Shown here piece by piece: positions 1-64,000 of a stretch of 64,000 nt of DNA. How positions within the stretch are numbered: the first letter of the stretch is position 1; every line of letters starts with the position of its first letter. Made by a program: the position numbers and the translations under genes. Under the pieces are notes generated by a model. It did not search any database and was not told the origin of the DNA. It saw only the letters and a program-made list of their open reading frames with translations. The stretch is from an uncultured Chthonomonadaceae bacterium (GTDB taxonomy: Bacteria > Armatimonadota > Chthonomonadetes > Chthonomonadales > Chthonomonadaceae). The DNA is taken from contig CAWFQB010000014.1 of NCBI GenBank assembly GCA_963817895.1, forward strand, positions 352,001 through 416,000. The letters run 5' to 3'.

Positions 1-1230
1 CCACGCCCCCACCCTCGTGGTGGTGCCAGGTGGAACCTTCCTCAGTGTATGCTGGATCCATCTGAGTGGCTCGCCAATTCGCATATTTAAACTGCACCGA
101 ATCTTTCTGATGCCACATATCATTGTGAGTTACACCAGTATCTGGGTCCGTCCACTGTTGCGGCGTCTGAAACTCGATGGGTTCTCCTTGTGCATTGGTA
201 CGAACTACGCTGGAGAAGTCTGCGTATTTGCGCGGACCAAGCGGCGTATTCACAGTTGTGACTGGAATGTTGGGAACCAAATTTTGGTCTATCGCCTGTT
301 GCCTGATTTGCATCTGCTCCGAACGAGGAATGGTGTCAGAGTTGAAATGGTCAGCCCACCGCCAATCAGTGTCTGAGTTTACCATGTCCGCATAGCGTTG
401 AGCGCGCATCGGGCGCAGTCGCTCGTCGCGTTGTGCAGGTGTCTCATTCAGGGGTGCGCTTGCATCGCTTTGAGCAATGGCGTCGCGTTGTGCCTGTGTC
501 ATTGGGGGCGGGTCGCTCGACCGAGTCATGAACCGAGCATCAGCATCCGTGTTGCCGAAGCCTCTCCCCTCGGTTGCCCCCCCTGAGCCAAAGTTGTCAT
601 GGCCGACGATGTATCCGTGATCGTTGATGGGACTACCTGGTACTTCACCTGGAGGGAACACACCCTTATCGTTGAAGTGGGTAATATCGCCTGACCAGTC
701 AATAACGGCTTCGGGACGCGCTCCCTCAATTGCCCTTCCATTGGCGGTAGCCGCCTGTTTAGCGTTCACATCAATGCCGAAATGCCCGTGGTCGTCCTCG
801 TAGTTGCCTCGGTTAGTTACCTCAACCGGGTGTGTATGCGCTACCCACACCTCATTGTCGCCAAGAGATTTGGGGTTGAGTGACTCCTCGTTTCCCATTA
901 CGGCGCGCAGTTTACCGGTATTGACATCCTGCGCTACGCCGACTTCTTTGCCATACCATTTAGATGCTTGTGCCAAGTCGTCCGTGTGTACGCCGTTACC
1001 CAGCGGCGCTTCACCCGTTTCCAGCGCTTTCACCAACCGCTTGGCGCCGCCGTTCATTTCGTGGAACTGCATGTCCGACGAAAGGTTAGGGGCTTGCGTA
1101 TTGCGGGAGATCCCGCGCTCGTTCATAACGCCTTCCGGCAAGCCGCGCCTGGCTCCAAACAGGCGTTCGGCAGGTCCGGCGGCGAACGGCATCAACTGGC
1201 TGCCCGCTTCTTCACTTGCATACGCACCCA
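1..1230 (-). CDS. C-terminal toxin region of the PAAR effector (JAB/MPN-like domain followed by WHH-type HNH nuclease); runs off the window edge
   Basis: Not in the ORF track. Hand translation of the minus frame has no stop from ~1228 to position 2: GAYASEEAG...KEVGVAQD...EVWVAHTHP (~827-838)...RKYADFS...QFKYAN...GSTWHHHEGGGV (WHH at ~20-28). Continues the 1212..2051 ORF after a frameshift near 1228. Confidence 0.8.
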
Positions 1231-2051
1231 GAACTCCCTTTGCCAAAAATCTTCTCCCCTGCCCATCCGAATGCTGCCCCTCCGCCTTTGCTCAAGCCAT
1301 AGCCTGCGCCTCCCTTGAGCGCAACGATTCCGGCAGCCCGAACTGCCGCCAAGGTACGCGTTGTATTGGTAATCGCGGCGCCGGACGTTGCCGCGCGCGC
1401 CAATCCTTGCGCATATAAACCCGGCAACTCCCCTAATAGGCTGACGATGCACATGGCTCCGCCAATGATCTGCATCGCGTTCCCCACAACAATAGCGCTC
1501 TGCGCCAATTCCTCCAAGAGTTCCGGCACCTCGCTGTCAATGTGAGCGCAAGCGGCCATGCCGCCGCCAATAAAAACGTCAGGACTGCCCTTGCCAATTT
1601 CGAAATCACAAGTGCCGTGATCACTGACGCGCGATGCCATTTTCATGTTGATGAATACGCAGTCGCTGCCGGTTGCTACCATAGAGTTCGGCCCATGCTG
1701 ATTGCAGTCAACCTTGCTGCCGCAGGCAATTGCAGCAGGTATATTGTTAACGAAAACATCGTCGCTGCCCGTCAGGATGTTTCCACAGGGCGTTGTGTGC
1801 TTGCGTCCTTCTTCCTCTCCTTTGAAGAAACCATACCCAGCCATCGAAAGTACGCCGCCCTCAGAAGCAATCACTGTGCCTGCAATGGCAATCAAGGCCA
1901 GTGTGCCGGTTCCGGCAGTGGCTACTGTTAATGCAATCACGGCCGCCCCAATGACAGCGCCAATAAGAGCGCCCTCCAAAGCCCCCCAGAGGGCGGATGA
2001 GAGCGCCTCGCTATGTGTTACCTGATCTCCTACGCGCGCTGCTGCCGGCAC
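1212..2051 (-). CDS. prePAAR/TMD/PAAR effector, N-terminal part
   Basis: Starts MPAAARVGDQVTH (prePAAR AARxxDxxxH), then hydrophobic Gly/Ala helices, then a PAAR domain (ILTGSDDVFVNNIPAA...GSDCVFIN..ASRVSD..C...IGKGSPDVFIGG), then a second hydrophobic region. Directly downstream of the VgrG-like gene. Confidence 0.88.
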   Translation of the reverse strand: MPAAARVGDQVTHSEALSSALWGALEGALIGAVIGAAVIALTVATAGTGTLALIAIAGTVIASEGGVLSMAGYGFFKGEEEGRKHTTPCGNILTGSDDVFVNNIPAAIACGSKVDCNQHGPNSMVATGSDCVFINMKMASRVSDHGTCDFEIGKGSPDVFIGGGMAACAHIDSEVPELLEELAQSAIVVGNAMQIIGGAMCIVSLLGELPGLYAQGLARAATSGAAITNTTRTLAAVRAAGIVALKGGAGYGLSKGGGAAFGWAGEKIFGKGSSGCVCK

Positions 2052-2178
2052 GGTTCCACCTAATCCTAAATACGCGGCTTTAGCCTGAACTTCGACTTGG
2101 GTTAGACAACCTTACTGATTGTTTTTGTCTGCCCTATGACAGACAGCACAGTATTAAGAGGGACAACTGCGGTTAATC

Positions 2179-4015
2179 TTATTTCTCATCGCAGTTGAGG
2201 AGAATGACTTTGCCCTTGGCAACAATCGCATCCGTGGAGGTGAGGCCTACACCTGCGTTGCCGTCCACCGTAACATACTTTTCATCAGCTTTGACGTTCA
2301 CGCTCTGCTTGGCATGCAGTCCAATACTGCCTGTTTCCACCTGCGAGACAAAATTATTTTTAGCCTGCATAGCAATGTTCTCATCATCAGTCTTCAGCTC
2401 CATTACGTCACCAGATTGCGCCAACATCGTAATCTTTTTCGCTTGGATGTGCAAATGGTTTTGCGCATAAATAAGCATGTCGTTGCTGCCACGCAATTCC
2501 ACGCGGGTTCCATTTTTGTTGACGCTGATGTGCAGGCTATCGGCTTCGCTGCCGCCACTCAAGATGCTGACATGATGCCCGCCGCCATCCGTATGCGCTT
2601 CCAGAATGGTTTGACCTTTGTTCTTCATGCGAACTACTTCGTCCGCGCCTCGCGTCGTCATCGTCACTTCGTTGCCACTTGGCGTACTCCATCGTTTCGT
2701 GTGCTTGGGGTTGTTGGTGGTCTTCTGGCTGGTGTGGCGCACCGTTCCCAAGATCACCGCTTCGCTGTCCCAATCCCCTAAGAACTCTACCAGCACCCGC
2801 TCCCCCACTTCCGGCACACTGTAAAACCCGCTGTACGCGCTGGACTTCTTACCGCCGTCATGCCCGCCCCCATACGGCGTCACCTGATGCAGCCACGCCC
2901 GATCACCAGAAGGCTGCGGGTCCAGATGTTCCCACTCGAACTCCACCTGAATACGCCCCCTGCTGCAAAGGATCATGCTCGTTAGCCGTGACATTCGCCC
3001 ATAACGCGCGGCTCGGCCACTCAGGACGCTCTTTGTGCGGCGGAAGAGGTAGCGTCAAGGGTTGCAGCCACAACTCCTGTGTTCCCGTCGTTTGTTCCGG
3101 GTGTCCCACGATGCGCGTCTGGTGAATGAGATGCTGCTGACCCTCGAAAGAAACCACCTGCCCCGGTTGAAACGGCAGCACCATGCCTTCCAAGCGCAGG
3201 TAGTAGCCGCTGATGTCGTTGTGTCCCTTCGTGTTGCTCACGTTGCTGGTGATGTCGGGACGTTCGGGAGCCTGCATGTAATCGGCGGTGGTTCGGCTGA
3301 GTTGTCCTAAATGCTGGCTGGCCTGCTGACGCGCCAGAGCTGTTGGGCCGCTGCCGCCGCTCGGAGGTTCGGGCAGAGTATGCAGACTGCCGCCGAAACT
3401 CACTTCCGCCCACCCGAAGTTGATGTCGGGGAACGTTTCACTCGCTTCCTGTCCTCTGGCTCCTAACTGCACATCCCCGGTTCTGTCCACAACCGCGACA
3501 GGAACGCTCCACGCATGGCACATTCTTGCGAGGTACTGGTAGTCGGTTTCGAGGTACTGCAAACTCAGGGGAATGGGCTTGGCAAGATCGCCCGCGTTGA
3601 CGATCTTGAAGCGCGGTTCGGTTTTGGCGACCTGCTGCGCGATGTCAAGCAGGGTCGTGGCCTGAAACGCGCGATGGCGCGGCACAAGATCGGTACGCTT
3701 GCTGTAGCTGACGCAGGAGAGTGTCAGGCGCGAACTGTTGGCGTCGCGCTGACCCGACGTGTTCTCCACATACCCGTGAAAGCAGTTGAGCGCTTCCACC
3801 AGATCGTTGTCTTTCCAGTTCACGTCAACCGGGCAGTTGAGCGCTTTGCCCGCGAGCATGGCGGTCGGACGTTCGCCGTAGTGGTTGTGTTCCTGCCAGC
3901 GCCACGTCAGATGGGCGCGGGTATGCTCGTACAGATGGCGTTCCACCACCACTTCCGTCAGGAACTGGTGCGCCCCCAACTCCTCCATGCCTGCCACGTC
4001 TACCTGAAACGCCAT
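2179..4015 (-). CDS. vgrG: VgrG-like spike protein (gp27-like N-terminus, gp5 OB-fold, beta-repeat tail); frameshift near 2960
   Basis: ORF 2903..4015 has LQYLETDYQYLARM and ends ANVTANEHDPLQ. ORF 2179..2994 continues GRIQVEFEW...AWL..VTPYGG...GFYSVPEVGERVLVEF...VILG, typical phage-baseplate-V/VgrG motifs. Confidence 0.85.
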
Positions 4016-4159
4016 GATACTTCGTCCCGCTTCCCGTCGTCACGAACAAGAAGCCTTCGCAACTTCTGCAACATCTTCTAAAATCTATTTGTGATACAGC
4101 CGTTCGCCTCAAATGGAGCCGCGCTCAACATCAGACGCATTAGCGGTAAAAAGAGGAGT

Positions 4160-4642
4160 TCATCGCGACCACAACCTGCGCCGCCGCGATGAACTTCCCG
4201 ATACGAGGCGCGTTACGAGGGGTTCGGCTCGGACTTCGCCTGCCGCGACGGTGAGAATGTTCTTGCCGTCGTAATCCACGTTGTTATGCACCAGTGTGCC
4301 ACGAACCAGCAACTCAATGAAGTTGCCCTGATCCGTCTGGCTTCCCGACTGCGGCGGGAACTCCTTCTCCGTATAGCTCTGGATGTACGCCTTGTGCAGC
4401 GTCCACGTATGGTTGACCACGCGGGAACGATCCATCGTTTGCAGCTCGACGGTCTTGAAGCGGCCCGCGCTGTGCGGAGCCAGCGCCCACTCGGCGATCA
4501 TGGTGTCATGGTCGAGCGGCAGGCTGATGCGGAACTGCTGCACGGGAATCTGCATGGGTTCTTTCGCGTCGCCATGCGTGATCTCCACAGTGGCGTCTAA
4601 GACGCGGTTGATTTTGGTACCTTGAATGGTTAATCCGGGCAT
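4160..4642 (-). CDS. Hcp/TssD-like tail tube protein (putative)
   Basis: Start at ATG 4642 (MPGLTIQG) after GGAAAGGA. ~160 aa, beta-rich, with IAEWAL...FKTVELQTMD...HTWTLHKAYIQSYTE matching the tube pattern W...K.VEL....W.L..A.I.SY. Lies between the sheath-like gene and vgrG. Confidence 0.7.
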   Translation of the reverse strand: MPGLTIQGTKINRVLDATVEITHGDAKEPMQIPVQQFRISLPLDHDTMIAEWALAPHSAGRFKTVELQTMDRSRVVNHTWTLHKAYIQSYTEKEFPPQSGSQTDQGNFIELLVRGTLVHNNVDYDGKNILTVAAGEVRAEPLVTRLVSGSSSRRRRLWSR

Positions 4643-4807
4643 TGTTTCGTTTCCTTTCCAACCTTCACGGGTTGGCACTGTCCTCGAAACTGCACACGTC
4701 CGAGACATGGTTGCTACACTTCGAGCTGACAGAGTCCGTTGCTCGAAGAGAGGACAAGAGCGCAGGGTGGGAAGTTCCCGCGACTGCACATTGGTCGTCA
4801 GGTTTGC

Positions 4808-4928
4808 CGGTTTGCCTGTCGCACGGCAGGGTTTATTCTGCAAGCGAACAGGCTTGCGGCAAACCGTTGTGAATCCTGGGCGGTATCGGCTCGATAACCG
4901 CCCAGGCGCGGTGACGCCCCGTGGGGCG
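4808..4928. other. Cluster of stem-loops in the intergenic region between the sheath-like and tube genes
   Basis: cggtttgcc(4808)/ggcaaaccg(4866) stem enclosing two small hairpins; near-perfect hairpin cctgggcggtatcg-gct-cgataaccgcccagg (4875-4906); cgcccc-gt-ggggcg (4915-4928). Confidence 0.55.
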
Positions 4929-4952
4929 ACAGCTTTGCGTTCGGAACACAGG

Positions 4953-7602
4953 TCAGAAGTTGATGCGGAATTCATCAATCAGACCCTGCTCGAAGCCGAA
5001 CGCGACTTTGAACGAATTTCCGTTTTCCCGCTGCACGGTGAACTCGCTGCCCTCCTGCAATTTGCTGGGGAACGAGTTGACCAGTTTTTCCGGCGAGTAC
5101 CATTTGCCATCGCCATCCGCGTTGCGGGATTTTGGCGCCCATTTAATCAGATACTCCAGATGGCCGCGCAATTGCGCTTCCGCCTGCGCATTATCCGCCG
5201 GCCACGCGCCCCCGAAACCGAGTTCGTGCGCCGCCCGCAGCAGGCGGTTCAAGTAAACCTGCTGCCGGAACAGATGCAGATGCCGGTACGAAGTGGTTCC
5301 GTCCGCAAGATTCAGGCGGCGCATGGTGCGCGGCACGGACAGGAACGGCGAACGTCCCGATACGTGCGTGAACACCAGAAACGGCATATCCGGGTTCAGC
5401 AGGTTGCTCAACACGCCGTCATTAAGAAAGTGATCTGTCGGCAGATCAGTTTCGCCAAGGTAAGGGTTCGTGGCAAGGTCAATGCCGACGCCCGGCAGGT
5501 CCGCCCGCATGGACGTGACCTCCTTACGCGCATGTTGCAGTTTGCGCCGCACGTAATCGGGCACGTCGTTCGCCATCAGCCGCCCCGCCGCCACAAAACA
5601 CGAGCGCACCGTCAGTTCCGGCACGTCCACGCCGATTTCCACGCTGCCATCCGCGGTTTTGCCCGTAACCAGTTTGCCATCCGGCGGCATGATCATAAAA
5701 TCGGGTACGCACAACACGCAGCAGTCCGCCGATTCCTGCTCCACAACCTGGTCAATGGCATACGCATCGCTCAGGTTTTGGAAGAAGTCCCGTTGCGCGC
5801 GTCCCGCCCGAACCCGCTCTTCGGGCGAAAACAGGATTTGGAAGCCGTATTGCGCGCCCCAATCCATCAGTTCCAGCATCTCATCTTTATACGTGACGCG
5901 CCCGTACCCGTCCTGATCCTGTAGACCGGCTTCCTGCGCGGCCTCAATGGACGCCAGAATGGGGTCGTACAGCATAATGCTCTCCTGCTTCTTCTTTTTG
6001 GCAGGGCGGCTCTTGCGGAACTCCACGACATTGGGCACGATGACAAACGAAATGGCATCCCGGAACTGATTGGTCGCCTGCGCGCAAACGATGTCGAAGT
6101 AGCGCTTCAGTTCTTCGGGCCGGGTCAGGAATAGATCGGGCAGATCGGCATTGGCGATTACCAGTTCCGGCTTCATGCCTTCCGCCAGGCGCACATCGGA
6201 GGGAAATTCATTGAACAGCAGATACACGCCCATGATGGTTTCAAACAGCGGCGTGACGACTTTCAGGAAATCCCCGATGGCGTTGCTGTACACGCCCAGA
6301 AACATATCGTGGAAGTGATCTATTTCCTGCGCGTCCGGGTTCAGCAGAGCGCAGTTCTTTGGGATTTTGCAGCACGGTCGCCACCAGATTCCCCATCAAG
6401 CGGCTGAATCATGCCCCGGCTGACCATCTGATCCATAAACTTGCCGACCGCGATAGGAAACCGCTTCTCCTGCGGCACGAGGGAAATATCCTGATTGGCG
6501 ACTTTTGCGCCCTCCTCGCGGATTTTATCCAGCGCGCTGACAACAGAGCGTACGGCGATGTTCGGTTTGCCCTTGCTGCTGTCGTGGGCGGCTTTATCCC
6601 CGGTCTTGCTCAATGCTTCGTGATCTCCGGTTTTCGCCAGCGCGCCCTTGCTCTTTTCCCGCTTTGCCCTCTTCCTGTCCGGCTTCTATTTGCGGGGCGG
6701 TCAGGTTTATCGCCGGCGATACTTTTGCTGCCATTGTCCAACGCGGCCGGGGGCGCGACGGCTGTCGGCAGATGCTGCGGCGAAGCGATAAGCTGCTTGT
6801 TTTTGCCGAACTCTATCTGATAGACATTAAGGTCCATTTCGCCATGATGCTGGGAAGCCGTTTCAATTCCCGGCTGGTCTGTTCCAAACCATACACGACA
6901 GTCGGCAGCATGCGCACGCTGTCTTCCAGCGCGCCCTGAAACTCATCCGCCACGCCCTGATACGCTTCCAAGGCGCGAGCGGTATCTTTGGAGCCGGGGT
7001 TGCGCTTGGCTTCCAGCATCAGCCGGTCGTTTTTTACCTGCACATCTTCGGCCAGTTTGCGCATCAGCGTTCCGTTGGTTTTTTGGTTTGAACGCGAACA
7101 GCGAGGCATCCACATCCACGCGGAAGGTAGATACATCCTGCCGCACACGCTTTTTAATCAGGTCGGTAAAGCAGCGGATATAGGGGTGATCCGAGGTAAT
7201 GCGCACTTTTTGCCAGCTGCCCCACCCTCAAGGGAGAATTCCAGTCCAGGCGCGTTTGATCCCTGACTCTGCGCCATTTGCTTCCGAGCCGTCCTCTTCC
7301 TGTCCCTCAACGGCTCGCGGTCCGGCCACGCGGTAGTAAAATCCCGGCTGAAATTTGTCCAGAAACTCGCGGAAGGAGGTTACTGTCAGATTTTCGCGCA
7401 CTTCTGCGATAAACTGCTCTTCGGACGTGTCGTTGATACGCGCCAGCATAGTTTCCAGCGAAGGCGTCAGTTCGCGCTCTTCAAGGGGCAGTTCCGGGTC
7501 CAGATGCTCGTCCATGTTGACACGGGCGAATAGTATGGCGCGGTTGGTTTTCCCCAACATTTTGCGATTGGCTTCCAGAATAGTTTCATTCGTTATCGGC
7601 AT
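4953..7602 (-). CDS. Large divergent contractile sheath-like protein (~880 aa), broken by several frameshifts
   Basis: Overlapping or adjacent ORF pieces 7228..7611, 6943..7206/6813..7148, 6610..6837, 6341..6613 and 4953..6305. ATG 7602 preceded by AAGGA. C-terminal piece has sheath-like motifs LCVPDF...RSCFVAAGRLMAND (cf. PPSG..AG..A..D) and PRTM...YRHLHLFRQQVYLNRLL (cf. ARTL...WRY.NVRR...I). Confidence 0.6.
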
Positions 7603-7668
7603 AGCGGTCAATCCTTCACGAGACGATGCGACGACAAGAGCGCAAGAGAGCGCAAATCAGAACAGAGG

Positions 7669-8365
7669 TTAATGGCCTGATGTTGAGGCGAACAACCGGC
7701 CTAACACTTCAGCCAGCCAGAAGTAGCCAATCAGAAGTCCCACAACCAGGGCCACACCATAAAGCGCGTAGGGCAGCCAGGAAACACGGGGTCGCAGCAG
7801 CAAGCGAGCGCGGACGGGAAATTCATTCTCCGGGGCGTCTTCCCATCCGGGCCAACACCGCTCATCCGCCAGCGAACGATCATGCGCAATGTGCTTCCCC
7901 TTGTGCGTATGCAGGTTGAAACAGCCCGGACACTCCTCAGAAACCAGAAATCTCCGCAATGATTTCCCTGACCGGCGCTTCCGCATTGATGTAGATACGC
8001 TCGGATTTCGTTTTCAGCAGATTGGCCGGGTGGACTTGATAGTAGTCGCGCCGCAATACCAACGTAATTTCCTGAGACGCGCCTCCTAAATCAGCGGCCT
8101 GTGTCTGCAAGGTGGTGAGGAGCGCGTCCCGCCGCAGCATAACATCATTGAACCAGAAGTGCCGCGAAGCGCGTACCTTCTCCAGTGTTTTCCGTTCGCG
8201 AACGACTTCATTATGATTGACACAATCCTGATACAGTTCGGCAAAGTTTCGATGGGTCGGATAATTACGCATCCAGAACGTGCCCGCTTTGGGCAGTTCG
8301 GGGATACTGATGCGAATATCTACGGTTTGCTGAAGAGATTGTGTGTTTTTATCCAGTAACGCCAT
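7669..8365 (-). CDS. Hypothetical protein with putative ubiquitin-like (YukD/EsaB-like) domain(s) and C-terminal TM helix; frameshift near 7950
   Basis: ORF 7937..8365 joined to 7669..7986 gives ...ERIYINAEAPVREIIAE/FLVSEECPGCFNLHTHKGKHIAHDRSLADERCWPG...RARLLLRP (beta-grasp-like pattern), then the hydrophobic segment WLPYALYGVALVVGLLIGYFWL. Confidence 0.5.
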
Positions 8366-8607
8366 TGCTGCTGCTCGTTATTTTCTGCCCGTCTATAGTG
8401 TACTGGTTGCAGGCTGCGGAACCCGGAAATCCGGTTGGCCGTCTGCTGTGAAAAGCGGCAGAAACCATTCTCCTGCCGCCTATACCGGAAGAGGTATTTG
8501 CCCCCTGTAATGTTCCCGGTATATTTTCCTGCTTATTCGTTACCGCTAATAGACGAGACGATAAAAATCTATGTTCCATCAACAGGATAACTTTCTCCTG
8601 TCGGCTG

Positions 8608-10887
8608 CTACCGTTTGGCCGGAATGCGCTGAAAAATACCGACATCTATGTACTGCCCCCCACCGGTCTGATGGCAATGGACGGCAAGAGTGTTTTCGCT
8701 ATTGGGTATCAGCGCTTTTCGCCCCTCGGGCGTTAGCGGTTTGTACTCGTAAGAAGCGATGTAACCTGCTGCCGAATACGCGCGAACGCCGTTGATGTAC
8801 ACCTCTATGTCTTCGTCGTGATAGTCTCGAATTACGAGTTGGCTGATCTGCTCGGCTGTCAAATTGCCCGGATTGAACGTTCGCCGCAGCCAGATGTCTG
8901 CGGTTGTCCAGGGCGCGCCGATGCGCGGCGACGTGGGAACGTCCGTTCCGAACCCACCCATGCCGCTTTGCCACGCCGCATCATCGAACGTCTTTCCCAT
9001 CCAGTTTGCGGTGGGCATTGTAAAGGTGTACTTCCACGCCTGCGCGGTCTTTTCCGAAGTCGGGAGGACCTCCTGATAGGTGGGAACCGGGTACTCGAAG
9101 CGGTTGGCGCGGGCAATCTGCGCCGGGTCGCATTTGAACACGCGGTCATACGTGAGCAGGCCGTTGAGTTCGGTTTCCACGTCCGTTATCTGCGTGTACA
9201 CCGCCGCGCTCAGGCCGTGCAGGTCCCGAAAACTCTTCAGCATATCAGCATATTCGCCGTAACGCTCTTCCAGATCGTTCGCGCTGGTCACGTTGGTATA
9301 GCCGCCACCCGTGTTTCGCCACGCGCGCCCCTTGACCAGATAGCCGATACCGCCGTATTCGCCGCACACAAGGGCGCGCGTCGCGCTAACCGAAGGAAAC
9401 GCGGGCGGAGGGTACGAGTGAATATCCTCTACATCGCCCACGTCCTCATTTTTCTCGTAGCCACTGCCGCTGTCCCGATCCACAAGGCGCGACGGGTCCA
9501 GCGTTTTCGCTATGTCCACCAGTTTCGCGGTATCGTGCCGCCCCTGCCCCTCGTTGAAAACCACCCACATGATAATGGAGGGCGCGTTCCAATGGGTGGT
9601 GATAATATCGTTCAGTTGCTTCTCATACACGGGTTTGTCAATCGGCTGCGGATGATCGGTGTAGGAGTTGGCTGAAGGCATGTCCTGCCACACCAGCAGC
9701 CCCATTTTATCCGTCCAGTAGTACCAGCGCGCGGGTTCCACCTTGATGTGCTTGCGCACCATATTGAAACCCAGCGTTTTCATGGATTGAATGTCGGCTT
9801 TGAGCGCGGCTTCAGAAGGCGGCGTATAAATGCCGTCCGGCCAGAATCCCTGATCCAGTGGCCCGATTTCAAAGACAAATTTGTTGTTGAGCATCATCTT
9901 CTGAAAGCCGCCGACCTGCGCCAGCGAGATTTTGCGCATCCCGAAGTAGCTTTTGACCCGGTCATTCTCGGTTTTGCCGTCTATCAGCGCAACGTCTACA
10001 TCGTATAAAAACGGGCTGTCCGGCGACCACAATTGAGCGTTCATAATGGGCAGCGACAGTTCGGTGTTACGGTTGCCCGTGAGCGTTTGAACCACGCGCC
10101 CCGCCTCCTTAACCGTCACGACCGCCCGCATCGCCGTTGTTGCGGCAGGCGCGTTTACCGTGATATAGACGCGGGCATTGTCTATATTGGGAACGATATG
10201 CAAATCACGTATCGAGGCAGTGGCGACGGGTTCCAGCCACACGGTTTGCCAGATTCCGGTTGTGGGCGTGTACATGATGCCGCCGGGGTTGAGCGTCTGC
10301 TTGCCGCGCGGTTGCCCGCCCAGATCGGTCGGATCGAACACGCGGACAATCAGTTCCTGCGGGCCGGTTCCATTCAGATACGGCGTGATGTCGTAACTGA
10401 ATGGCACATAGCCGCCCGTGTGAACACCCACGCTTTTGCCATTAACGAAAACTTCGGCCTCGTAATCTACCGCGCCGAAGTTGAGCATCAGTTGTTTGCC
10501 GTTCCATTTCGGCGGCACGGTAAATTGGCGGCGATACCAGAGCCGATCATGGTGTTCCATCACTCCCGACAGCGCGGACTCGACTGGAAACGGCACGACG
10601 ATTTGACTGGAAAGCGTTTTACCAACGGGAGTCGCATCGCTCGCCGTTCCCGGCTGATATTCCCACACGCCGTTCAAGTTCTGCCATTCGGAACGGACAA
10701 GCTGCGGGCGCGGATACTCCGGCAGCGGCTTTTTCGGATCAACCTGTTTGGCCCATCGCGTCATCAGCGGCGCTTTCTTCGCCTGCCCCGCCCCAGCGTC
10801 ACCCTGTGACAATGCAGACAAAACCGCCACAAAAGCAAGCAGCGCGAATACATTCTGGATTTTGAAATTTATGAGAAACAATCGCAT
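8608..10887 (-). CDS. Glycoside hydrolase family 2 (beta-galactosidase-like), secreted
   Basis: Signal-peptide-like start MRLFLINF at 10887; PEYPRPQ, NLNGVWEY, VPFPVES, LDQGFWPDG, GFNMVRKHIKVEP, WVVFNEG, CGEYGG. Confidence 0.9.
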   Translation of the reverse strand: MRLFLINFKIQNVFALLAFVAVLSALSQGDAGAGQAKKAPLMTRWAKQVDPKKPLPEYPRPQLVRSEWQNLNGVWEYQPGTASDATPVGKTLSSQIVVPFPVESALSGVMEHHDRLWYRRQFTVPPKWNGKQLMLNFGAVDYEAEVFVNGKSVGVHTGGYVPFSYDITPYLNGTGPQELIVRVFDPTDLGGQPRGKQTLNPGGIMYTPTTGIWQTVWLEPVATASIRDLHIVPNIDNARVYITVNAPAATTAMRAVVTVKEAGRVVQTLTGNRNTELSLPIMNAQLWSPDSPFLYDVDVALIDGKTENDRVKSYFGMRKISLAQVGGFQKMMLNNKFVFEIGPLDQGFWPDGIYTPPSEAALKADIQSMKTLGFNMVRKHIKVEPARWYYWTDKMGLLVWQDMPSANSYTDHPQPIDKPVYEKQLNDIITTHWNAPSIIMWVVFNEGQGRHDTAKLVDIAKTLDPSRLVDRDSGSGYEKNEDVGDVEDIHSYPPPAFPSVSATRALVCGEYGGIGYLVKGRAWRNTGGGYTNVTSANDLEERYGEYADMLKSFRDLHGLSAAVYTQITDVETELNGLLTYDRVFKCDPAQIARANRFEYPVPTYQEVLPTSEKTAQAWKYTFTMPTANWMGKTFDDAAWQSGMGGFGTDVPTSPRIGAPWTTADIWLRRTFNPGNLTAEQISQLVIRDYHDEDIEVYINGVRAYSAAGYIASYEYKPLTPEGRKALIPNSENTLAVHCHQTGGGQYIDVGIFQRIPAKR

Positions 10888-10954
10888 ATTCAACCTTCCT
10901 GAGACACTCCCGGCATTGGGAGAATATTGACCGCAACTTAAGAAACCTACATTG

Positions 10955-11099
10955 TGACAATCAATAATTTGAACATCTTCGCGCGGCTGGACAAACCGAA
11001 AGAAATGAAACTCATCAGGTCCTTCTACCAGCAATAGTTTTGCCGCCGTAAAGGTAGACCGATTGTAGCGGCGTCTTGTGAGATGCGCGGCCTGTTCAT
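10955..11099 (-). pseudogene. Truncated DUF3226/TOPRIM-like partner of the AAA ATPase
   Basis: ATG overlaps the ATPase stop (ATGA at 11096-11099). After a frameshift it reads KLLLVEGPDEFHFF...DVQIIDC (TOPRIM VEG.DE motif), then similarity stops and the GH2 upstream region begins. Confidence 0.55.
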
Positions 11100-12193
11100 C
11101 GCGCCTCCAGTCCCCGTTCCAATGCGCGGCCAAGCATGGCATGAGTGAACGTATGCACGGCTACAGTTCCATCCGGTTTGCGGTCAAGGCGATGAACCCG
11201 CAGAGCACCGGGCGCGTCCGAAAACGCCTCATAAATAGAGTTGATGCAATCGTAACTGTGAGTCGTCGCCCATAATTGGGAATGGTACTTTTCCGCAGCC
11301 GAAGCCGCCGAACGCCACATTTGCGTAAGCAAAGAATAGTGAATGCCGTTTTCAACCTCATCTATCAGGCAAATGCCGCTTTCCGCCGCGCCAATAGCGG
11401 ATATAATGGCAATAATACTGCTGAAACCATCTCCCATGCTATCAAGCGGCAACAACTGCTCAAGTCCTAAATCAACTTCTAGAACAGCAGTTCCACGAAA
11501 ACCTTCATCTTGAGAGGTCAGCACCACTAAAGATTGCAAACGCGGCTCAATCTCTTTGAGAACTTCCAGTAACAACGTGTCGCCACCTGTACGATACAGT
11601 TGGGAGTAACGCCTCGCGTGCGCCCATGCCTCTGCCCGATTTGTTCCCAACCAAACTAAGGCAGGTAGTTGTGGAAAGATAGTGCCCGTAAGTTCCCGAT
11701 GCGTTCTCAGTGAAGTTACTTCTCGTTCTCGTAACGGTTACCGTATCGTTGCTGATGCGCCAATATTGGTTTGAATATTCAAAACGAGTTCTATATCAGG
11801 TTTAAATAAAGTAGCAATGGTATCAGATTCTTCGTTCTCTTCTACCTCTATATTGACAGGCAGAGTTAGTTGTCCCTGCACTTCTCGAATAGATGCGTCT
11901 GCCGAAATCTGCAAATCGCCTATTTCAGCCTGAATAGTCAATGGCTCATCACTCTGAGATTTGTAGAACGCAAACCGGTAACTTTGTTCCAAATTGATAG
12001 GTTTACGCTCCAATTGATTGCGACTGCTTCTGCGCAAATACCGGGGGTCGCCGGACAACAGCAGGCGTATCGCCTCAATTAAGCTTGTTTTGCCTGAATC
12101 ATTGCGGCCAACAATGAGGTTGACGCGGCCAGCATCCGTCAGCGAAAGTTCCTTTAATCCGCGAAATCTTTGAATGTCAAGACGATCCAACAT
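11096..12193 (-). CDS. AAA_15/AAA_21 ABC-type ATPase (OLD/AbiEii-like); interrupted near 11738
   Basis: MLDRLDIQRFRGL...NLIVGRNDSGKTS (Walker A); second piece has SMGDG signature, LIDEVENGIH (Walker B/D-loop) and TTHS. Confidence 0.85.
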
Positions 12194-12384
12194 CTGGTCT
12201 TCGCGAATTGATTTTATTGCCAATTCACTCATGCGCTGCGCCCCTCATCTTCATTAGTAGTCGCCATTCCCCTTCAACATTGAGCGGCCTGTTTCCTGCT
12301 TTTTCGCAGTTCATTGCTTCACGCTTCTGTTTTATATTTTTCAGGATAGGGAACTGCCTGCTGCGCTGGAAGCGGGTACGTCGG

Positions 12385-13743
12385 TTACAACCGCATGAAC
12401 GACGGGTTGGACGCTGGTTGTGTTTGCGTCTGCCTGCGCGAGCGTTTTGATTCCTCATGCGTCAGGGCTTCGGAACGGAAGGTCTGGAACTGCACGATGT
12501 CTCTGGAAAACAACAGGTCGAGCGTCCAGTCCACTGCCACACGCACCTTCTTTTCAAATCGCGGCAGTTTGCTCAGATAGATGGAGCGCCAGAGTACCCA
12601 CGCGAAGAAACCGGAAAAATTCATGCCCATGATGTTGGCGACTCCGGTTCGCTTGCCAATCGCCGCCAGTAACCCGATAGCGCGAAATGTGAAGGGGCGT
12701 TTTTTTCCGCCGCGTATCTCCGCCACGATGTTTTGCGCGAGTATCTTCCCCTGCCGTATGGCGTGCTGCGCGGTCGGCGGGTACGGTTTGCCGGTTTGCA
12801 GGTCGGGAACACAGGCGCCATCTCCAAGCGCCCACGCGCAGGGCCATTCCGGCACTTCCAGATACTCATTGACCAGAGTGCGCCCCTTTTCGGTCTGACA
12901 GGGCAGGCAGCCTAACAGCGGGTGGGGGGACGTGCCGGCTGTCCAGACAAGGGTGTTGGTGGAAAGGCTATCGCCGTCACTCAGCGTAACACAGTCGGCG
13001 GTGGCATTGGCGACTTTGGTGTTCACGCGAATGTCCACTTTGCGCTCGGTCAGTTTCTGCTGCGCATACGCGCCCAACTGCTCGCCCAGTTCCGGCAAAA
13101 TCAGAGGGCCGGAATGTACCAGCACCATCTTCAGTTGCTCTTCGCGCAGGTTGGAATAGAAGCGCAGCGCGTCGCGGGCAAAATCGTTGATAGCCGCCAT
13201 TGTTTCCACGCCCGCAAACCCGCCCCCGGCCACGACAAACGTGAGCAGTTCGTCCCGATTGCCTGCCGCGCATTCGCCATCCGCCTCTTCCATAATCTGA
13301 ATGATGCGATTGCGCAGATGAATGGCGTCGCCCAGTGATTTCATCGTTAGCGCGTGTTTCTCCAGCCCCGCGAGATTATAAAAGTTGGTGACGGAACCCA
13401 TCGCAAGCACGAGATAGTCGTAGGGCAGGTCGTGACAATGGGCATCGGAGCCGTGCGACACGGTAACGAACTTGTTTTCCAAATTCACGGCTTCCACGCG
13501 CCCCGCAAACACCTGCACATGTTTCAGCAGTTTGCGGATCGGACTCACAATATGCGTAATGTCCAGATCGCAGGAGGCCACCTCATGCAGCATGGGCGTA
13601 AACAGGAAAAAATTGTCCTGATTGACGAGCGTGATTTCAATATCGCGATCACGCCCCAACAGGCGATCCAGGTGCATCGCGGCATACATTCCGCCGAAGC
13701 CTCCGCCCAGTATCAAGATGTGTTTGCATTTTTCGGTTGTCAT
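12385..13743 (-). CDS. ndh: Type II NADH dehydrogenase (FAD-dependent oxidoreductase)
   Basis: ILILGGGFGG, FLFTPMLHEVA, FVVAGGGFAGVE, LVWTAG, ALGD, PPTAQHAIRQG. Confidence 0.9.
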   Translation of the reverse strand: MTTEKCKHILILGGGFGGMYAAMHLDRLLGRDRDIEITLVNQDNFFLFTPMLHEVASCDLDITHIVSPIRKLLKHVQVFAGRVEAVNLENKFVTVSHGSDAHCHDLPYDYLVLAMGSVTNFYNLAGLEKHALTMKSLGDAIHLRNRIIQIMEEADGECAAGNRDELLTFVVAGGGFAGVETMAAINDFARDALRFYSNLREEQLKMVLVHSGPLILPELGEQLGAYAQQKLTERKVDIRVNTKVANATADCVTLSDGDSLSTNTLVWTAGTSPHPLLGCLPCQTEKGRTLVNEYLEVPEWPCAWALGDGACVPDLQTGKPYPPTAQHAIRQGKILAQNIVAEIRGGKKRPFTFRAIGLLAAIGKRTGVANIMGMNFSGFFAWVLWRSIYLSKLPRFEKKVRVAVDWTLDLLFSRDIVQFQTFRSEALTHEESKRSRRQTQTQPASNPSFMRL

Positions 13744-13919
13744 TTCCTGTTTTCTCCTCATCTCCCGCGCGGTTGCTACGCTTGCTTCAAGGAACAAAGG
13801 GGGTAATAGGTTCCAATCCGCGCTGCGATTACCAATAACTCGGACAGAAACCACAGAAATAAGGAAATGCCCGCCCTTCCGATGAATATAGCGTCACTAT
13901 TTCCCGGAGAAAACCGCTC

Positions 13920-16900
13920 ATGCCCGATTCGCAGTTGCCGCTTCCCCTTGCGCAGCCACATTATAACCACCAACTGTTTTCCGACTACTATCTAAACCAC
14001 ATTCTGCCCGCGAATCCGGCGTGGCCGCTGTTGCGCGAGGAAGCGTCAAGCGCGAAACAAACCCTTGCCGCCATTTTCCACAATTACACGCCGAGCGGCA
14101 ACGAGGCGCAAACGGAAGACGATCTCATCAAGCCGATTTTGAAGGCGTTGGGGCATATCTTTGAAGTGCAGCCGTCCCTGAAAACGCCCGGAAGCGCGAA
14201 CAAGCCCGACTACGTTTTTTACAACGATGTGGACGCGCTCAACGCCAACAAGGGCCGTATGCTCACCGACAGCCTGCCCACGCAGGGCGCGTATGCCGTT
14301 GGGGACGCCAAGTATTGGGAACGCCCGCTTGATATTACCCTCAAAGACAGCAGCAAGGATAAAAACAGGGACGCGCTTTCCAACAAAAATCCCTCGTACC
14401 AGATCGCGTTTTACATGCAGCATAGCGGCGTGGAGTGGGGATTGCTCACGAATGGCAAGCAGTGGCGGCTGTACCACAAAAGCACCGCGCACAAACTGGA
14501 CCGCTATTATGAGATTGACCTTCCCGCCCTGCTTCAATCGGACAACGACGTGGATTTTCTCTACTTTTATGCGTTCTTCCGCCGAGCCGCGTTTTTCTCC
14601 TCCGTCCTGAACCTGAATGACCTGTTGAAGGCAAGCGTGGAGTTTGCCCGCGACATCGGCGAGTCGCTGAAATCACAGGTATACGACGCCCTTCTGCATA
14701 TCGCGCAGGGCTTTCTCGACTTCGCGCCCAACCATCTGCAAACCGACACGGACGGCCTGAAAGCCATTTACGACAATTCGCTCATCGTGCTGTACCGCCT
14801 GCTGTTTATCCTGTACGCCGAAGACCGCAACCTGCTGCCCGCGCAGGAATCGGGCGAATACAGGGACACGTACAGCCTCCACGCCATCAAAAACACCGTC
14901 GCGAAAAATCTGGACAGTGGCCGAACCCTGCTTGCCGACAGCGCGCGAATGTGGGCGCAATTGCAGGATTTGTTCCGCATCATAGATCAGGGCAGCCCGC
15001 CCCTGCGCGTCGCCACGTTCAACGGCGGCCTGTTCGACCCGCATAAACACCCGTTCGCGGAACAGTATAAAGTGGGCGACAAACGTTTACAGCAGGCCAT
15101 AGACAAACTCGCCCGCGTCAACCGCCAATTCGTGGATTACCGTGACCTCTCGCCGCGCCATTTAGGAACCATTTACGAGGGATTGCTGGAATTCCATTTG
15201 CAAGATACGAAAGGAGAAACCGTAGGGGCGCTGCTTGCTGCGCCCTCCTCCAACCTTGCGCCCTCCTCCAACCTTGCGCCCAACACGCCAATCCCCTCAA
15301 CTCTCAACTATCAACTATCAACTCTCCTCACTCTGCGCAACGACAAGGGCGAGCGCAAAGCGACGGGTTCGTACTACACGCCGGATTACATCGTGAAGTA
15401 CATCGTGGAGGAGACGCTGCATCCGCTTCTGGAACGCGCCCTGCAAGCCAAACGGGACGGCGCAATGGACGATGCGGCCTGCATCGAAGCCGTTCTGGAT
15501 ATTCGCGTTCTTGACCCGGCAATGGGAAGCGGGCATTTTCTCGTGGAAGCGACGGAAACGCTGGCCCGCGCCCTCGTGGATATGGGCGTCGCGCCGCAGG
15601 AGGCCACGACGGAAGCGGCCGATTTAGCCTACTGGAAGCGGCGGGTGGCGCAGTCGTGTATCTACGGCGTAGACCTCAACCCGCTTGCCGTGGAACTCGC
15701 CAAACTTTCGCTGTGGCTGACGACGGTTGCTAAAGACCGCCCGCTTTCGTTCCTCGACCACCATCTGCGCCCCGGCAACGCGCTGATTGGCGGGCGTCTC
15801 GCGTCCCTGCAAAACGTCACGCAGTTGCGGTTCGCGGGAAGCGGCGCGAAGAAACCCGCGCCATCGAAAAAACACGCGAAACAGGAACAAGCGGGGCAGA
15901 TTTCCATGCTCAGTGACGATGATTTCCGCCTGAGCATGACCGACGCGGTTATCAAGATGTGGGACATCGAGTATCGTGGCAGCGAACAGCGTGGCGCAGG
16001 TGAAAGCGCAGGAGGCATTGCACCGGGAATTGCAGGCGGAACTCAGCGGCAAATACGGGCGTCTGGCCGATCTGGTTACGGCAACCCATTTCGGCGTTTC
16101 GTTCGACGCGGGGTTCTGGCCGGAACTGGCGGATTTTGCGACCGGCCGCGCCCTGTCCCTGCGCCCCGAACTGGCGGCAAAACTGGACGCAGGCGGAAAT
16201 TCTGGCACAACGCTACGGCTTCTTTCACTGGGAACTGGAGTTCCCGGAAGTGTACTTCGGGCGCGAGGGCGAACCGCTTGGCGAAAACGCGGGCTTCGAT
16301 GCCGTTGTCGGCAATCCGCCCTGGGAGCGCATCAAATTGCAGGAGAACGAGTTCTTCAGTTCCCGCTCCGACGCCATTGCGCTCGCGCCCCGCGCCAGTG
16401 ACCGCAAGCGCCTGATCGCCGACCTGCCTCAATCCGACCCGGAGTTATGGCAGGCGTACAAAGCGGCGAGCGGCACGGGCGGAAGCCACCTTGAACTATG
16501 TGCATCGCGCCGGAGTGTATCCGCTCATGGGGCGCGGCGACACCAACCTGTACGCCGTCTTTGCGGAAAAAGCCCTGCAATCCGTGCGGGCGAACGGGCG
16601 CGTGGGCCTGCTGGTTCCGAGCGGCGTGGCGACCGACGACACCACCAAGCACTATTTTCAGGAACTCATCACCAAACGCAGACTGGCCCAATTGCTGGAC
16701 TTTCGAGAACCGCGAACAGATTTTTCGCCGATGTGGACAGCCGCTTCAAACTCAGCATCCTGCTGATGACCGGGGAAAGTGACCCGCAAGACCAAGTGCG
16801 CTGCGGCTTCTTCCTGCACAACATGGCCCAACTGGAAGACCCGGAGCGCGTCTTTACGCTGGCCCCCGAAGACTTCAAACTGTTCAATCCCAACACGCTC

Positions 16901-17950
16901 ACCTGCCCCATTTTCCGCCGCCGCCGGGATATGGAACTGACGCGCAAAATCTACGCCAATGCGCCGGTTCTGGTGGAGCAGAGCAAGGGCGAGGCAGGCA
17001 ATCCGTGGGGCGTCTCGCTTTTCCACCATGTTCCACATGACCAACAACTCGAGCCTGTTCAAAACGTCTGCGGAAATGGAAGATGAAGGGTTCTGGCTCG
17101 GCGCGGGCAATGTCTTCACGAAAGGCGCAGTTCGCTTCCTCCCGCTTTATGAGGGCAAACTCGTGCAGATGTACGACCATCGGGCGGCGAACATTGTAGT
17201 CAATCCAGCAAACCTGCATCGTCCCGCGCAGCAAGTCGCCGCAACCCTTACCGAACATCAGGACACTGAATATAGCCCGACGTGCCAGTTTTGGGTAGAC
17301 CGGCAGGATATTCTCAGACGCGCGCTGACAATCTTCCTCTCTGGCGTCTTGGGTTTAGGGACGTGACCGCGCCCACGAACGTGCGAACCTTTATTGCCAC
17401 TGCGCTTCCCTCTTTCGGGTTCGGCAACAAATCCCCCTGATTACATTTACGGAAGAGCGATAAACGTAAACTCGGCTCATGCCTGCTGGCGAACCTCAAC
17501 AGTTTCGCAATGGATTATGCCGCGCGGCAGAAGGTTGGCGGGCAAACGCTCAACTTCTTCATTGTGGAGCAATTCCCGGTGCTGCCGCCCGAACGGTACG
17601 CGGAAGAGTGGCACGGCATGGCGCTTGCCGATTTCATTGCGCCCCGCGTCCTCGAACTCTGCTACACGGGGCTGGACCTCAAAGGCTTTGCCGAGGATAT
17701 GGGCTACGACGGCCCGCCCTTCTGTTGGGACGAGGAGCGCCGCCTGCACCTGCGCTGCCAACTCGACGCGCTGTACTTCCACCTGTACGGCCTGACCGGG
17801 GACGAAGCGGGCGAAATCCTCGCCACCTTCCCCATCGTTCAGCGTCAGGACGAAGCCCGCTATCAGGGACGCTACCGCACCCGCGACCTGATACTCGCTT
17901 ACATCCGCGCCTTTCTGGCAGGCAATCTTGATGCGTGGGTCAGGGGATAA
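13920..17950 (+). CDS. Type IIG (Eco57I-like) fused restriction endonuclease/N6-adenine methyltransferase; several frameshifts
   Basis: N-terminal PD-(D/E)xK-type KPDY...GDAK and [47 protein letters not shown] (motif I); [30 protein letters not shown] (motif IV); C-terminal LPLYEGK...YDHR and [12 protein letters not shown]. Confidence 0.9.
15221..15324 (+). repeat. REP-like GTAG palindrome, 18-bp tandem repeat and heptamer repeats inserted in frame in the R-M gene
   Basis: gtaggggcgc-tgcttgct-gcgccc; tgcgccctcctccaacct x2 plus a partial copy (15239-15281); tcaact(c/a) x4 (15297-15324). Translated as [35 protein letters not shown]. Confidence 0.75.
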
Positions 17951-17974
17951 CGCTAGTGGATTGCGCGAATACGA

Positions 17975-18361
17975 CTACCAGATTGTCTGAACGGCGTATT
18001 GTTGAATGAGCGCGTCCATAGTCACAATCGGCATGTTTTCCGAACGGCTTTGCGCAATGAGGATGCGGTCGAATGGATCGCGGTGAATTGGCGGCAGGTT
18101 GTACACTTCAAGCGCGTGTTCAAACAGGATAGGCAACAGCGCGAAGTTATTCGCCTGAACATGTTTGCGGATATAGGCTTCAGGCGGCAGATTAAAAACC
18201 AACTTCCCGGTTTGTGCTTTAATGATGATTTCCCACACGCTGACGACACTGAGATAAATCGTATTGGCGGGGTCTTGAATTGTTTGCCGCGCCGGCAGCG
18301 AAAGGTTGGGGTGATTATCATTCCACCATAAAAACGTGTGGGTATCTATCAGCCCTCGCAT
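17975..18361 (-). CDS. vapC: VapC-family PIN domain toxin
   Basis: LIDTHTFLWW, SVVSVWEI..K, HRDPFDRILIAQ. Confidence 0.92.
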   Translation of the reverse strand: MRGLIDTHTFLWWNDNHPNLSLPARQTIQDPANTIYLSVVSVWEIIIKAQTGKLVFNLPPEAYIRKHVQANNFALLPILFEHALEVYNLPPIHRDPFDRILIAQSRSENMPIVTMDALIQQYAVQTIW

Positions 18362-18621
18362 GGCAAGACCTCTCCCTTATAAAATTCATCAAGCCAGTCG
18401 TCAGGCATAGGGCCATCGAAATCAGGCGCCATCCACATCTCGCCTTTACCAAGTCCGGGAACACGAGCAGGCATTACAACCTGTTTGGCCTCCGGCATGG
18501 CAACAGGCATCAGGCGTATGGCAGAAGCGCCCTCGCGGGTAATGGTCACTTCCTCGCCGGTCGCCGCTTTTTCGAGAAGATACGCAAGTTGCGCGTTCGC
18601 TTCTTCAATGGTCACTGTCAT
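18349..18621 (-). CDS. Phd/YefM-family antitoxin
   Basis: MTVTIEEANAQLAYLLEKAATGEEVTITREG...RVPGLGKG.MWMAPDFDGPMP; overlaps the vapC start. Confidence 0.88.
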   Translation of the reverse strand: MTVTIEEANAQLAYLLEKAATGEEVTITREGASAIRLMPVAMPEAKQVVMPARVPGLGKGEMWMAPDFDGPMPDDWLDEFYKGEVLPCEG

Positions 18622-18713
18622 CAGGGTTCGCCTCTCATTATAACGCATGGAAAAAGACGCGAATGGTATGTACCAGCGTTTCGCCTGTTGATTTATTATA
18701 CCGCTACGCCCTC

Positions 18714-19343
18714 TTATGGCGCAATCGCGTCACGCGCGGATTCAGCCTCGCGCAGCATCCAGACGAAAACGCCGACTACCTTCTCAATCTGATCGAGGTA
18801 ATACTCCGTCGTGTCAATTGTGGCGGTGGCGGCATGAAGCGAAAGAAATTTCCACAGGCTGCCCGTTGTTACCACGCCATAAACAGTCGGGATCGCGTTG
18901 CCGCGCTGCACATTGAACTTCTGCGCGGCAATCATTTCGGCAAGGCACTGCGCCAGTCCATTTTTCAGATTGTCGTTCTTCGCCTCCACAATCGCGGCAA
19001 CGGGTGACTGTATCACCGATTGCAGCGGCGACAGGCTTAACAGAAAGTCGCAAGTCCCGTGCAGGCCCGCCGCCACGTCTACTTTGAACTCTACGCCGGA
19101 AAAAAGACTTACGCGCGGCTTCATCTGTTCGCGAATTTCCGAAAGAACCGGCGCGACAATAAATTCGGAACGCGCCTTCTCCGTGCCGACTTCCAGCGCG
19201 AAAGCGGTATTCGCCGCCAGTACCTCGCGCAGCAGATTGCTGATTGGCACAGGGGGCGCGGCATCGAAAAGGCGGGCTTGATTCACCACTTGCAGGCCAA
19301 AACGGGTAATCAGCCCATCCAGCGTTTGCTTATTATAAGCCAT
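18714..19343 (-). CDS. PD-(D/E)XK-fold hypothetical protein (restriction-endonuclease-like)
   Basis: TEKARSEFIVAPVL, SLFSGVEF.VD, GTCDFLLS, IVEAKND, QCLAEMIAAQ, YGVVTTGSLWKF. Confidence 0.75.
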   Translation of the reverse strand: MAYNKQTLDGLITRFGLQVVNQARLFDAAPPVPISNLLREVLAANTAFALEVGTEKARSEFIVAPVLSEIREQMKPRVSLFSGVEFKVDVAAGLHGTCDFLLSLSPLQSVIQSPVAAIVEAKNDNLKNGLAQCLAEMIAAQKFNVQRGNAIPTVYGVVTTGSLWKFLSLHAATATIDTTEYYLDQIEKVVGVFVWMLREAESARDAIAP

Positions 19344-19372
19344 TGTGTTCGCCTCAAAGTAAGAAAATAAGA

Positions 19373-19441
19373 GACTCCCCTTCCCCCAAGTTCCGTATTT
19401 CTGCTTCGCTTTTGAAATACGCTTTTGTTGAGAAGGGGCCG
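19373..19441. repeat. Dispersed palindromic REP-like element (same family as 63006-63054)
   Basis: gactccccttccccca...ttgagaaggggccg; the reverse complement shares gccccttctc..aaaagc..ggg.gaaggggagtc with the 63-kb copy. Confidence 0.6.
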
Positions 19442-19697
19442 TGTCCACAAGTGGACGCCCTGTTGAGGGCTATTTTTGGAGAGGGGAGGGCTGTCGTGGC
19501 GAACAGCGAAATTCGCGGTCACAATCGTATACAAGCGCATTTTGCCAATGGTTCACATTTACAAAACGGGCCGGTACAAGACTGGAAGCGCGTTGCAGGC
19601 CGCGCGGAACGAAACAGATGGCCCCTCTCTCGCGTATTCTACCCCATATCCGAACTCCGTGTAAAAAGTCTTAGACCTGCCAAAGGACATCATCAAC

Positions 19698-21872
19698 ATG
19701 CTTTTCACGCCCGTAACATCTTTGCCGGAAAACGACAGGCAGGTAAAACGAAGCCGCCGTATCCTTCTTCAAATTGCGCTGATGTGCGGCTTTCTTGTTA
19801 TATATCTTCTGATGGGAGCCTCTGCGGCGATGAAAACTTCTAAAACGGTTACGCTGCAATCCCTGCTGGCGGAACTCACGGACAGGGAGGCGGTTGCCCG
19901 GTGGCCGCAGCCGGAATATACGTGTTATGAAGCCAGCAGTTACGACCGCAGCCGCATCGCGCCCGACAAACCCGGCTGGTTCGCCAACAACGACCACTCG
20001 CAATTTATCCGCGTGGAAGAGCGGGCGGGGCGGCGCGAACAGGTGATGCTGGATGTGGACGGGCCGGGCGCGATTGTTCGGTTCTGGCTGACGAGCAACG
20101 ACAAACGGAATGGAAACCTGCGCGTGTATCTGGATGGCAACGAGCAGCCCACGCTTGTTTTTGCCTCCTATGACCTGATGTACAGCAGACTGGCGGCAAG
20201 CCCTCTTCTGCATCCGCATCCGAGCTACAACCCTTCTGGTGGGGGCGGCAGTACCCTGTACCTGCCCATCCCCTACGCCCGCCATTGCAAAGTTACCTGG
20301 GAGGAAACCGACCCCAAAAACATTGGCCCGCGCTACTATCAGATCAACTATCGAACCTACGCCCCCGGAACTCCGGTACAGACCTTCACTCACCTTATTC
20401 TGGAAACGGCGCAAACAGCTATCGCCCGCGCCAACAACCTTCTGCTGCGTCCCGACCTGAAAAATACCCCGTCGGACAGCGATAAAACGCTTTCCAACAG
20501 CAATACCCTGACGCTTGACAAAACCATAGCGGGCGGGAGTGAAGCCACTCTGGAATTGCCGTCAGGGGCGCAGGCGGTCCGGCAACTGGAAATGCGGTTC
20601 ACGATTGGCTCAGAAATAGAAAATGCGGATACGGGCGACCCACAAGTGGAGCGCGAACGGGAACAGGCGTTACGCGCCATGATACTGCGTATCCGTTTTG
20701 ATGGCGAAGAAACCGTCTGGTGTCCCGTCAGCGATTTCGCCGGGGTTGGCGTGGGGACGCGCCCCCTTCAAAGCTGGTATCGGAGCGTGGACGATGCGGG
20801 CAAAATAACATGCCGGTGGGTGATGCCCTATTCCCGTTCCGCGCAGATAACGCTTGCTAATATGGGAACAAAGCCCGCTCGGGCGCAATTAGGGGTGACA
20901 GTGGGCAAATGGAAGTGGGACGCGCGTTCCATGCTGTTTCACGCAGGTTGGCGGCAGCAGGCGCAGGTTCCGACCAAGCCCGATAGCGACTGGAACTTCC
21001 TTCGCGCCGAAGGCCGGGGCGTTTTGATTGGCGATACGCTGGCCGTGTTCAACCCCGTTCCCGCGTGGTACGGCGAAGGCAACGAAAAGATATGGGTGGA
21101 TGGCGAAGCGTTCCCTTCGCATCTCGGCACGGGAACCGAAGACTACTACAATGTTTCGTGGGCGCCCACGCCGGTCTACCAGACGCCGTTCGCGAACGGC
21201 CCCCGCGTGGATGCGCCCCGTTCCGAAGGCCATAATACCTATACCCGCAGCCGCAACCTGGACGCCATCCCCTTCCGCAAGTCCCTGCAATTCGACATGG
21301 AAATCGAACACTGGCAGGACCCGAAAATTGACATTGCCGCCACAACCTACTGGTATGCGTTTCCCCACGCGACAAGCAACCGTCTGCCCCTGCCCCAGGA
21401 AGCCCTGCGTCCCCTGTCTCAGCTTACGCTGCCCTTCCATATTGCCCGTGCTATAGAGTGTGAAACCTGTAAAGTGGTCGAAACAAATGAAGGAATGGGG
21501 GTTGAGGTACAGGACACAAGCCCGTTTCCCGGCCAGTGGAGTTGCAACGCCCATCTGCTCGGCAAGGGGCGCAAACCGGGGGATTACATAGACCTGCAAA
21601 TACCCGCGTCCATCGGTACGCATCGCCTGACGCTGTACGCCACCAAAGCCGCCGACTACGGCATCGTCCGTTTTTGGGTGAACGGGCAGCGCGTGGAAAA
21701 CGACTTCGACGGCTACGCGCCCAATGTAACCCCTTCCGGCCCCATCAGCCTCGGCGCGTTCGCTACACAAGACGGGCAGTTCATTCTCCACGTCGAAATT
21801 ACCGGAGCCAATTCCAAAGCGGTAGGAGTAAAATACCTGTTTGGCCTAGACTGTATCACGCTTACGCAATAA
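19698..21872 (+). CDS. DUF2961 / GH172-like glycoside hydrolase
   Basis: ASSYDR, GWFANND, DGPGAIVRFW, YYQINYR, WYGEGNEKIWVDGE.FPSHLGTGTEDYY, LDAIPF. Confidence 0.85.
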   Translation: MLFTPVTSLPENDRQVKRSRRILLQIALMCGFLVIYLLMGASAAMKTSKTVTLQSLLAELTDREAVARWPQPEYTCYEASSYDRSRIAPDKPGWFANNDHSQFIRVEERAGRREQVMLDVDGPGAIVRFWLTSNDKRNGNLRVYLDGNEQPTLVFASYDLMYSRLAASPLLHPHPSYNPSGGGGSTLYLPIPYARHCKVTWEETDPKNIGPRYYQINYRTYAPGTPVQTFTHLILETAQTAIARANNLLLRPDLKNTPSDSDKTLSNSNTLTLDKTIAGGSEATLELPSGAQAVRQLEMRFTIGSEIENADTGDPQVEREREQALRAMILRIRFDGEETVWCPVSDFAGVGVGTRPLQSWYRSVDDAGKITCRWVMPYSRSAQITLANMGTKPARAQLGVTVGKWKWDARSMLFHAGWRQQAQVPTKPDSDWNFLRAEGRGVLIGDTLAVFNPVPAWYGEGNEKIWVDGEAFPSHLGTGTEDYYNVSWAPTPVYQTPFANGPRVDAPRSEGHNTYTRSRNLDAIPFRKSLQFDMEIEHWQDPKIDIAATTYWYAFPHATSNRLPLPQEALRPLSQLTLPFHIARAIECETCKVVETNEGMGVEVQDTSPFPGQWSCNAHLLGKGRKPGDYIDLQIPASIGTHRLTLYATKAADYGIVRFWVNGQRVENDFDGYAPNVTPSGPISLGAFATQDGQFILHVEITGANSKAVGVKYLFGLDCITLTQ

Positions 21873-21908
21873 GTCAACAACAGGCGTATACTCATCAAGT
21901 TGAGCGAA

Positions 21909-21938
21909 GGGGTTACGTCCACTCGCGGACGTAACCCC
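21909..21938. terminator. Hairpin between convergent genes
   Basis: Perfect 12-bp stem ggggttacgtcc-actcgc-ggacgtaacccc; no clear U-tract. Confidence 0.5.
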
Positions 21939-21965
21939 AGACTGAGAGTTATTTAAGGAGAGGTT

Positions 21966-23324
21966 TTAAACTCCGGCGAGGCGGGCGTCGGCGTCTCCGA
22001 AGTGTGGCAATTGGACACCCATTCGGTCCATCAGCGACAGGTAGAGGCTGCACACTTTGCGGTTGTCATCGCCCTTGTCGCGGTAGTTCAGGACGCGCCC
22101 GGTTTGCAGCGCGCCGCCCATGCCGCCCAATGTCAGAATCGGCAGCGTGGAGTTGTCGTGGTTGGAGCCGGAGAACATGTTGGACAGCCACAGCAGGCAG
22201 GTGCTGTCCAGAACATTACCCTGTCCCTCCGGCATGGCCTGAAGTTTGCCCGCAAGGTACGCGAGATTGCTGATGTAGAACTGATTGATGCGCAGGTAAT
22301 CGTCGGAAGTGTCGTGGTGGGACGCGGGATGGTGGGAATCGCGCACGCCGAGGAACGGATAGAACAGACCGGAAAGGTCGCGGCACATCAGCATCGAAGC
22401 GATACGGGTCTTGTCGGTCTGAATCGCCAGCGCGACAACATCGCACATCAGGCGCATGTGTTCGCGAATGTCTTCCGGCAGGCCGTTTTCGGGCCGCTTC
22501 ATTGCCACGAGCGGCTTGCCCTTATCTTTGGCGCGGTCGGCGGCTTTGCCCAGGTCGCCGCGCATCCGTTGCGCGCGCTGCTCCACGTCCCTTACGCTCG
22601 TCAGGTACTCATCCAGCTTGGCGCGGTCGTCTTTGCTGATTTTACGGCGCAGGCCGCTTGCTTCCGCGCTGACGCGATCCAATACGCTCTCCATGCGCCG
22701 GTTGCCGCTGTTCTCGAACAGGCTGTCGAAAGCGAGCGAGGGGTACACTTCGCAGGGGACGGGTAAATCCGCGCTCTGCCAGGAGATGTGGGAACTATAC
22801 GCCATCGAAAAGTTCGTCTCGTGGTAGCCCGTCAGCGGCTGCTCACACGCCAGCACCAGACTCGGCTGAACCGTGTCCTGCCCCAGATGCGCGGCCAGAA
22901 CCTGATCCACGCTGATTCCGCCATGCAGCACCGCGCCCCGCGTGAGCGGCATTCCCGATAAGATGTTGCCGGTCATGCCGGGGTGGATGCCCACGCCGGT
23001 GGACGGCTTATTGAACAGCCCGTTGATGACGTTGAGTTTGGTTTTGAACGGTTCCAGGGCTTGCAGGCTTTTGCCCAGTTCCATCTGCGCGCCTTCGCCC
23101 TTCGCCCACCAGTTGTTCGGGCTGACACCCGTCCCCATAAACTGGATGACAAAGCGTTTGGGCGAGACGCTGGGCGCTTTCGCCGCTTCCGCAGCCGCTC
23201 CCCACACGGGCAGGGATTCGAGCCAGGGCAGGGCCATGACCACGCCCGCGCCCCGGAGGAAAATGCGCCGGGAAACCGGCCCGACAGGTTTTTGCGCTTC
23301 GTTGCTCTGCTCTTGGTTCGACAT
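21966..23324 (-). CDS. DUF1552 domain protein (Tat-like signal)
   Basis: SRRIFLRGAGVVMALPWLES, SVDQVLA, YSSHISW, DRAKLDEYLTSVRDVE, ALAIQTDKTR. Confidence 0.88.
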   Translation of the reverse strand: MSNQEQSNEAQKPVGPVSRRIFLRGAGVVMALPWLESLPVWGAAAEAAKAPSVSPKRFVIQFMGTGVSPNNWWAKGEGAQMELGKSLQALEPFKTKLNVINGLFNKPSTGVGIHPGMTGNILSGMPLTRGAVLHGGISVDQVLAAHLGQDTVQPSLVLACEQPLTGYHETNFSMAYSSHISWQSADLPVPCEVYPSLAFDSLFENSGNRRMESVLDRVSAEASGLRRKISKDDRAKLDEYLTSVRDVEQRAQRMRGDLGKAADRAKDKGKPLVAMKRPENGLPEDIREHMRLMCDVVALAIQTDKTRIASMLMCRDLSGLFYPFLGVRDSHHPASHHDTSDDYLRINQFYISNLAYLAGKLQAMPEGQGNVLDSTCLLWLSNMFSGSNHDNSTLPILTLGGMGGALQTGRVLNYRDKGDDNRKVCSLYLSLMDRMGVQLPHFGDADARLAGV

Positions 23325-23362
23325 AATGTATTATTCCTTGTTCAATCCCTTGCGGAGTGTGT

Positions 23363-26300
23363 TTAATTTCTGGCTAACGTAGATTGCGCGCGGCGGTTGC
23401 GAAATTGCGGGCTGGCGACAATCGCGTCTACGAGTGTGTCAAAGCGATACCCGCTCGACGCCAGTTTCTGCCGCATTTGAAGCAACAGCAGGTCGTCGGA
23501 GGGCTGGAGACTGCGTCCCAATCCGTAAGACAACAGTTTGCGGCTCAGTGTGTCAAGAAAATCGTTCTGGCGCTGACCTTTCACGAATTCCTGCAAGCCC
23601 GCCACGCCGGTTCGTTCCATGCCGCCGGGAAAGGGCGCTTTCGCGTCTACCGGCTTGCCGCCCAGGTCTTTCGTTCGGAGTTCGCCAACCGGCCCGAAGC
23701 CCTCAAAAACAAGGCCGTAGGAATCGAAACGGGCATGGCAGCCCGCGCAGGCCGGGTTTTCGCGGTGCGCGGCAAGCGCCTGCCGCAACGTCAGATTTCC
23801 CATTTTGCTCTCGTCGTTGGGCAGCGCGGGAACGTTGGGCGGCGGCGGCGGAATGGTTTCGCCTAATACGCGCTTCACCATCCAGTAGCCGCGCTTCACG
23901 GGACTGGTGCGCAGACCGGGAGAGTTTTTCGTCAGGAAAACGGCCATCGGCAGCAGCCCGCCGCGCCCGTAATGGTCGGCGTTGTCCACCCGAACCCACT
24001 CATTTCCCGCTACATTTACATCGCTCATGCCGTAGTGTCTGGCAAGCGGGGCGTTCACGAAGGTATATTTCCCGTACAGCATGTCCAGCACGGAACGGTT
24101 CTGCTGAAACTCGTCCATCAGGAAATGCAGGGGTTCCTCAAACATGGCCTCGCGCAGGTTGTCGTTGAAGCCGGGGAACCGTTCCCGGTCAACGGCGTTA
24201 TGTTCCTCGAAGCGGCGGAAGTCCAGCCAGTTGCCGCCAAATTCCAATGCCAGAGCGCGAACGCGCGGGTCTTTCAGCATCCGATGCGCCTGAGCCGTCA
24301 GCACTTCGGGACGGTGCAGATCGCCACTCGCCGCGTGAGCCAACAGTTCCTCATCCGGCATACTCGACCAGAGGAAGTAGCTCAACCGGCTCGCCAGCGC
24401 GTAATCGGGAAGCGGCTGCGAATTCGCGCTGCCGCTTGCCGCCGGGGGAGGCGCAACGGGCGGGCGCGTAAACGCGACAGTCCGCGCATGGGAAACCGCG
24501 CCAGATGTCGGCGTAAACTTGAAATCATCTGCGGACGCTTCCAGGTCCAGACGGAACAGGAATTTGGGCAACATCAGGACGCTGACAACCGAGTCGCGAA
24601 TGGCGTCCTCGTGCGTCAATTTCTCTTTTTGCCGCAACGTCTGGTAGAACGCCATCAGGTCGGACTTTTCCGAATCTGTCAGCGGGCGGCGGTACGCGCG
24701 GGCCGCGAATTCGAGCAGAGCTTTGCGGTGCATCGGTTCCGCCGCCAGCCGCGCGCGTTCGGTCGCCCGAATGTTGGTGGACACCCATTTAAAATGATCT
24801 ATGATGGCCTGCTGCGTCTGCGGTTCCGCGCCGTTTTTACGCGCTTTGGCAAGGTACAGGTCGCCCAACAGTTTGATTTTTTCGTCCGACAGAGCGTTTT
24901 TGTCTTCGGGACGCGCAAAGTTGAATTCGGGATCGTTGATTGTCCCGGCTTCCGCCCGCTCATACACGAAGAATTCTGCGTGCATGCGCTCCGGGATGAA
25001 GGCCACAATATCGAAATCCAGCCAGAGTTTGTTCAGTTCCCTGCGCCCATTGTCATCCAGAACCATCTCCATCAGGGGCGTGTCGTCGCGGAAATAGCCC
25101 ATGCTGTTGTGCAGTCCCGCTGTCAGCAGACGGCCCTTGTCGCCCGGGTCGTCCACGAACATGCGCCCTCGCTCGGCGATGTAAAACGCATCGGGAAACA
25201 CGTTACAAAACTTGTTGAAGGACGCGAGATAAGGGGCGCAGCGCCGTTTCGTCCTGCGGCACAGAAATCTCGTTATCTACCGGATCGGTGACAGTCTTTT
25301 CCGGCTGCCGACGCGCCCCGTTGCCCCGCGCGGGAATGGTATGCGTCGTGGGAACGCCGCCCACTTGCAGCATCCCGGGATTGAGCATCCGCCGGTGCGA
25401 AGCGTACTCCCGGTCTTTCCACAACACGAAACACTGGCCGCCATTGGAGAACCCGCGCGGAACCGGAAGGTTGTTGAACTTCCACGCCGCTTTCTTGCGC
25501 AGGGCTGTCACCCAATCCCGCAGAGCCACACAGCCCGCGCGAGCCGCGTCCGGCTGCGCTTTGTCCGGGGCCGGGAGGGCGCTCCATCGGGCTTGCAGGT
25601 CGGCAACCGGCCCGACTTTCTCATTGGGCGCGTTGAGGGTCGTCCATACCAGATCGAGATAGCGCGGGCTTACTTTAGAGGCTGACGCGACCGTTTGCAG
25701 CGTGGCGTTGGGCATGTTGAGCGCGGCCCGGTGGCGGTACTTCCACGCGGCCTGAAAATAGTCCGCGAAATCCGTCGGCTGCTTCTTGTAGAAATCCACG
25801 ATTCGCAGGATGCAGTATTTGTCCCGGTCGGTTTCCGCCAGAACCGGGTGGGAGGCGAACTCAAGGCCTGTGGAAGTCAGCGCCATGTTGTCGGCAATGT
25901 CTTTGGCGGCCAGCACGTACTTTTTCATCAGCGCGGGGGACAGGGTGAGCGACTCGCCGGAATTGTCGAAACCCTCCTGATTGGCGGGGTCTACGGGGAA
26001 CTCGCGGGTGGGACGCATGTTCACTCCGGTCAGGTCGCGGATGGTATAATCGTACTCGGAATTGCTCAGGCGACGCGCCAGAACCGGGCCGGGATCGCCC
26101 GCGTTGCGCTTCGCATCTGACTCTCGAGCGGCGCGTATCCAGCCGATGACCGCGCTGCGCTGCGCGTCGGTTGGCTGTTTCAACCCTGTGGGCGGCATCT
26201 GTTTCGCGGCCAGCTTGTCCAACACGAGTGACCAATGAGCGGAATCGCGCGTGACTGCCGCCATGTTCGCGTAGGAGGTGAGATCGAGCTGCGCCTGTGG

Positions 26301-26501
26301 TTTCACGCTGCTGTGGCAGGACACGCAGTAGGTTTTCAGAAAGGGCTGAATTGTGCCGGTGAACTGCTGTTCCAGCGGGGATTTCACTTTGGCGGGGGTG
26401 TCCGCGCCGGATGCGCCCGTCAGGGCAAGCGCGGCCACAAGCGCGGAGGAAGACGCCAGAAAACTGCTGGTATAAAAATTGAATTTGATCTTACGTCGCA
26501 T
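23363..26501 (-). CDS. DUF1592/DUF1588/DUF1587/DUF1585/DUF1595 protein with N-terminal cytochrome c domain; frameshift near 25220
   Basis: CVSCH, RRLSNSEYDYTIRDLTGV, GFDNSG, LASRLSYFLWSSMPD, RTSPVKRG, CAGCH. Confidence 0.88.
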
Positions 26502-26959
26502 GAAGAGTGTAACTCCTAAATCTGAACACAATTAATTTAGTATACACTCTCGGACGCGGAAAATCTCGTGATTTTCAACAGAGTTCGCGCCCTTCTAAAA
26601 AGGGTATGTAGAGACAGCGTCGAAATATTGGCAATGCAGCGCTTCCAGCCCAGTGTCTCGTTGTGTCAAATTTTTGCTAAGGAGGCGTCGTGACCTCGCG
26701 CGTGTTAAGGCGAACGAGAGTATACAGGCATCGTCTCACACCTCCCTTCCGGGCTAGTTGAGAGTGGAGAGTAACTCCGCTCCGGCAACTTCCCTCCACC
26801 TGGCTATTTAGCAGACATTATTCTGCATAGTTGTAGACAGAAGCAGCAGGGCGAAGGTTTCGTTTTTTCGCGTCGCGCGGAACTTTTTTCTGTTTTTTAC
26901 GGGATTGTTGCTGTGGCGCTGTGGGGAGAACGGAAAGAGGCGTTTGCTTACGAACGCCC

Positions 26960-27484
26960 TCACTGCCCCAACCCGCCGCCCCTGCCGATCCAATCGGTAT
27001 CAATCCCCCGCGCCATCAGCAGTTCGGAGAGTTGCCCCACATGGCCCTGTAAATGGCGCAGGTTCATAAGCTGGTGGGACAATTTGCTCATGTTTTTGTA
27101 CCAACTGAAGCCGGTTTCTGCGGAGTCGAGGTCAAGTTGGGCGACGGTGGGGTCAACAAGCGTGTCCACGAACCGGATGTATTCGTGGAGTTCACCCCTG
27201 TGGTAGATTTCGGCTTCGGCGGGCAGTTCGTAGGGTTCCACTGCAAACGGCGGCTGCCAGAGTCCGGGGTGGATGCCGTGTCTGCGTTCGGGCCAGGGCT
27301 GAAATGCCTGCTCGTTCTGGCCCAGGTACAGGTGGGTGTAGAACGCGGCGTGAAAGGCGATGCGCCAGAACGCGCGGGGGGCTTCGCCTGTGGGCCATAC
27401 GTCTTCGGGGCAATTCGCCACGCACTCCGCCAGCATTGCCAGTCCGGCGTGGTACTGCTCCATCAGCGCTTTTCGCATCTCCAT
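26960..27484 (-). CDS. DinB-family protein
   Basis: FWRIAFHAAFYTHLYL and NLRHLQGHVGQL His motifs. Confidence 0.7.
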   Translation of the reverse strand: MEMRKALMEQYHAGLAMLAECVANCPEDVWPTGEAPRAFWRIAFHAAFYTHLYLGQNEQAFQPWPERRHGIHPGLWQPPFAVEPYELPAEAEIYHRGELHEYIRFVDTLVDPTVAQLDLDSAETGFSWYKNMSKLSHQLMNLRHLQGHVGQLSELLMARGIDTDWIGRGGGLGQ

Positions 27485-27636
27485 TTCAGTTACCTTTCCG
27501 GGGCGTCAATCAACCGTCACAGAGATCAATTTCCTTGACGCTTACGGGCGACGAAGAGTTGTTATACGCGCCTAACCCATAAGCCTGTCAGGGAAACTGT
27601 CTCGTACTTTAGGTTATTTATGTGGCGTTGCAGTAG

Positions 27637-28260
27637 TCAAGCGGGATCGTTCGCCCCACTATCTGAGGTCAACTCTATCGCAGGCGGCAGGAACGATACG
27701 CGCGCATAAACGGCGGCGAGACGCAATTCGCATCCAATGGAGGGCAGTGGCAGCGTGGCTTCCAATCCTCGCGCCACAATATAGTGCCAGCCTCCATCGG
27801 AAAGGCGCGCGTAGTGTTCGACACGCGGCTCATGCTGAGAAATCAACACGTAATCCGTAAGGGATGCCAGTGTTTCATAGCAATCAAACTTCTCGATCCT
27901 ATCGGCGCGTTCCGTTGAATCGGACAGAACTTCTATAATGAGCCGTGGATTGAGCAGCGTATCGAAACCATTGGCTTCAAATGCCGGTTCCCCACAGACC
28001 ACAATCCCGTCAGGATAGTAATACTTGTTACATGCCGGGACGCGCACCCTTAAATCCGTCACAACCACGACACAGGGACCCTCTTCCAACTGGTTTCCGA
28101 TATGGCGCGATGAATTTGCGGTAATCAGATTATGCGCCCAGGATGCGCCCGCCATCGCGACGATCTGGCCGTTGTGGTACTCGTGTTTGGTCACAGCCTT
28201 ACGCTCGTACTCCAAGTATTCCTGCGGCGTGACAAACCGATTTTTCGCGAATGCGACCAT
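27637..28260 (-). CDS. Uma2-family (DUF820) endonuclease-like protein
   Basis: KHEYHNGQIVAMAGAS..HN, YYYPDGIVVC, LIIEVLSDSTE..DR..KF..Y. Confidence 0.9.
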   Translation of the reverse strand: MVAFAKNRFVTPQEYLEYERKAVTKHEYHNGQIVAMAGASWAHNLITANSSRHIGNQLEEGPCVVVVTDLRVRVPACNKYYYPDGIVVCGEPAFEANGFDTLLNPRLIIEVLSDSTERADRIEKFDCYETLASLTDYVLISQHEPRVEHYARLSDGGWHYIVARGLEATLPLPSIGCELRLAAVYARVSFLPPAIELTSDSGANDPA

Positions 28261-28455
28261 GTTTCTGCCCTCTACGCTTCATCCAGTTTCATATACGCCA
28301 GCATCTCAGCTGTGAGTATCCGCTCCAGCAGAGTATCCAAAACCCCCTCATCTCACCTTCTTTTTGCTAAGCTCAGTAACATTCCATAACCTCACCTTTC
28401 TGCATTTTATGATAGGCCATGAATGGCCTGTCTATAGAGTATGCGGCCAATCGCT

Positions 28456-30324
28456 CTACGGCCCCGGCCACAGTTGTGCTGCACGGATGAACAGTTCGCG
28501 GGAGCGATTTTGGATTGCCGTTTCATCCCAAACATCAACGAATTGAAGCTGGAAATTGAGAGGTAAAAGAGACGCCTGCATTAACGCTGCCTTCTTTACA
28601 TCCCAAGCGTTGTTTGACACGGACGAATTAAGCGCCTGTACAAGTATCGTAAGATTTCCAAATGTTTGGACAAGTGAGTTCCGATTTTTAGTCGCTATGA
28701 CTACCAAGTCCGTATCATCTGCGACCAACAAATCCCTGTCAGCAAGCCCCTTCGAACCATTCGGCAAAAGCCAATGGTTTTCCCATCGTTGCGGGAGAAT
28801 ATGTTCCACTGTCAGCGGACCAGCGATAATCAACGGCTCTGTTTTTGCGTTTAGGTACGTATCGTTCAATCGCTTTAGGATATAAACCACCTTGGGGTTG
28901 TTCAGAGTACGGTAGACATGGGTTGATTGCCACGCCATTCCAAAAGCCGCGTCTCGGGGCCATTCACCGGAATCGCCTGTAAGACCGGATAGGTATGCTG
29001 TCACATTGGTGGAGGTAACGGATTTGTCACCCAGCCACTTGATCAAGCCAAGAAATATCCTGTTGTAATTTTTTTGCGTAAGATTACAAACTGCGCGCCG
29101 AAGTACATAAGACTCCACTATTATCGCAGTCTTTTGCAGTTCGTCTGCCGCCATCCCATTGTTCAGAAGAAAGAGCAGTAATGGGTACATCGTGCTCATA
29201 TCAAAGCGATCCAAGAAAATCGCAAGGTTGTAGAGAGGATATCCTGTACGTGGCTCCAGCAGGCGACGAAAATCGTCACCCTGTCGGGCAAGCGTTTCCA
29301 ACTCCTCTCGCACACTGGTAAAGGGTTTCTTCCTTTCAATCCAGTATTTGTATTCTACGAACAGGTGTTTAATCGGGATATCAACGCCCTGCCGGCTTGC
29401 AAGAAAATGCTGCATAAACAGGTCGCTGCGAGGACGTGAAAGCCTGCCCTGCCGGACCTCTGTACGCCAAAATTCATCATCGAAGCGCGCCCAATATTGA
29501 GTATATAAGGCCTCCTGTGGTTCTCCCTGGCGCGACGCCCTTAAAAATATAAAGTTGCGAAGCAAGTCAGCGGGCAGCAACGGCTGCCCGCGCGCATTCA
29601 ATGTTTCGAAGATGACCTGCGCGTCGTCTCCCGGTTCTAAATCAACCACAACTACTTGCAGGGCGTTTTTGAGCGCCTGGAAGCACTCATTCAGCCGATC
29701 CGTTAAAGGTACATCTGAATATATAGGTGGTTCATCGGAACTTCCGATAAAGAACTCGGTAATCCGGGCATAAAAGTAAAGATAGGCTTCGACCATTTGA
29801 GGACGTGGGTCGGGTTGCCTCTTATACGGGCGGCGATGCTCTGGATATCGACTCAGAAGTTCCTCGCGGGACAAGGAGAGTACAATATCCTTAAACTGTT
29901 TCCGATCCAGTTGAGTCGGCCATACTTTGAATTGCTCAACGTCCTTGTCGGCCATCATTCCTGTGTTTAGTGCGAAACCGTCGCACTCTTTTGCCATTTC
30001 TTCATAGCTCTCAATACGACAAAAATCGCGAAACGCCGCAATGAATATCTGCAGCGTGGTTAATCTCTGCTGACCATCAATAACCTGCCGCTTTTCCACA
30101 TGACCCGTGGGACTCTGCTTCTGGTCAAGCACCATCGCGCCGAGGAAATGAACGGGAGCATCCTTGCGGCCATCGAGATATTCAGTCAATTTTCGACTAA
30201 TGTCTTCCCACAAAGGCTCCCACTGATCCACTCGATTCCAAACATATTGACGCTGAAAGAGCGGCACTTCAAGTTGGGTCTTGTTTTGAAATACCTGGAG
30301 CAACGGCAATGCCTGTGCCTTCAC
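28456..30324 (-). CDS. DUF262-DUF1524 protein (GmrSD/SspE-like nuclease)
   Basis: GTG start at 30324 after GGAGG; VPLFQRQYVW, HFLGAMV, VIDGQQRLTT, IFETLNARG, VEHILPQ...GNLT...N.S.SN (HNH-like). Confidence 0.9.
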   Translation of the reverse strand: MKAQALPLLQVFQNKTQLEVPLFQRQYVWNRVDQWEPLWEDISRKLTEYLDGRKDAPVHFLGAMVLDQKQSPTGHVEKRQVIDGQQRLTTLQIFIAAFRDFCRIESYEEMAKECDGFALNTGMMADKDVEQFKVWPTQLDRKQFKDIVLSLSREELLSRYPEHRRPYKRQPDPRPQMVEAYLYFYARITEFFIGSSDEPPIYSDVPLTDRLNECFQALKNALQVVVVDLEPGDDAQVIFETLNARGQPLLPADLLRNFIFLRASRQGEPQEALYTQYWARFDDEFWRTEVRQGRLSRPRSDLFMQHFLASRQGVDIPIKHLFVEYKYWIERKKPFTSVREELETLARQGDDFRRLLEPRTGYPLYNLAIFLDRFDMSTMYPLLLFLLNNGMAADELQKTAIIVESYVLRRAVCNLTQKNYNRIFLGLIKWLGDKSVTSTNVTAYLSGLTGDSGEWPRDAAFGMAWQSTHVYRTLNNPKVVYILKRLNDTYLNAKTEPLIIAGPLTVEHILPQRWENHWLLPNGSKGLADRDLLVADDTDLVVIATKNRNSLVQTFGNLTILVQALNSSVSNNAWDVKKAALMQASLLPLNFQLQFVDVWDETAIQNRSRELFIRAAQLWPGP

Positions 30325-30374
30325 GGTTTCACCTCCATAGAAAAAGAAAGCTACGACTTCCAACTCGTAGCGCG

Positions 30375-31268
30375 TCAGCCCTGTGAAGAGCCGCCTGCAT
30401 GATGCGGACGTTGCTGTAGCCAATCTGCCAAGTCCCGCCCGGTCAGTTCCTCCGTCGAGTTGCCCAAGCGAATGTATAGTTTATTATCCAGGTAATGGGC
30501 ACGTGAGTTTGTCGGTACATCAATGCGGCACACGGTTTTACCGTCAACAACCACAAAGTTGACTTCAAGATTGGCAGGCAGAGGCTGCATCCGGGTTTTG
30601 AGCAGAGCGTTCAGCTTTAATTCAAATCCGTCCACGTCCTGCTTTTTACCGCACAGCGTATAATCGGGTTCGATGCCGATAATGTCACCCCGATCATGCA
30701 CTCCCAACAGCAGTGTGCCGCCGCGAGAGTTCAGAAACGCGCAGATCGTTTTGAGGGCACTATGAACGACGTTTTTTTGAGTTTCAGCAATGCGCTGGCT
30801 GCGTTGCGCTTCTGGTACATTTGCAAACCCTGCGGCATCTACATATTCCAGCGATTGTTTGAACTCCACAGTCCCGCTTTCTCGCGCGGCACATATCCTG
30901 CAAATCTCCGCTTCCTGCTTCGCCATCCGCTCTTCATAAGTCGGCGTTTCAGAACCGGTGATTGGAATCTGGTGGCTGCGAGTCACAGATATTGTGGCAG
31001 GGCCATGGCTAACATCCATGCCGTTAGGCACTTCCCATCCGGTTGGCCTTCTGGCAACATCTACGGAGTTCTGGTTGAATTTATCATGGTGTTCGGGGTT
31101 TGTATGCAGTTTGTTCGCCAACGCCAAGACATTTGGAAGCTGGCTTGCGATAATAGATTGCGCTTGATCCGCAATATGGTCATAAGCTGGTGTTGGCGTA
31201 TTATCGGGCTGTCCCGACGTAGTCGCGTTCTTATCATTCGCTGGATTGGTGTTGTCTTGCACTGACAT
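30375..31268 (-). CDS. Schlafen/AlbA_2 domain protein with an unrecognised N-terminal extension
   Basis: ESGTVEFKQS, LKTICAFLNSRGGTLLLGVHDRG.I.GIE.D, LYIRLGNST. Confidence 0.85.
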   Translation of the reverse strand: MSVQDNTNPANDKNATTSGQPDNTPTPAYDHIADQAQSIIASQLPNVLALANKLHTNPEHHDKFNQNSVDVARRPTGWEVPNGMDVSHGPATISVTRSHQIPITGSETPTYEERMAKQEAEICRICAARESGTVEFKQSLEYVDAAGFANVPEAQRSQRIAETQKNVVHSALKTICAFLNSRGGTLLLGVHDRGDIIGIEPDYTLCGKKQDVDGFELKLNALLKTRMQPLPANLEVNFVVVDGKTVCRIDVPTNSRAHYLDNKLYIRLGNSTEELTGRDLADWLQQRPHHAGGSSQG

Positions 31269-31764
31269 AGTAACTTCTCCTTGCGTGAGGCCGAACGATA
31301 CTTTGATGGCCTGTACATACGTCAGTATACCCCTGTAATGACTGAATGCAAACAGATAACAAAGGCACTTGCTGACGTTGGTATAAAGCTTTCAATTCTG
31401 TGTGGCGTTCGCCTATCTCAAAGCGGCGCGAAGAAGTTTATTAATTTATGCCACGTCAGTAGTACTCAGTTGGAATGCAGATTGACGTTTGAATTAGAAA
31501 AGGTGCTTCCAATCTCAAAACGTTCAAAAACAAACTACAAGAATTCAATCCAACTGAATACGAGGGGACGTACAGGCTCATACAGGGGAGCATTTGTCAT
31601 CCTTACAAGCGGACAAGCACTTGCTTCAAAATGCACCTTTTGCGCGTCACAGGTGACAAATTCAGTTACCCTTGGCAACGTTATTTTCAGCCTCTTGACG
31701 CAGTTCCGGTTTTGGCCTATACTGTGGGAGTGTTGGTAAAAAGCAAGGCAGGAGACAGACCATC

Positions 31765-32593
31765 ATGGCAGCAACAAGCATACCGCGCGACAAAGTAATG
31801 GGCAACGATCTGGCAGACGGTCACAAACAGGTCAATGGCAAGTCCGTCGGAAACGGCAAAGACAACGGCAACGGACAGAACAACAACCTGCCAGAGGACA
31901 GCAAGGCCGCGAACAGTACAAACGGCAGCACCTCCATTGCCGCTAAAAGAAAAATCTACTACCCCACAGGAGACGGCAAGCCGATGGCTGAAGACAGGCT
32001 GCATCGCAAACAAATGGCTTACTGCTGCGATGCTCTGGAATACCACTTTGCTTCCCGTCCTGACGTATGCGTGGCGGGCAACGACTTTGTGTACTACGAA
32101 CAAGACAACCCGCAGGCGCGGGTTTCTCCCGACTGCTACGTGGCGTTCGGCGTCGAGCCAAAAGACGAGCGGCATTTCTACAAAATATGGGAGGAGAACG
32201 GTATCGCCCCCGCTGTGGTAATTGAAATCACGTCTAAAAAAACAAAAAAGGATGACGTGACCATCAAAAAGCCGTTGTACGAGCAGGTGTTGCGAGTACA
32301 GGAGTATTTCCAGTTTGATCCCACCGGCGATTACCTGAAGCCGCGCTTGCAAGGGCAACGGCTGCATGAAGGAGTGTATCAGCCGATTGCGCTGGTGGAC
32401 AACCGCATGGTGAGCGAGCAATTGAGATTAGAACTCGTTATTGAAAGAAACCCTACGCTTCTATGATCCGCTTCGCCAGAGGTGGCTGCGCACGTATGAA
32501 GAGGCCGAAACCGATGCGGTGCGCGTTGAGGCTGTGGAAGCGGAATTGGCGCGGATGCGCGCCGAGATCGAGGGGATACGGCAGCAGAAGTAA
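31765..32593 (+). CDS. Uma2-family (DUF820) protein; frameshift near 32450
   Basis: YPTGDGKPMAE...H, VSPDCYVAFGV, PAVVIEITS, EYFQFDPTGDYL; shifted frame ends ...VEAELARMRAEIEGIRQQK* at 32593. Confidence 0.85.
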
Positions 32594-32679
32594 AAACGTC
32601 CTTCCACAGATACCCGTAACAGATACCCGGATGACTTCCCCGCTGCCGGTGGCATCACGGCCTGTAACCATCCGGCGCA

Positions 32680-33822
32680 TTACGCGCCCTGATGCTGCAC
32701 ATCGAAGAGTTTGATGTGGCCGAAGTCGGGGCATTGGCCGTTTTTCTTGCGCTCCTGCGAGGTTGCGCCGGACAGGGCGAGTTGAGCGCCGCTGTTCAGC
32801 CAGGCGGCGTCCGTAATCCGCATTTTGGTGTCCAGCGTGTACAGCAAATGTCCTGAAGCGGCGTCAAACAGGGCAGCGTTCCATTTGCCCTGCGCCAATC
32901 GTCCGGCCATCAGAAACGTTTTGTTGTCCGGGTGAAACCGTACCACTTCCATCAGGCCACGCCCCGTATCCGACTCGCGTATCTCTGAAACTTTGCGCGG
33001 CGGGGATTCGGTCCAGGCGAAACGCTGCCACGTTTGCTTGCCGTTCCCGGCCATCGGGTCCACCATTGGTCCCATACCGCACACGAGGAGTTCCTTTCCA
33101 TCCGGGCTGAAAGTGAGATCGAAAATGCCGCCGACATAATGGTGGCTCTTAATGATGCCCCGTCAGGTAAAATCGGGCGTTGTCCAGACGGCCTCCTGCT
33201 TGCCGGTCTGCAAATCCCACACGCGCACTTCGCCCATCATGTTCGCGGCGGCGATGTGGCGGCTGTCCGGGCTGAAGGCGACCGAAAGCGTTGGCGGGAC
33301 GTGCGGAAACGACCAGCGCAGTTTGCCCGTTTCCGCCTCGAAAACCTTGACGCTCGGTTCGCGTTCCGCAGCGGGTTCGTACTTGTAACCCCCCGCCATG
33401 TACTGCCCGGTCACGGTTCCCACCCATTTCTCATCGGGGGACACCCGCATTTTCCACGACCAGAATTTATGCGCGTCAACGGTACGAATGGCTTTTGTTT
33501 GGGCGGGATCGAACCAGCAGAGTTTGCCGTCGTACCCGGCGGAAACCAGCCTGTTTGCTTTGGGCAGATACTGGACGCCGCTGGCATAACTATCGTGTTT
33601 GCCTAATAGCTTGCGTTCGCCCGATCCGGCAGCCACTTCGTAAACGCCGCCATCGAAACACGCGGCAAACAGACGCTTGTTATCAGGATGCGCGGCAAGC
33701 GCGTAAACCGCTGTCGGCAGTTTCAGCTCTTTCGCGGGAACCAGTTTGATGCCGACATCTTCCTGACTCTTCACCCCTGACTCCTGCCCCTTGCTTGTTG
33801 TTTGTGCTTGTAGAGCGGTCAC
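32680..33822 (-). CDS. WD40-repeat protein; frameshift near 33160
   Basis: HDSYASGV...LVSAGYDGKL.W.D, SVAFSPD, EVRVWDL repeats; start overlaps the DUF1501 gene. Confidence 0.82.
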
Positions 33823-35165
33823 GCGAGTATCTCCCGAATTGGTTCCGCATGGTCTTCCACGCGGTAAAATGTCGCAATGTCTTTCTCGTCGTATTCGGCG
33901 TAGGGATCAATGCCGAGCGCGGTGAAGATCGTGGCGAACAGATTCTTTTCGTTGTACGGCTTTTCGATCACGTCCACGCCGTCGCTGTCCGTCGCGCCGA
34001 CGACGACGCCGCGCTTGATTCCCGCCCCGGCCATCGCCAGGCTCCAGGCGTCCGGGTAGTGGTCGCGCCCGCGCGCCGCATTGAGCCAGGGCGTTCGCCC
34101 GAACTCGCCCATCATCACGATCAGCGTTTTGTCGAGCAGGCCGCGCTCTTCAAGGTCGGTAATCAGATTATAAATAATCCGATCCACTTCCGGCACGAGC
34201 ATCTGGTAGATTTCGTGCTGAAACACATGGCAGTCCCAGGGCATACCATTAGCAACCATCACAAAGGGCGCGCCATTTTCCACCAGATTTCGCGCCAGCA
34301 GGGTATGCAGTCCGAACGTTCCCGGCCCGTAGCGTTCGCGGTCTTTCGGCTTCACTTTGTTCAGGTCGAACAGATCGGCGCAACTCATCAGCCCCTTCAC
34401 CCGCGAAAATACGGCGTTTTCCGAAGCCGCCGCCGCGCTGGAACGGTCGTTCTCATATTTACGGGTGAGGAACCGGCGCAGGCTTTCGCGCTGTTCGGCG
34501 TCTTGCGTGGTGATATCGGCAACCCGGTTCACGTTCGCCAGTTTATACTCGCCACCGGCGCGAACCGGGCCATACTGCGCCCCAAGCCATCCGGCCCAGT
34601 TGCCCGCCTTGAACTCCTTGAATTCGTTGCCTTCGGGACACGGATCGAGCAGAATGAAATTGGGAATGGGGTTGTCCAGTTGCCCTAATTGCTGCGACAG
34701 CACGGAGCCGAGCGTTGGCCGGACAAACGGTTCACGGGGCGGCGCGCCGCGCTGAAGCAGATTTATCGCCTGCAAATGTTCGCCCTGATTGGTTTTCATC
34801 GAGCGCACAATGGCGAGTTTGTCCGCAATCGTGGCGCATTGCGGCATCAGTTCGCCGAAATGGACGCCCGGAATCTTGGTAGGAATATGTCCGAACGGGC
34901 CGCTGTAAACGCTGTTTGGCTTCGGGTCCCACGTTTCAAACTGGCTCGGCGCGCCGCACAACCACAGCAGAATACAGTGTTTCTGCTGCTTTTTCGCCTC
35001 GGCGGCAAAGGCGGGGAGGGAAAACAGCCCGTTCCAGCTCAACATGGAAGCCGCGCCCGCGCCCATCATTCCCTGTAGGAAAAGGCGGCGGTGCATCGTA
35101 TGTTCCGGCGGCGTACAGGCTCCCATGCCGTCCGGCAGGTCATCATTTTTGGTGTTGTGGCTCAT
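33819..35165 (-). CDS. DUF1501 domain protein (Tat-like signal)
   Basis: RRLFL, CILLWLCGAPSQFETWDPKP, MGEFGRTP, GRDHYP, G.VVGATD. Confidence 0.9.
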   Translation of the reverse strand: MSHNTKNDDLPDGMGACTPPEHTMHRRLFLQGMMGAGAASMLSWNGLFSLPAFAAEAKKQQKHCILLWLCGAPSQFETWDPKPNSVYSGPFGHIPTKIPGVHFGELMPQCATIADKLAIVRSMKTNQGEHLQAINLLQRGAPPREPFVRPTLGSVLSQQLGQLDNPIPNFILLDPCPEGNEFKEFKAGNWAGWLGAQYGPVRAGGEYKLANVNRVADITTQDAEQRESLRRFLTRKYENDRSSAAAASENAVFSRVKGLMSCADLFDLNKVKPKDRERYGPGTFGLHTLLARNLVENGAPFVMVANGMPWDCHVFQHEIYQMLVPEVDRIIYNLITDLEERGLLDKTLIVMMGEFGRTPWLNAARGRDHYPDAWSLAMAGAGIKRGVVVGATDSDGVDVIEKPYNEKNLFATIFTALGIDPYAEYDEKDIATFYRVEDHAEPIREILA

Positions 35166-35171
35166 AGGTGA

Positions 35172-35285
35172 TTAGGTTGTTAGGTTGTTAGTTGTTAGGT
35201 TGTTAGTTTTCAGGAGAACACATGGACATCGCATCACCTTCAGTATGGAAGCCTGATAGCCTGACAACTAACAACCTAACAACCT
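35172..35285. repeat. Inverted 7/8-mer tandem repeats forming a long hairpin
   Basis: aggttgttaggttgttagttgt (35174-35195) is the exact reverse complement of acaactaacaacctaacaacct (35264-35285). Confidence 0.8.
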
Positions 35286-35288
35286 TCC

Positions 35289-37304
35289 TTAATGATTTAC
35301 TTGAAATTCGGCGCAGGTCAGCAACGCCCACAGCAGATTACGAACCCCTTTTTCCGGCGTTTGTCCGGCCAGAATGGACTGGCACTGCTTTAATTCTACC
35401 ACGTCCGGCGCGCGGCCAAGCACGGAATTGAAGGCTTCTCGGACTCGCGCCTCATTGGAGGTCAGCGCGATCAGTTTCGCGGTCGCGCTGAGGGGCGCGG
35501 GTTTCAACAACTCCTCTAAAATCGGCGAATTGGAAAGGAACAGCGCTTGTTGCAGGGATGGGCTGTACGTGTCCGGCATCACATCGGGGAACGCGGCGGT
35601 AAAGGCGCGTTCGGTTGCCACAGGGGGCGGAACGGTCGGCTTGTTTCCACTGGCGATCCAAAGCGAGTGTAACAACTGCTCGGCGGACAGGGGTTTTTCC
35701 AGAGCGCGGGCAAAGGATTCGGGGCGCGGCGTTGTTTTGCCCGCCGGTTTGGTGTCCAGTTGGTAAGCATGGGAAAGGACAATGCCGCGCGTCAGCCGCT
35801 TGATGTTGTAGCCGCTCTGCTCAAAATCTCGCGCCAGCCATTCCAGCAATTCAGGGTGCGAGGGACGATGCCGCGAATCAATCTGATCTACCGGCTGCAC
35901 AATGCCCTGCCCCATCAAATTCGCCCACATTCGGTTGACAAAGGCTTTCGCAAGCTGCGGGTTATCATGCGTTACCGAGTCGGCAAACACTTCGCGCCGG
36001 GAGAATTTCGGCACGGCAGGCGTATGCGTTTTCTGGCCGTCTTTCGCGGGGGGAACTACATACAAATCCGCGTTGTCCAATTCTTTTTCGTTCGCGCCGG
36101 GGATGCGTTCAGGTACGCTTTTCCCGTTGAGAAACACGAGGGACGCGGGCTGCGATTCTTTTTTCAAATTGGCGAAATTGATGAACCCGCCAATCGCGCT
36201 TTCGGCCACGCCCTGCCCGGTTTCCGTATCCACGTTTTTGCTGCGATTGAAGACCGCGACCAGCCCCCAGTAGTGACGCTGCTCAATTTCCCACGCCAGA
36301 GGATGGTTGTGGCACTGAGCGCATTTAATCTGTACCCCGAACACAACAGGCGCAACCGCTTCGGCAATCGCCTGATGGCTGTTTCTGCGCTCCGCGATAA
36401 AGCGAACCGCGCCCCGCATCGCGCCGGTTGTGGGACGCGCTACCAGCATGTCGCGCACCATTTCGTTCCAGGGACGATTGGCGCGAAACGATTCTTCCAG
36501 AAACGTGTTCCAGCCGCTATCAGCGCGTTCGCGGGCCGTATTGTCCCCTGCCCTGCCCATTAGAACCGTATCGAACACCTCCCGCAAATGGCGCGGGTAC
36601 TCGTCGGAGGCGATCAGGCGGTCAATAAGCTGCGTTCGCTTGTCGCTGTGGGCGTCGGCAAGAAAGAGTTTGCGTTCCTCCTGCGTGGGAATTCTGCCCG
36701 CAATGTCGAGATAGATACGCCGCGCAAATGTGGAATCATCGCAGGCGCGCGCCGGTTCGATTTTATTCTGCCGCCAGTCCGCTTGCAAAAACCAGTCAAT
36801 AGCCGCGCTTGTGGCGATTTGCGCGGGCGGAATCTTCTTCGACTGATACAGACGCCGATAGTCCGCAAGGTATTCGGGCGTCCACGCATTGCTTGTGGCT
36901 AAAGCGGTAGTTAATTTGGATTTCGGCGGAGGAAGCAGCGTGATCCAGGTTTTGAGGACGGCAATCTCTTCCGCGCTCAACTGCTTTTTCGTGTCCGCGG
37001 GCGGCATGTGCGAGTCGGATTTCGGCAGAATATATTGCAGCATACGGCTCTCGTTCGGTTTGCCCGGAATAATCGCCGGCCCGCTGTCGCCGCCGCGCAG
37101 TATGGTATCCAGTGAGCGCAAATCCAGCCCGCCCCGCTGCCGCACACCCGCATGGCACTTGAGGCACTGTTTGTCCAGCAACGGTTCCACCCTGCTCGTC
37201 CAAAACTCGTCCGGCGTTACCGTTCGCGCCGTTTCAACGGCATACGAAGAGATGGGTAACAGCAGGAACGCTAAAAGCGCAATAGTACGAAATATCACAG
37301 TCAT
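35289..37304 (-). CDS. DUF1549/DUF1553 protein with planctomycete-type cytochrome c domain
   Basis: CLKCH, GGLDL...RGGDSG.AIIPGKP, F.RRIYLDIAGRIP, CAQCHNHP, HPELLEWLA.DF. Confidence 0.88.
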   Translation of the reverse strand: MTVIFRTIALLAFLLLPISSYAVETARTVTPDEFWTSRVEPLLDKQCLKCHAGVRQRGGLDLRSLDTILRGGDSGPAIIPGKPNESRMLQYILPKSDSHMPPADTKKQLSAEEIAVLKTWITLLPPPKSKLTTALATSNAWTPEYLADYRRLYQSKKIPPAQIATSAAIDWFLQADWRQNKIEPARACDDSTFARRIYLDIAGRIPTQEERKLFLADAHSDKRTQLIDRLIASDEYPRHLREVFDTVLMGRAGDNTARERADSGWNTFLEESFRANRPWNEMVRDMLVARPTTGAMRGAVRFIAERRNSHQAIAEAVAPVVFGVQIKCAQCHNHPLAWEIEQRHYWGLVAVFNRSKNVDTETGQGVAESAIGGFINFANLKKESQPASLVFLNGKSVPERIPGANEKELDNADLYVVPPAKDGQKTHTPAVPKFSRREVFADSVTHDNPQLAKAFVNRMWANLMGQGIVQPVDQIDSRHRPSHPELLEWLARDFEQSGYNIKRLTRGIVLSHAYQLDTKPAGKTTPRPESFARALEKPLSAEQLLHSLWIASGNKPTVPPPVATERAFTAAFPDVMPDTYSPSLQQALFLSNSPILEELLKPAPLSATAKLIALTSNEARVREAFNSVLGRAPDVVELKQCQSILAGQTPEKGVRNLLWALLTCAEFQVNH

Positions 37305-37513
37305 ACAAAATATGACCCTCTTTACAGGCGAAGGTTACGTGTTTTCTCCGAATAATCTTCTCATCACTAGCCCGACAAAAAAAGGTGTAAAATATTTGCC
37401 TATTTTTGCTCATCAAGGCAGGATACCAATATTGTTTTATAGAATGAAGCGAGGAAACTAATTGTTGTCGGCAGGCGCTTGCTTTTCAACCTGCCGCTTA
37501 CGGGAGGAACTTC

Positions 37514-38038
37514 ATGGACACAATAAACACGTTGCCCAATGTCAATGCCGGACGCTCTCATGCGCAGCGACTTCGCGGCGACCTGGTGGAAATTCGCGCC
37601 GAACTGCTGCAAACCGTTCAAACGCTCACGCCGGAGGAACTTAACTGGTCCCCGCGCCCTGACCTGAACATGAAGTCGTACAAGCAGGTTCTTCAGGAAA
37701 TCGGCGCAATGGAGAGCGTCACCCGCCATATAGCCCAATACCATGAGGAAACGGACTGGAATGTGGCCTGGCAATTGCTGGACAAAAATGACGTGGCAGA
37801 ACTGCTTTCGGCGCTGGCGGCAATCCGGGCGGAAACTGTGGCGTTTTTGGAATCATGCTCCGAAGCGCAAATGCAAACGCCGGTTCCTCTCACTCCTGAG
37901 TGGCAGGGGTACTTTCATGCGCCTGCTGTCGAGACGGAGGAACTGCTGCGCTGGATTGTCCGCCATGAATATTACCATCTGGGCCAACTCGTCACCTATC
38001 AATGGCAGCGCGAAAACACATCTACCCCAAACGACTAA
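37514..38038 (+). CDS. DinB-family protein
   Basis: IRAELL...L.PEELNWSP and HEYYHLGQL motif. Confidence 0.8.
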   Translation: MDTINTLPNVNAGRSHAQRLRGDLVEIRAELLQTVQTLTPEELNWSPRPDLNMKSYKQVLQEIGAMESVTRHIAQYHEETDWNVAWQLLDKNDVAELLSALAAIRAETVAFLESCSEAQMQTPVPLTPEWQGYFHAPAVETEELLRWIVRHEYYHLGQLVTYQWQRENTSTPND

Positions 38039-38204
38039 CTTCCATCCGGCTGACATCCGCTCTGAACAACGTTCCGGTATTCGCTGGCGAATGTGAGTGT
38101 AGCCGTTAAGCGCGATACGAACCAGCCGCGCCTACCGGAACTGTCACTGCCGGGAAATACGGTTCCTTAATAACTCAGACTTGTAAGATAAGAAAGGTAT
38201 TAAA

Positions 38205-39495
38205 GTGGCGATAGGCCAGATTACGCAGGAACAGGTATGCAGCCGGGTAGATAGTGTTTATCGCTCCGAGTTCGCGTCGAATCCTTGCCACGCTCATTGG
38301 CGTTTTGGGTGACTTCGACCTTGCAGAAGACGCGCTGCACGATGCCTTTACTTCAGCCCTGCAACAGTGGCCGCGCGACGGCGTTCCCGCTAATCCCCGC
38401 GCGTGGCTTGTTTCTACAGGCCGTTACAAAGCGATTGACGCTCTGCGCCGCCGCGCCCGCTTTCATGCGTCCCTGCCCTATCTCGCGGAACAAATAGATG
38501 CCATGACACAGGCGGCGGAAGAGCAGACGACCGGCATTGAGGATGACCGGCTGCGGCTGATTTTCACCTGCTGCCATCCTGACCTGTCGCCGGACGCCCG
38601 CGTCGCCCTCACGCTGCGGGAGGTATGCGGCCTTACAACCGAAGAGATTGCCCGCGCCTTTCTCATCGCGCCTGCTGCCCTCGCGCAGCGCATCACGCGC
38701 GCCAAACGCAAAATCCGTGACGCAGGCATCTCTTATCAGATTCCGTCCTCGGACGCCCTGCCGCCCCGTCTCGAATCGGTTCTTCATGTCATCTACCTGA
38801 TCTTCAACGAGGGCTACGCCGCGTCATCCGGGCCGTTTCTGACCCGCGTTGATCTTTCCGGCGAAGCGATCCGTCTGGCGCGGCTACTTCTCGTTTTGCT
38901 GCCGGAACCTGAAGTGGAGGGACTGCTCGCATTGATGCTGCTGCACGAATCGCGGCGGTTAGCCCGCGCTTCAGCGCAGGGAGAATTAATTCTACTGGAA
39001 GACCAGAACCGTTCGCTGTGGAACCGGGATCAAATCGCGGAGGGAACCGCGCTGGCAGAACGGGCATTACAATCGCGCCGGTTCGGCCCCTATTCCGTTC
39101 AGGCCGCGATTGCGGCGGTACACGCTGAAGCGAACAGCCCTGCCGCGACGGATTGGGCGCAGATAGTCGCCCTGTACGATGTGCTGGCATGGCTGACTCC
39201 CTCCCCTGTTGTCGAATTGAACCGCGCGGTGGCGGTAGCGATGCGCGACGAGCCACTCGCCGGATTGACGCTCATTGACGCTATTCTCGCGCGCGGCGAT
39301 CTTTCCGATTACCACCTGGCGCATGCGGCGCGGGCGGATTTATGCCGTCGCCTGGGAAAAAGAGAGGAAGCCCGTGTTTCTTATGAACGCGCAATCAGCC
39401 TGGCGCGGCAGGAGCCGGAACGCCGGTTTCTCCAGAGACGATTGTGTGACCTTCTGTATGGCAGGAACGAAAAAGTTTTTCAACACGGCAGCTAA
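38205..39495 (+). CDS. ECF sigma factor with C-terminal TPR extension (ECF42-like); frameshift near 38270
   Basis: GDFDLAEDALHDAF, DDRLRLIFTCCHP.L, YLIFNEGY, GPYSVQAAIAAVH, SPVVELNRAVA. The upstream frame from GTG 38205 reads ...RVDSVYRSE. Confidence 0.9.
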
Positions 39496-39497
39496 AA

Positions 39498-39525
39498 TGT
39501 CGTTTTGGGGGCTTTGCCAAACGAC
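39498..39525 (+). promoter_or_regulatory. Candidate ECF42-type promoter
   Basis: TGTCGT-N18-CGAC just downstream of the sigma gene and upstream of the VOC-YCII-DUF899 genes; resembles the TGTCGA...CG(A/T)C consensus as I recall it. Confidence 0.45.
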
Positions 39526-39622
39526 TATTCTATGTCACACCGACAGTACATAACAATCGAGCCGGTATTCCCGATTAAATCTTTCGGGCAGACTGGCTCA
39601 CACTGAACAAAGGAGAGAGGTT

Positions 39623-39997
39623 ATGATTTCTCGCATTCACTCGACATCCATTGTTGTCGCCGATCAGGACGCGGCGCTTGATTTCTACGTGAACACGCTG
39701 GGATGGGAAAAAGCGATTGACCACCAGTTGGGGCCGGACATGCGCTTTCTGACGGTGGTTCCTCCCGGCGCGGAAACGCAACTGGTTCTCGCGCTGGCAA
39801 GCTGGTACGGCGAGGGCAAGAATCCGGGCAAGTGTCACGGCATCACGTTTGTCACCCCGGACATTGAGGCCACTTACCAGACCCTCCAGGCGCGTGGCGT
39901 GAAGTTCAAGACCCCTATCGAAGATATGCCCTGGGGAAGCAAGGCCACCTGGTTTTACGATCTTGATGGCAATGAGTTCTTCCTGACTACCCAGTGA
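39623..39997 (+). CDS. VOC/glyoxalase family protein
   Basis: V.DQDAALDFYVNTLG, L.ARGVKF, PWG...F.DLDGN. Confidence 0.9.
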   Translation: MISRIHSTSIVVADQDAALDFYVNTLGWEKAIDHQLGPDMRFLTVVPPGAETQLVLALASWYGEGKNPGKCHGITFVTPDIEATYQTLQARGVKFKTPIEDMPWGSKATWFYDLDGNEFFLTTQ

Positions 39998-40042
39998 CAG
40001 GCCAGCGGAGGAAGCGCTCCAAGCCTGTCGGAAAGAGTTTAT

Positions 40043-40399
40043 ATGAAATACCTGCTGTTGATTTACAACAACGAACACGCCTGGGACGATGCCGAGCGGG
40101 AAAAATGTTACGTGGAGTCGGCGCAACTCGCGCAGGACATCAAGGCGAGCGGACACTATCTGGCTGCCGCCCCGCTGCAATCCACAGCAACAGCGAAAAG
40201 CGTCCGTGTTCGCGACGGCAAACGAATTGTGACCGATGGCCCGTTCGCCGAAACCCGCGAACAGCTTGGGGGCTATTTCCTGATTGACGCTAACGATATG
40301 GAAGAGGCGTTCCATATCGCCGAGCGTATTCCGAGCGCCCGCCTGGGCACGGTTGAGATCCGCCCGGTCAAAGAGATACCGGGCCTGCCCACGCAGTAG
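40043..40399 (+). CDS. YCII/DGPF-domain protein
   Basis: [34 protein letters not shown]. Confidence 0.92.
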
Positions 40400-40431
40400 C
40401 CCACACGGGGCTAAAGAAAGGAGTAGAAGTT

Positions 40432-41175
40432 ATGCCTGAGATAGAGACAGACGTAACTGTCACCGCCATTCCAAAAGTTGTATCGCGGGACGAATGGCTT
40501 GCCGAACGCAAACAACTTCTTATGCGCGAAAAGGAACTCACCCGGCAACATGACAGGGTGAACGCCGAACGGCGCAGGCTGCCGATGGTGAAACTTGAAA
40601 AGGAGTACGTTTTCGATACTCCTACGGGTAAGCAGAGTCTCGCGGACTTGTTCGAGGGGCGCAAGCAACTGGTCGTCTACCATTTCATGTTCGATCCCGC
40701 GTGGGACAAGGGCTGTCCGGGCTGCACGGGGTTTGTAGACGCCATCGGCGATTTGTCCACGCTCAACGAACGCGACACGACGTTTGCGGTCATTTCCCGC
40801 GCCCCGCTTTCCAAGTTGGAAACGTACCGGGAAAGCAAGGGATGGAATGTCCTCTGGGTATCCTCCTTCGGAAGCGATTTCAACTACGACTTTCATGTCA
40901 CGCTTGATGAGAAGGTCGCGCCCATTGAGTACAATTTTTTGGACAGCGCGGGGTTGGAAGCGAAGGGGGATTTGTGCCACATCGGGGGCGAATCTCCCGG
41001 CGTAAGCGTCTTCTTCCGCGTAGATGATGCTGTTTACCATACCTACTCGGCCTATGCGCGCGGCGTGGAAGCCCTGACGAACTCCTACAGCCTGCTTGAT
41101 GTGACGCCTTACGGACGGCAGGAGGATTTCGAGGACTCTCCTCCCGGCTGGCCGCAACGTCCCACCTACGGATAA
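40432..41175 (+). CDS. DUF899 (thioredoxin-like) protein
   Basis: EKELTR..D...[43 protein letters not shown]. Confidence 0.92.
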
Positions 41176-41212
41176 AATCGCGCTTTTAAAGCCAATACCG
41201 TTCAATAAAGTT

Positions 41213-41251
41213 CGGAGGGTACAAATGGAATTTGTTGTACCCTCCGTTTTT
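41213..41251 (+). terminator. Intrinsic terminator
   Basis: cggagggtacaa...ttgtaccctccg stem followed by TTTTT, between convergent genes. Confidence 0.7.
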
Positions 41252-41303
41252 GTTCCTGACACAGCAGTAATTTAGAGGCGTCTTAATGATGAAACCATCA
41301 TCT

Positions 41304-43467
41304 CTACTCGAGTTCCACAACAAAGCCGCGCGGTCTGTCTACTGCGTTCGGAGGGATGTTGGACGTATCGTTCCAGCATCCCGGCCCCCAAAACTGCGCA
41401 TAATTTGAGTTCGGTGTGCCGTGATCGCCATTGGGTTCCTGAGGATTCCAGTTGGTATAGTTCCACGCTTCTCCTGTAACCCATGCCCAACCGGTTGCCG
41501 CGTTGCCGGGGTCCGCTCTCGCCAGGTCTTTGAACGCGCCTATCCAGTAAACCCCTTTTACCGCGTCAGGAAAATGTTGCGTGACAAACTGGCTCTCCTC
41601 GGCGGATGTGAGCGTCACCAGATGCCCGCGCCGACCACGATACGTCATTTTCTCCGCGAGCTTCTGCGTCTTGCCAGGTAATGTCTGCACTCAGTGTCAC
41701 TTGAGCGTACCAATGACCGTTCGCCGGAAACTGAACATAGGACGCCGCCGGCAGCGCAACTGTGCCGGTGGGTGTCGCCGCGTTAAGCGCCACAGTTGGC
41801 TGTGGCGCGGCCGGGTTCAGGTAAAAACCGAGACGCAACTCGTGTACAACGTCGCCGAAATACTCCTCCCAGGCGTCGCGCTTCAGGCGTCCCCCCGCCG
41901 TTATTAGTGGCCCCAGCAGGGCGCCCAACCGCGCATTCTCCTGCAATCGCCGCTGAAAAGTTTCCGTTGACAGTCCCGCCTCCGCCGCCGCCTGCGTAAT
42001 GTCCATTGTCGAATCGTAGCGGCCCTGCAAGGCATAGATTGGTTCGCGGGTAGTGACAGTCGCGCCCGTTTGGCGTACCGCGCCGGCAAACCGTTTTAGG
42101 TCCTCGTCCAGCGCGGCCTCCATCTTCGGCTTTTCGACGTAGAGGGCCAATGCATGGTCGTGGACGAGGTCGTTTTGTCCTCTCGGCATCGCGGTGAGCA
42201 CCGCCCGCATCGTATCTGCGAACCGCTTCATGCCCTGCGCGTGGCAGCTCATACAGGTCAGGCCATTGCGTACTACCGGGTCATTGGCATTCTCTTTGTT
42301 GCTCACAATGTCAATGGGGCCAGTGTCTATACGTTCACCGTTGGCATTCACCAACAGATAGGCTTGCAGGCCGTTCGGCAAATTGAAGATGATCTCGCCG
42401 CCTGCGGCCTCAAAGTCGAGAGGATGTTTGAAAATATTCTCTTTGCCCGCATTGTTCTTGAAATCGTAGGAACGCCAGTAGGCTCCATACGGCGACTCGT
42501 GCCGTTCCACCACGCGGTTATTGCGCGAAACGCCGCTTTCCTGCAACCCGGCGCGTAGCGCAGTCTCCCTTTTCTGATTTTTCTTGACGTCCACGCCGAG
42601 TTTCGCTTCCAGTTTTTGCGCCGTGTCGGGCAGGTCCAGCAATTCGTGATACAGCGGCGGCAACGCGGCCCGCGACACAAACCAGTCAGCGCGCACATAA
42701 GGCAACGGACAGTTCGTGGCGGCGTAGATGGCTTTTGCGGTCTGCGTTTCGGAGACAACAGCGTAGGGATAGGCCGCCAGCAGTTTCTTCCAGGTCTGCT
42801 CTGTCCACCAATACTTTCTCATATCAATTCGCAGGATGGTCTTGCCGGGGTCAATCGGCTGCGGCGCAGAAATCGTCTTCTGCCACGAGAGGCTGTTCAG
42901 CAGTTTCGACAGCCCAACGCGAAACGCCTGAACGTCGTCCTCGTTCACGCCTTCGTTGGCGAGATGCGTTAGCGTAAAGTAGCGCAGGTAGGGGCGATCA
43001 CGAACGCTTGCGCGGATCAGGTCCGCCTTGATTTCAAAAAGAATGTCGGCTTCGCTCAAATGCTTGTGCGCCGCGTCAGACTGTTCGGTCATAAGTTGAG
43101 GCGCGCCCGCCTCGATCCAGGCTTTGAGCGTCTTCTGTTCATCTTCGTTTAGCGGATTATTTTCACTGCGGGGCGGCATCGGATCGTTGAGGGAATTGAC
43201 GGCGCGAACAAACAGGCGTGATGCAGTGGGTTTTCCCGGTACGAGATACCCGTTGTCCACCATTGCCTTGTAGTCATGGAAGGTGAATCCCGCCATTTTG
43301 TCCTTGCCATGACATTTCGCGCAGTGCTTTTCAAGGATTGCGTAGGCTTTGGTCGCCAGGTCGGTGTTTTGCCGGGGCGCGGCAAGGCTATGCGATACCG
43401 CAACCGACATTAGCAGGCTTATCGCGGCGAGCGAGAGTAGAAAAGGCGCGGCAAGAATTTTGTTCAT
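41304..43467 (-). CDS. Secreted c-type cytochrome domain protein with C-terminal C-type-lectin-like domain; frameshift near 41680
   Basis: Signal peptide, CAKCH, MPP, later CMSCH; tail GHLVTLTSAEE..F...YWIG...W.WVTGE...YTNW...EPN...WND. Confidence 0.75.
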
Positions 43468-43596
43468 GGCGAGAAGAACCTTCGTATTGCAAGACAACAG
43501 GTTAATACGGACGGATACAGCAGATTGTTCGCGCTTGCTTTTCCATTGTGACATGAACGACTTGCTTTTCAGGCGATTTTGATTTGCAGTCACATA

Positions 43597-43745
43597 CTTG
43601 TAATATGTTGTGTCACAACATTACAGGGAGAAGGGTTCCGTCCGTACCGTAGACGATCTCTGCAAACTTGACGCAACGCAAATGGCTTTTGCCCCCGGAA
43701 AACGAAGCGTCGTGGTAGAACAGATACCACTTTCCCTGAAACTCC
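43597..43745 (-). repeat. Diverged duplicate of the GH43 gene 3' end (direct repeat of 49760-49908)
   Basis: Ungapped 149-bp match with an identical 43-bp core (43703-43745 = 49866-49908). Encodes EFQGKWYLFYHDASFSGGKSHLRCVKFAEIVYGTDGTLLPVML*. Confidence 0.9.
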
Positions 43746-43814
43746 TGTTTTTGGGCTTGGTCTTGCTTTGTCGTACCCGCTGAAACCAATGCGCGTTAAG
43801 GTTCATCGCAGAGA

Positions 43815-44771
43815 TCAAATGGGAGTGTTCGTGTCCGTTGCGGCGTCTTCATAGTGCTTCCAATCTACGCGCAGAATTTCATAGTGCAGGTCTGTCTTTT
43901 TTTTGGGTCTCGCCTGGGGCAATATCCCCTGCGTGAGCCATTCCTCCAGCCCGCTCCACGACTGATATTTGTGGTTACACTTCTCGGAGGCAATCTCTTC
44001 CAATGTGTCGGGACGTTCCCTGAGTCTTTGCTTGAATTCTGGATAAGCATTGCTGCTGTCGCCCAAATCTCGGTTCAAGTAAACAAGGAACGTGTCCTCT
44101 GCGCGGGCTTGAAGAGAAATACGCTTGACGCAATCCACCCATTTGCCCACTTCTTCCGTGACCCCTCCTTGCTCCCAGAAGTAGGAAAAATAAAAAACGA
44201 GTGTTCCTCCGTCTTTGACCGGGCAATCCACTTGCTCAATCCAGCGCGGATTTTTGATGTCGGGGTAGCATCCTCGAAAATGATCGCCAAAGAGATCCTT
44301 TTGGTTTTGCTTTGTGTGGAACTTCAAGGCGATGTCCGTCATAAAAGCCTGGAGGTCACACCCCACATAATCAAGCTCAAGCCGCTTTTTTGCAGGTAAA
44401 CTTTGCTGGAAATCCGCGAGAGCCAGACACGCGGTCATCGGACCACAGCCGACATCAATCATCCAAACATTCGCGGGCTTTTGATAGATGTAGGGCTTGA
44501 AAAATGTCTCATATTCGCGCTCAATCACCTTTTTGTTTCCGTCCACGTGCATCGGCATATAGGTATAACTGTATAACAACGCAAGCGCATGGGTTTGGCA
44601 AGGAGTTCGCGCGTACCCCAGTATTTTCATGCGGATATAATGATCAAACGACGAAAATTCGGTTCTGCTTTGCTGGTAGGCGACAAGATACTGATGGACT
44701 TCTTGATTGATTTCTTCGTCCTCACGCAACGGCTTCAACACAATATCGCGGAACGCTTCCTGATATCCCAT
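43815..44771 (-). CDS. Hypothetical protein, possible SAM-dependent methyltransferase fold
   Basis: MIDVGCGP motif I-like segment and LDYVGCD second strand; otherwise unrecognised. Confidence 0.5.
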   Translation of the reverse strand: MGYQEAFRDIVLKPLREDEEINQEVHQYLVAYQQSRTEFSSFDHYIRMKILGYARTPCQTHALALLYSYTYMPMHVDGNKKVIEREYETFFKPYIYQKPANVWMIDVGCGPMTACLALADFQQSLPAKKRLELDYVGCDLQAFMTDIALKFHTKQNQKDLFGDHFRGCYPDIKNPRWIEQVDCPVKDGGTLVFYFSYFWEQGGVTEEVGKWVDCVKRISLQARAEDTFLVYLNRDLGDSSNAYPEFKQRLRERPDTLEEIASEKCNHKYQSWSGLEEWLTQGILPQARPKKKTDLHYEILRVDWKHYEDAATDTNTPI

Positions 44772-45002
44772 TTTATTCTCCTGCTGCCCATCCTCCGAGA
44801 TGTCGAGCAGCCCATACACCTTTGCCTGAATGTTGGGCAGCGGCAAGGATTCGTGTAAAAAACCCACACTTTGGCAAATCGCTGCCCTGATGTCCGAAAA
44901 AAACGTCGCAGGATGGAACTGCGCTCAAGTGAGAAGAAAATGACAGAGGCGACTTTAGCATGGAGGCCATTGCGCCCCTTGTACCCCAACTGAACCCCAA
45001 TA

Positions 45003-47952
45003 CTATTCTTCGACCAGGGCGTATTGGATGGCCTCCTCCAGCGTCATCGCGCTGCCTGCATCCCAGGCTGCCGTAAATGCTTTCTCCCCTAGCAAGTCCC
45101 GCGCAATTGTCATCTCAAGCTCCTCTTCCTCGTGGGTATTTTGCTGTGAGGACGCCCCGATGGCTTCCCGCAACGCAGACACCGCGGATATTAGTCGAAC
45201 CGCGCGCTCGGCGCGCGGTTCTTTGACGGCAAGGGAGGCGAACCCATTGAGGCATGAGAGGACGCTGCTCTTGTCCCCCATTTCTCTCATAATCACCAGA
45301 CATTCTCCATACAGCGTCCGAGCAGCAGCGTAATCTTCCTGTAGGAGAGCCGTTGTGCCCAGACCGTGGAGGTTGGCGGCAGCGCTCCACTGGTCGCCGA
45401 ACTCCCGATTTAATACCAATCCTTCTTCAAACAGCCTCTGAGCCGCAGCGTAATCCCCCAACTGGATAACCACATTGCCCAGATTGCCCAGGGTGGTTGC
45501 AATGCCGCGTTTATGTCCCAACTCGCGACAGATCGCCAGACACTCTTCCTGCAGTGTTCGGGCCGCCGCATAATCCCCTTGCTCGAGGACAACGATACCT
45601 AGGTTTCCAAGCGCGTTGGCGATGCCGCGTTTATGTCCCAATCCCCGGCTTACGGTCAAACATTCTTCATGCGGCATCCGGGCGTTAGGATAGTCTCCCT
45701 GACGGAGGGCTAAAACGCCCGCTCCATTCAGCGCCTTAGTCCGCGCTGCGCTATAAGCGTCTTTTGCTGTGGCTTCCAACGCCGCCCTCAGCCGCCTCCG
45801 TCCCTCACTGAAATGGCTATGTATATCCCAAAACCGCCAGAGCGCTCCCGCAATGCGCAAGCTCGTCTCTTTGTCCTCTCCCTCCATTGCCACGCGCAGG
45901 TTGTCATGATCCGCTTCCAGTTTGTTCAGCCACAGTCCCTGATCCGCCTCCAGTAGTTTTGGTTCTGCCGCTTCTGCAAAAGCCAGGAAGTAAGCGGCAT
46001 GGCTCTGCCGCGCCGCTTCCCAACGCTGCGTCGCCTGTAACTGCTCCACCGCAAATTCTCGCAAAGGCTCCAGCAGACGGTAGCGCGTTTCCCCCTCTCG
46101 CTCCTCCATCAGCACCAACGAACGCTCCTGGAGTTCCAAAAGCGCTTCCAGCGCCTCCGGGTCACAAATCGCCTCCGCAGCCTCCAGGGGCCATCCTCCC
46201 CGAAACACGCCTAGACACGCAAAGAAATCACGCAGTTCAGGTCTGAGAAGGTCGAAACTCCACTCAATCGTTGCCCGTAAGCTTCGATGCCGCGCCGGCA
46301 GATCCCGCTGACGGCTTACCAACAGGTTCAACCGCTTATCCAGCCGTTCCATCAGGCTCTGCGGCGACAGCGTTCTGATCCATGCCGCCGCCATCTCAAT
46401 CGCAAGCGGAACCCCCTCCAGCATCCGGCATATCGTAGCGACAGGCGCGCAATTGCCATCCGAGAGATTGAAGTCAGGCTTCACCGCTCTGGCGCGCTCC
46501 GTGAAGAGGGCAACGCTTGCATTGTCCAGTAGAACCTCTGCCGAGAGTATATCCGCGGCGGGCACGGGCAGGGGCGAGAGCGCAAACTCCTGCTCGCCGG
46601 CAAGGCGCAATGCCTGCCGGGAAGTTGTTAGAATGACAAGTCCCGGTACCCTCGCGAGAAGCAGACGCACCAGAGCCGGTCCACTCCCCGCAAATACCTG
46701 GTCGCTTTTGTCCGGCCCCGGCGCTTCCCGCAGCAGATGCTCGAAGTTGTCCAGAACCAGCAGGCAGGGGCGTGTACCCAGCGCCTCCACCACCCGCTCA
46801 AAGGGATCGGAGACGGTATTGGAAGGCGGCAGCCTCAACGCGTTCAGCAGCATATAGGAGATAAAGCTGGGATGGGGCGCCTCCGCCAGCGAGACAAACC
46901 AGACCCGACCGGCGAACGCGGGCAGCACCTGCTCTGCTACGGCCACGGAGAGGCGCGTTTTGCCTACCCCGCCTGTGCCAAGCAGGGTCACCAGACGGAT
47001 TTCCGGGGACAGGAGCCGTTGGCACAGGTCTTCCCGCTCCCCTTCTCTGCCGACGAGGCGCGTTAGTTGCAGCGGCAGAGGGGGAGCGAGCAGGTCGGGC
47101 GTGGGGGAGGAAACGGCTTCCGCAGGGACCGCAGCAACGGGAGTTCTGGGGGGCGGAGCGGCAGGGCGGGGCTTCGCTCCTGAGATAGGCGGCCTCGCGC
47201 GAGGATCGTTTCGGATATGCTCGGCAAGGGCACGGGTCTCCGGCGAGGGCTGAGCGCCCATCTCCTTCTGGTAGAGCCGTTCCAGGTGACGATACACTTC
47301 CAGCGCGGCAGCAGGGCGATCCAGAAGCCGGTGCAGGCGCATCTGCGCGCGATAGGCCGCCTCTTCATAGGGATCGGCCTCCGTCATGCGTTGCGCCGCC
47401 GCCAGCGCCGCCGCGAGATCGCCACTCTCCTCTAAAGCCTCGGTCAGCAGTGCCAAAGCCTCCCGATAGGCTGTACGGCAGCGGTTCTGCTCTCCTATCG
47501 CCCAATCCTCATAGTTGCCAGACAGCAGATCGCCTTTATAAAACTCTACGATCCGCTGTAGCAGCGGCAGACGCGAAGCCGCTTCCTTAGTACGCTTCAC
47601 CTGTTTGATGAGGCGATCGAAATCAGCCAGATCCGTGGAGACGGCATTGGGATTGAGACGCTACCTGCTGGTGGTCGGAAATCAGCACGCTTTTGGCGGG
47701 CACTCCCGTCGGCTCCAGTTGACGCCGGAGTTGGGAGAGAGTGGTGCTGAGGTTATCACGCCCAACGGCGCTCTCCTTGTCGGACCAGAAGAGTTCGATG
47801 AGATGTTCTCGCGAACGCGCGTTGGGCAGGGAGAGCGCCAGGTAACTCAAGAGTGCGGCAGCCTTATGGCTGCGAAAGCGGGTGTGTACGATATTGTTTT
47901 GAGTGACGCGGAGCGCACCGAACAACTCAACATGACAGCGCGCATCCATCAA
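45003..47952 (-). CDS. AfsR/SARP-type regulator (wHTH, BTAD, STAND ATPase, TPR); frameshift near 47650
   Basis: VELFGAL...KAAALLSYLAL...SREHLIELFW; DPYEEAAYRAQMR; LVTLLGTGGVGKTRL; LLVLDNFEHL; GVPLAIEMAAA; TPR repeats. Confidence 0.9.
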
Positions 47953-48050
47953 GGGACTTCTCCTGGCGACAAAGCGATTTAGAACTTTATTTTCGATAAA
48001 CTGACAGAAAATTCCTGCCAGAGCCAGTTAGTCGGCAAAAGAGGCCATTT

Positions 48051-48084
48051 TGTTCGGAAAGTGTTCGGAATTGGTTAGTATACT
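48051..48084 (+). promoter_or_regulatory. Candidate SARP/AfsR operator and -10 element
   Basis: TGTTCGGAA at 48051-48059 and 48062-48070 (11-bp period), an 8-bp spacer, then TATACT at 48079-48084. Confidence 0.6.
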
Positions 48085-48315
48085 ACGCTCGTCACAGAAG
48101 CCCGCAAGGGTTTCTAACCTGGAGGGAAGACCCAATATTTGTTCAGTTTACCCTGAGAAATGTTGCGCTTTTGTGCAACAGCCCCTGCCGCGTTCTCTTC
48201 TGCCGCTATAGTGACCACAACGGTTTGCGCGTATTGGGCTGTTCCGCCGCATTCGCGTTTCGCATTCGGTTTGCTTTCGGTTCATCGCCTCATGTTTTGA
48301 AAGGATCTTTGCCCT

Positions 48316-49245
48316 ATGTCGCGTTTTTCTCTGCGCGCCGCCCTGACCGGCAGCTTCGCCTGTGCCGCCGCCCTTGCGCTTTCCCTTCTCTCCCCCGCCG
48401 CCCACGCGCAAACGCTTTACGTGACGGATTTCACGAGTTCCAGCAGCGGCGCCGTGTACGCCTTCGCCCTGGACGGAACGCGGTCTACGGTTGCAACAAA
48501 CCTCGCGCCGACTGGCATTGCCGTTGACCGCAGCGGCAACGTGTTTGTCAACGACCGCAACACCAACAGCATTGTCGAGATCACGCCCGGAGGAACGCAG
48601 TCCACCTTTACATTGCCTGGATCGTCCTACGTCCTCGACGGCCTCCACTTTGACAGCAGCGGCAATCTGTTCGCTGCCAACGTGGGCAACGGCACCGTGG
48701 ACGTCTTCGCCCCGGACGGAACGGCGTCCACGTTTGTATCGGGGCTGAACAACCCTGTTGACGTGGCTTTTGACCGCAGCGGCAACGTGTATGTGACTGA
48801 TAGCTTTCCTGGCAATGTCTATGAGTATTCGCCCGCCGGAACGCTGCTGTTCACGTTTGTAACCGGGGCCTTTTTTACTGCTGGCCTTGCCATTGACGGA
48901 AACGACAATCTGTTCGTGGCCGATATATTCAACAACAACATTCTCAAGTTCACGCCCGACGGAACGCTGACCACGTTTGCAACCGGATTGGGCTTTCCCT
49001 TCGGCCTTGCCTTTGCCCCGAATGGCGATTTGTTCGAGGCCGACTCTGTTACTGGCAACATCTTCCAGTTCACGCCGGGGGGAACGCAGTCTACGTTTGC
49101 ATCGGGACTGAGCAACCCAAGTTACCTCGCCTTCAGCCCTGCTGCCGTTCCCGAACCGGGCAGCCTCGGCCTGCTCGCCGGTGTCGGCGCAACCGGCGCG
49201 GGCCTGCTCCTGCGGCGGCGCAAACGTGCCGGACGCGCGGCCTGA
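48316..49245 (+). CDS. PEP-CTERM-sorted NHL-repeat (beta-propeller) surface protein
   Basis: Signal peptide ending AHA; repeats P.G.AFD.SGN.YV; tail VPEPGSLGLLAGVGATGAGLLLRRRKR. Confidence 0.92.
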   Translation: MSRFSLRAALTGSFACAAALALSLLSPAAHAQTLYVTDFTSSSSGAVYAFALDGTRSTVATNLAPTGIAVDRSGNVFVNDRNTNSIVEITPGGTQSTFTLPGSSYVLDGLHFDSSGNLFAANVGNGTVDVFAPDGTASTFVSGLNNPVDVAFDRSGNVYVTDSFPGNVYEYSPAGTLLFTFVTGAFFTAGLAIDGNDNLFVADIFNNNILKFTPDGTLTTFATGLGFPFGLAFAPNGDLFEADSVTGNIFQFTPGGTQSTFASGLSNPSYLAFSPAAVPEPGSLGLLAGVGATGAGLLLRRRKRAGRAA

Positions 49246-49295
49246 CCTGCTCGCGCCCCCTGAACAGTCGGAGCACAATCGAAAGCCACACAAAG

Positions 49296-49325
49296 CCGCG
49301 CCGCAGGGACAAACCTGCGGCGCGG
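49296..49325 (+). terminator. GC-rich hairpin after the PEP-CTERM gene
   Basis: ccgcgccgcagg-gacaaa-cctgcggcgcgg, 12-bp stem; no U-tract. Confidence 0.45.
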
Positions 49326-49775
49326 TAGCGTGTGGATTGGCGCAGGTTCCACAGCAAAGCGGGCAATTCCTGCGCATACGTAGTCCTTATCGGCAAAGTG
49401 CAAGTATGAATGGTGCTGCGCTCGAATATCTGCCGACGCGTGTACAGTTGGATCGTGCCTTGATGTAGGGTCATAGGAGCCAGGAAGCGGCCACACTGCT
49501 TTCGCGTATTTTCGCCTCTCAACGCGATAACAAAATGCGGTCGTAGAAGCTTTTTGATATTTGTTTGCCCGTCTCACAAACCCTCGTTTGTGAGTCAGAT
49601 GAGCAGCACACCGATAAATCTCCCGTTTGGGCGTTTGCCCTGTTTCTTTACTCATCTCAAAATCATTGTCTCATTGCAGAGGCAGGCAAGCGTTTGTGAC
49701 AGTCTAGAGGGAGAGCAGACAGATCAATTGCTTGATGACGCCAGGTAGGTAACCCCCGGCTTGTAAACTGTTGTG

Positions 49776-50736
49776 TCACAGCGTTACAGGGAACAGCGTT
49801 CCGTCCTCTCTATGGACGATCTCTGCAACATTGACGCAGCGCAAATGGCTTTTGCCTCCGGAAAGCGAAGCGTCGTGGTAGAACAGATACCACTTTCCCT
49901 GAAACTCCACAATGGAATGGTGGGTTGTCCAGCCGATTACCGGTTCCAGAATCCGCCCCCGGTAGGTGAACGGGCCGAACGGGTTATCGCCGGTCGCATA
50001 AACCAGATAGTGCGTGTCTCCCGTGGAATAAGAAAAGTAGTAGATGCCCTCTCGTTTGTGAACCCAGGCGGCCTCGAAGAAGCGGCGTTCGTGATCGTCC
50101 GCGCGCAGAGGCTGTCCTGCTGCATCCAGAATCGAAAGCGTCTTTACCTCGCCTGCAAAGGAGCGCATATCCGCAATTGAGTCGGGCAACGCGGGGCATC
50201 AGCGCCGGAACATCGCCGGACGGTTCCTGCCCTGCCGCATCGAAATCGCCTGAAGTCCAGCATTGCAGTTGTCCGCCCCATATTCCGCCGAAGTACAAAT
50301 ACGCCTGCCCGTCCTCGTCAACGAAGCAGCAGGGGTCAATACTGTAGCTTCCGGCAATCGGCTCCGGTTCTGCCGTGAACGGACCCTCCGGGGCCGAACT
50401 AACCGCGACTCCGATACGAAACAGGCCGTTCTTATCGCGAGCCGGAAAATACAGATAGTAGGTTTCCCCTTTCTTTGCCGCATCGGGCGCCCAGAGCTGC
50501 CGGGAAGCCCAGGGAATATCTTCCAGCGCCAGCGCGACGCCATGATCCGTCACCGGCCCGCCGATAGCGTCAAGGGAAAAGACGTGGTAATCGGCCATGT
50601 CGTACTGATCGCCGTTGTCATTTGCAGGTATGAGTGTCTCCCTGTCATGGGAGGGATAAATATACAGCCGTCCGTTGAAAACGTGGGCCGATGGGTCGGC
50701 GGTGAAAAGATGCGTTATCAGGGGTTGGTCAGGCAT
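49776..50736 (-). CDS. GH43 beta-xylosidase/arabinofuranosidase; frameshift near 50175
   Basis: TADPSAHVF..RLYIYPSHD, QLWAPDAA, SIDP, FGGIWGGQLQ, RRFFEAAW, GWTTHHSIVEF. Confidence 0.9.
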
Positions 50737-50807
50737 AGTTTGTACATAGTTTCCCTTGTTCTGTTCAGTAACCTGGATTGAAAATCCCTGGCAATGCTTG
50801 CGCGAGT

Positions 50808-53312
50808 TTACGGTGACGCGGCCTGTTCGACGGCGAAAAACGCGGGCTTGGGCTTCCCCTCCCGGTCGAACAGAAGGGGATACTCTATGCGGCCTCGAAC
50901 GGGAAAGTTGTTGAGCCAGGAGTCGCCATCCTGCGTACCCCACAGCGTGACACGGCTTATAACGTCTTTGTGGCGCAGGAACATCGTGAACGCCTGCCGG
51001 TAACGCTCGGCAAGCTGCTGCGCCACTGTATCCGGCAACCCTTTTGTGTAAGGATTCATTACAGCTTGCTGTTCCGGCGTCATGGTTTCGCGTATGGCGA
51101 TGTTCGCGCCCTGATATTGCGTCGGCAGAACGCCAATATCCAGTTCGGTAATCATCACCTTCAGCCCCATCGCCCCAAATTGCTGAACGGCTTTTTCCAC
51201 TTCGGCCAGATCGGGAGTATTCAGCCGCCAGTGACTCTGGATGCCGACCGCGTTGATTGGAACTTTCTGATCTAACAGCGATTGCAGCAGTTGCAGCGCT
51301 TTGGGCCGTTTATAACCGAGTTCAATATTGTAATCGTTGTAAATAAGAATCGCGTCAGGGTCGGCTTCATGGGCAGCGCGGAAGGCTTCGGCAATGTAAT
51401 CCGGGCCGATGGCTTTGAGCCAGGGCGTTGGGCGCAGCGACTCTCCCGGTGTGTCGCTGATGGCTTCGTTCACCACATCCCACTGCTTCACGCGGCCTTT
51501 ATAGTGGCCCACGACCGTTGAGATATGCTTGCGCAATCGCGTCAATGCCAGATCGCGAGTGACCGGCTGACCATCCGCCCCCTGAAAAAACCAGGCGGGC
51601 GTCTGCTCGTGCCAGACTAGCACATGTCCGACGGGAGACGCGCCACACTTTTCAGCGATCTCTACGAGTCTGTCTCCATCCGCAAACGTAAACTGGCCCT
51701 CGACGCGCTGAAGAGCATCCGGCTTCATGCTGTTTGCAGGCGTCAGAGCGCTGAAGTGCGTCGAGGCGATGTCTACATCCATAGGCGACTTGCCTTGCAG
51801 CGCGGGATAATTCAGCGCGGTTCCTATCAGAAACTTGCCTTTGTAAGCGTTCTTGAGGGTCGGCGCGATTCCCGACGGGTTGTTCTGCGTGGCGTTTGCA
51901 GGGGTTGACGCAACCTTGCCCTGCGGGGAGGCTTGTTCAGGCAATGGAGGCGCTTTAATGTACTGCTGCACCCAATCAAAAAATGCGGGCCAGTTCGGCG
52001 TCACATCATGCCCGCCTTCGTGCTGCCGCCAGGCGAGTTCACCGCCAATCAGGGTCTTCACCGGAGGCATAGGGGCTGTCAGGTACTCGCCCGGTGTGCC
52101 GAGGTCTTTTTTGCCAAGCAGCCTGTAGACCGGGCCGGCAAGCACAGCGGCCATGAAACTGCCATGCGCGTCTACCCATTTGGCATCGCCGCGCTCTACG
52201 ACTCCGTAGCTGATGAAACAGGGGCGCGGAGCGCACAGGGCAATCAGTTCATGCGAGTCTACCGGCAGGTCCGCGGCGGTCATGGGTGGGTCCGAAGCCC
52301 CGTACTTGATGAAGTTTCCCGCCATCCAGTAGTATTCTCCCCCGGCAAGGTTTTCGACCGCTTCCCCGAAGATATGGCGATGCAGTTTCGCGCCCCCTTC
52401 TCCCGAAGAGCCTATCAATCCAACGGCAACCCGTGGATCGAACGCCTCCGTCACGAGAGCCGCTTTGCCATAGCGTGAAAGCCCCTCGATGCCTACTCTT
52501 TTCGCATCCACCATCGAATCGCGGTTCGTCTCAAAATAATCTATGAGGCGGCTGACGCCCCATTGCCAGGCGCGCAGCGCGCCCCAATCGTCCGGCTTCC
52601 GGGGTTGGCCTTTGTTGGTCAGGCCGATGATGCCGCTTCGCAACTGGTTGTTGTCGGGCTGAATACTTGTCGGGATAATTTCGCCATACCCCCACCCCTT
52701 TGAAATCGCGAGAGATTTCCAGGCGGGTACAAAGCCGGGTCGCCCAAAGCCGAAGCCGAACTCGATCATCATGGGAACGGACTTTTTCACGTTTGCCGGA
52801 ACGGTGAAGTTCGCCTGAATGTTGACGGAAATTTGCGGATACGCGCTGTTATCCACATGGCCTACCAGTTTTTTGGTAACGGTTGGGATACCGCAGGTTT
52901 CGCCGGGAGTGGTAGCTGTTACCTCCCAGGTCACTTTCGGCGCGTTTTTGGGGATGCGCCCATACACTTCGCGCTCAAAATCTTCCGCTATCTCCACCCG
53001 ACGCTTAGGCCACTCTCTTGCCTGAGTCACCTTTTTGCCGTTCTTCATTTGAAGCGCGTCCGGCATGGTGTCCTTATAGGGGTTGGCCTTCGCTTCATCG
53101 AAGGTAGACTGGTTGTTGGGATCGGGGCCGCGCCGGATAGCTTTGATCCCCAACTGATCCATCATATTCTGATGGTCGTCGTAACCCGTTTGCGCGGCAA
53201 CATTCTGACTTGAACCGATTATCAGCAATACAGCGATAACGAGCGCCTTTACTGTATCTGGAGGCGTGGCATGTACGCGACGGAAGCAAGGCATTTGATC
53301 AACTCTGAACAT
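50808..53312 (-). CDS. CE15-like (glucuronoyl) esterase fused to GH10 endo-xylanase
   Basis: WGALRAW.WG.SR..DY, G.SRYGK nucleophile motif, LPVDSHELIALCAPRP; then NSMKP, GHVLVWHEQTP.W, WDVVNEA, YNDYNIE, ITELD. Confidence 0.85.
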   Translation of the reverse strand: MFRVDQMPCFRRVHATPPDTVKALVIAVLLIIGSSQNVAAQTGYDDHQNMMDQLGIKAIRRGPDPNNQSTFDEAKANPYKDTMPDALQMKNGKKVTQAREWPKRRVEIAEDFEREVYGRIPKNAPKVTWEVTATTPGETCGIPTVTKKLVGHVDNSAYPQISVNIQANFTVPANVKKSVPMMIEFGFGFGRPGFVPAWKSLAISKGWGYGEIIPTSIQPDNNQLRSGIIGLTNKGQPRKPDDWGALRAWQWGVSRLIDYFETNRDSMVDAKRVGIEGLSRYGKAALVTEAFDPRVAVGLIGSSGEGGAKLHRHIFGEAVENLAGGEYYWMAGNFIKYGASDPPMTAADLPVDSHELIALCAPRPCFISYGVVERGDAKWVDAHGSFMAAVLAGPVYRLLGKKDLGTPGEYLTAPMPPVKTLIGGELAWRQHEGGHDVTPNWPAFFDWVQQYIKAPPLPEQASPQGKVASTPANATQNNPSGIAPTLKNAYKGKFLIGTALNYPALQGKSPMDVDIASTHFSALTPANSMKPDALQRVEGQFTFADGDRLVEIAEKCGASPVGHVLVWHEQTPAWFFQGADGQPVTRDLALTRLRKHISTVVGHYKGRVKQWDVVNEAISDTPGESLRPTPWLKAIGPDYIAEAFRAAHEADPDAILIYNDYNIELGYKRPKALQLLQSLLDQKVPINAVGIQSHWRLNTPDLAEVEKAVQQFGAMGLKVMITELDIGVLPTQYQGANIAIRETMTPEQQAVMNPYTKGLPDTVAQQLAERYRQAFTMFLRHKDVISRVTLWGTQDGDSWLNNFPVRGRIEYPLLFDREGKPKPAFFAVEQAASP

Positions 53313-53441
53313 TTTCCCCTCCTCAATAGCATCCTTGTCCGCAGCGATTCGCGTGTCCGCCCAATCAGGAACCAGTCTCTGCCGCTTCACTGAGACATGT
53401 ACACATTGCTTTCGCGAACATCACACAGGTGGCAAGCGTCG

Positions 53442-55685
53442 CTAGAGTTTAGACCCATTTACGGGCATCCAGGGAGTAAACGCGCCCATAGCATGGACTT
53501 TCACCCTGCGCTTCCATATCTTGTTTCCGGCAAAAGCGTACAGCGTGTCCCCTTCGCGCCCGCCCAGGCATACGCTAATGACGCGGCTGTGGTCAGGCAG
53601 GGGCAGGATTACCTGTGTGGGGCCGTCGTCCGCGCAGACCTGAACGCCCCAGCGCGTCGCCACCAACATCTGACCCTCTCTTGCGTAACATACGGACGCT
53701 ACGCCCGCGTCGTCTTCCCAATCCGAGACATGCAGCCAGAAGTAACGCTCTTTGTTGGTAAGCGTACCATCGGCGTTGATCTGGTAACTGCATACCCACT
53801 TTGATTGTCCTTCCGCCACAGACAGCAGCCACCGGTCAGGACGATAAGCAAGCCCGGCAGCGTTTTTCAGTCCCGAAGCCACCCGCGTTTTCTTGCCATC
53901 TTTGACAAACCAAACTTCACCTGCGCTCTTCGGCTTATCCTCGTTGACGCTGACGTAAAGCCCGCCGTCAGGGGTAGCGAGAACATAATCTCCGCGCATG
54001 CCCTCCGCGACAAGACGGCTTTTACCGGACAAGTCATAGCTCATGATTTTTCCTGTGACGTTTGAAACCGCGTAGAGTTGACCATCGGGTCCAAAAGTGA
54101 GACTATTGGCGTGTCCCGCATCGGACAAGAACTCTCTGACCTGTCCATCGAGATCCATACGATAGATTCTGTTGGCTGTTGTGTCCACAAAAAACACGTC
54201 GCCATTCGCATTACTTGACGCCCCCTGGAAGTTATGCTGCCCTGGGGAAACCCCTTTTGCACTTCTGTTCTTGCCAGGCTTCGCCGGGGAGGAGGATATC
54301 ACGAACGCGCGGCGCGCTCGGTCCGGCTTGCACCGGCTGCGGCCAGCCTTTCCACAGAAAACTCATGGCTTCTTGAAAATACTCATAGTAGCCCGCAACG
54401 TGTCCCCCATTGATGATGCGGAAAAAGTAATCGTAGCCCGAAAAGCGCAAAGCTTTGTCCATCTCTTGATCCAACAGGAACCAGTCACCCGCCGCGTTTT
54501 CCATATCCCCGTGCCTGTCGTGAGATAGGCGCGGATCGGTTTGGCCTCGAACTTACGCACAAAGGTCGGAAACTCATGGCCGCCGCGAAACGCGGTAAAA
54601 CTGCCGCTGTTGGCATACACGCGACTGAACGTTTCGGGACGTTCCCAGGCGGCATTGAAAGCGGCAATGCCCCCACTGCTGCCTCCGGCGATACAGCGAT
54701 CATTGCCGTTGGTGGAAAGTTTCAGACCGAACTCCTTTGTCACAAAAGGCAGCAATTCCTCCACCAGAAAACGGACATTGTTATCCCCAACGCCATCGTA
54801 TTCAAAATCCCGATTGCGCCGCCCCATTGTGCCTTTCATCGGGGCCGGCACGTCGCCGGGTCCGACAAAGATACCGATTGTCACCGGCATTTCGCCGGTC
54901 GCGATCAGCCTTTCCAGCAGGGGCTTTTCTCCGGGGTTGTAGCCATCGGTTTTGACATAGACACAGGCGGGCCTGGAGCCGTCGTATTGCGCCGGAATGA
55001 AGACCGCCAGGGGGCGAACGGTTCCCGGAAAAATTGTGCTGCGGGCAAAAGAAGCGTACTTGATCTCGCCCTTGAGAATTTTCTCCGGCGCGATGTCGGG
55101 AGCGACATAGGGGGCCGCGTCCGCAACGGAACCGGCGTTCGTCCCTGCGCCCAACGTACCCGCCAGCGGTTTGATGATCCACTGTAGATGCGCGTCACCG
55201 GGCGTATTGGTCCACAAGTCCTGCCTGGCGCCGGGATTTTGTTTCCCGCCAAAGTCGTCCAGCCCCTTTTCAGGCGCGTGTCCGGGCGTAAGGGTGTAGG
55301 TTCCGTTCTCGTTTTTGTGAAGTGACCACTCCTGCCAGGGCTGCCCTCTGTCGGTTTCCAACACAATCGCCGTGCCGTTCTCCGTTCCACCCTTTGCCGC
55401 CGACAGCGCCAGAGGGGAATTGGAAGCAGGCTTGATCGCAAAGAAGTTATTGCCTTTAGGCACAATAACCCATTTCTGATTTGCCGTGCCGGTTGGCCTG
55501 CCGAGGGATACCACCGTCCCCTCGTTTGTCCCCGCGCCCACGGCTTCCAGAACCAGTCCCGGTGCGCTGACTGGAATCAGGGCATACGCGCCCCAATCCT
55601 CTGCATAGGCGCGATTTGTCAGTATGCAGGCCAAAAGAACCGCGAGGAGGGGCAGTGTCCATCGGATGCTAAATTTCATCGGCAA
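53442..55685 (-). CDS. Ricin-B lectin + alpha/beta-hydrolase esterase + SMP-30/gluconolactonase fusion; two frameshifts
   Basis: QxW repeats (ANQKW, WQEW, LQW); RNRDFEYD, GGSSGG nucleophile, ENAAGDW..GGH; C-terminal propeller ending VATRWGVQVC...V.LGG..GDTLY. Confidence 0.78.
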
Positions 55686-55715
55686 AATAGTCCTCCATCG
55701 TCATCTTATTCATTT

Positions 55716-55783
55716 GACCTCTTTCATAAGTCTACTCATTGAGATAGGCGCGGCATCGTCCACGAGGACTTATGAAAGAGGTC
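55716..55783. repeat. 17-bp perfect inverted repeat in the intergenic region
   Basis: gacctctttcataagtc (55716-55732) / gacttatgaaagaggtc (55767-55783). Confidence 0.7.
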
Positions 55784-55797
55784 TATTGCTGTTGCTA

Positions 55798-58338
55798 TTA
55801 CGGCGTATTTCCCCTTACGGTATATCTTCCAGCGCGTTCAATGGCAACTGTTCGCCCCGGCAACTTTACCTGAGCGTGAATGTTGTCTGGCAGGCTTAGA
55901 GTGCAGACCATTCCATTCGCAGACTTTTCCACATGAATGTGGATATTGCCCTGCGGGGTTGGAACTGTGCCTTCTGCCCACGTCAGGTCTCCAAGTTCGG
56001 GCGCAATTATTACGTTTTTGAATCCGCCTGTTGTTGGCTGGACGCCAAGTATGGTCTCCGTCAGGTACGAAGTAGGGCCGCTTGACCAGCCATGACAGAG
56101 GCTGACATAGGGCATCTTAGTCAACGCCCGGTTCATATCTTGTGAGAAGGACGGATCAAAGACTTCCCACCAGGTCGTCGCCCCTCTCAAGAGCATCGCG
56201 CCCCAGTAGCGGCGCAGCAGATCAATTCCGGCCTGGTATTGCCCCATCTTCCCGTATGCGCTCAAGACATAATTTCCGTAGAACGGTGACATCACCTCGG
56301 ATCCCGCGAGATCGGGGCCGAGAGGCGCTTTCCATGCCGTAGCGCCTGCACGGAGCACTTCATTGTAGATGCGCGCCTGCTGTTGCAGAGTCGCAACGTC
56401 TGCATACACCGCCATCGAATTCTCCTGGACGCTGCTGCCATACGTTTGTGTTTGCGGGTTGATAAGCAGGCTGCGCGCGGCCTGAGTTAGCGTGTCGGCC
56501 CAGGCGCTGTATTTCTCGGCATTGGCCGTATCGCCAAGCGCCCTGAGAAGAAACACGGCCTGACGGACACCGTAAGTAGCGAACAAATGGGTGGTGGCGA
56601 GCGTTTGCGGCGTGTCTCTCACATAATTGGGCACCCAGTCGCAAAAATCCCACGCGTGTTTGGGATTCGAAAACAGGTTTCGGTTGTCGAACTCGGTCTG
56701 CTGATAGGCAAGCAGAGAAAGGATGTTCTGGCGCTGGCTTCGCAGGAACGCGAGGTCTCCGTCATGCCGGTAGAAGTCAGCGAGAACGCCGAACCAGGAT
56801 GCGGTATATCCGGGAATATCGTTGATGTCCCCAACCGGCATCTGTGTGTCGGGCCGACCACCCTGGGCGCTGGCTCGCCCTCCGGCGATGCTTTTTTCCA
56901 TGAGGAAACGATCCGCAAAAACGTTGTTAATGGTTTCTCCGGTGACGTGCATGTCGCCAATCCACAGGCCCCGATCCCGCTTGGGCGCGTCCCAGATGTC
57001 TTCCTGCATACACAGATGCGCGGTATAAGCGCCGGTGTACCATATACGGGTGAGGAGCGGGTCAGAGCAGGCGAAAGCCCCCTTATATTCCACAGGATAG
57101 TACTTGAAGTCGCAGTCGGCTTTCGTGAGCGTGACGGGTTGCTCGCCCGGGAAGGTCAGAAGCGCGTAACGGAAGGCCGTGTAAGGCGTTGTTTGGACCT
57201 CTGCGCCGTTTAGCGTGAGGAGCCAGGGTCCGCTGTTGTCAATGGTAAGCAATCGCGCATCCTTTAAAAGATGCAGGCAAGCTTCCCGCGATTCGCCCGT
57301 ATGGACCTCTACTCTGGCGCCGGACGTGCCCGCGATATCAAGACGACCCGACAACTCCCTGCCGAAGTCCAGCAGGATTTGTCTGGGGCCGGTAGAGGTG
57401 ACGGATACCGGTTTACCGATTAAGAGCCTATCCCAATAGGCCATTGCATTTGCGTCCGAAGGACGCTTGGCCGCAGACCACTCAGACGGGTACGTTCTTT
57501 GTACCCGGCTTATTGGGATAAGCTCTAAGGCTGCCGAATGGCCGCGCATCAGGCTATGGAGGTTTTGCATCCTCTCTACGTCGGATAGAGCCTCAACTGC
57601 AATTGGCCGCATGGTCATGTGCGCCATGTACCAGGCGGCGGCATTGGCATGCGGCCAATTCTTCACGCCACTTCCCCATACGCCCGTGCCAATGGAGCCT
57701 TCATCGGTCGCATTCTGCCAGGCGGAATCGTTAAAGGAAGCATCCAGCCAGTCACTCGGAGGTGTTGTCAGCACTGCCTTCCAGTAGCTGCCGCTGACAA
57801 CGGCTGTCACGCCGTTGACGTCAAGCTTCACCACAATCCCTGCCGCGCCACCGCCCTTATTGATCCCTTTTACGGCGAGGACGTTCTTGCCGACGCGCAG
57901 GTACTCTGTGACAGCCACCTTGTGTACATGCGACCACCCTTGCTCGATTGGTTGGGTTTCCTCTATCTGATGACCGTTCAGGTACAGCATGAACGCATCG
58001 TCGCCCGTGATCCAAACCTGGGCAGCGCGAGGCTTGGAGCGGAGGGTAAATACCGAACGCGCATGGAACTGTTGATCGCCGACAACAGGACCGAGCCATA
58101 TCCAATGTGCCGTCTCGGTAGCTTTCGGCGGCGTGAGAGGCGGCGTTAGCCTATTGTACGTGGGATCGGGGATCCAAATCGTCTTCCCCGTGTCAGATGG
58201 GGAAGACGCAATATGCGCGCTACCAGACAGCGTCGGCACATTGTCGTCGGCTACGGTCATTCCTGCTAAGGCCAGAGATAGAACTGCCAACACGAGCATC
58301 GCAAGCAGAGGCGACGTTCTCACTTTCGCAGGAATCAC
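55798..58338 (-). CDS. Alpha-L-rhamnosidase-like GH78 protein
   Basis: LDFGREL.G, G.F.CSD.LL..IW..G..T, DAPKRDR.LW.GD, GATTWWE, SLCHGWSSGP, G.VPTPQG.I. Confidence 0.88.
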   Translation of the reverse strand: MIPAKVRTSPLLAMLVLAVLSLALAGMTVADDNVPTLSGSAHIASSPSDTGKTIWIPDPTYNRLTPPLTPPKATETAHWIWLGPVVGDQQFHARSVFTLRSKPRAAQVWITGDDAFMLYLNGHQIEETQPIEQGWSHVHKVAVTEYLRVGKNVLAVKGINKGGGAAGIVVKLDVNGVTAVVSGSYWKAVLTTPPSDWLDASFNDSAWQNATDEGSIGTGVWGSGVKNWPHANAAAWYMAHMTMRPIAVEALSDVERMQNLHSLMRGHSAALELIPISRVQRTYPSEWSAAKRPSDANAMAYWDRLLIGKPVSVTSTGPRQILLDFGRELSGRLDIAGTSGARVEVHTGESREACLHLLKDARLLTIDNSGPWLLTLNGAEVQTTPYTAFRYALLTFPGEQPVTLTKADCDFKYYPVEYKGAFACSDPLLTRIWYTGAYTAHLCMQEDIWDAPKRDRGLWIGDMHVTGETINNVFADRFLMEKSIAGGRASAQGGRPDTQMPVGDINDIPGYTASWFGVLADFYRHDGDLAFLRSQRQNILSLLAYQQTEFDNRNLFSNPKHAWDFCDWVPNYVRDTPQTLATTHLFATYGVRQAVFLLRALGDTANAEKYSAWADTLTQAARSLLINPQTQTYGSSVQENSMAVYADVATLQQQARIYNEVLRAGATAWKAPLGPDLAGSEVMSPFYGNYVLSAYGKMGQYQAGIDLLRRYWGAMLLRGATTWWEVFDPSFSQDMNRALTKMPYVSLCHGWSSGPTSYLTETILGVQPTTGGFKNVIIAPELGDLTWAEGTVPTPQGNIHIHVEKSANGMVCTLSLPDNIHAQVKLPGRTVAIERAGRYTVRGNTP

Positions 58339-58470
58339 TTCTTATGCCTCCGTGTGTCAATGCTACAGCAAGGACTGTGCCTGTATGCCCATCTGTAGCG
58401 CTTGCCCCAATACTTTACAGAAGGAACGCGCCAGATAGACCGCTGTTCGTCTTTTTGATGGGTTCGTTCT

Positions 58471-60072
58471 TCACAGCGGCAAGTTGTTGGCCTGTGTGAT
58501 AGGCGCACTGCCCCGTTCGACGCTTACGCCACCCGCGCCGAAATTGCCGATAGCGAGGAACTGCCGGGTCTTCGAGGTGGAATACAAGTCCGGGCGACCA
58601 TCGAGGCGAAAGTCACAGCCCATTACCCGCACATCTCCCCCGTTTGCCTGAATACAGGCGTCATTGGCGCTGATCCCCCACGTCTGGAACTGACAACTCG
58701 TAAACGTCACTTCGGGACTGGAAACGTTGGGCGCGCCATAAGGAGCGGCGTTAATCATTACCGCCGAGCCATAAGCGTTCCAGAAATTGCAGTTCACGAA
58801 CGACAGGCGTCCGGTGAAGGTAGGAGCGGTATAAACGTTGTAGTGGGTCCTGGAATCATTCAACGCGACGAAATCACAGTCTGTAAAAGTGATACCCGGT
58901 ATGGCGACATCGTCCACATAGACGGGCTGCGCTGTCAAATCCGCCCCGCAGCCGATCAGGCGACCGTAAGAACGGTTATCGGCATTGGGCGTATGGCTGG
59001 GATTCACGGCGAAATGGTAGCCGATATGGTACCCCAGGCAGAACGTATCAATCAGGCGGAACTGGTCGTTACGGCCAATCTCGAAGGCCGTGCCATGTTC
59101 CATTTGCCACTGCCAGATGCCCGGTCTTCCCTTCGGCGGCCCAAGAAGCGAGGTGTTGTTATTGAACTGGGGAACAAAATGGACGGACTCGACGCGGTCT
59201 ACGTCGGCGCTGTTGTCGAAGCTGATGCCTTTAAAAGTGGGCTGGCCCGTAATATGGTCAATCCAGACACGCACAGAACCCCAGGCTTTGATCCCCTGAT
59301 ACATGTTGACGATGGCGACGTTGGAGACGCGACTTGCATCCCCGACAATGCTGATCGCCCATGGCGCGGGCGTGGGGGCTGTGGCGTCTTCGGCATTCGT
59401 TTGCAGCGGGTTGTAGATGGCGACACCCTCGACTACCGAATTGGTGTTCACGGTAAGGAAGGGCGGCGCGTCCGCATGGCCGAAGCCTTCGACCATGCCC
59501 AGCGTGGTTCCGCCCGCCAGCGGACTTTGCTCGGGAGACTGCCCGCCCGGCAACGCGCCTGCGAGACTGGCCGGCAGCATCAAGTCGCCGCGCAGGCGCA
59601 CGAAGCGCGGGATGTTGAGTGTGCCGAGCAGCAGATAGGCGCCACTCGGCACTTCAACCTTGCCGCCGCGCGCCTTGAACTGCGCGTCCAGAGCGTTCTG
59701 AAAAGCGGCGGTATTGTCGGTGCCGTAGGCAGCCCGCCCATTCGTGACGCTTGTGGTCGCCTCTGCTTGCAGGGTCGCAGAGTGCAGACCAGGAACCGCC
59801 ATGATTTTGGTTGTCAACACTCCCCCGGATACGCCCGCGCCGCCGATAGCAATGGACTTGCCGATATCGGCGTGGGTGAACGTGGCAGAAACGGAGGAAA
59901 GCGTCTTTGAGTTGCCACGGATTGCCGCGTCGCTCACCAATTTCATATCGGCTCTGGCGGCATAGGGAGCGTCCGTGACGCTTCGATTCGACGCCATGGC
60001 GCGGATACCAGCCTGGCAAGTGAGAAGGGCGCAAGCGACAAGAACAAGGAGAGAAAGGGAGCGTATTTTCAT
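58471..60072 (-). CDS. Secreted right-handed beta-helix (pectate lyase 3 / GH28-like) protein
   Basis: Signal peptide; DNTAAFQNALD...GGKVEVPSGAYL...L.IP..V.L.G; repeated FTDCDF/FVNCNF/FTSCQF rungs. Confidence 0.7.
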   Translation of the reverse strand: MKIRSLSLLVLVACALLTCQAGIRAMASNRSVTDAPYAARADMKLVSDAAIRGNSKTLSSVSATFTHADIGKSIAIGGAGVSGGVLTTKIMAVPGLHSATLQAEATTSVTNGRAAYGTDNTAAFQNALDAQFKARGGKVEVPSGAYLLLGTLNIPRFVRLRGDLMLPASLAGALPGGQSPEQSPLAGGTTLGMVEGFGHADAPPFLTVNTNSVVEGVAIYNPLQTNAEDATAPTPAPWAISIVGDASRVSNVAIVNMYQGIKAWGSVRVWIDHITGQPTFKGISFDNSADVDRVESVHFVPQFNNNTSLLGPPKGRPGIWQWQMEHGTAFEIGRNDQFRLIDTFCLGYHIGYHFAVNPSHTPNADNRSYGRLIGCGADLTAQPVYVDDVAIPGITFTDCDFVALNDSRTHYNVYTAPTFTGRLSFVNCNFWNAYGSAVMINAAPYGAPNVSSPEVTFTSCQFQTWGISANDACIQANGGDVRVMGCDFRLDGRPDLYSTSKTRQFLAIGNFGAGGVSVERGSAPITQANNLPL

Positions 60073-60477
60073 GTCTGCTAATTCGTCATCTCACGCCTGA
60101 ATCCTTCTCGCCTTTTCCAACGCTCCTCATTTTCGATAGGTTTGCCGTATAACGCATAGTCGTCGTAATCTGTGGCTGCAACGACGACGCAAAGGACGGG
60201 ATAGTAGAGTTGCTGATTTTCGTCCAGTTCGTTGCGGCGCGTATTGCCTGTGATATGAATCTGTGGAAATATTAAAGTTTAATTTTGCCAGGCAGTTTTA
60301 GCAGGATTTCGTCCGCGAATGTTGAAATATAACCTGAAAGTAGTTATTTTTTATGAATAACGGTATCGTTCTTGCATAGAGCGAAAAACCGCAACCGCAA
60401 ATCACTACCAGCGTCTATTGCCTTATACCCGGTAAAATCTATCAGGTAAAAGGCAACTCTTAGAAGTGAGGAATCCT

Positions 60478-61062
60478 ATGCCCGTCACACTTACCCCTGA
60501 CCTGATGAAAGAATATGTGGACTTGTTCCACGCCTGCGTGATTGTGCCAGCCAAAAAGCCGGAGGTGATAGCGATTGCGAAGCAAATTATTGCCAACCAG
60601 TCTCGCTATGAAATCGTGGCGCAGGCGACGCATGTGCCCTGGTATGTGATTGGCGCCATCCATAATCTGGAAAGCAGCCTGGACTTTCACACGCACCTGC
60701 ACAATGGCGATCCGCTTACGGCGCGAACAGTCCATGTGCCGGCGCATCGGCCTGTCGCGGGACAGCCGCCATTTACATGGGAATTCAGCGCGGAGGACGC
60801 CCTGCGCTACGACAGTCTGGCCGACAAACCGACATGGACGCTTGCCGAAACGCTGTACCGCATTGAGGGTTATAACGGATTCGGTTATCGCCATCGTCAG
60901 CCGCCCGTGCCGTCACCCTATCTGTGGTGTTGGTCGAACCAATACAGCAAGGGCAAATATGTGGAGGATGGAAAATTCGACCCGAATGCGGTTTCCAACC
61001 AGTGCGGGGCGGCCACCCTGCTGCATTATCTGGCGTTCACAGGCGTAATTACGCCGGCGTGA
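60478..61062 (+). CDS. Lysozyme-family protein (COG5526-like)
   Basis: VPWYVIGAIH.LESS.DF..HLHNGDPL, WE.SA.DAL, EGYNGFGY, SPYLW, GKYV.DG.FDP..VS.QCGAA. Confidence 0.85.
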   Translation: MPVTLTPDLMKEYVDLFHACVIVPAKKPEVIAIAKQIIANQSRYEIVAQATHVPWYVIGAIHNLESSLDFHTHLHNGDPLTARTVHVPAHRPVAGQPPFTWEFSAEDALRYDSLADKPTWTLAETLYRIEGYNGFGYRHRQPPVPSPYLWCWSNQYSKGKYVEDGKFDPNAVSNQCGAATLLHYLAFTGVITPA

Positions 61063-61084
61063 GACAGTGCAGGGCCGTTCCAAT

Positions 61085-62113
61085 TCAGGAAGCGTAAACT
61101 TTACTGCTCACGACCGCTTCCACTTCCTGACTCTGGGTCGCGAGGTTGGCGGCAGTCGGGGTTGCTGTTATGTCGGGCGTCGGGGGCGCGGCCATTTTCG
61201 CCATCGCTTCGCTGAGTTTTTGCGTCCAGCTTGTCAGTTCCGCGGACAGAATATCTTCGGTAAAGCTGACCAGTTTATCCCGGTTGTCCGGCAGCGCGCG
61301 CTCGGCCTCGCTCAACTCGTTGCGCCACCAGCGATCCACGCGCGCCAGGCTGTTGCCGCTTTGATTGTACTGCGCCAGCGTGACCTCGATTTGCCGCTGC
61401 TGTAGATAGCTGACGGCGGCGGTCGTCACCGCCGCTGTCAGCGGAATCCACAGGGGCTGTTTGAGCAGCGCGAGTACGGTTCCCGCCGTACCCGCCGCAA
61501 TGCTGATTCCATGCAGCCATTGCGCGTGACGGTTCAGTTTCTGAACCCGGCGATGGTAGTACGCGGCCTGATCCGTCAGGCGCAGGGAAACGTAACGATC
61601 CGGCGTCATGGGAAAGGCTTCCGCGTTCGTATTTTCTAAACTCTCTTCTGTTCCGGCCTGCGCTGCGCTTGCGGGCGGCGGCGCTTGCAGGATAGCGTCG
61701 CCCAATCCCGCAGAAATCGCGTTCAGGCGATGGTAGAGCAGGGAGGGTTCGGCATGGCCCCGGTATTCGCCCGCCTGCATCAGATAGCCGTAAATTTCCC
61801 GCTGCGTGGCCTGCGCGCCCGCGCGTAACGCGAGCCACTTTTCACCCGGTTTGAAGTGACTCAACGCGCTCAACAGCCCGGACGTGGTGGCCGTCACCAG
61901 CACAATCGCAGCGGTGAAAACCGCGTCCGGCACAAACGTCATTTTCCAGAGGGCATTGGTTGGCGGCGTTTGTCGCCATGCCATCAGCGTCGCCAGCAGC
62001 GTGGCCCCAAGGCCGAGCAGCAGCAGCGCGCCCTGATAGCGCCGAAAATTCCTTTGCTGCCGCCCCGCGTTGTAGTCATAGCTTGCATATAACTTCCAAG
62101 CATCCGTTAGCAT
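61085..62113 (-). CDS. Tandem SLATT-domain (DUF4231-like) membrane protein
   Basis: Two helical TM-pair units: Q...RRYQ-TM-TM-KW.ALRAGAQ..QREIY.Y and YVSLRL.DQ..YY-TM-TM-Y......L......W...LV..TE.IL..E...W. Confidence 0.8.
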   Translation of the reverse strand: MLTDAWKLYASYDYNAGRQQRNFRRYQGALLLLGLGATLLATLMAWRQTPPTNALWKMTFVPDAVFTAAIVLVTATTSGLLSALSHFKPGEKWLALRAGAQATQREIYGYLMQAGEYRGHAEPSLLYHRLNAISAGLGDAILQAPPPASAAQAGTEESLENTNAEAFPMTPDRYVSLRLTDQAAYYHRRVQKLNRHAQWLHGISIAAGTAGTVLALLKQPLWIPLTAAVTTAAVSYLQQRQIEVTLAQYNQSGNSLARVDRWWRNELSEAERALPDNRDKLVSFTEDILSAELTSWTQKLSEAMAKMAAPPTPDITATPTAANLATQSQEVEAVVSSKVYAS

Positions 62114-62146
62114 TGTCGTGGTCTACTCCTTCAGGCATTGGGAGAT

Positions 62147-62962
62147 TCAGGCGTTGCCGATCAGGGCGCGCGTCAAAGCATCCGCGGCATCGGCAAGCGT
62201 ACTCACAGTCAAATGTTCGCCGGCAGCGATTTCCGCAAGTTCGGCATCGGCTGGCGTGAGCAATGGCTGTTGTTTAGTTGGGGTGAGCGCAGGCTGTAGT
62301 TTGGCCTGCGCGATCTGATCGGCCAGCCGTCCGGTTCCTTGCAGCGCGATCAGCGGCCAGCCGCGCCGAACGCAGGACAGGGCTTCCTGTCTGGCAATGT
62401 TTCCGCCATTGAACAGCAGCGCGGCCACCGGGCGCAATCCGGCTTTTTGCCCCGCCAGCGCGGCAGCCAATCGGAACATGGTTTCGGTTTCGCTCCCCCA
62501 CTCCCCGGTTGGCGTCAGCGCGAAATGCGAATGGTTGGGGTCGAGACGGGCAAGTCCGGCGGTTTCCGCTTCCGGCACATCGTTAAAACCACAAATTTCC
62601 GCCATTTGCGCCTTGCCGGTAAACGTCACCGCGCCGAATGGAGCCACGCCAAGCATAATCGGGCGTGGCGTTTCTTCCGCCCCCAATCTGCCCACGATCT
62701 CCATAATGCCCGACTGTGTGCCGCCGTCTATAATCAGAACACCCCTGTCCGCCACTATGGGCAGAATGGCATTGCGAAAACAGGCGGCGATTTCGGTTTT
62801 CAGCCCCGATTCCATCCCGGCAGCCCCGCCAAAAATCATCAACACGGCCTGCGGCGCGGCGATTTCAAGCGCATCCAGAATGTCCCCGGCTTCGGCATCG
62901 TCGAGAGTAACCACCATACGCGCCCGCCACTCCCCGCCGAAACTAATTTCCTGTGCCGCCAT
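62147..62962 (-). CDS. LSDAT-type SLOG domain protein (TRPM-like, prokaryotic)
   Basis: MIFGGAAGM, IIDGGTQSGIM..VG, LGVAP, LDPNHSHF.L.P..EWG.ET, LFNGG.IA, G.GRLAD.IA. Confidence 0.85.
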   Translation of the reverse strand: MAAQEISFGGEWRARMVVTLDDAEAGDILDALEIAAPQAVLMIFGGAAGMESGLKTEIAACFRNAILPIVADRGVLIIDGGTQSGIMEIVGRLGAEETPRPIMLGVAPFGAVTFTGKAQMAEICGFNDVPEAETAGLARLDPNHSHFALTPTGEWGSETETMFRLAAALAGQKAGLRPVAALLFNGGNIARQEALSCVRRGWPLIALQGTGRLADQIAQAKLQPALTPTKQQPLLTPADAELAEIAAGEHLTVSTLADAADALTRALIGNA

Positions 62963-63005
62963 CAACGCCATTCGGTTTGTCTTCCATTCCCTGTAATGAA
63001 AATAG

Positions 63006-63054
63006 CCCTCAACCCCCGCCCCTTCTCTCAAAAAAGCCTGGGAGAAGGGGAGTC
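63006..63054. repeat. Palindromic REP-like element
   Basis: ccctcaacccccg-ccccttctc-tcaaaaaagcctgg-gagaagggg-agtc; related to 19373-19441. Confidence 0.6.
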
Positions 63055-63108
63055 ACTTGTTTGGGAGAGGGGTGTCCTTCCCTGCGGGTGGACGCCATCC
63101 AGCGCGGG

Positions 63109-64000
63109 CTACCGTACCGCCACGTTTGCCCGTTCGTGAACGACTATTTGCGGGTTCTGCGTCAGGGCGTCCGCCTCATCCTCGCGTCCAAGCGCGCGCA
63201 GCAGGGAGGCGTATTTGTCGCGGCAGTCCGCGGTTTGTTTGTGTTCGCCTCCCAGAGCGGTGGTTAAAATGGAAAGGGCGCGGCAATAGTGGCCTTCGGC
63301 CTCCTCATATTTCCCCTGCTCGTCATACATGGAAGCCAGAACTCATATTCACCTCGGCGACAAAAGGATGCTCCGCGCCACAGACTTTCTCCAGAATGGC
63401 AAGCGATTTGCGGTACAGGGTTCCCGCTTCCACATAGCGCTGAAGCTGCTCGCACACTTCGGCCAGATTGTTCAGCATCATAGCAGTCAGGGGATCATCG
63501 GGGCCAAGTGTTTTGTTAAAGATGTCATACGCGCGGCGATAAAGTGGCTCCGCTTCCTCTATGCGCCCCTGTTTATGAAGCAACATCGCCAGATTGTTGA
63601 CGCTTCCAGCAGTCAATTCATTGTCCGGGCCGAGCGCAGTTTCGTAGATATGCACAGCGCGTTGGCACAACGGTTCCGCTTCCACGTACCGCTTCTGATC
63701 CGTGTACAGCGCGGCAAGGGTACTCAAGCACTCTGCGACATGGGGATGGTCGGGGCCGGAATGTTCCTCCTCTATATGCAATGCGCGAGTGTACAACGAT
63801 TCCGCTTCCGCATAACGCTGCTGACGGTAATACAGCGAGGCCAGACTGAGGCAACGCGCGGCAACGGCGGGGGCGTTGGCACCTAATGATTTTTCCCGCA
63901 AGGCCAGCGCCTTCGCCATCAGCGGTTCGGCAAGCGCGTAGTACGCCCGGTCATACAGATAATCGCCGAGTTAAATCAACAATTCTACGGCTTCTTCAAA
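63109..64000 (-). CDS. TPR-repeat (kinesin-light-chain-like) protein, partial and frameshifted
   Basis: Repeats Y.EAE.LY.RAL.I.E...GP.HP.VA..LNNLA; continues past the window edge. Confidence 0.85.

Follow-up and report, generated by a model that had tools for sequence, protein, structure and literature searches.

A JAB-like domain and a WHH nuclease domain in tandem beside a PAAR gene, with two candidate immunity genes, in a Chthonomonadaceae bacterium

Introduction

The prediction that JAB domains serve as bacterial toxins, and the proposal that they are nucleases, date from 2012 (Zhang et al., 2012; PMC3482391), and for Tox-JAB-2 both activity and substrate were still called unknown in a 2024 preprint. 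The Tox-WHH nucleases are recognized by the signature WHH, L, H and HxG, and SUKH is a listed partner (PMC3482391). Effectors that carry two toxins and need two immunity proteins are also already known (PMC12135965). These WHIX double-blade T6SS effectors, such as Awe1, are cargo proteins in which the toxins flank the secretion domain and are mostly directed against peptidoglycan (PMC12135965).

Here we describe a locus of an uncultured Chthonomonadaceae bacterium that, like the WHIX effectors, would combine two toxic domains in one effector. A separate immunity protein for each domain has been shown for WHIX (PMC12135965) and is proposed here for two adjacent genes. In contrast to WHIX, the two domains would form the C-terminal end of a PAAR carrier, one behind the other, are likely to act in the cytoplasm and have both partner genes downstream. 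We consider it reasonably probable that the tandem of a JAB-type and a WHH domain is the toxic half of a prePAAR-PAAR antibacterial effector with two separately neutralized warheads.

Results

A putative tandem toxin frame at the window edge

The window, i.e., the whole stretch of 64,000 nucleotides that was analyzed, corresponds to positions 352001-416000 of contig C14 in assembly GCA_963817895.1, here labelled G000. An earlier note on this DNA had claimed a long open frame on the minus strand, and this frame is present in the assembly with all the motifs that were quoted for it. It contains no stop from window position 1291 to the left edge, measures 471 codons from stop to stop and overshoots the edge by 124 nt. 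Its parts are as follows:

1..1246, minus strand: toxin frame P0003, 456 aa from TTG 1246, running beyond the left window edge to a stop at C14:351876
599..1117, minus strand: JAB-like domain, residues 44-216, with E101, H137-T-H139, H155-F-x-x-D159 and E179 (from 66 other clusters, conservation, an AF2 model and fold searches)
398..598, minus strand: linker of ~67 residues from the JAB-like to the WHH domain, holding a C7 run at window 577
1..397, minus strand: WHH-family HNH nuclease domain (Pfam WHH), residues ~284-456, with the last 41 residues outside the window, to C14:351879

The sequence NEVWVAHTHP occupies residues 131-140 (HTHP at window 838), YADFS is found at residue 341 (window 226), QFKYAN at residue 385 and TWHHHE at residue 406 (window 31). 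The remainder of the WHH domain beyond the window edge contributes MQQVP, H437 and NHDGG. When P0003 was compared with 61 genomes only the self-match was found, and word-based protein searches with the toxin returned the query alone or no match.

The JAB-like domain

Residues 40-240 matched 66 other clusters at E up to 0.001 in a search of 1.84 billion representatives. A JAB family in Pfam was found for none of the 66 clusters at E 0.001 and for none of 41 at E 10. Pfam, PADLOC and NCBIfam returned no JAB-type family for the domain itself, solved-structure sequences and plasmids gave nothing credible, and a profile of the domain run across 301 genomes of the phylum matched G000 alone. The carriers among the 66 clusters include, by Pfam, proteins with RHS repeats (5), eCIS_core (6), PAAR (3) and PT-TG (1). 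Five proteins (P0057, P0062, P0047, P0049, and P0055) combine the JAB-like domain with a further domain: in two chains this is another toxin domain, Ntox33 after it or TNT before it, and otherwise there are unassigned tails of 167-768 residues.

The alignment consisted of the query and 61 homologues (62 rows), with five partial hits left out. H137, T138, H139, D159, and E179 are conserved in all 62 rows and E101 in 61. Four residues ahead of the Asp, H155 is found in 51 rows and a Ser in 5, and F156, at the third position before it, is found in 49. The earlier note had placed the Glu of the motif directly ahead of HTHP. A metal-site Glu does exist, not at that position (E132, Glu in 46 of 62 rows) but at E101. 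Its observation that the canonical SxxD is missing after HTHP holds, as the JAMM Ser, which stabilizes the tetrahedral intermediate, is absent and the sequence reads HFxxD instead. The suggestion that the domain may be inactive was rejected, since the residues in catalytic positions (E101, H137, H139, and D159) are conserved in 61-62 of the 62 rows. The query differs from its closest homologues by insertions of 7 and 11 residues.

An AF2 model of the domain (pLDDT 87.9, pTM 0.85) has E101 at the beginning of a strand, the HxH where a strand ends and D159 in the helix after it; a layout with E, HxH and D on the same elements has been described for JAMM (PMC3239186). The ten top rows from Foldseek were all AMSH, AMSH-LP or Sst2, although weak (best E 0.028, TM 0.28). 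With VIA, cytidine deaminases (Z 5.3-5.4) tied with JAMM1 (Z 5.2, rmsd 3.5, 100 aligned), again weakly, and the JAMM and deaminase superfamilies have a common fold (PMC3239186). The nearest atlas clusters were Toxin-JAB1 at 0.91 with a low count of shared features, and a profile-profile comparison with five DUF4329 members gave E 0.0039 and a probability of 8.7%, with the E and HTH in register. Each of these matches is weak alone; they are consistent with one another and with the JAB/MPN-like middle domain put forward in the earlier note, and we regard such a fold as plausible. Deaminase chemistry, with an HxE and CxxC zinc site, was also considered and was rejected because residues 44-216 hold no cysteine.

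In common with Tox-JAB-1 and Tox-JAB-2 the domain has a putative deaminase/JAB fold, the E/HxH/D signature, the terminal position on Rhs-type carriers and a dedicated downstream gene (PMC3482391). It differs from both by HFxxD in place of SxxD, by the extra invariant E179 and by a partner that is an unnamed CxxC protein. The features of Tox-JAB-1 that are absent here are a profile match to PF15659, the NxxxE motif and an Imm65 lipoprotein as partner, the partner found being without a Pfam family. Those of Tox-JAB-2 that are absent are a match to PF14220 (DUF4329), which was found neither in G000 nor among the homologues, the combination of S and D and an Imm-NTF2-2 partner. We therefore place the domain outside Tox-JAB-1 and Tox-JAB-2; judged from its conserved residues, it may well work as a JAB-fold metal hydrolase.

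The WHH domain and the SUKH gene

The WHH nuclease claimed in the earlier note passed the Pfam cut-off for WHH (25.1 bits) with 27.3 bits for the whole of P0003 and 30.1 bits for the C-terminal 140 aa. The part of the nuclease inside the window had Colicin-DNase as its best match at only E 0.083, because the rest of the domain lies outside.

The domain resembles Tox-WHH with Imm-SUKH (Pfam PF14414; PMC3482391) in passing the Pfam cut-off, in having WHH (in TWHHHE 406), H437 and HxG (in NHDGG) all present, and in having a SUKH gene next to it, in the place where a SUKH, Imm28 or Imm37 gene is expected. It deviates in that the conserved Leu before the second His is a Gln, in a 13-residue insertion after WHH and in its position behind another toxin domain. 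Both sequence deviations are seen relative to a plasmid-encoded WHH protein (MQQVP vs. MELVP at the Leu position) that is 31% identical over 190 columns from about residue 267 of P0003. The domain boundaries of ~284-456 are based on this alignment. The next ORF on the plasmid is SUKH-like by eye, which suggests that WHH and SUKH form a mobile unit.

The earlier note had also proposed that immunity genes be sought left of the window, and a gene of the SMI1/SUKH type directly follows the toxin:

C14:351829..351344, minus strand, outside the window: SUKH/SMI1-KNR4 gene, likely WHH immunity, 46 nt past the toxin stop

Its product scored above the cut-off for both SUKH_6 (54.8 bits) and SMI1_KNR4 (47.3 bits). 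The WHH domain likely cuts DNA, and the SUKH protein is likely to provide immunity to it.

The CxxC partner gene

A further gene follows SUKH:

C14:351299..350319, minus strand, outside the window: unnamed CxxC...HxxC protein (residues 1-225) fused to ankyrin repeats, identified by profile match

The gene has GGAGG 10 nt upstream of a GTG start, and the ankyrin repeats are at the C-terminus. Homologues of the JAB-like domain with a downstream gene were analyzed at eight outside loci, from a Bacteroidetes MAG, a Pirellula MAG, Micromonospora and five metagenome contigs, two of which encode identical proteins, leaving seven distinct loci. All eight pairs were drawn from one of the two visible subfamilies of the JAB-like domain, the other subfamily being eCIS_core-linked (e.g., P0021 and P0032). 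At 8/8 loci (7/7 distinct) the JAB-like domain ends the protein and a CxxC gene, encoding 216-244 aa, starts within ~11 nt of the stop. In G000, a homologue of these partners (24-31% identity, E 1e-36 to 6e-8) is encoded after SUKH. With a profile from the eight outside partners only, a single match, at E 1e-46, was obtained among 107,787 six-frame segments of G000, and that match is the gene right after SUKH. The two-warhead proposal of the earlier note thereby gained independent support from a second, domain-specific partner gene.

C6, C9, H48, and C51 are invariant in 8/8 aligned rows, which suggests a zinc site. No Pfam family was found for residues 1-225, and although the AF2 model has a pLDDT of 90.8, no clear match to its fold was obtained (Foldseek best E 0.12, VIA best Z 4.0, atlas best 0.80). 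Missing library and fold matches, here as for the JAB-like domain, do not establish a new fold. A word-based protein search with the partner found 4 proteins, and a search of 623 genomes from the partner side added five genomes in which the match was weaker (E 5e-18 to 7e-6), none of which (0/5) had a JAB-like gene within 1.5 kb. These distant homologues may be orphan immunity genes; immunity genes apart from toxins have been described for polymorphic-toxin systems (PMC3482391). From its conserved position, the CxxC protein likely confers immunity to the JAB-like domain.

The internal position of the JAB-like domain in P0003 could also mean that it is an autoprocessing or accessory metallopeptidase that frees the WHH domain, with the CxxC protein as a chaperone or cofactor. 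Peptidase activity is known for JAMM enzymes (PMC3239186), there are relatives with different internal modules, including one that looks papain-like, and the distant CxxC homologues were found without toxin. The domain is however terminal in most homologues: no more than 59 residues extend beyond the match in 57 of 61 and no more than 14 in 30 of 61, some of these being contig fragments. Autoprocessing, which the earlier note had raised, is therefore largely unsupported, since most homologues have little C-terminal sequence to release. The CxxC gene is moreover in the position of an immunity gene at every distinct locus, and its occurrence without toxin is known for immunity genes of such systems (PMC3482391). 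We consider this explanation improbable and prefer a toxic JAB-like domain with its own immunity protein.

Frame changes in the assembly and the JAB-WHH join

We compared G000 with a genome of the same genus over 53 stretches (1.05 Mb) and found 114 frame changes, in 83 of 346 genes, or 0.28/kb. The commonest class was +1 (57/114). In the first 13 stretches there were 25 shifts in 72 genes, compared to 7 in 86 in the reciprocal test. The changes were not concentrated at long homopolymers, and the housekeeping Clp ATPase of G000 was matched in 8 pieces. At 0.2-0.28 breaks/kb a gene of 2.2 kb has a 36-46% chance of containing a break, and other split-gene findings from G000 should be treated as suspect.

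This bears on the join between the two toxin domains. The C7 run at window 577 is just past the natural end of the JAB-like domain, and in the neighboring frame a TGA stop overlaps the ATG of M240, an arrangement that would fit an indel in the run having joined a toxin that ended in the JAB-like domain to an independent WHH cassette. One of the four G/C runs of 7 in aligned genes is indeed located at a +1 shift. Across the whole genome, however, no enrichment of breaks is seen at the 118 G/C runs of 7, of which 41% fall in open frames compared to 45-47% for runs of 4-6, and 5.1% would be open with one base fewer compared to 4.9-5.8%. A merged join would also require that a whole toxin-immunity cassette separates a toxin from its own partner gene. 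An artefactual join is thus very improbable, and we take the two domains to form one frame.

The PAAR carrier and the frame break

The gene upstream of the toxin frame encodes a candidate carrier:

1212..2051, minus strand: carrier half with a prePAAR match below cut-off, a hydrophobic stretch, PAAR, a second hydrophobic region and, at its end, a class II r4-like motif (AFGWAGEKIFGKGSS) with the TGA stop at 1212
1212..1250, minus strand: frame break between carrier and toxin, with the toxin frame offset by +1 (mod 3) and ~10 linker codons absent

ORF 2051..1212 scored 39.7 bits for PAAR_motif (cut-off 27), while prePAAR_I was below its cut-off of 25 with 23 bits (E 1e-4). Hydropathy places the hydrophobic regions at residues 16-71 and 185-213. 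The r4-like motif, which is cut by the break, reads AxxxxGxxIxGxxxS; the class II pattern is GxxxxGxxLxGxxxD (PMC7773334). The earlier note had spoken of one PAAR protein. The PAAR ORF is adjacent to the toxin frame and overlaps it, but in a different frame, and we infer the fusion from comparison with relatives.

In the phylum, each of the 11 PAAR homologues that are informative reads as one frame into a long C-terminus. The syntenic gene in G002 is one frame of 397 aa with EndoU at the end, and the ten PAAR genes of another genus (L049-L058) are single frames, one further gene being cut by a contig end. In P0013 a single chain holds PAAR, the r4 motif and the same JAB-like domain. Three contigs from one DNA run (share 0.06) all lie outside window 1-1890 and hence do not span the junction.

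Two sets of relatives were observed in addition. P0058 is a prePAAR-PAAR protein 35% identical to the PAAR ORF of the window that reads in frame into the first half of the JAB-like domain and diverges after HTS. In the ten genomes L049-L058 the PAAR effectors are 475-882 aa long without Rhs repeats, and several have an internal module ahead of the terminal toxin. An HExxE module, possibly Tox-REHH-like, is common to three of these proteins with differing C-termini, and a module that is papain-like by eye is common to two. Their Pfam matches include RNase A, YwqJ and BURPS deaminases, CdiA_C and Ntox28. Stacking of modules on PAAR tips may be characteristic of this lineage.

The break between PAAR and toxin is probably an assembly indel, because the assembly is rich in indels and the informative relatives are in-frame fusions; this is our judgement from the error rates, not a measured value. 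A simple one-base error is insufficient, because ~10 residues that follow the r4 motif in 4/4 homologues showing it (G002, P0013, G126, and G329) are also missing in G000, and a real deletion of the linker is possible. A deletion of ~30 nt could have inactivated a former two-warhead effector, leaving the toxin frame silent or yielding an undeliverable product from TTG 1246 that is kept in check by both immunity genes. Besides the missing codons, this would agree with the SD-like GGGGAG 7 nt upstream of TTG 1246 and with the division of some class I prePAAR effectors into two ORFs (PMC7773334). Against this, +1 is the phase most often produced by error in this assembly, a gene of this length has the chance of a break given above, and both toxin domains and both partner genes are intact. 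There is also nothing that points to programmed frameshifting. We therefore hold a real break to be unlikely, and continue with an effector that is fused to its carrier.

The probable delivery machine and neighboring genes

Two more genes near the toxin are relevant to its delivery:

2179..4015, minus strand: vgrG-like spike gene, with Phage_GPD and Phage_base_V above cut-off
C14:350208..349723, minus strand, outside the window: DcrB-family gene (DcrB 56.8 bits), likely an Eag-type chaperone

The vgrG gene is split near 2958, where it has one extra base relative to an in-frame paralogue, and it reads in two frames against the single-frame gene of G002. A gene upstream of the toxin locus gave a weak tube-like match (E 0.064). 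Since the homology of Eag to DcrB has been stated (PMC7773334), the DcrB-family gene is likely to encode a chaperone of the Eag type that serves the prePAAR effector. No match to the TssM, TssL, and VipB profiles (TIGR03348, PF09850, and PF05943) was found in G000 (81% complete) or G002 (91%), and the ClpV model was below cut-off. Delivery is therefore likely to depend on a contractile injection system of divergent type, divergent forms of T6SS being possible.

The locus of this system extends over window 4160-7611 and, left of the window, to about C14:338500, and is syntenic to G002:C44:77000-94000. It includes vgrG, a tube-like gene, a long gene in the sheath position, genes in baseplate positions and a weak TssK-like match. 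Left of the DcrB gene (L001:9335-13294) we observed further candidate effectors: one of 347 aa that resembles glycoside hydrolase 19 by eye but matches nothing in Pfam, another vgrG, which is partial, and a lipase with a frameshift, after which comes an ankyrin gene. A vgrG in G002 (C44:88340-90772) has a C-terminal extension with HEMTH, likely a metallopeptidase effector domain.

The proposed effector resembles the class II prePAAR effectors, such as Tse6 and Tne2, that use Eag chaperones (PMC7773334), in its PAAR domain and, less clearly, in a prePAAR match below cut-off, two hydrophobic regions and an r4-like motif that is cut by the break. As in these, there is no Rhs cage, a DcrB-family gene is nearby and vgrG is located upstream. 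It differs in being ~720 aa long if fused, compared to ~450 aa, in having two toxin domains, and in belonging to a machine for which TssM, TssL, and VipB profiles were unmatched in both genomes.

Discussion

A model for the effector would be as follows. The DcrB/Eag-type chaperone would shield the hydrophobic segments of the carrier while PAAR docks on the adjacent VgrG spike of the divergent contractile injection system, and these segments would bring the C-terminus into the target cytoplasm. There the WHH domain would likely cut DNA. For the JAB-like domain, the prediction is zinc binding via H137, H139, and D159, proton shuttling by E101 and hydrolysis of a cytoplasmic target. A nucleic acid or nucleotide is the most likely target, at about even chances; a peptide or isopeptide bond is a less likely alternative. 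The producer would be protected by SUKH against the WHH domain and by the CxxC protein against the JAB-like domain. The frames, motifs, family, gene order and error rate are direct observations, and fusion to PAAR, toxicity, immunity and substrate are deduced from them.

In the likely origin of such an effector, a WHH-SUKH cassette entered between the end of a JAB toxin and the partner gene, in frame with the toxin, and the order toxin, SUKH, CxxC would follow from this insertion.

Double-toxin effectors and JAB toxins are known in kind. In our literature search we found no description of the JAB-like family or its partner, which may stand unnamed in the alignment supplement of PMC3482391. No description of the JAB-like family was found in PMC9424270, PMC7259588, PMC13483458 and the Rehh preprint. 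The JAB clade and the CxxC partner thus appear undescribed; PMC13483458 also contains 24 unnamed toxin families. We tentatively propose, at somewhat less than even odds, a third JAB-fold clade of polymorphic toxins with altered chemistry (a His for the JAMM Ser and an extra invariant Glu) that is neutralized by an immunity protein whose fold is undescribed and which likely has a zinc site. This clade would be used here in tandem with a DNase on a divergent injection system whose PAAR tips routinely stack several warheads.

The locus offers a compact domain of 173 residues, defined catalytic candidates and a matched partner gene, and therefore the activity of a JAB toxin becomes directly testable in E. 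coli. With it, the two-toxin, two-immunity design of the WHIX cargo effectors would also be found on a PAAR carrier, with warheads that likely act in the cytoplasm. The locus further suggests a simple origin for this design, in which a toxin-immunity cassette enters, in frame, between an existing toxin and the gene for its immunity protein.

Follow-up and report, generated by a model that had tools for sequence, protein, structure and literature searches.

The window, a stretch of 64,000 nucleotides from an uncultured Chthonomonadaceae bacterium, contained one frameshift-broken gene for a protein of about 870 residues on its minus strand, predicted to be the subunit of a contractile sheath built from a single chain. 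Together with its neighbours, the gene probably belongs to a T6SS-like, cell-anchored machine with a one-chain sheath, a reading that we place at roughly 60%. T6SS sheaths are made of two chains and recycled by ClpV, and the machine has been held to be a Gram-negative trait.

The reading path began with the ATG at 7602, ended with the stop at 4953 and was spread over all three frames; some 10 bases before the ATG lay the sequence GAAGGA. A frameshift-aware alignment with three intact relatives required 8, 8 and 7 single-base breaks, respectively, located at about 7260–7290, at 7216–7219, 7071 and 6847, once or twice at 6635–6702, and at 6400 and 6351. All breaks were thus found between about 7290 and 6350, within 1.0 kb, and the path contained no in-frame stop relative to any of the three relatives. 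Identity to the intact 866-residue relative P0001 was 81% (693 of 854 aligned residues). When the C-terminal 450 residues were used as query against proteins of 789–2250 residues, the search recovered 59 intact homologues of 819–922 residues with 38–83% identity. The view of the original prediction that the fragments tile one gene was therefore confirmed, and its quoted motifs were located at 7548–7528 (TNRAILF), 7389–7372 (LTVTSF), 5714–5697 (LCVPDF) and 5288–5268 (YRHLHLF).

The seven or eight frameshifts are most likely assembly errors, since the assembly itself was error-prone: among 110 genes with an orthologue in a congener (249 ORFs sampled), a minimum of 29 were split over frames, and genes for Clp ATPases and Hsp70 lay in up to seven and five pieces, respectively. 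Contigs of relatives aligned at 80%, which represent other strains, differed by one base at 6351–6352, 6397–6401 and 7070–7073. Among the public read runs checked for polishing, none contained more than 8% of the sequence words, and no RNA run was among those listed. An improbable alternative is that, within a family of true sheaths, the present gene is a pseudogene and its cluster is decaying in this strain. The concentration of the breaks in 1.0 kb would fit such decay, as would the broken F3, VgrG and PAAR genes nearby, and the breaks are known from the assembly alone. Against it stand the split orthologues and the fragmented Hsp70 and Clp ATPase genes of the same assembly, as well as the retained identity and the lack of in-frame stops. 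The coordinates of the gene, its parts and its neighbours are given in Table 1.

Table 1. Predicted parts of the one-chain sheath and genes of the surrounding cluster, in window coordinates unless otherwise stated.
Feature	Position	Strand	Basis
Predicted single-chain contractile sheath gene, ~870 aa	4953..7602	-	Frameshift-aware alignment, homologues, fold
N-terminal ~170 aa	7085..7602 (approximate)	-	Alignment to single-chain sheaths, pLDDT
Helical hairpin, 78 residues, aa 173–250	6850..7085	-	Model; length-invariant in near family
Disordered P/G/A/S-rich linker, aa 251–345	6550..6850	-	pLDDT <50
Helices, aa 346–417	6335..6550	-	Model; just before segment superposing on VipB residue 61
TssC/VipB-like body, aa 417–866	4953..6335	-	Superposition on VipB
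F3, ~215-aa conserved protein, C-terminal hydrophobic segment, frameshifted	7669..8365	-	No family match
Tube protein (gp19/Hcp-like)	4160..4642	-	PF06841 E=0.026, below cut-off
VgrG spike with a frameshift near 2960	2179..4015	-	Phage_GPD E=5e-11, Phage_base_V E=1e-7
prePAAR/PAAR protein, then putative nuclease toxin in other frame, off window edge	1..2051	-	PAAR E=6e-10, Colicin-DNase E=0.08
TssF/G/K-like, F7 and F6 genes, second VgrG, probable immunity genes	G000:C14:338-352 kb (beyond window)		

The assignment as a contractile sheath is firm as a prediction. An AlphaFold2 model of P0001, built with 58 sequences, had a pLDDT of 75.9 and a pTM of 0.75, with disorder at residues 98–114 and 252–343. 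In Foldseek, T6SS sheath chains occupied ranks 1–8 (best E=1.1e-4), followed by Streptomyces CIS, PVC and phage sheaths, and the viral matches were tail sheaths. VIA-align against 48,161 chains returned 27 sheaths at Z 11.5–19.0 (196–341 aligned residues, rmsd 3.5–5.7), whereas unrelated rows did not exceed Z 8.8. In agreement with the original prediction, the frameshift-aware alignment and the model, with its Foldseek and VIA-align matches, thus support one oversized single-chain contractile sheath. In the ESM Atlas, unnamed clusters found most often in Bacillota ranked first, followed by a cluster of VipB/EvpB with a score of 0.92 and 185 of 256 features; the recognition value of 1991 was below the 2300 mark, making this match weak.

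Sequence-family searches did not recognize the protein. Pfam returned only weak, unrelated families for the sheath pieces and their homologues (best E=0.02), NCBIfam and PHROGs gave no match for the sheath, and PDB sequences yielded designed helical bundles but no sheath. The VipA and VipB models found nothing in the genome. HHalign of the sheath against TssB and TssC alignments of 10–11 sequences was not significant for either, and the best N-terminal profile match, to TssB 68–86 in the expected register, had P=0.04 compared to 0.05 for the reversed control. This absence of a family match, the raw ORF pattern and the database name of the Clostridia homologues would suit a set of separate small genes, or else a protein other than a sheath, for instance a transcriptional regulator. 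Such a reading is very improbable and was largely refuted by the frameshift-aware alignment and the structural matches: 59 homologues are intact, the 27 sheath structures are well separated in Z from unrelated rows, and the gene adjoins those for the tube and VgrG.

The sheath-like part extended beyond the last 250 or so residues to which it had originally been limited. Residues 417–858 superposed on VipB/TssC 61–475 over 350–352 residues (Z 18.4–18.6, rmsd 4.6–4.7). Furthermore, the alignment with most single-chain sheaths paired model residue 14–19 with chain residue 19–35 and ended at about residue 855, which places the TNRAILF strand in the sheath core and contradicts the idea of the N-terminal half as a separate appendage. 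The N-terminal ~170 residues comprised an arm helix, the core strand TNRAILF, a V-x-SF-x-EF helix, a beta-hairpin bearing a variable acidic loop of 13–69 residues, and a further helix. Residues 1–30 had a pLDDT of 84–94 in the full model but 45–53 when the first 170 residues were folded alone, as expected of a piece that completes the sheet of another. The isolated fragment had a pLDDT of 62 and a best Z of 3.2, with no TssB row, and the ESM Atlas gave no usable match for residues 1–250; these negative outcomes do not mark the region as novel. The model is consistent with this region holding the position of TssB.

Between the two sheath-like regions, the 78-residue hairpin retrieved generic coiled-coil matches only (Z up to 8.8), and the linker, 60–114 residues long among homologues, had a mean identity of 27%. 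The helices that follow appear to be placed like the N-terminal helices of TssC. In T6SS sheaths, domain 3 is composed of the TssB C-terminal helix and the TssC N-terminal helices; it is situated in the outer layer, serves as the target of ClpV and is missing in R2 pyocin (PMC5807055). Judged from residue ranges only, residues ~135–460 may correspond to an enlarged outer domain 3. The extra mass would then be an internal insertion of hairpin, disordered linker and helices, where the end of TssB and the start of TssC form domain 3. The simplest reading, also from ranges only, is that a TssB-equivalent, a linker and a TssC-equivalent are likely joined in one chain with domain 3 enlarged. The proposal of extra domains decorating the sheath surface was partly supported: an exposed position can be inferred from that of T6SS domain 3, but the additional mass forms an internal insertion. 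A functional TssB–TssC fusion was not borne out by passages of PMC3840085.

Z-scores did not separate the sheath types, as those of T6SS, eCIS, archaea and phages were tied within about one unit (17–19). The protein shared with the single-chain sheaths (Streptomyces CIS 9gtp and 8bl4; PVC/Afp 6j0b and 6rao; R2 pyocin 3j9q; Halogeometricum CIS 9ezm; T4-like gp18) its single polypeptide and a common core whose first strand lies at residue ~16–24. It differed in being about double the length of the PVC, Afp and pyocin sheaths, and its insertion was helical rather than beta-rich; the insertions of gp18 are beta-rich. The main, though less likely, alternative is a phage- or eCIS-type sheath that acquired a helical insertion independently and serves a cytoplasmic or released CIS, as in the Streptomyces or Haloferax systems, its TssC likeness being convergent or ancestral. 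A single chain is found in all non-T6SS sheaths, and the Z-scores reached 19.0 for Streptomyces CIS and cyanophage A-1(L) and 18.6 for the Halogeometricum sheath. The tube protein was nearer to gp19 than to Hcp, neither TssM nor a ClpV above the cut-off was found in the 81% complete genome, and the cluster encoded membrane proteins, all of which suit a CIS of this kind. In contrast, Foldseek put T6SS first, and the superposition on VipB chains was longer (350–352 residues, compared to 280–341 for eCIS, pyocin and phage sheaths, although these also used the N-terminal strand) and took in the helix entering domain 3.

Gene content also argued for the T6SS-like machine over a CIS of that kind. 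The cluster contained TssF/G/K-like genes rather than baseplate-J/gp25, and of the eCIS genes looked for (gp25, baseplate J, LysM tube initiator and AAA ATPase) none was recognized among the conserved genes of the core cluster. Sporadic LysM proteins occurred after VgrG in two loci (L024, L025). Capsid, terminase and tape measure genes of a prophage tail were absent from the conserved neighbourhood, and no homologue of the sheath was found in plasmids, 50,697 phage records or viral contigs. The same genome had a separate, conventional eCIS-like locus with gp25 (E=7e-27) on contig C1 (G000:C1:~292000-312000; L116, L117), in which tube-, LysM- and baseplate-like ORFs, followed by membrane-anchor-looking ORFs, were discerned by eye. 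In a second congener, an eCIS-like ORF set abutted the cluster tail to tail (L094:6-5439, G002:C44), with CRISPR RAMP-like ORFs on the opposite side (L095), both by eye.

The gene order in the window was F3, sheath, tube, VgrG and PAAR-toxin. Past the window followed genes that probably confer immunity, another VgrG, itself partial, with its cargo, and then F2, F4, F5, F7 and F6. F3 occupied two frames, as did VgrG compared with an intact 620-residue relative, and the tube protein was 79% identical to that of a relative. In a survey of 46 loci, some of them duplicated or close kin and with counts limited by flank length, F3 lay upstream of the sheath in 33 of the 38 loci with enough flank, and in 34 of 40 the next gene downstream encoded the tube. 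F2, F4, F5, F7 and F6 were present in 24, 24, 21, 19 and 19 of the 46 loci, respectively. Genes for PAAR-toxins and lysozyme/lipase-type cargo came after VgrG. Hydrophobic segments were predicted in 33/38 ORFs for F3 and in 19/19 each for F7 and F6.

Pfam gave no family match for F2–F7. In profile–profile comparisons, F2 matched TssF (P=0.002), F5 matched TssK (P=0.003, with 262 columns aligned starting at the N-terminus) and F4 matched TssG (P=0.02); in each case the named template scored best among those completed (10, 4 and 4, respectively). Reversed controls were negative (P=0.72 for F2–TssF, 0.33 for F5–TssK and 0.38 for F4–TssG), and the HHalign probabilities of the TssF, TssG and TssK assignments were only 14, 2 and 10%. 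The order F2-F4-F5 reads F-G-K. These profiles suggest that F2, F4 and F5 may be TssF, TssG and TssK. The tube profile did not match Hcp (P=0.25). F3 matched TssL with P=0.009, over the hydrophobic tail only; F7 and F6 gave no such match, and a four-sequence TssA alignment had no profile match among F2, F3, F5, F6 and F7. A predicted complex of sheath and F3 scored 0.01. F3, F7 and F6 are candidate membrane anchors in place of TssJLM.

Several loci deviated from this arrangement. In L078–L082, the sheath was without a recognizable adjacent tube and was followed by caspase-domain proteins instead (scanned in L078, L079 and L080); in L077 and L083, too, such proteins flanked the cluster. L018 and L019, after the sheath, and L096:691-1982 had tube-like genes in tandem, two or three in number and one of them of ~243 residues, and this group encoded a 1400-residue OmpA/peptidoglycan-binding protein after VgrG. 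In a congener with a chromosome-size contig of 6.1 Mb, the entire cluster was on another contig of 326 kb that may be a megaplasmid (G001:C3; L088, L089), with a Ser/Thr kinase-FGE protein between the VgrG cargo and F2. Elsewhere in the window, sequence motifs indicated a frameshifted fused restriction-modification gene (methyltransferase-endonuclease-like; 13920-17950, plus strand), followed by a PIN/antitoxin-like pair (17975-18648, minus strand).

The closest known sheaths were those of T6SS-i, TssB/TssC (VipA/VipB; 3j9g, 5myu, 5n8n), grouped with Francisella IglA/IglB (3j9o; IglB Z 15.2). Likenesses were the superposition on VipB, a helical insertion at the domain-3 position, and neighbouring genes for VgrG, PAAR-toxins and proteins with a weak likeness to TssF/G/K. 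The predicted model contained domains 1 and 2 of the core fold of the sheath superfamily, and its gene was linked to tube and VgrG genes. Unlike T6SS-i, the sheath was one chain of 820–920 residues with 10–12% identity, carried the 78-residue hairpin and the disordered linker, and had no VipA/VipB Pfam match. The TssB/TssC split was not found: all 59 near homologues were single chains, and both halves were joined in 95 of 97 distant ones. PF14331 (TssM) had no match in the 81% complete genome, and a TssE-like gp25 was not linked, the only gp25 match of the genome being that of the eCIS-like locus on another contig, although a diverged TssE could have escaped this search. Pfam likewise gave no match to T6SS ii, iii or iv genes for the sheath or F2–F7. 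The machine would work like a T6SS, but the unsplit sheath and the failure to find TssM, a linked TssE or ClpV set the cluster apart from a canonical T6SS.

Regarding ClpV, 0 of 13 matches in the 81% complete genome exceeded the TIGR03345 cut-off and none was in the cluster. The best match scored 817.8 against the cut-off of 884.95, had a stop inside and was probably ClpB/C. The wording of the original prediction, a recycling or chaperone docking site distinct from TssC–ClpV, agrees with the absence of a ClpV above the family cut-off. In three loci (L026, L075, L078) the gene order was Hsp70, F3, DnaJ, sheath, and L080 and L082 had ORFs of matching sizes and order, by size only. In the window genome, Hsp70 genes were elsewhere and not beside the cluster. 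Only the flanking of the sheath by Hsp70 and DnaJ in some relatives hints that the insertion might have a docking role for a chaperone or in recycling.

In the proposed machine, one-chain sheath subunits would wrap the tube on a TssF/G/K-like baseplate, held at the membrane by F3, F7 and F6. Contraction would push the tube, with VgrG/PAAR toxins at its tip, into adjacent cells, and the exposed linker and helices would offer a handle for disassembly of the sheath. That disassembly is performed by Hsp70/DnaJ where these are encoded alongside, and otherwise by housekeeping chaperones, is speculative: reasonable as a guess, but less likely than not.

The gene was found in 19 of 401 genomes of the phylum, 12 of them within one genus, a patchy spread as for a conflict system. 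Of 21 relatives with titles, 18 named Armatimonadota or its subgroups. One record labelled Janthinobacterium lividum (L011) carried a cluster at 71% identity with the Armatimonadota gene order and is probably a mislabelled bin. HMMER over 1.84 billion representatives yielded 239 proteins at E up to 0.001; among the 97 distant homologues of at least 640 residues, the N-terminal profile was detected in 95 and the C-terminal profile in all 97, in one chain. Two of the 20 clusters looked up were named by organism: one, labelled 'transcriptional regulator', came from uncultured Tyzzerella, Lachnospirales and Clostridiales, the other was a Defluviitaleaceae hypothetical protein. The Clostridia 'transcriptional regulator' proteins (e.g. 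WP_317357701.1, uncultured Tyzzerella sp.; cluster representative E=5.5e-22) shared the QTNRTILF / VxSFxEF N-terminus, likewise combined the two halves in a single chain, and by these sequence features are considered true homologues of the sheath family. They differed in a median length of 728 residues and ~17% identity, and formed a clade separate from Armatimonadota. Their genes presumably lie beside those for 'membrane-associated protease 1', Hsp70 and DnaJ. A third, long-branched clade consisted of homologues of 865–897 residues (P0101, P0113, P0126, P0154). The within-family FastTree (68 of 110 rows) is descriptive only, and TssC, eCIS and phage sheaths, whose sequences do not align, were kept out of it.

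The system could even be an undescribed T6SS-like class, although this is less than an even bet. It would have an unsplit TssBC chain (kept or regained), its own membrane anchors for TssJLM and Hsp70/DnaJ for ClpV, and would occur both in Armatimonadota of soils and hot springs and in Gram-positive Clostridia of the gut, where it would be hidden as a 'transcriptional regulator'. No description of the system was found in the literature, with subscription papers and bioRxiv supplements largely outside the scope, and the Clostridia system may already have been described elsewhere. Sheath-based surveys would miss the family, because Pfam, NCBIfam and PHROGs do not match its sheath. If the reading is true, a TssC-like sheath that naturally consists of one chain and is accompanied by TssF/G/K-like genes could connect phage and eCIS sheaths with T6SS, and the question of how TssB and TssC came to be split would become testable. 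With homologues in Clostridia of the gut, the microbiome may contain a contact-killing machine that has been overlooked.
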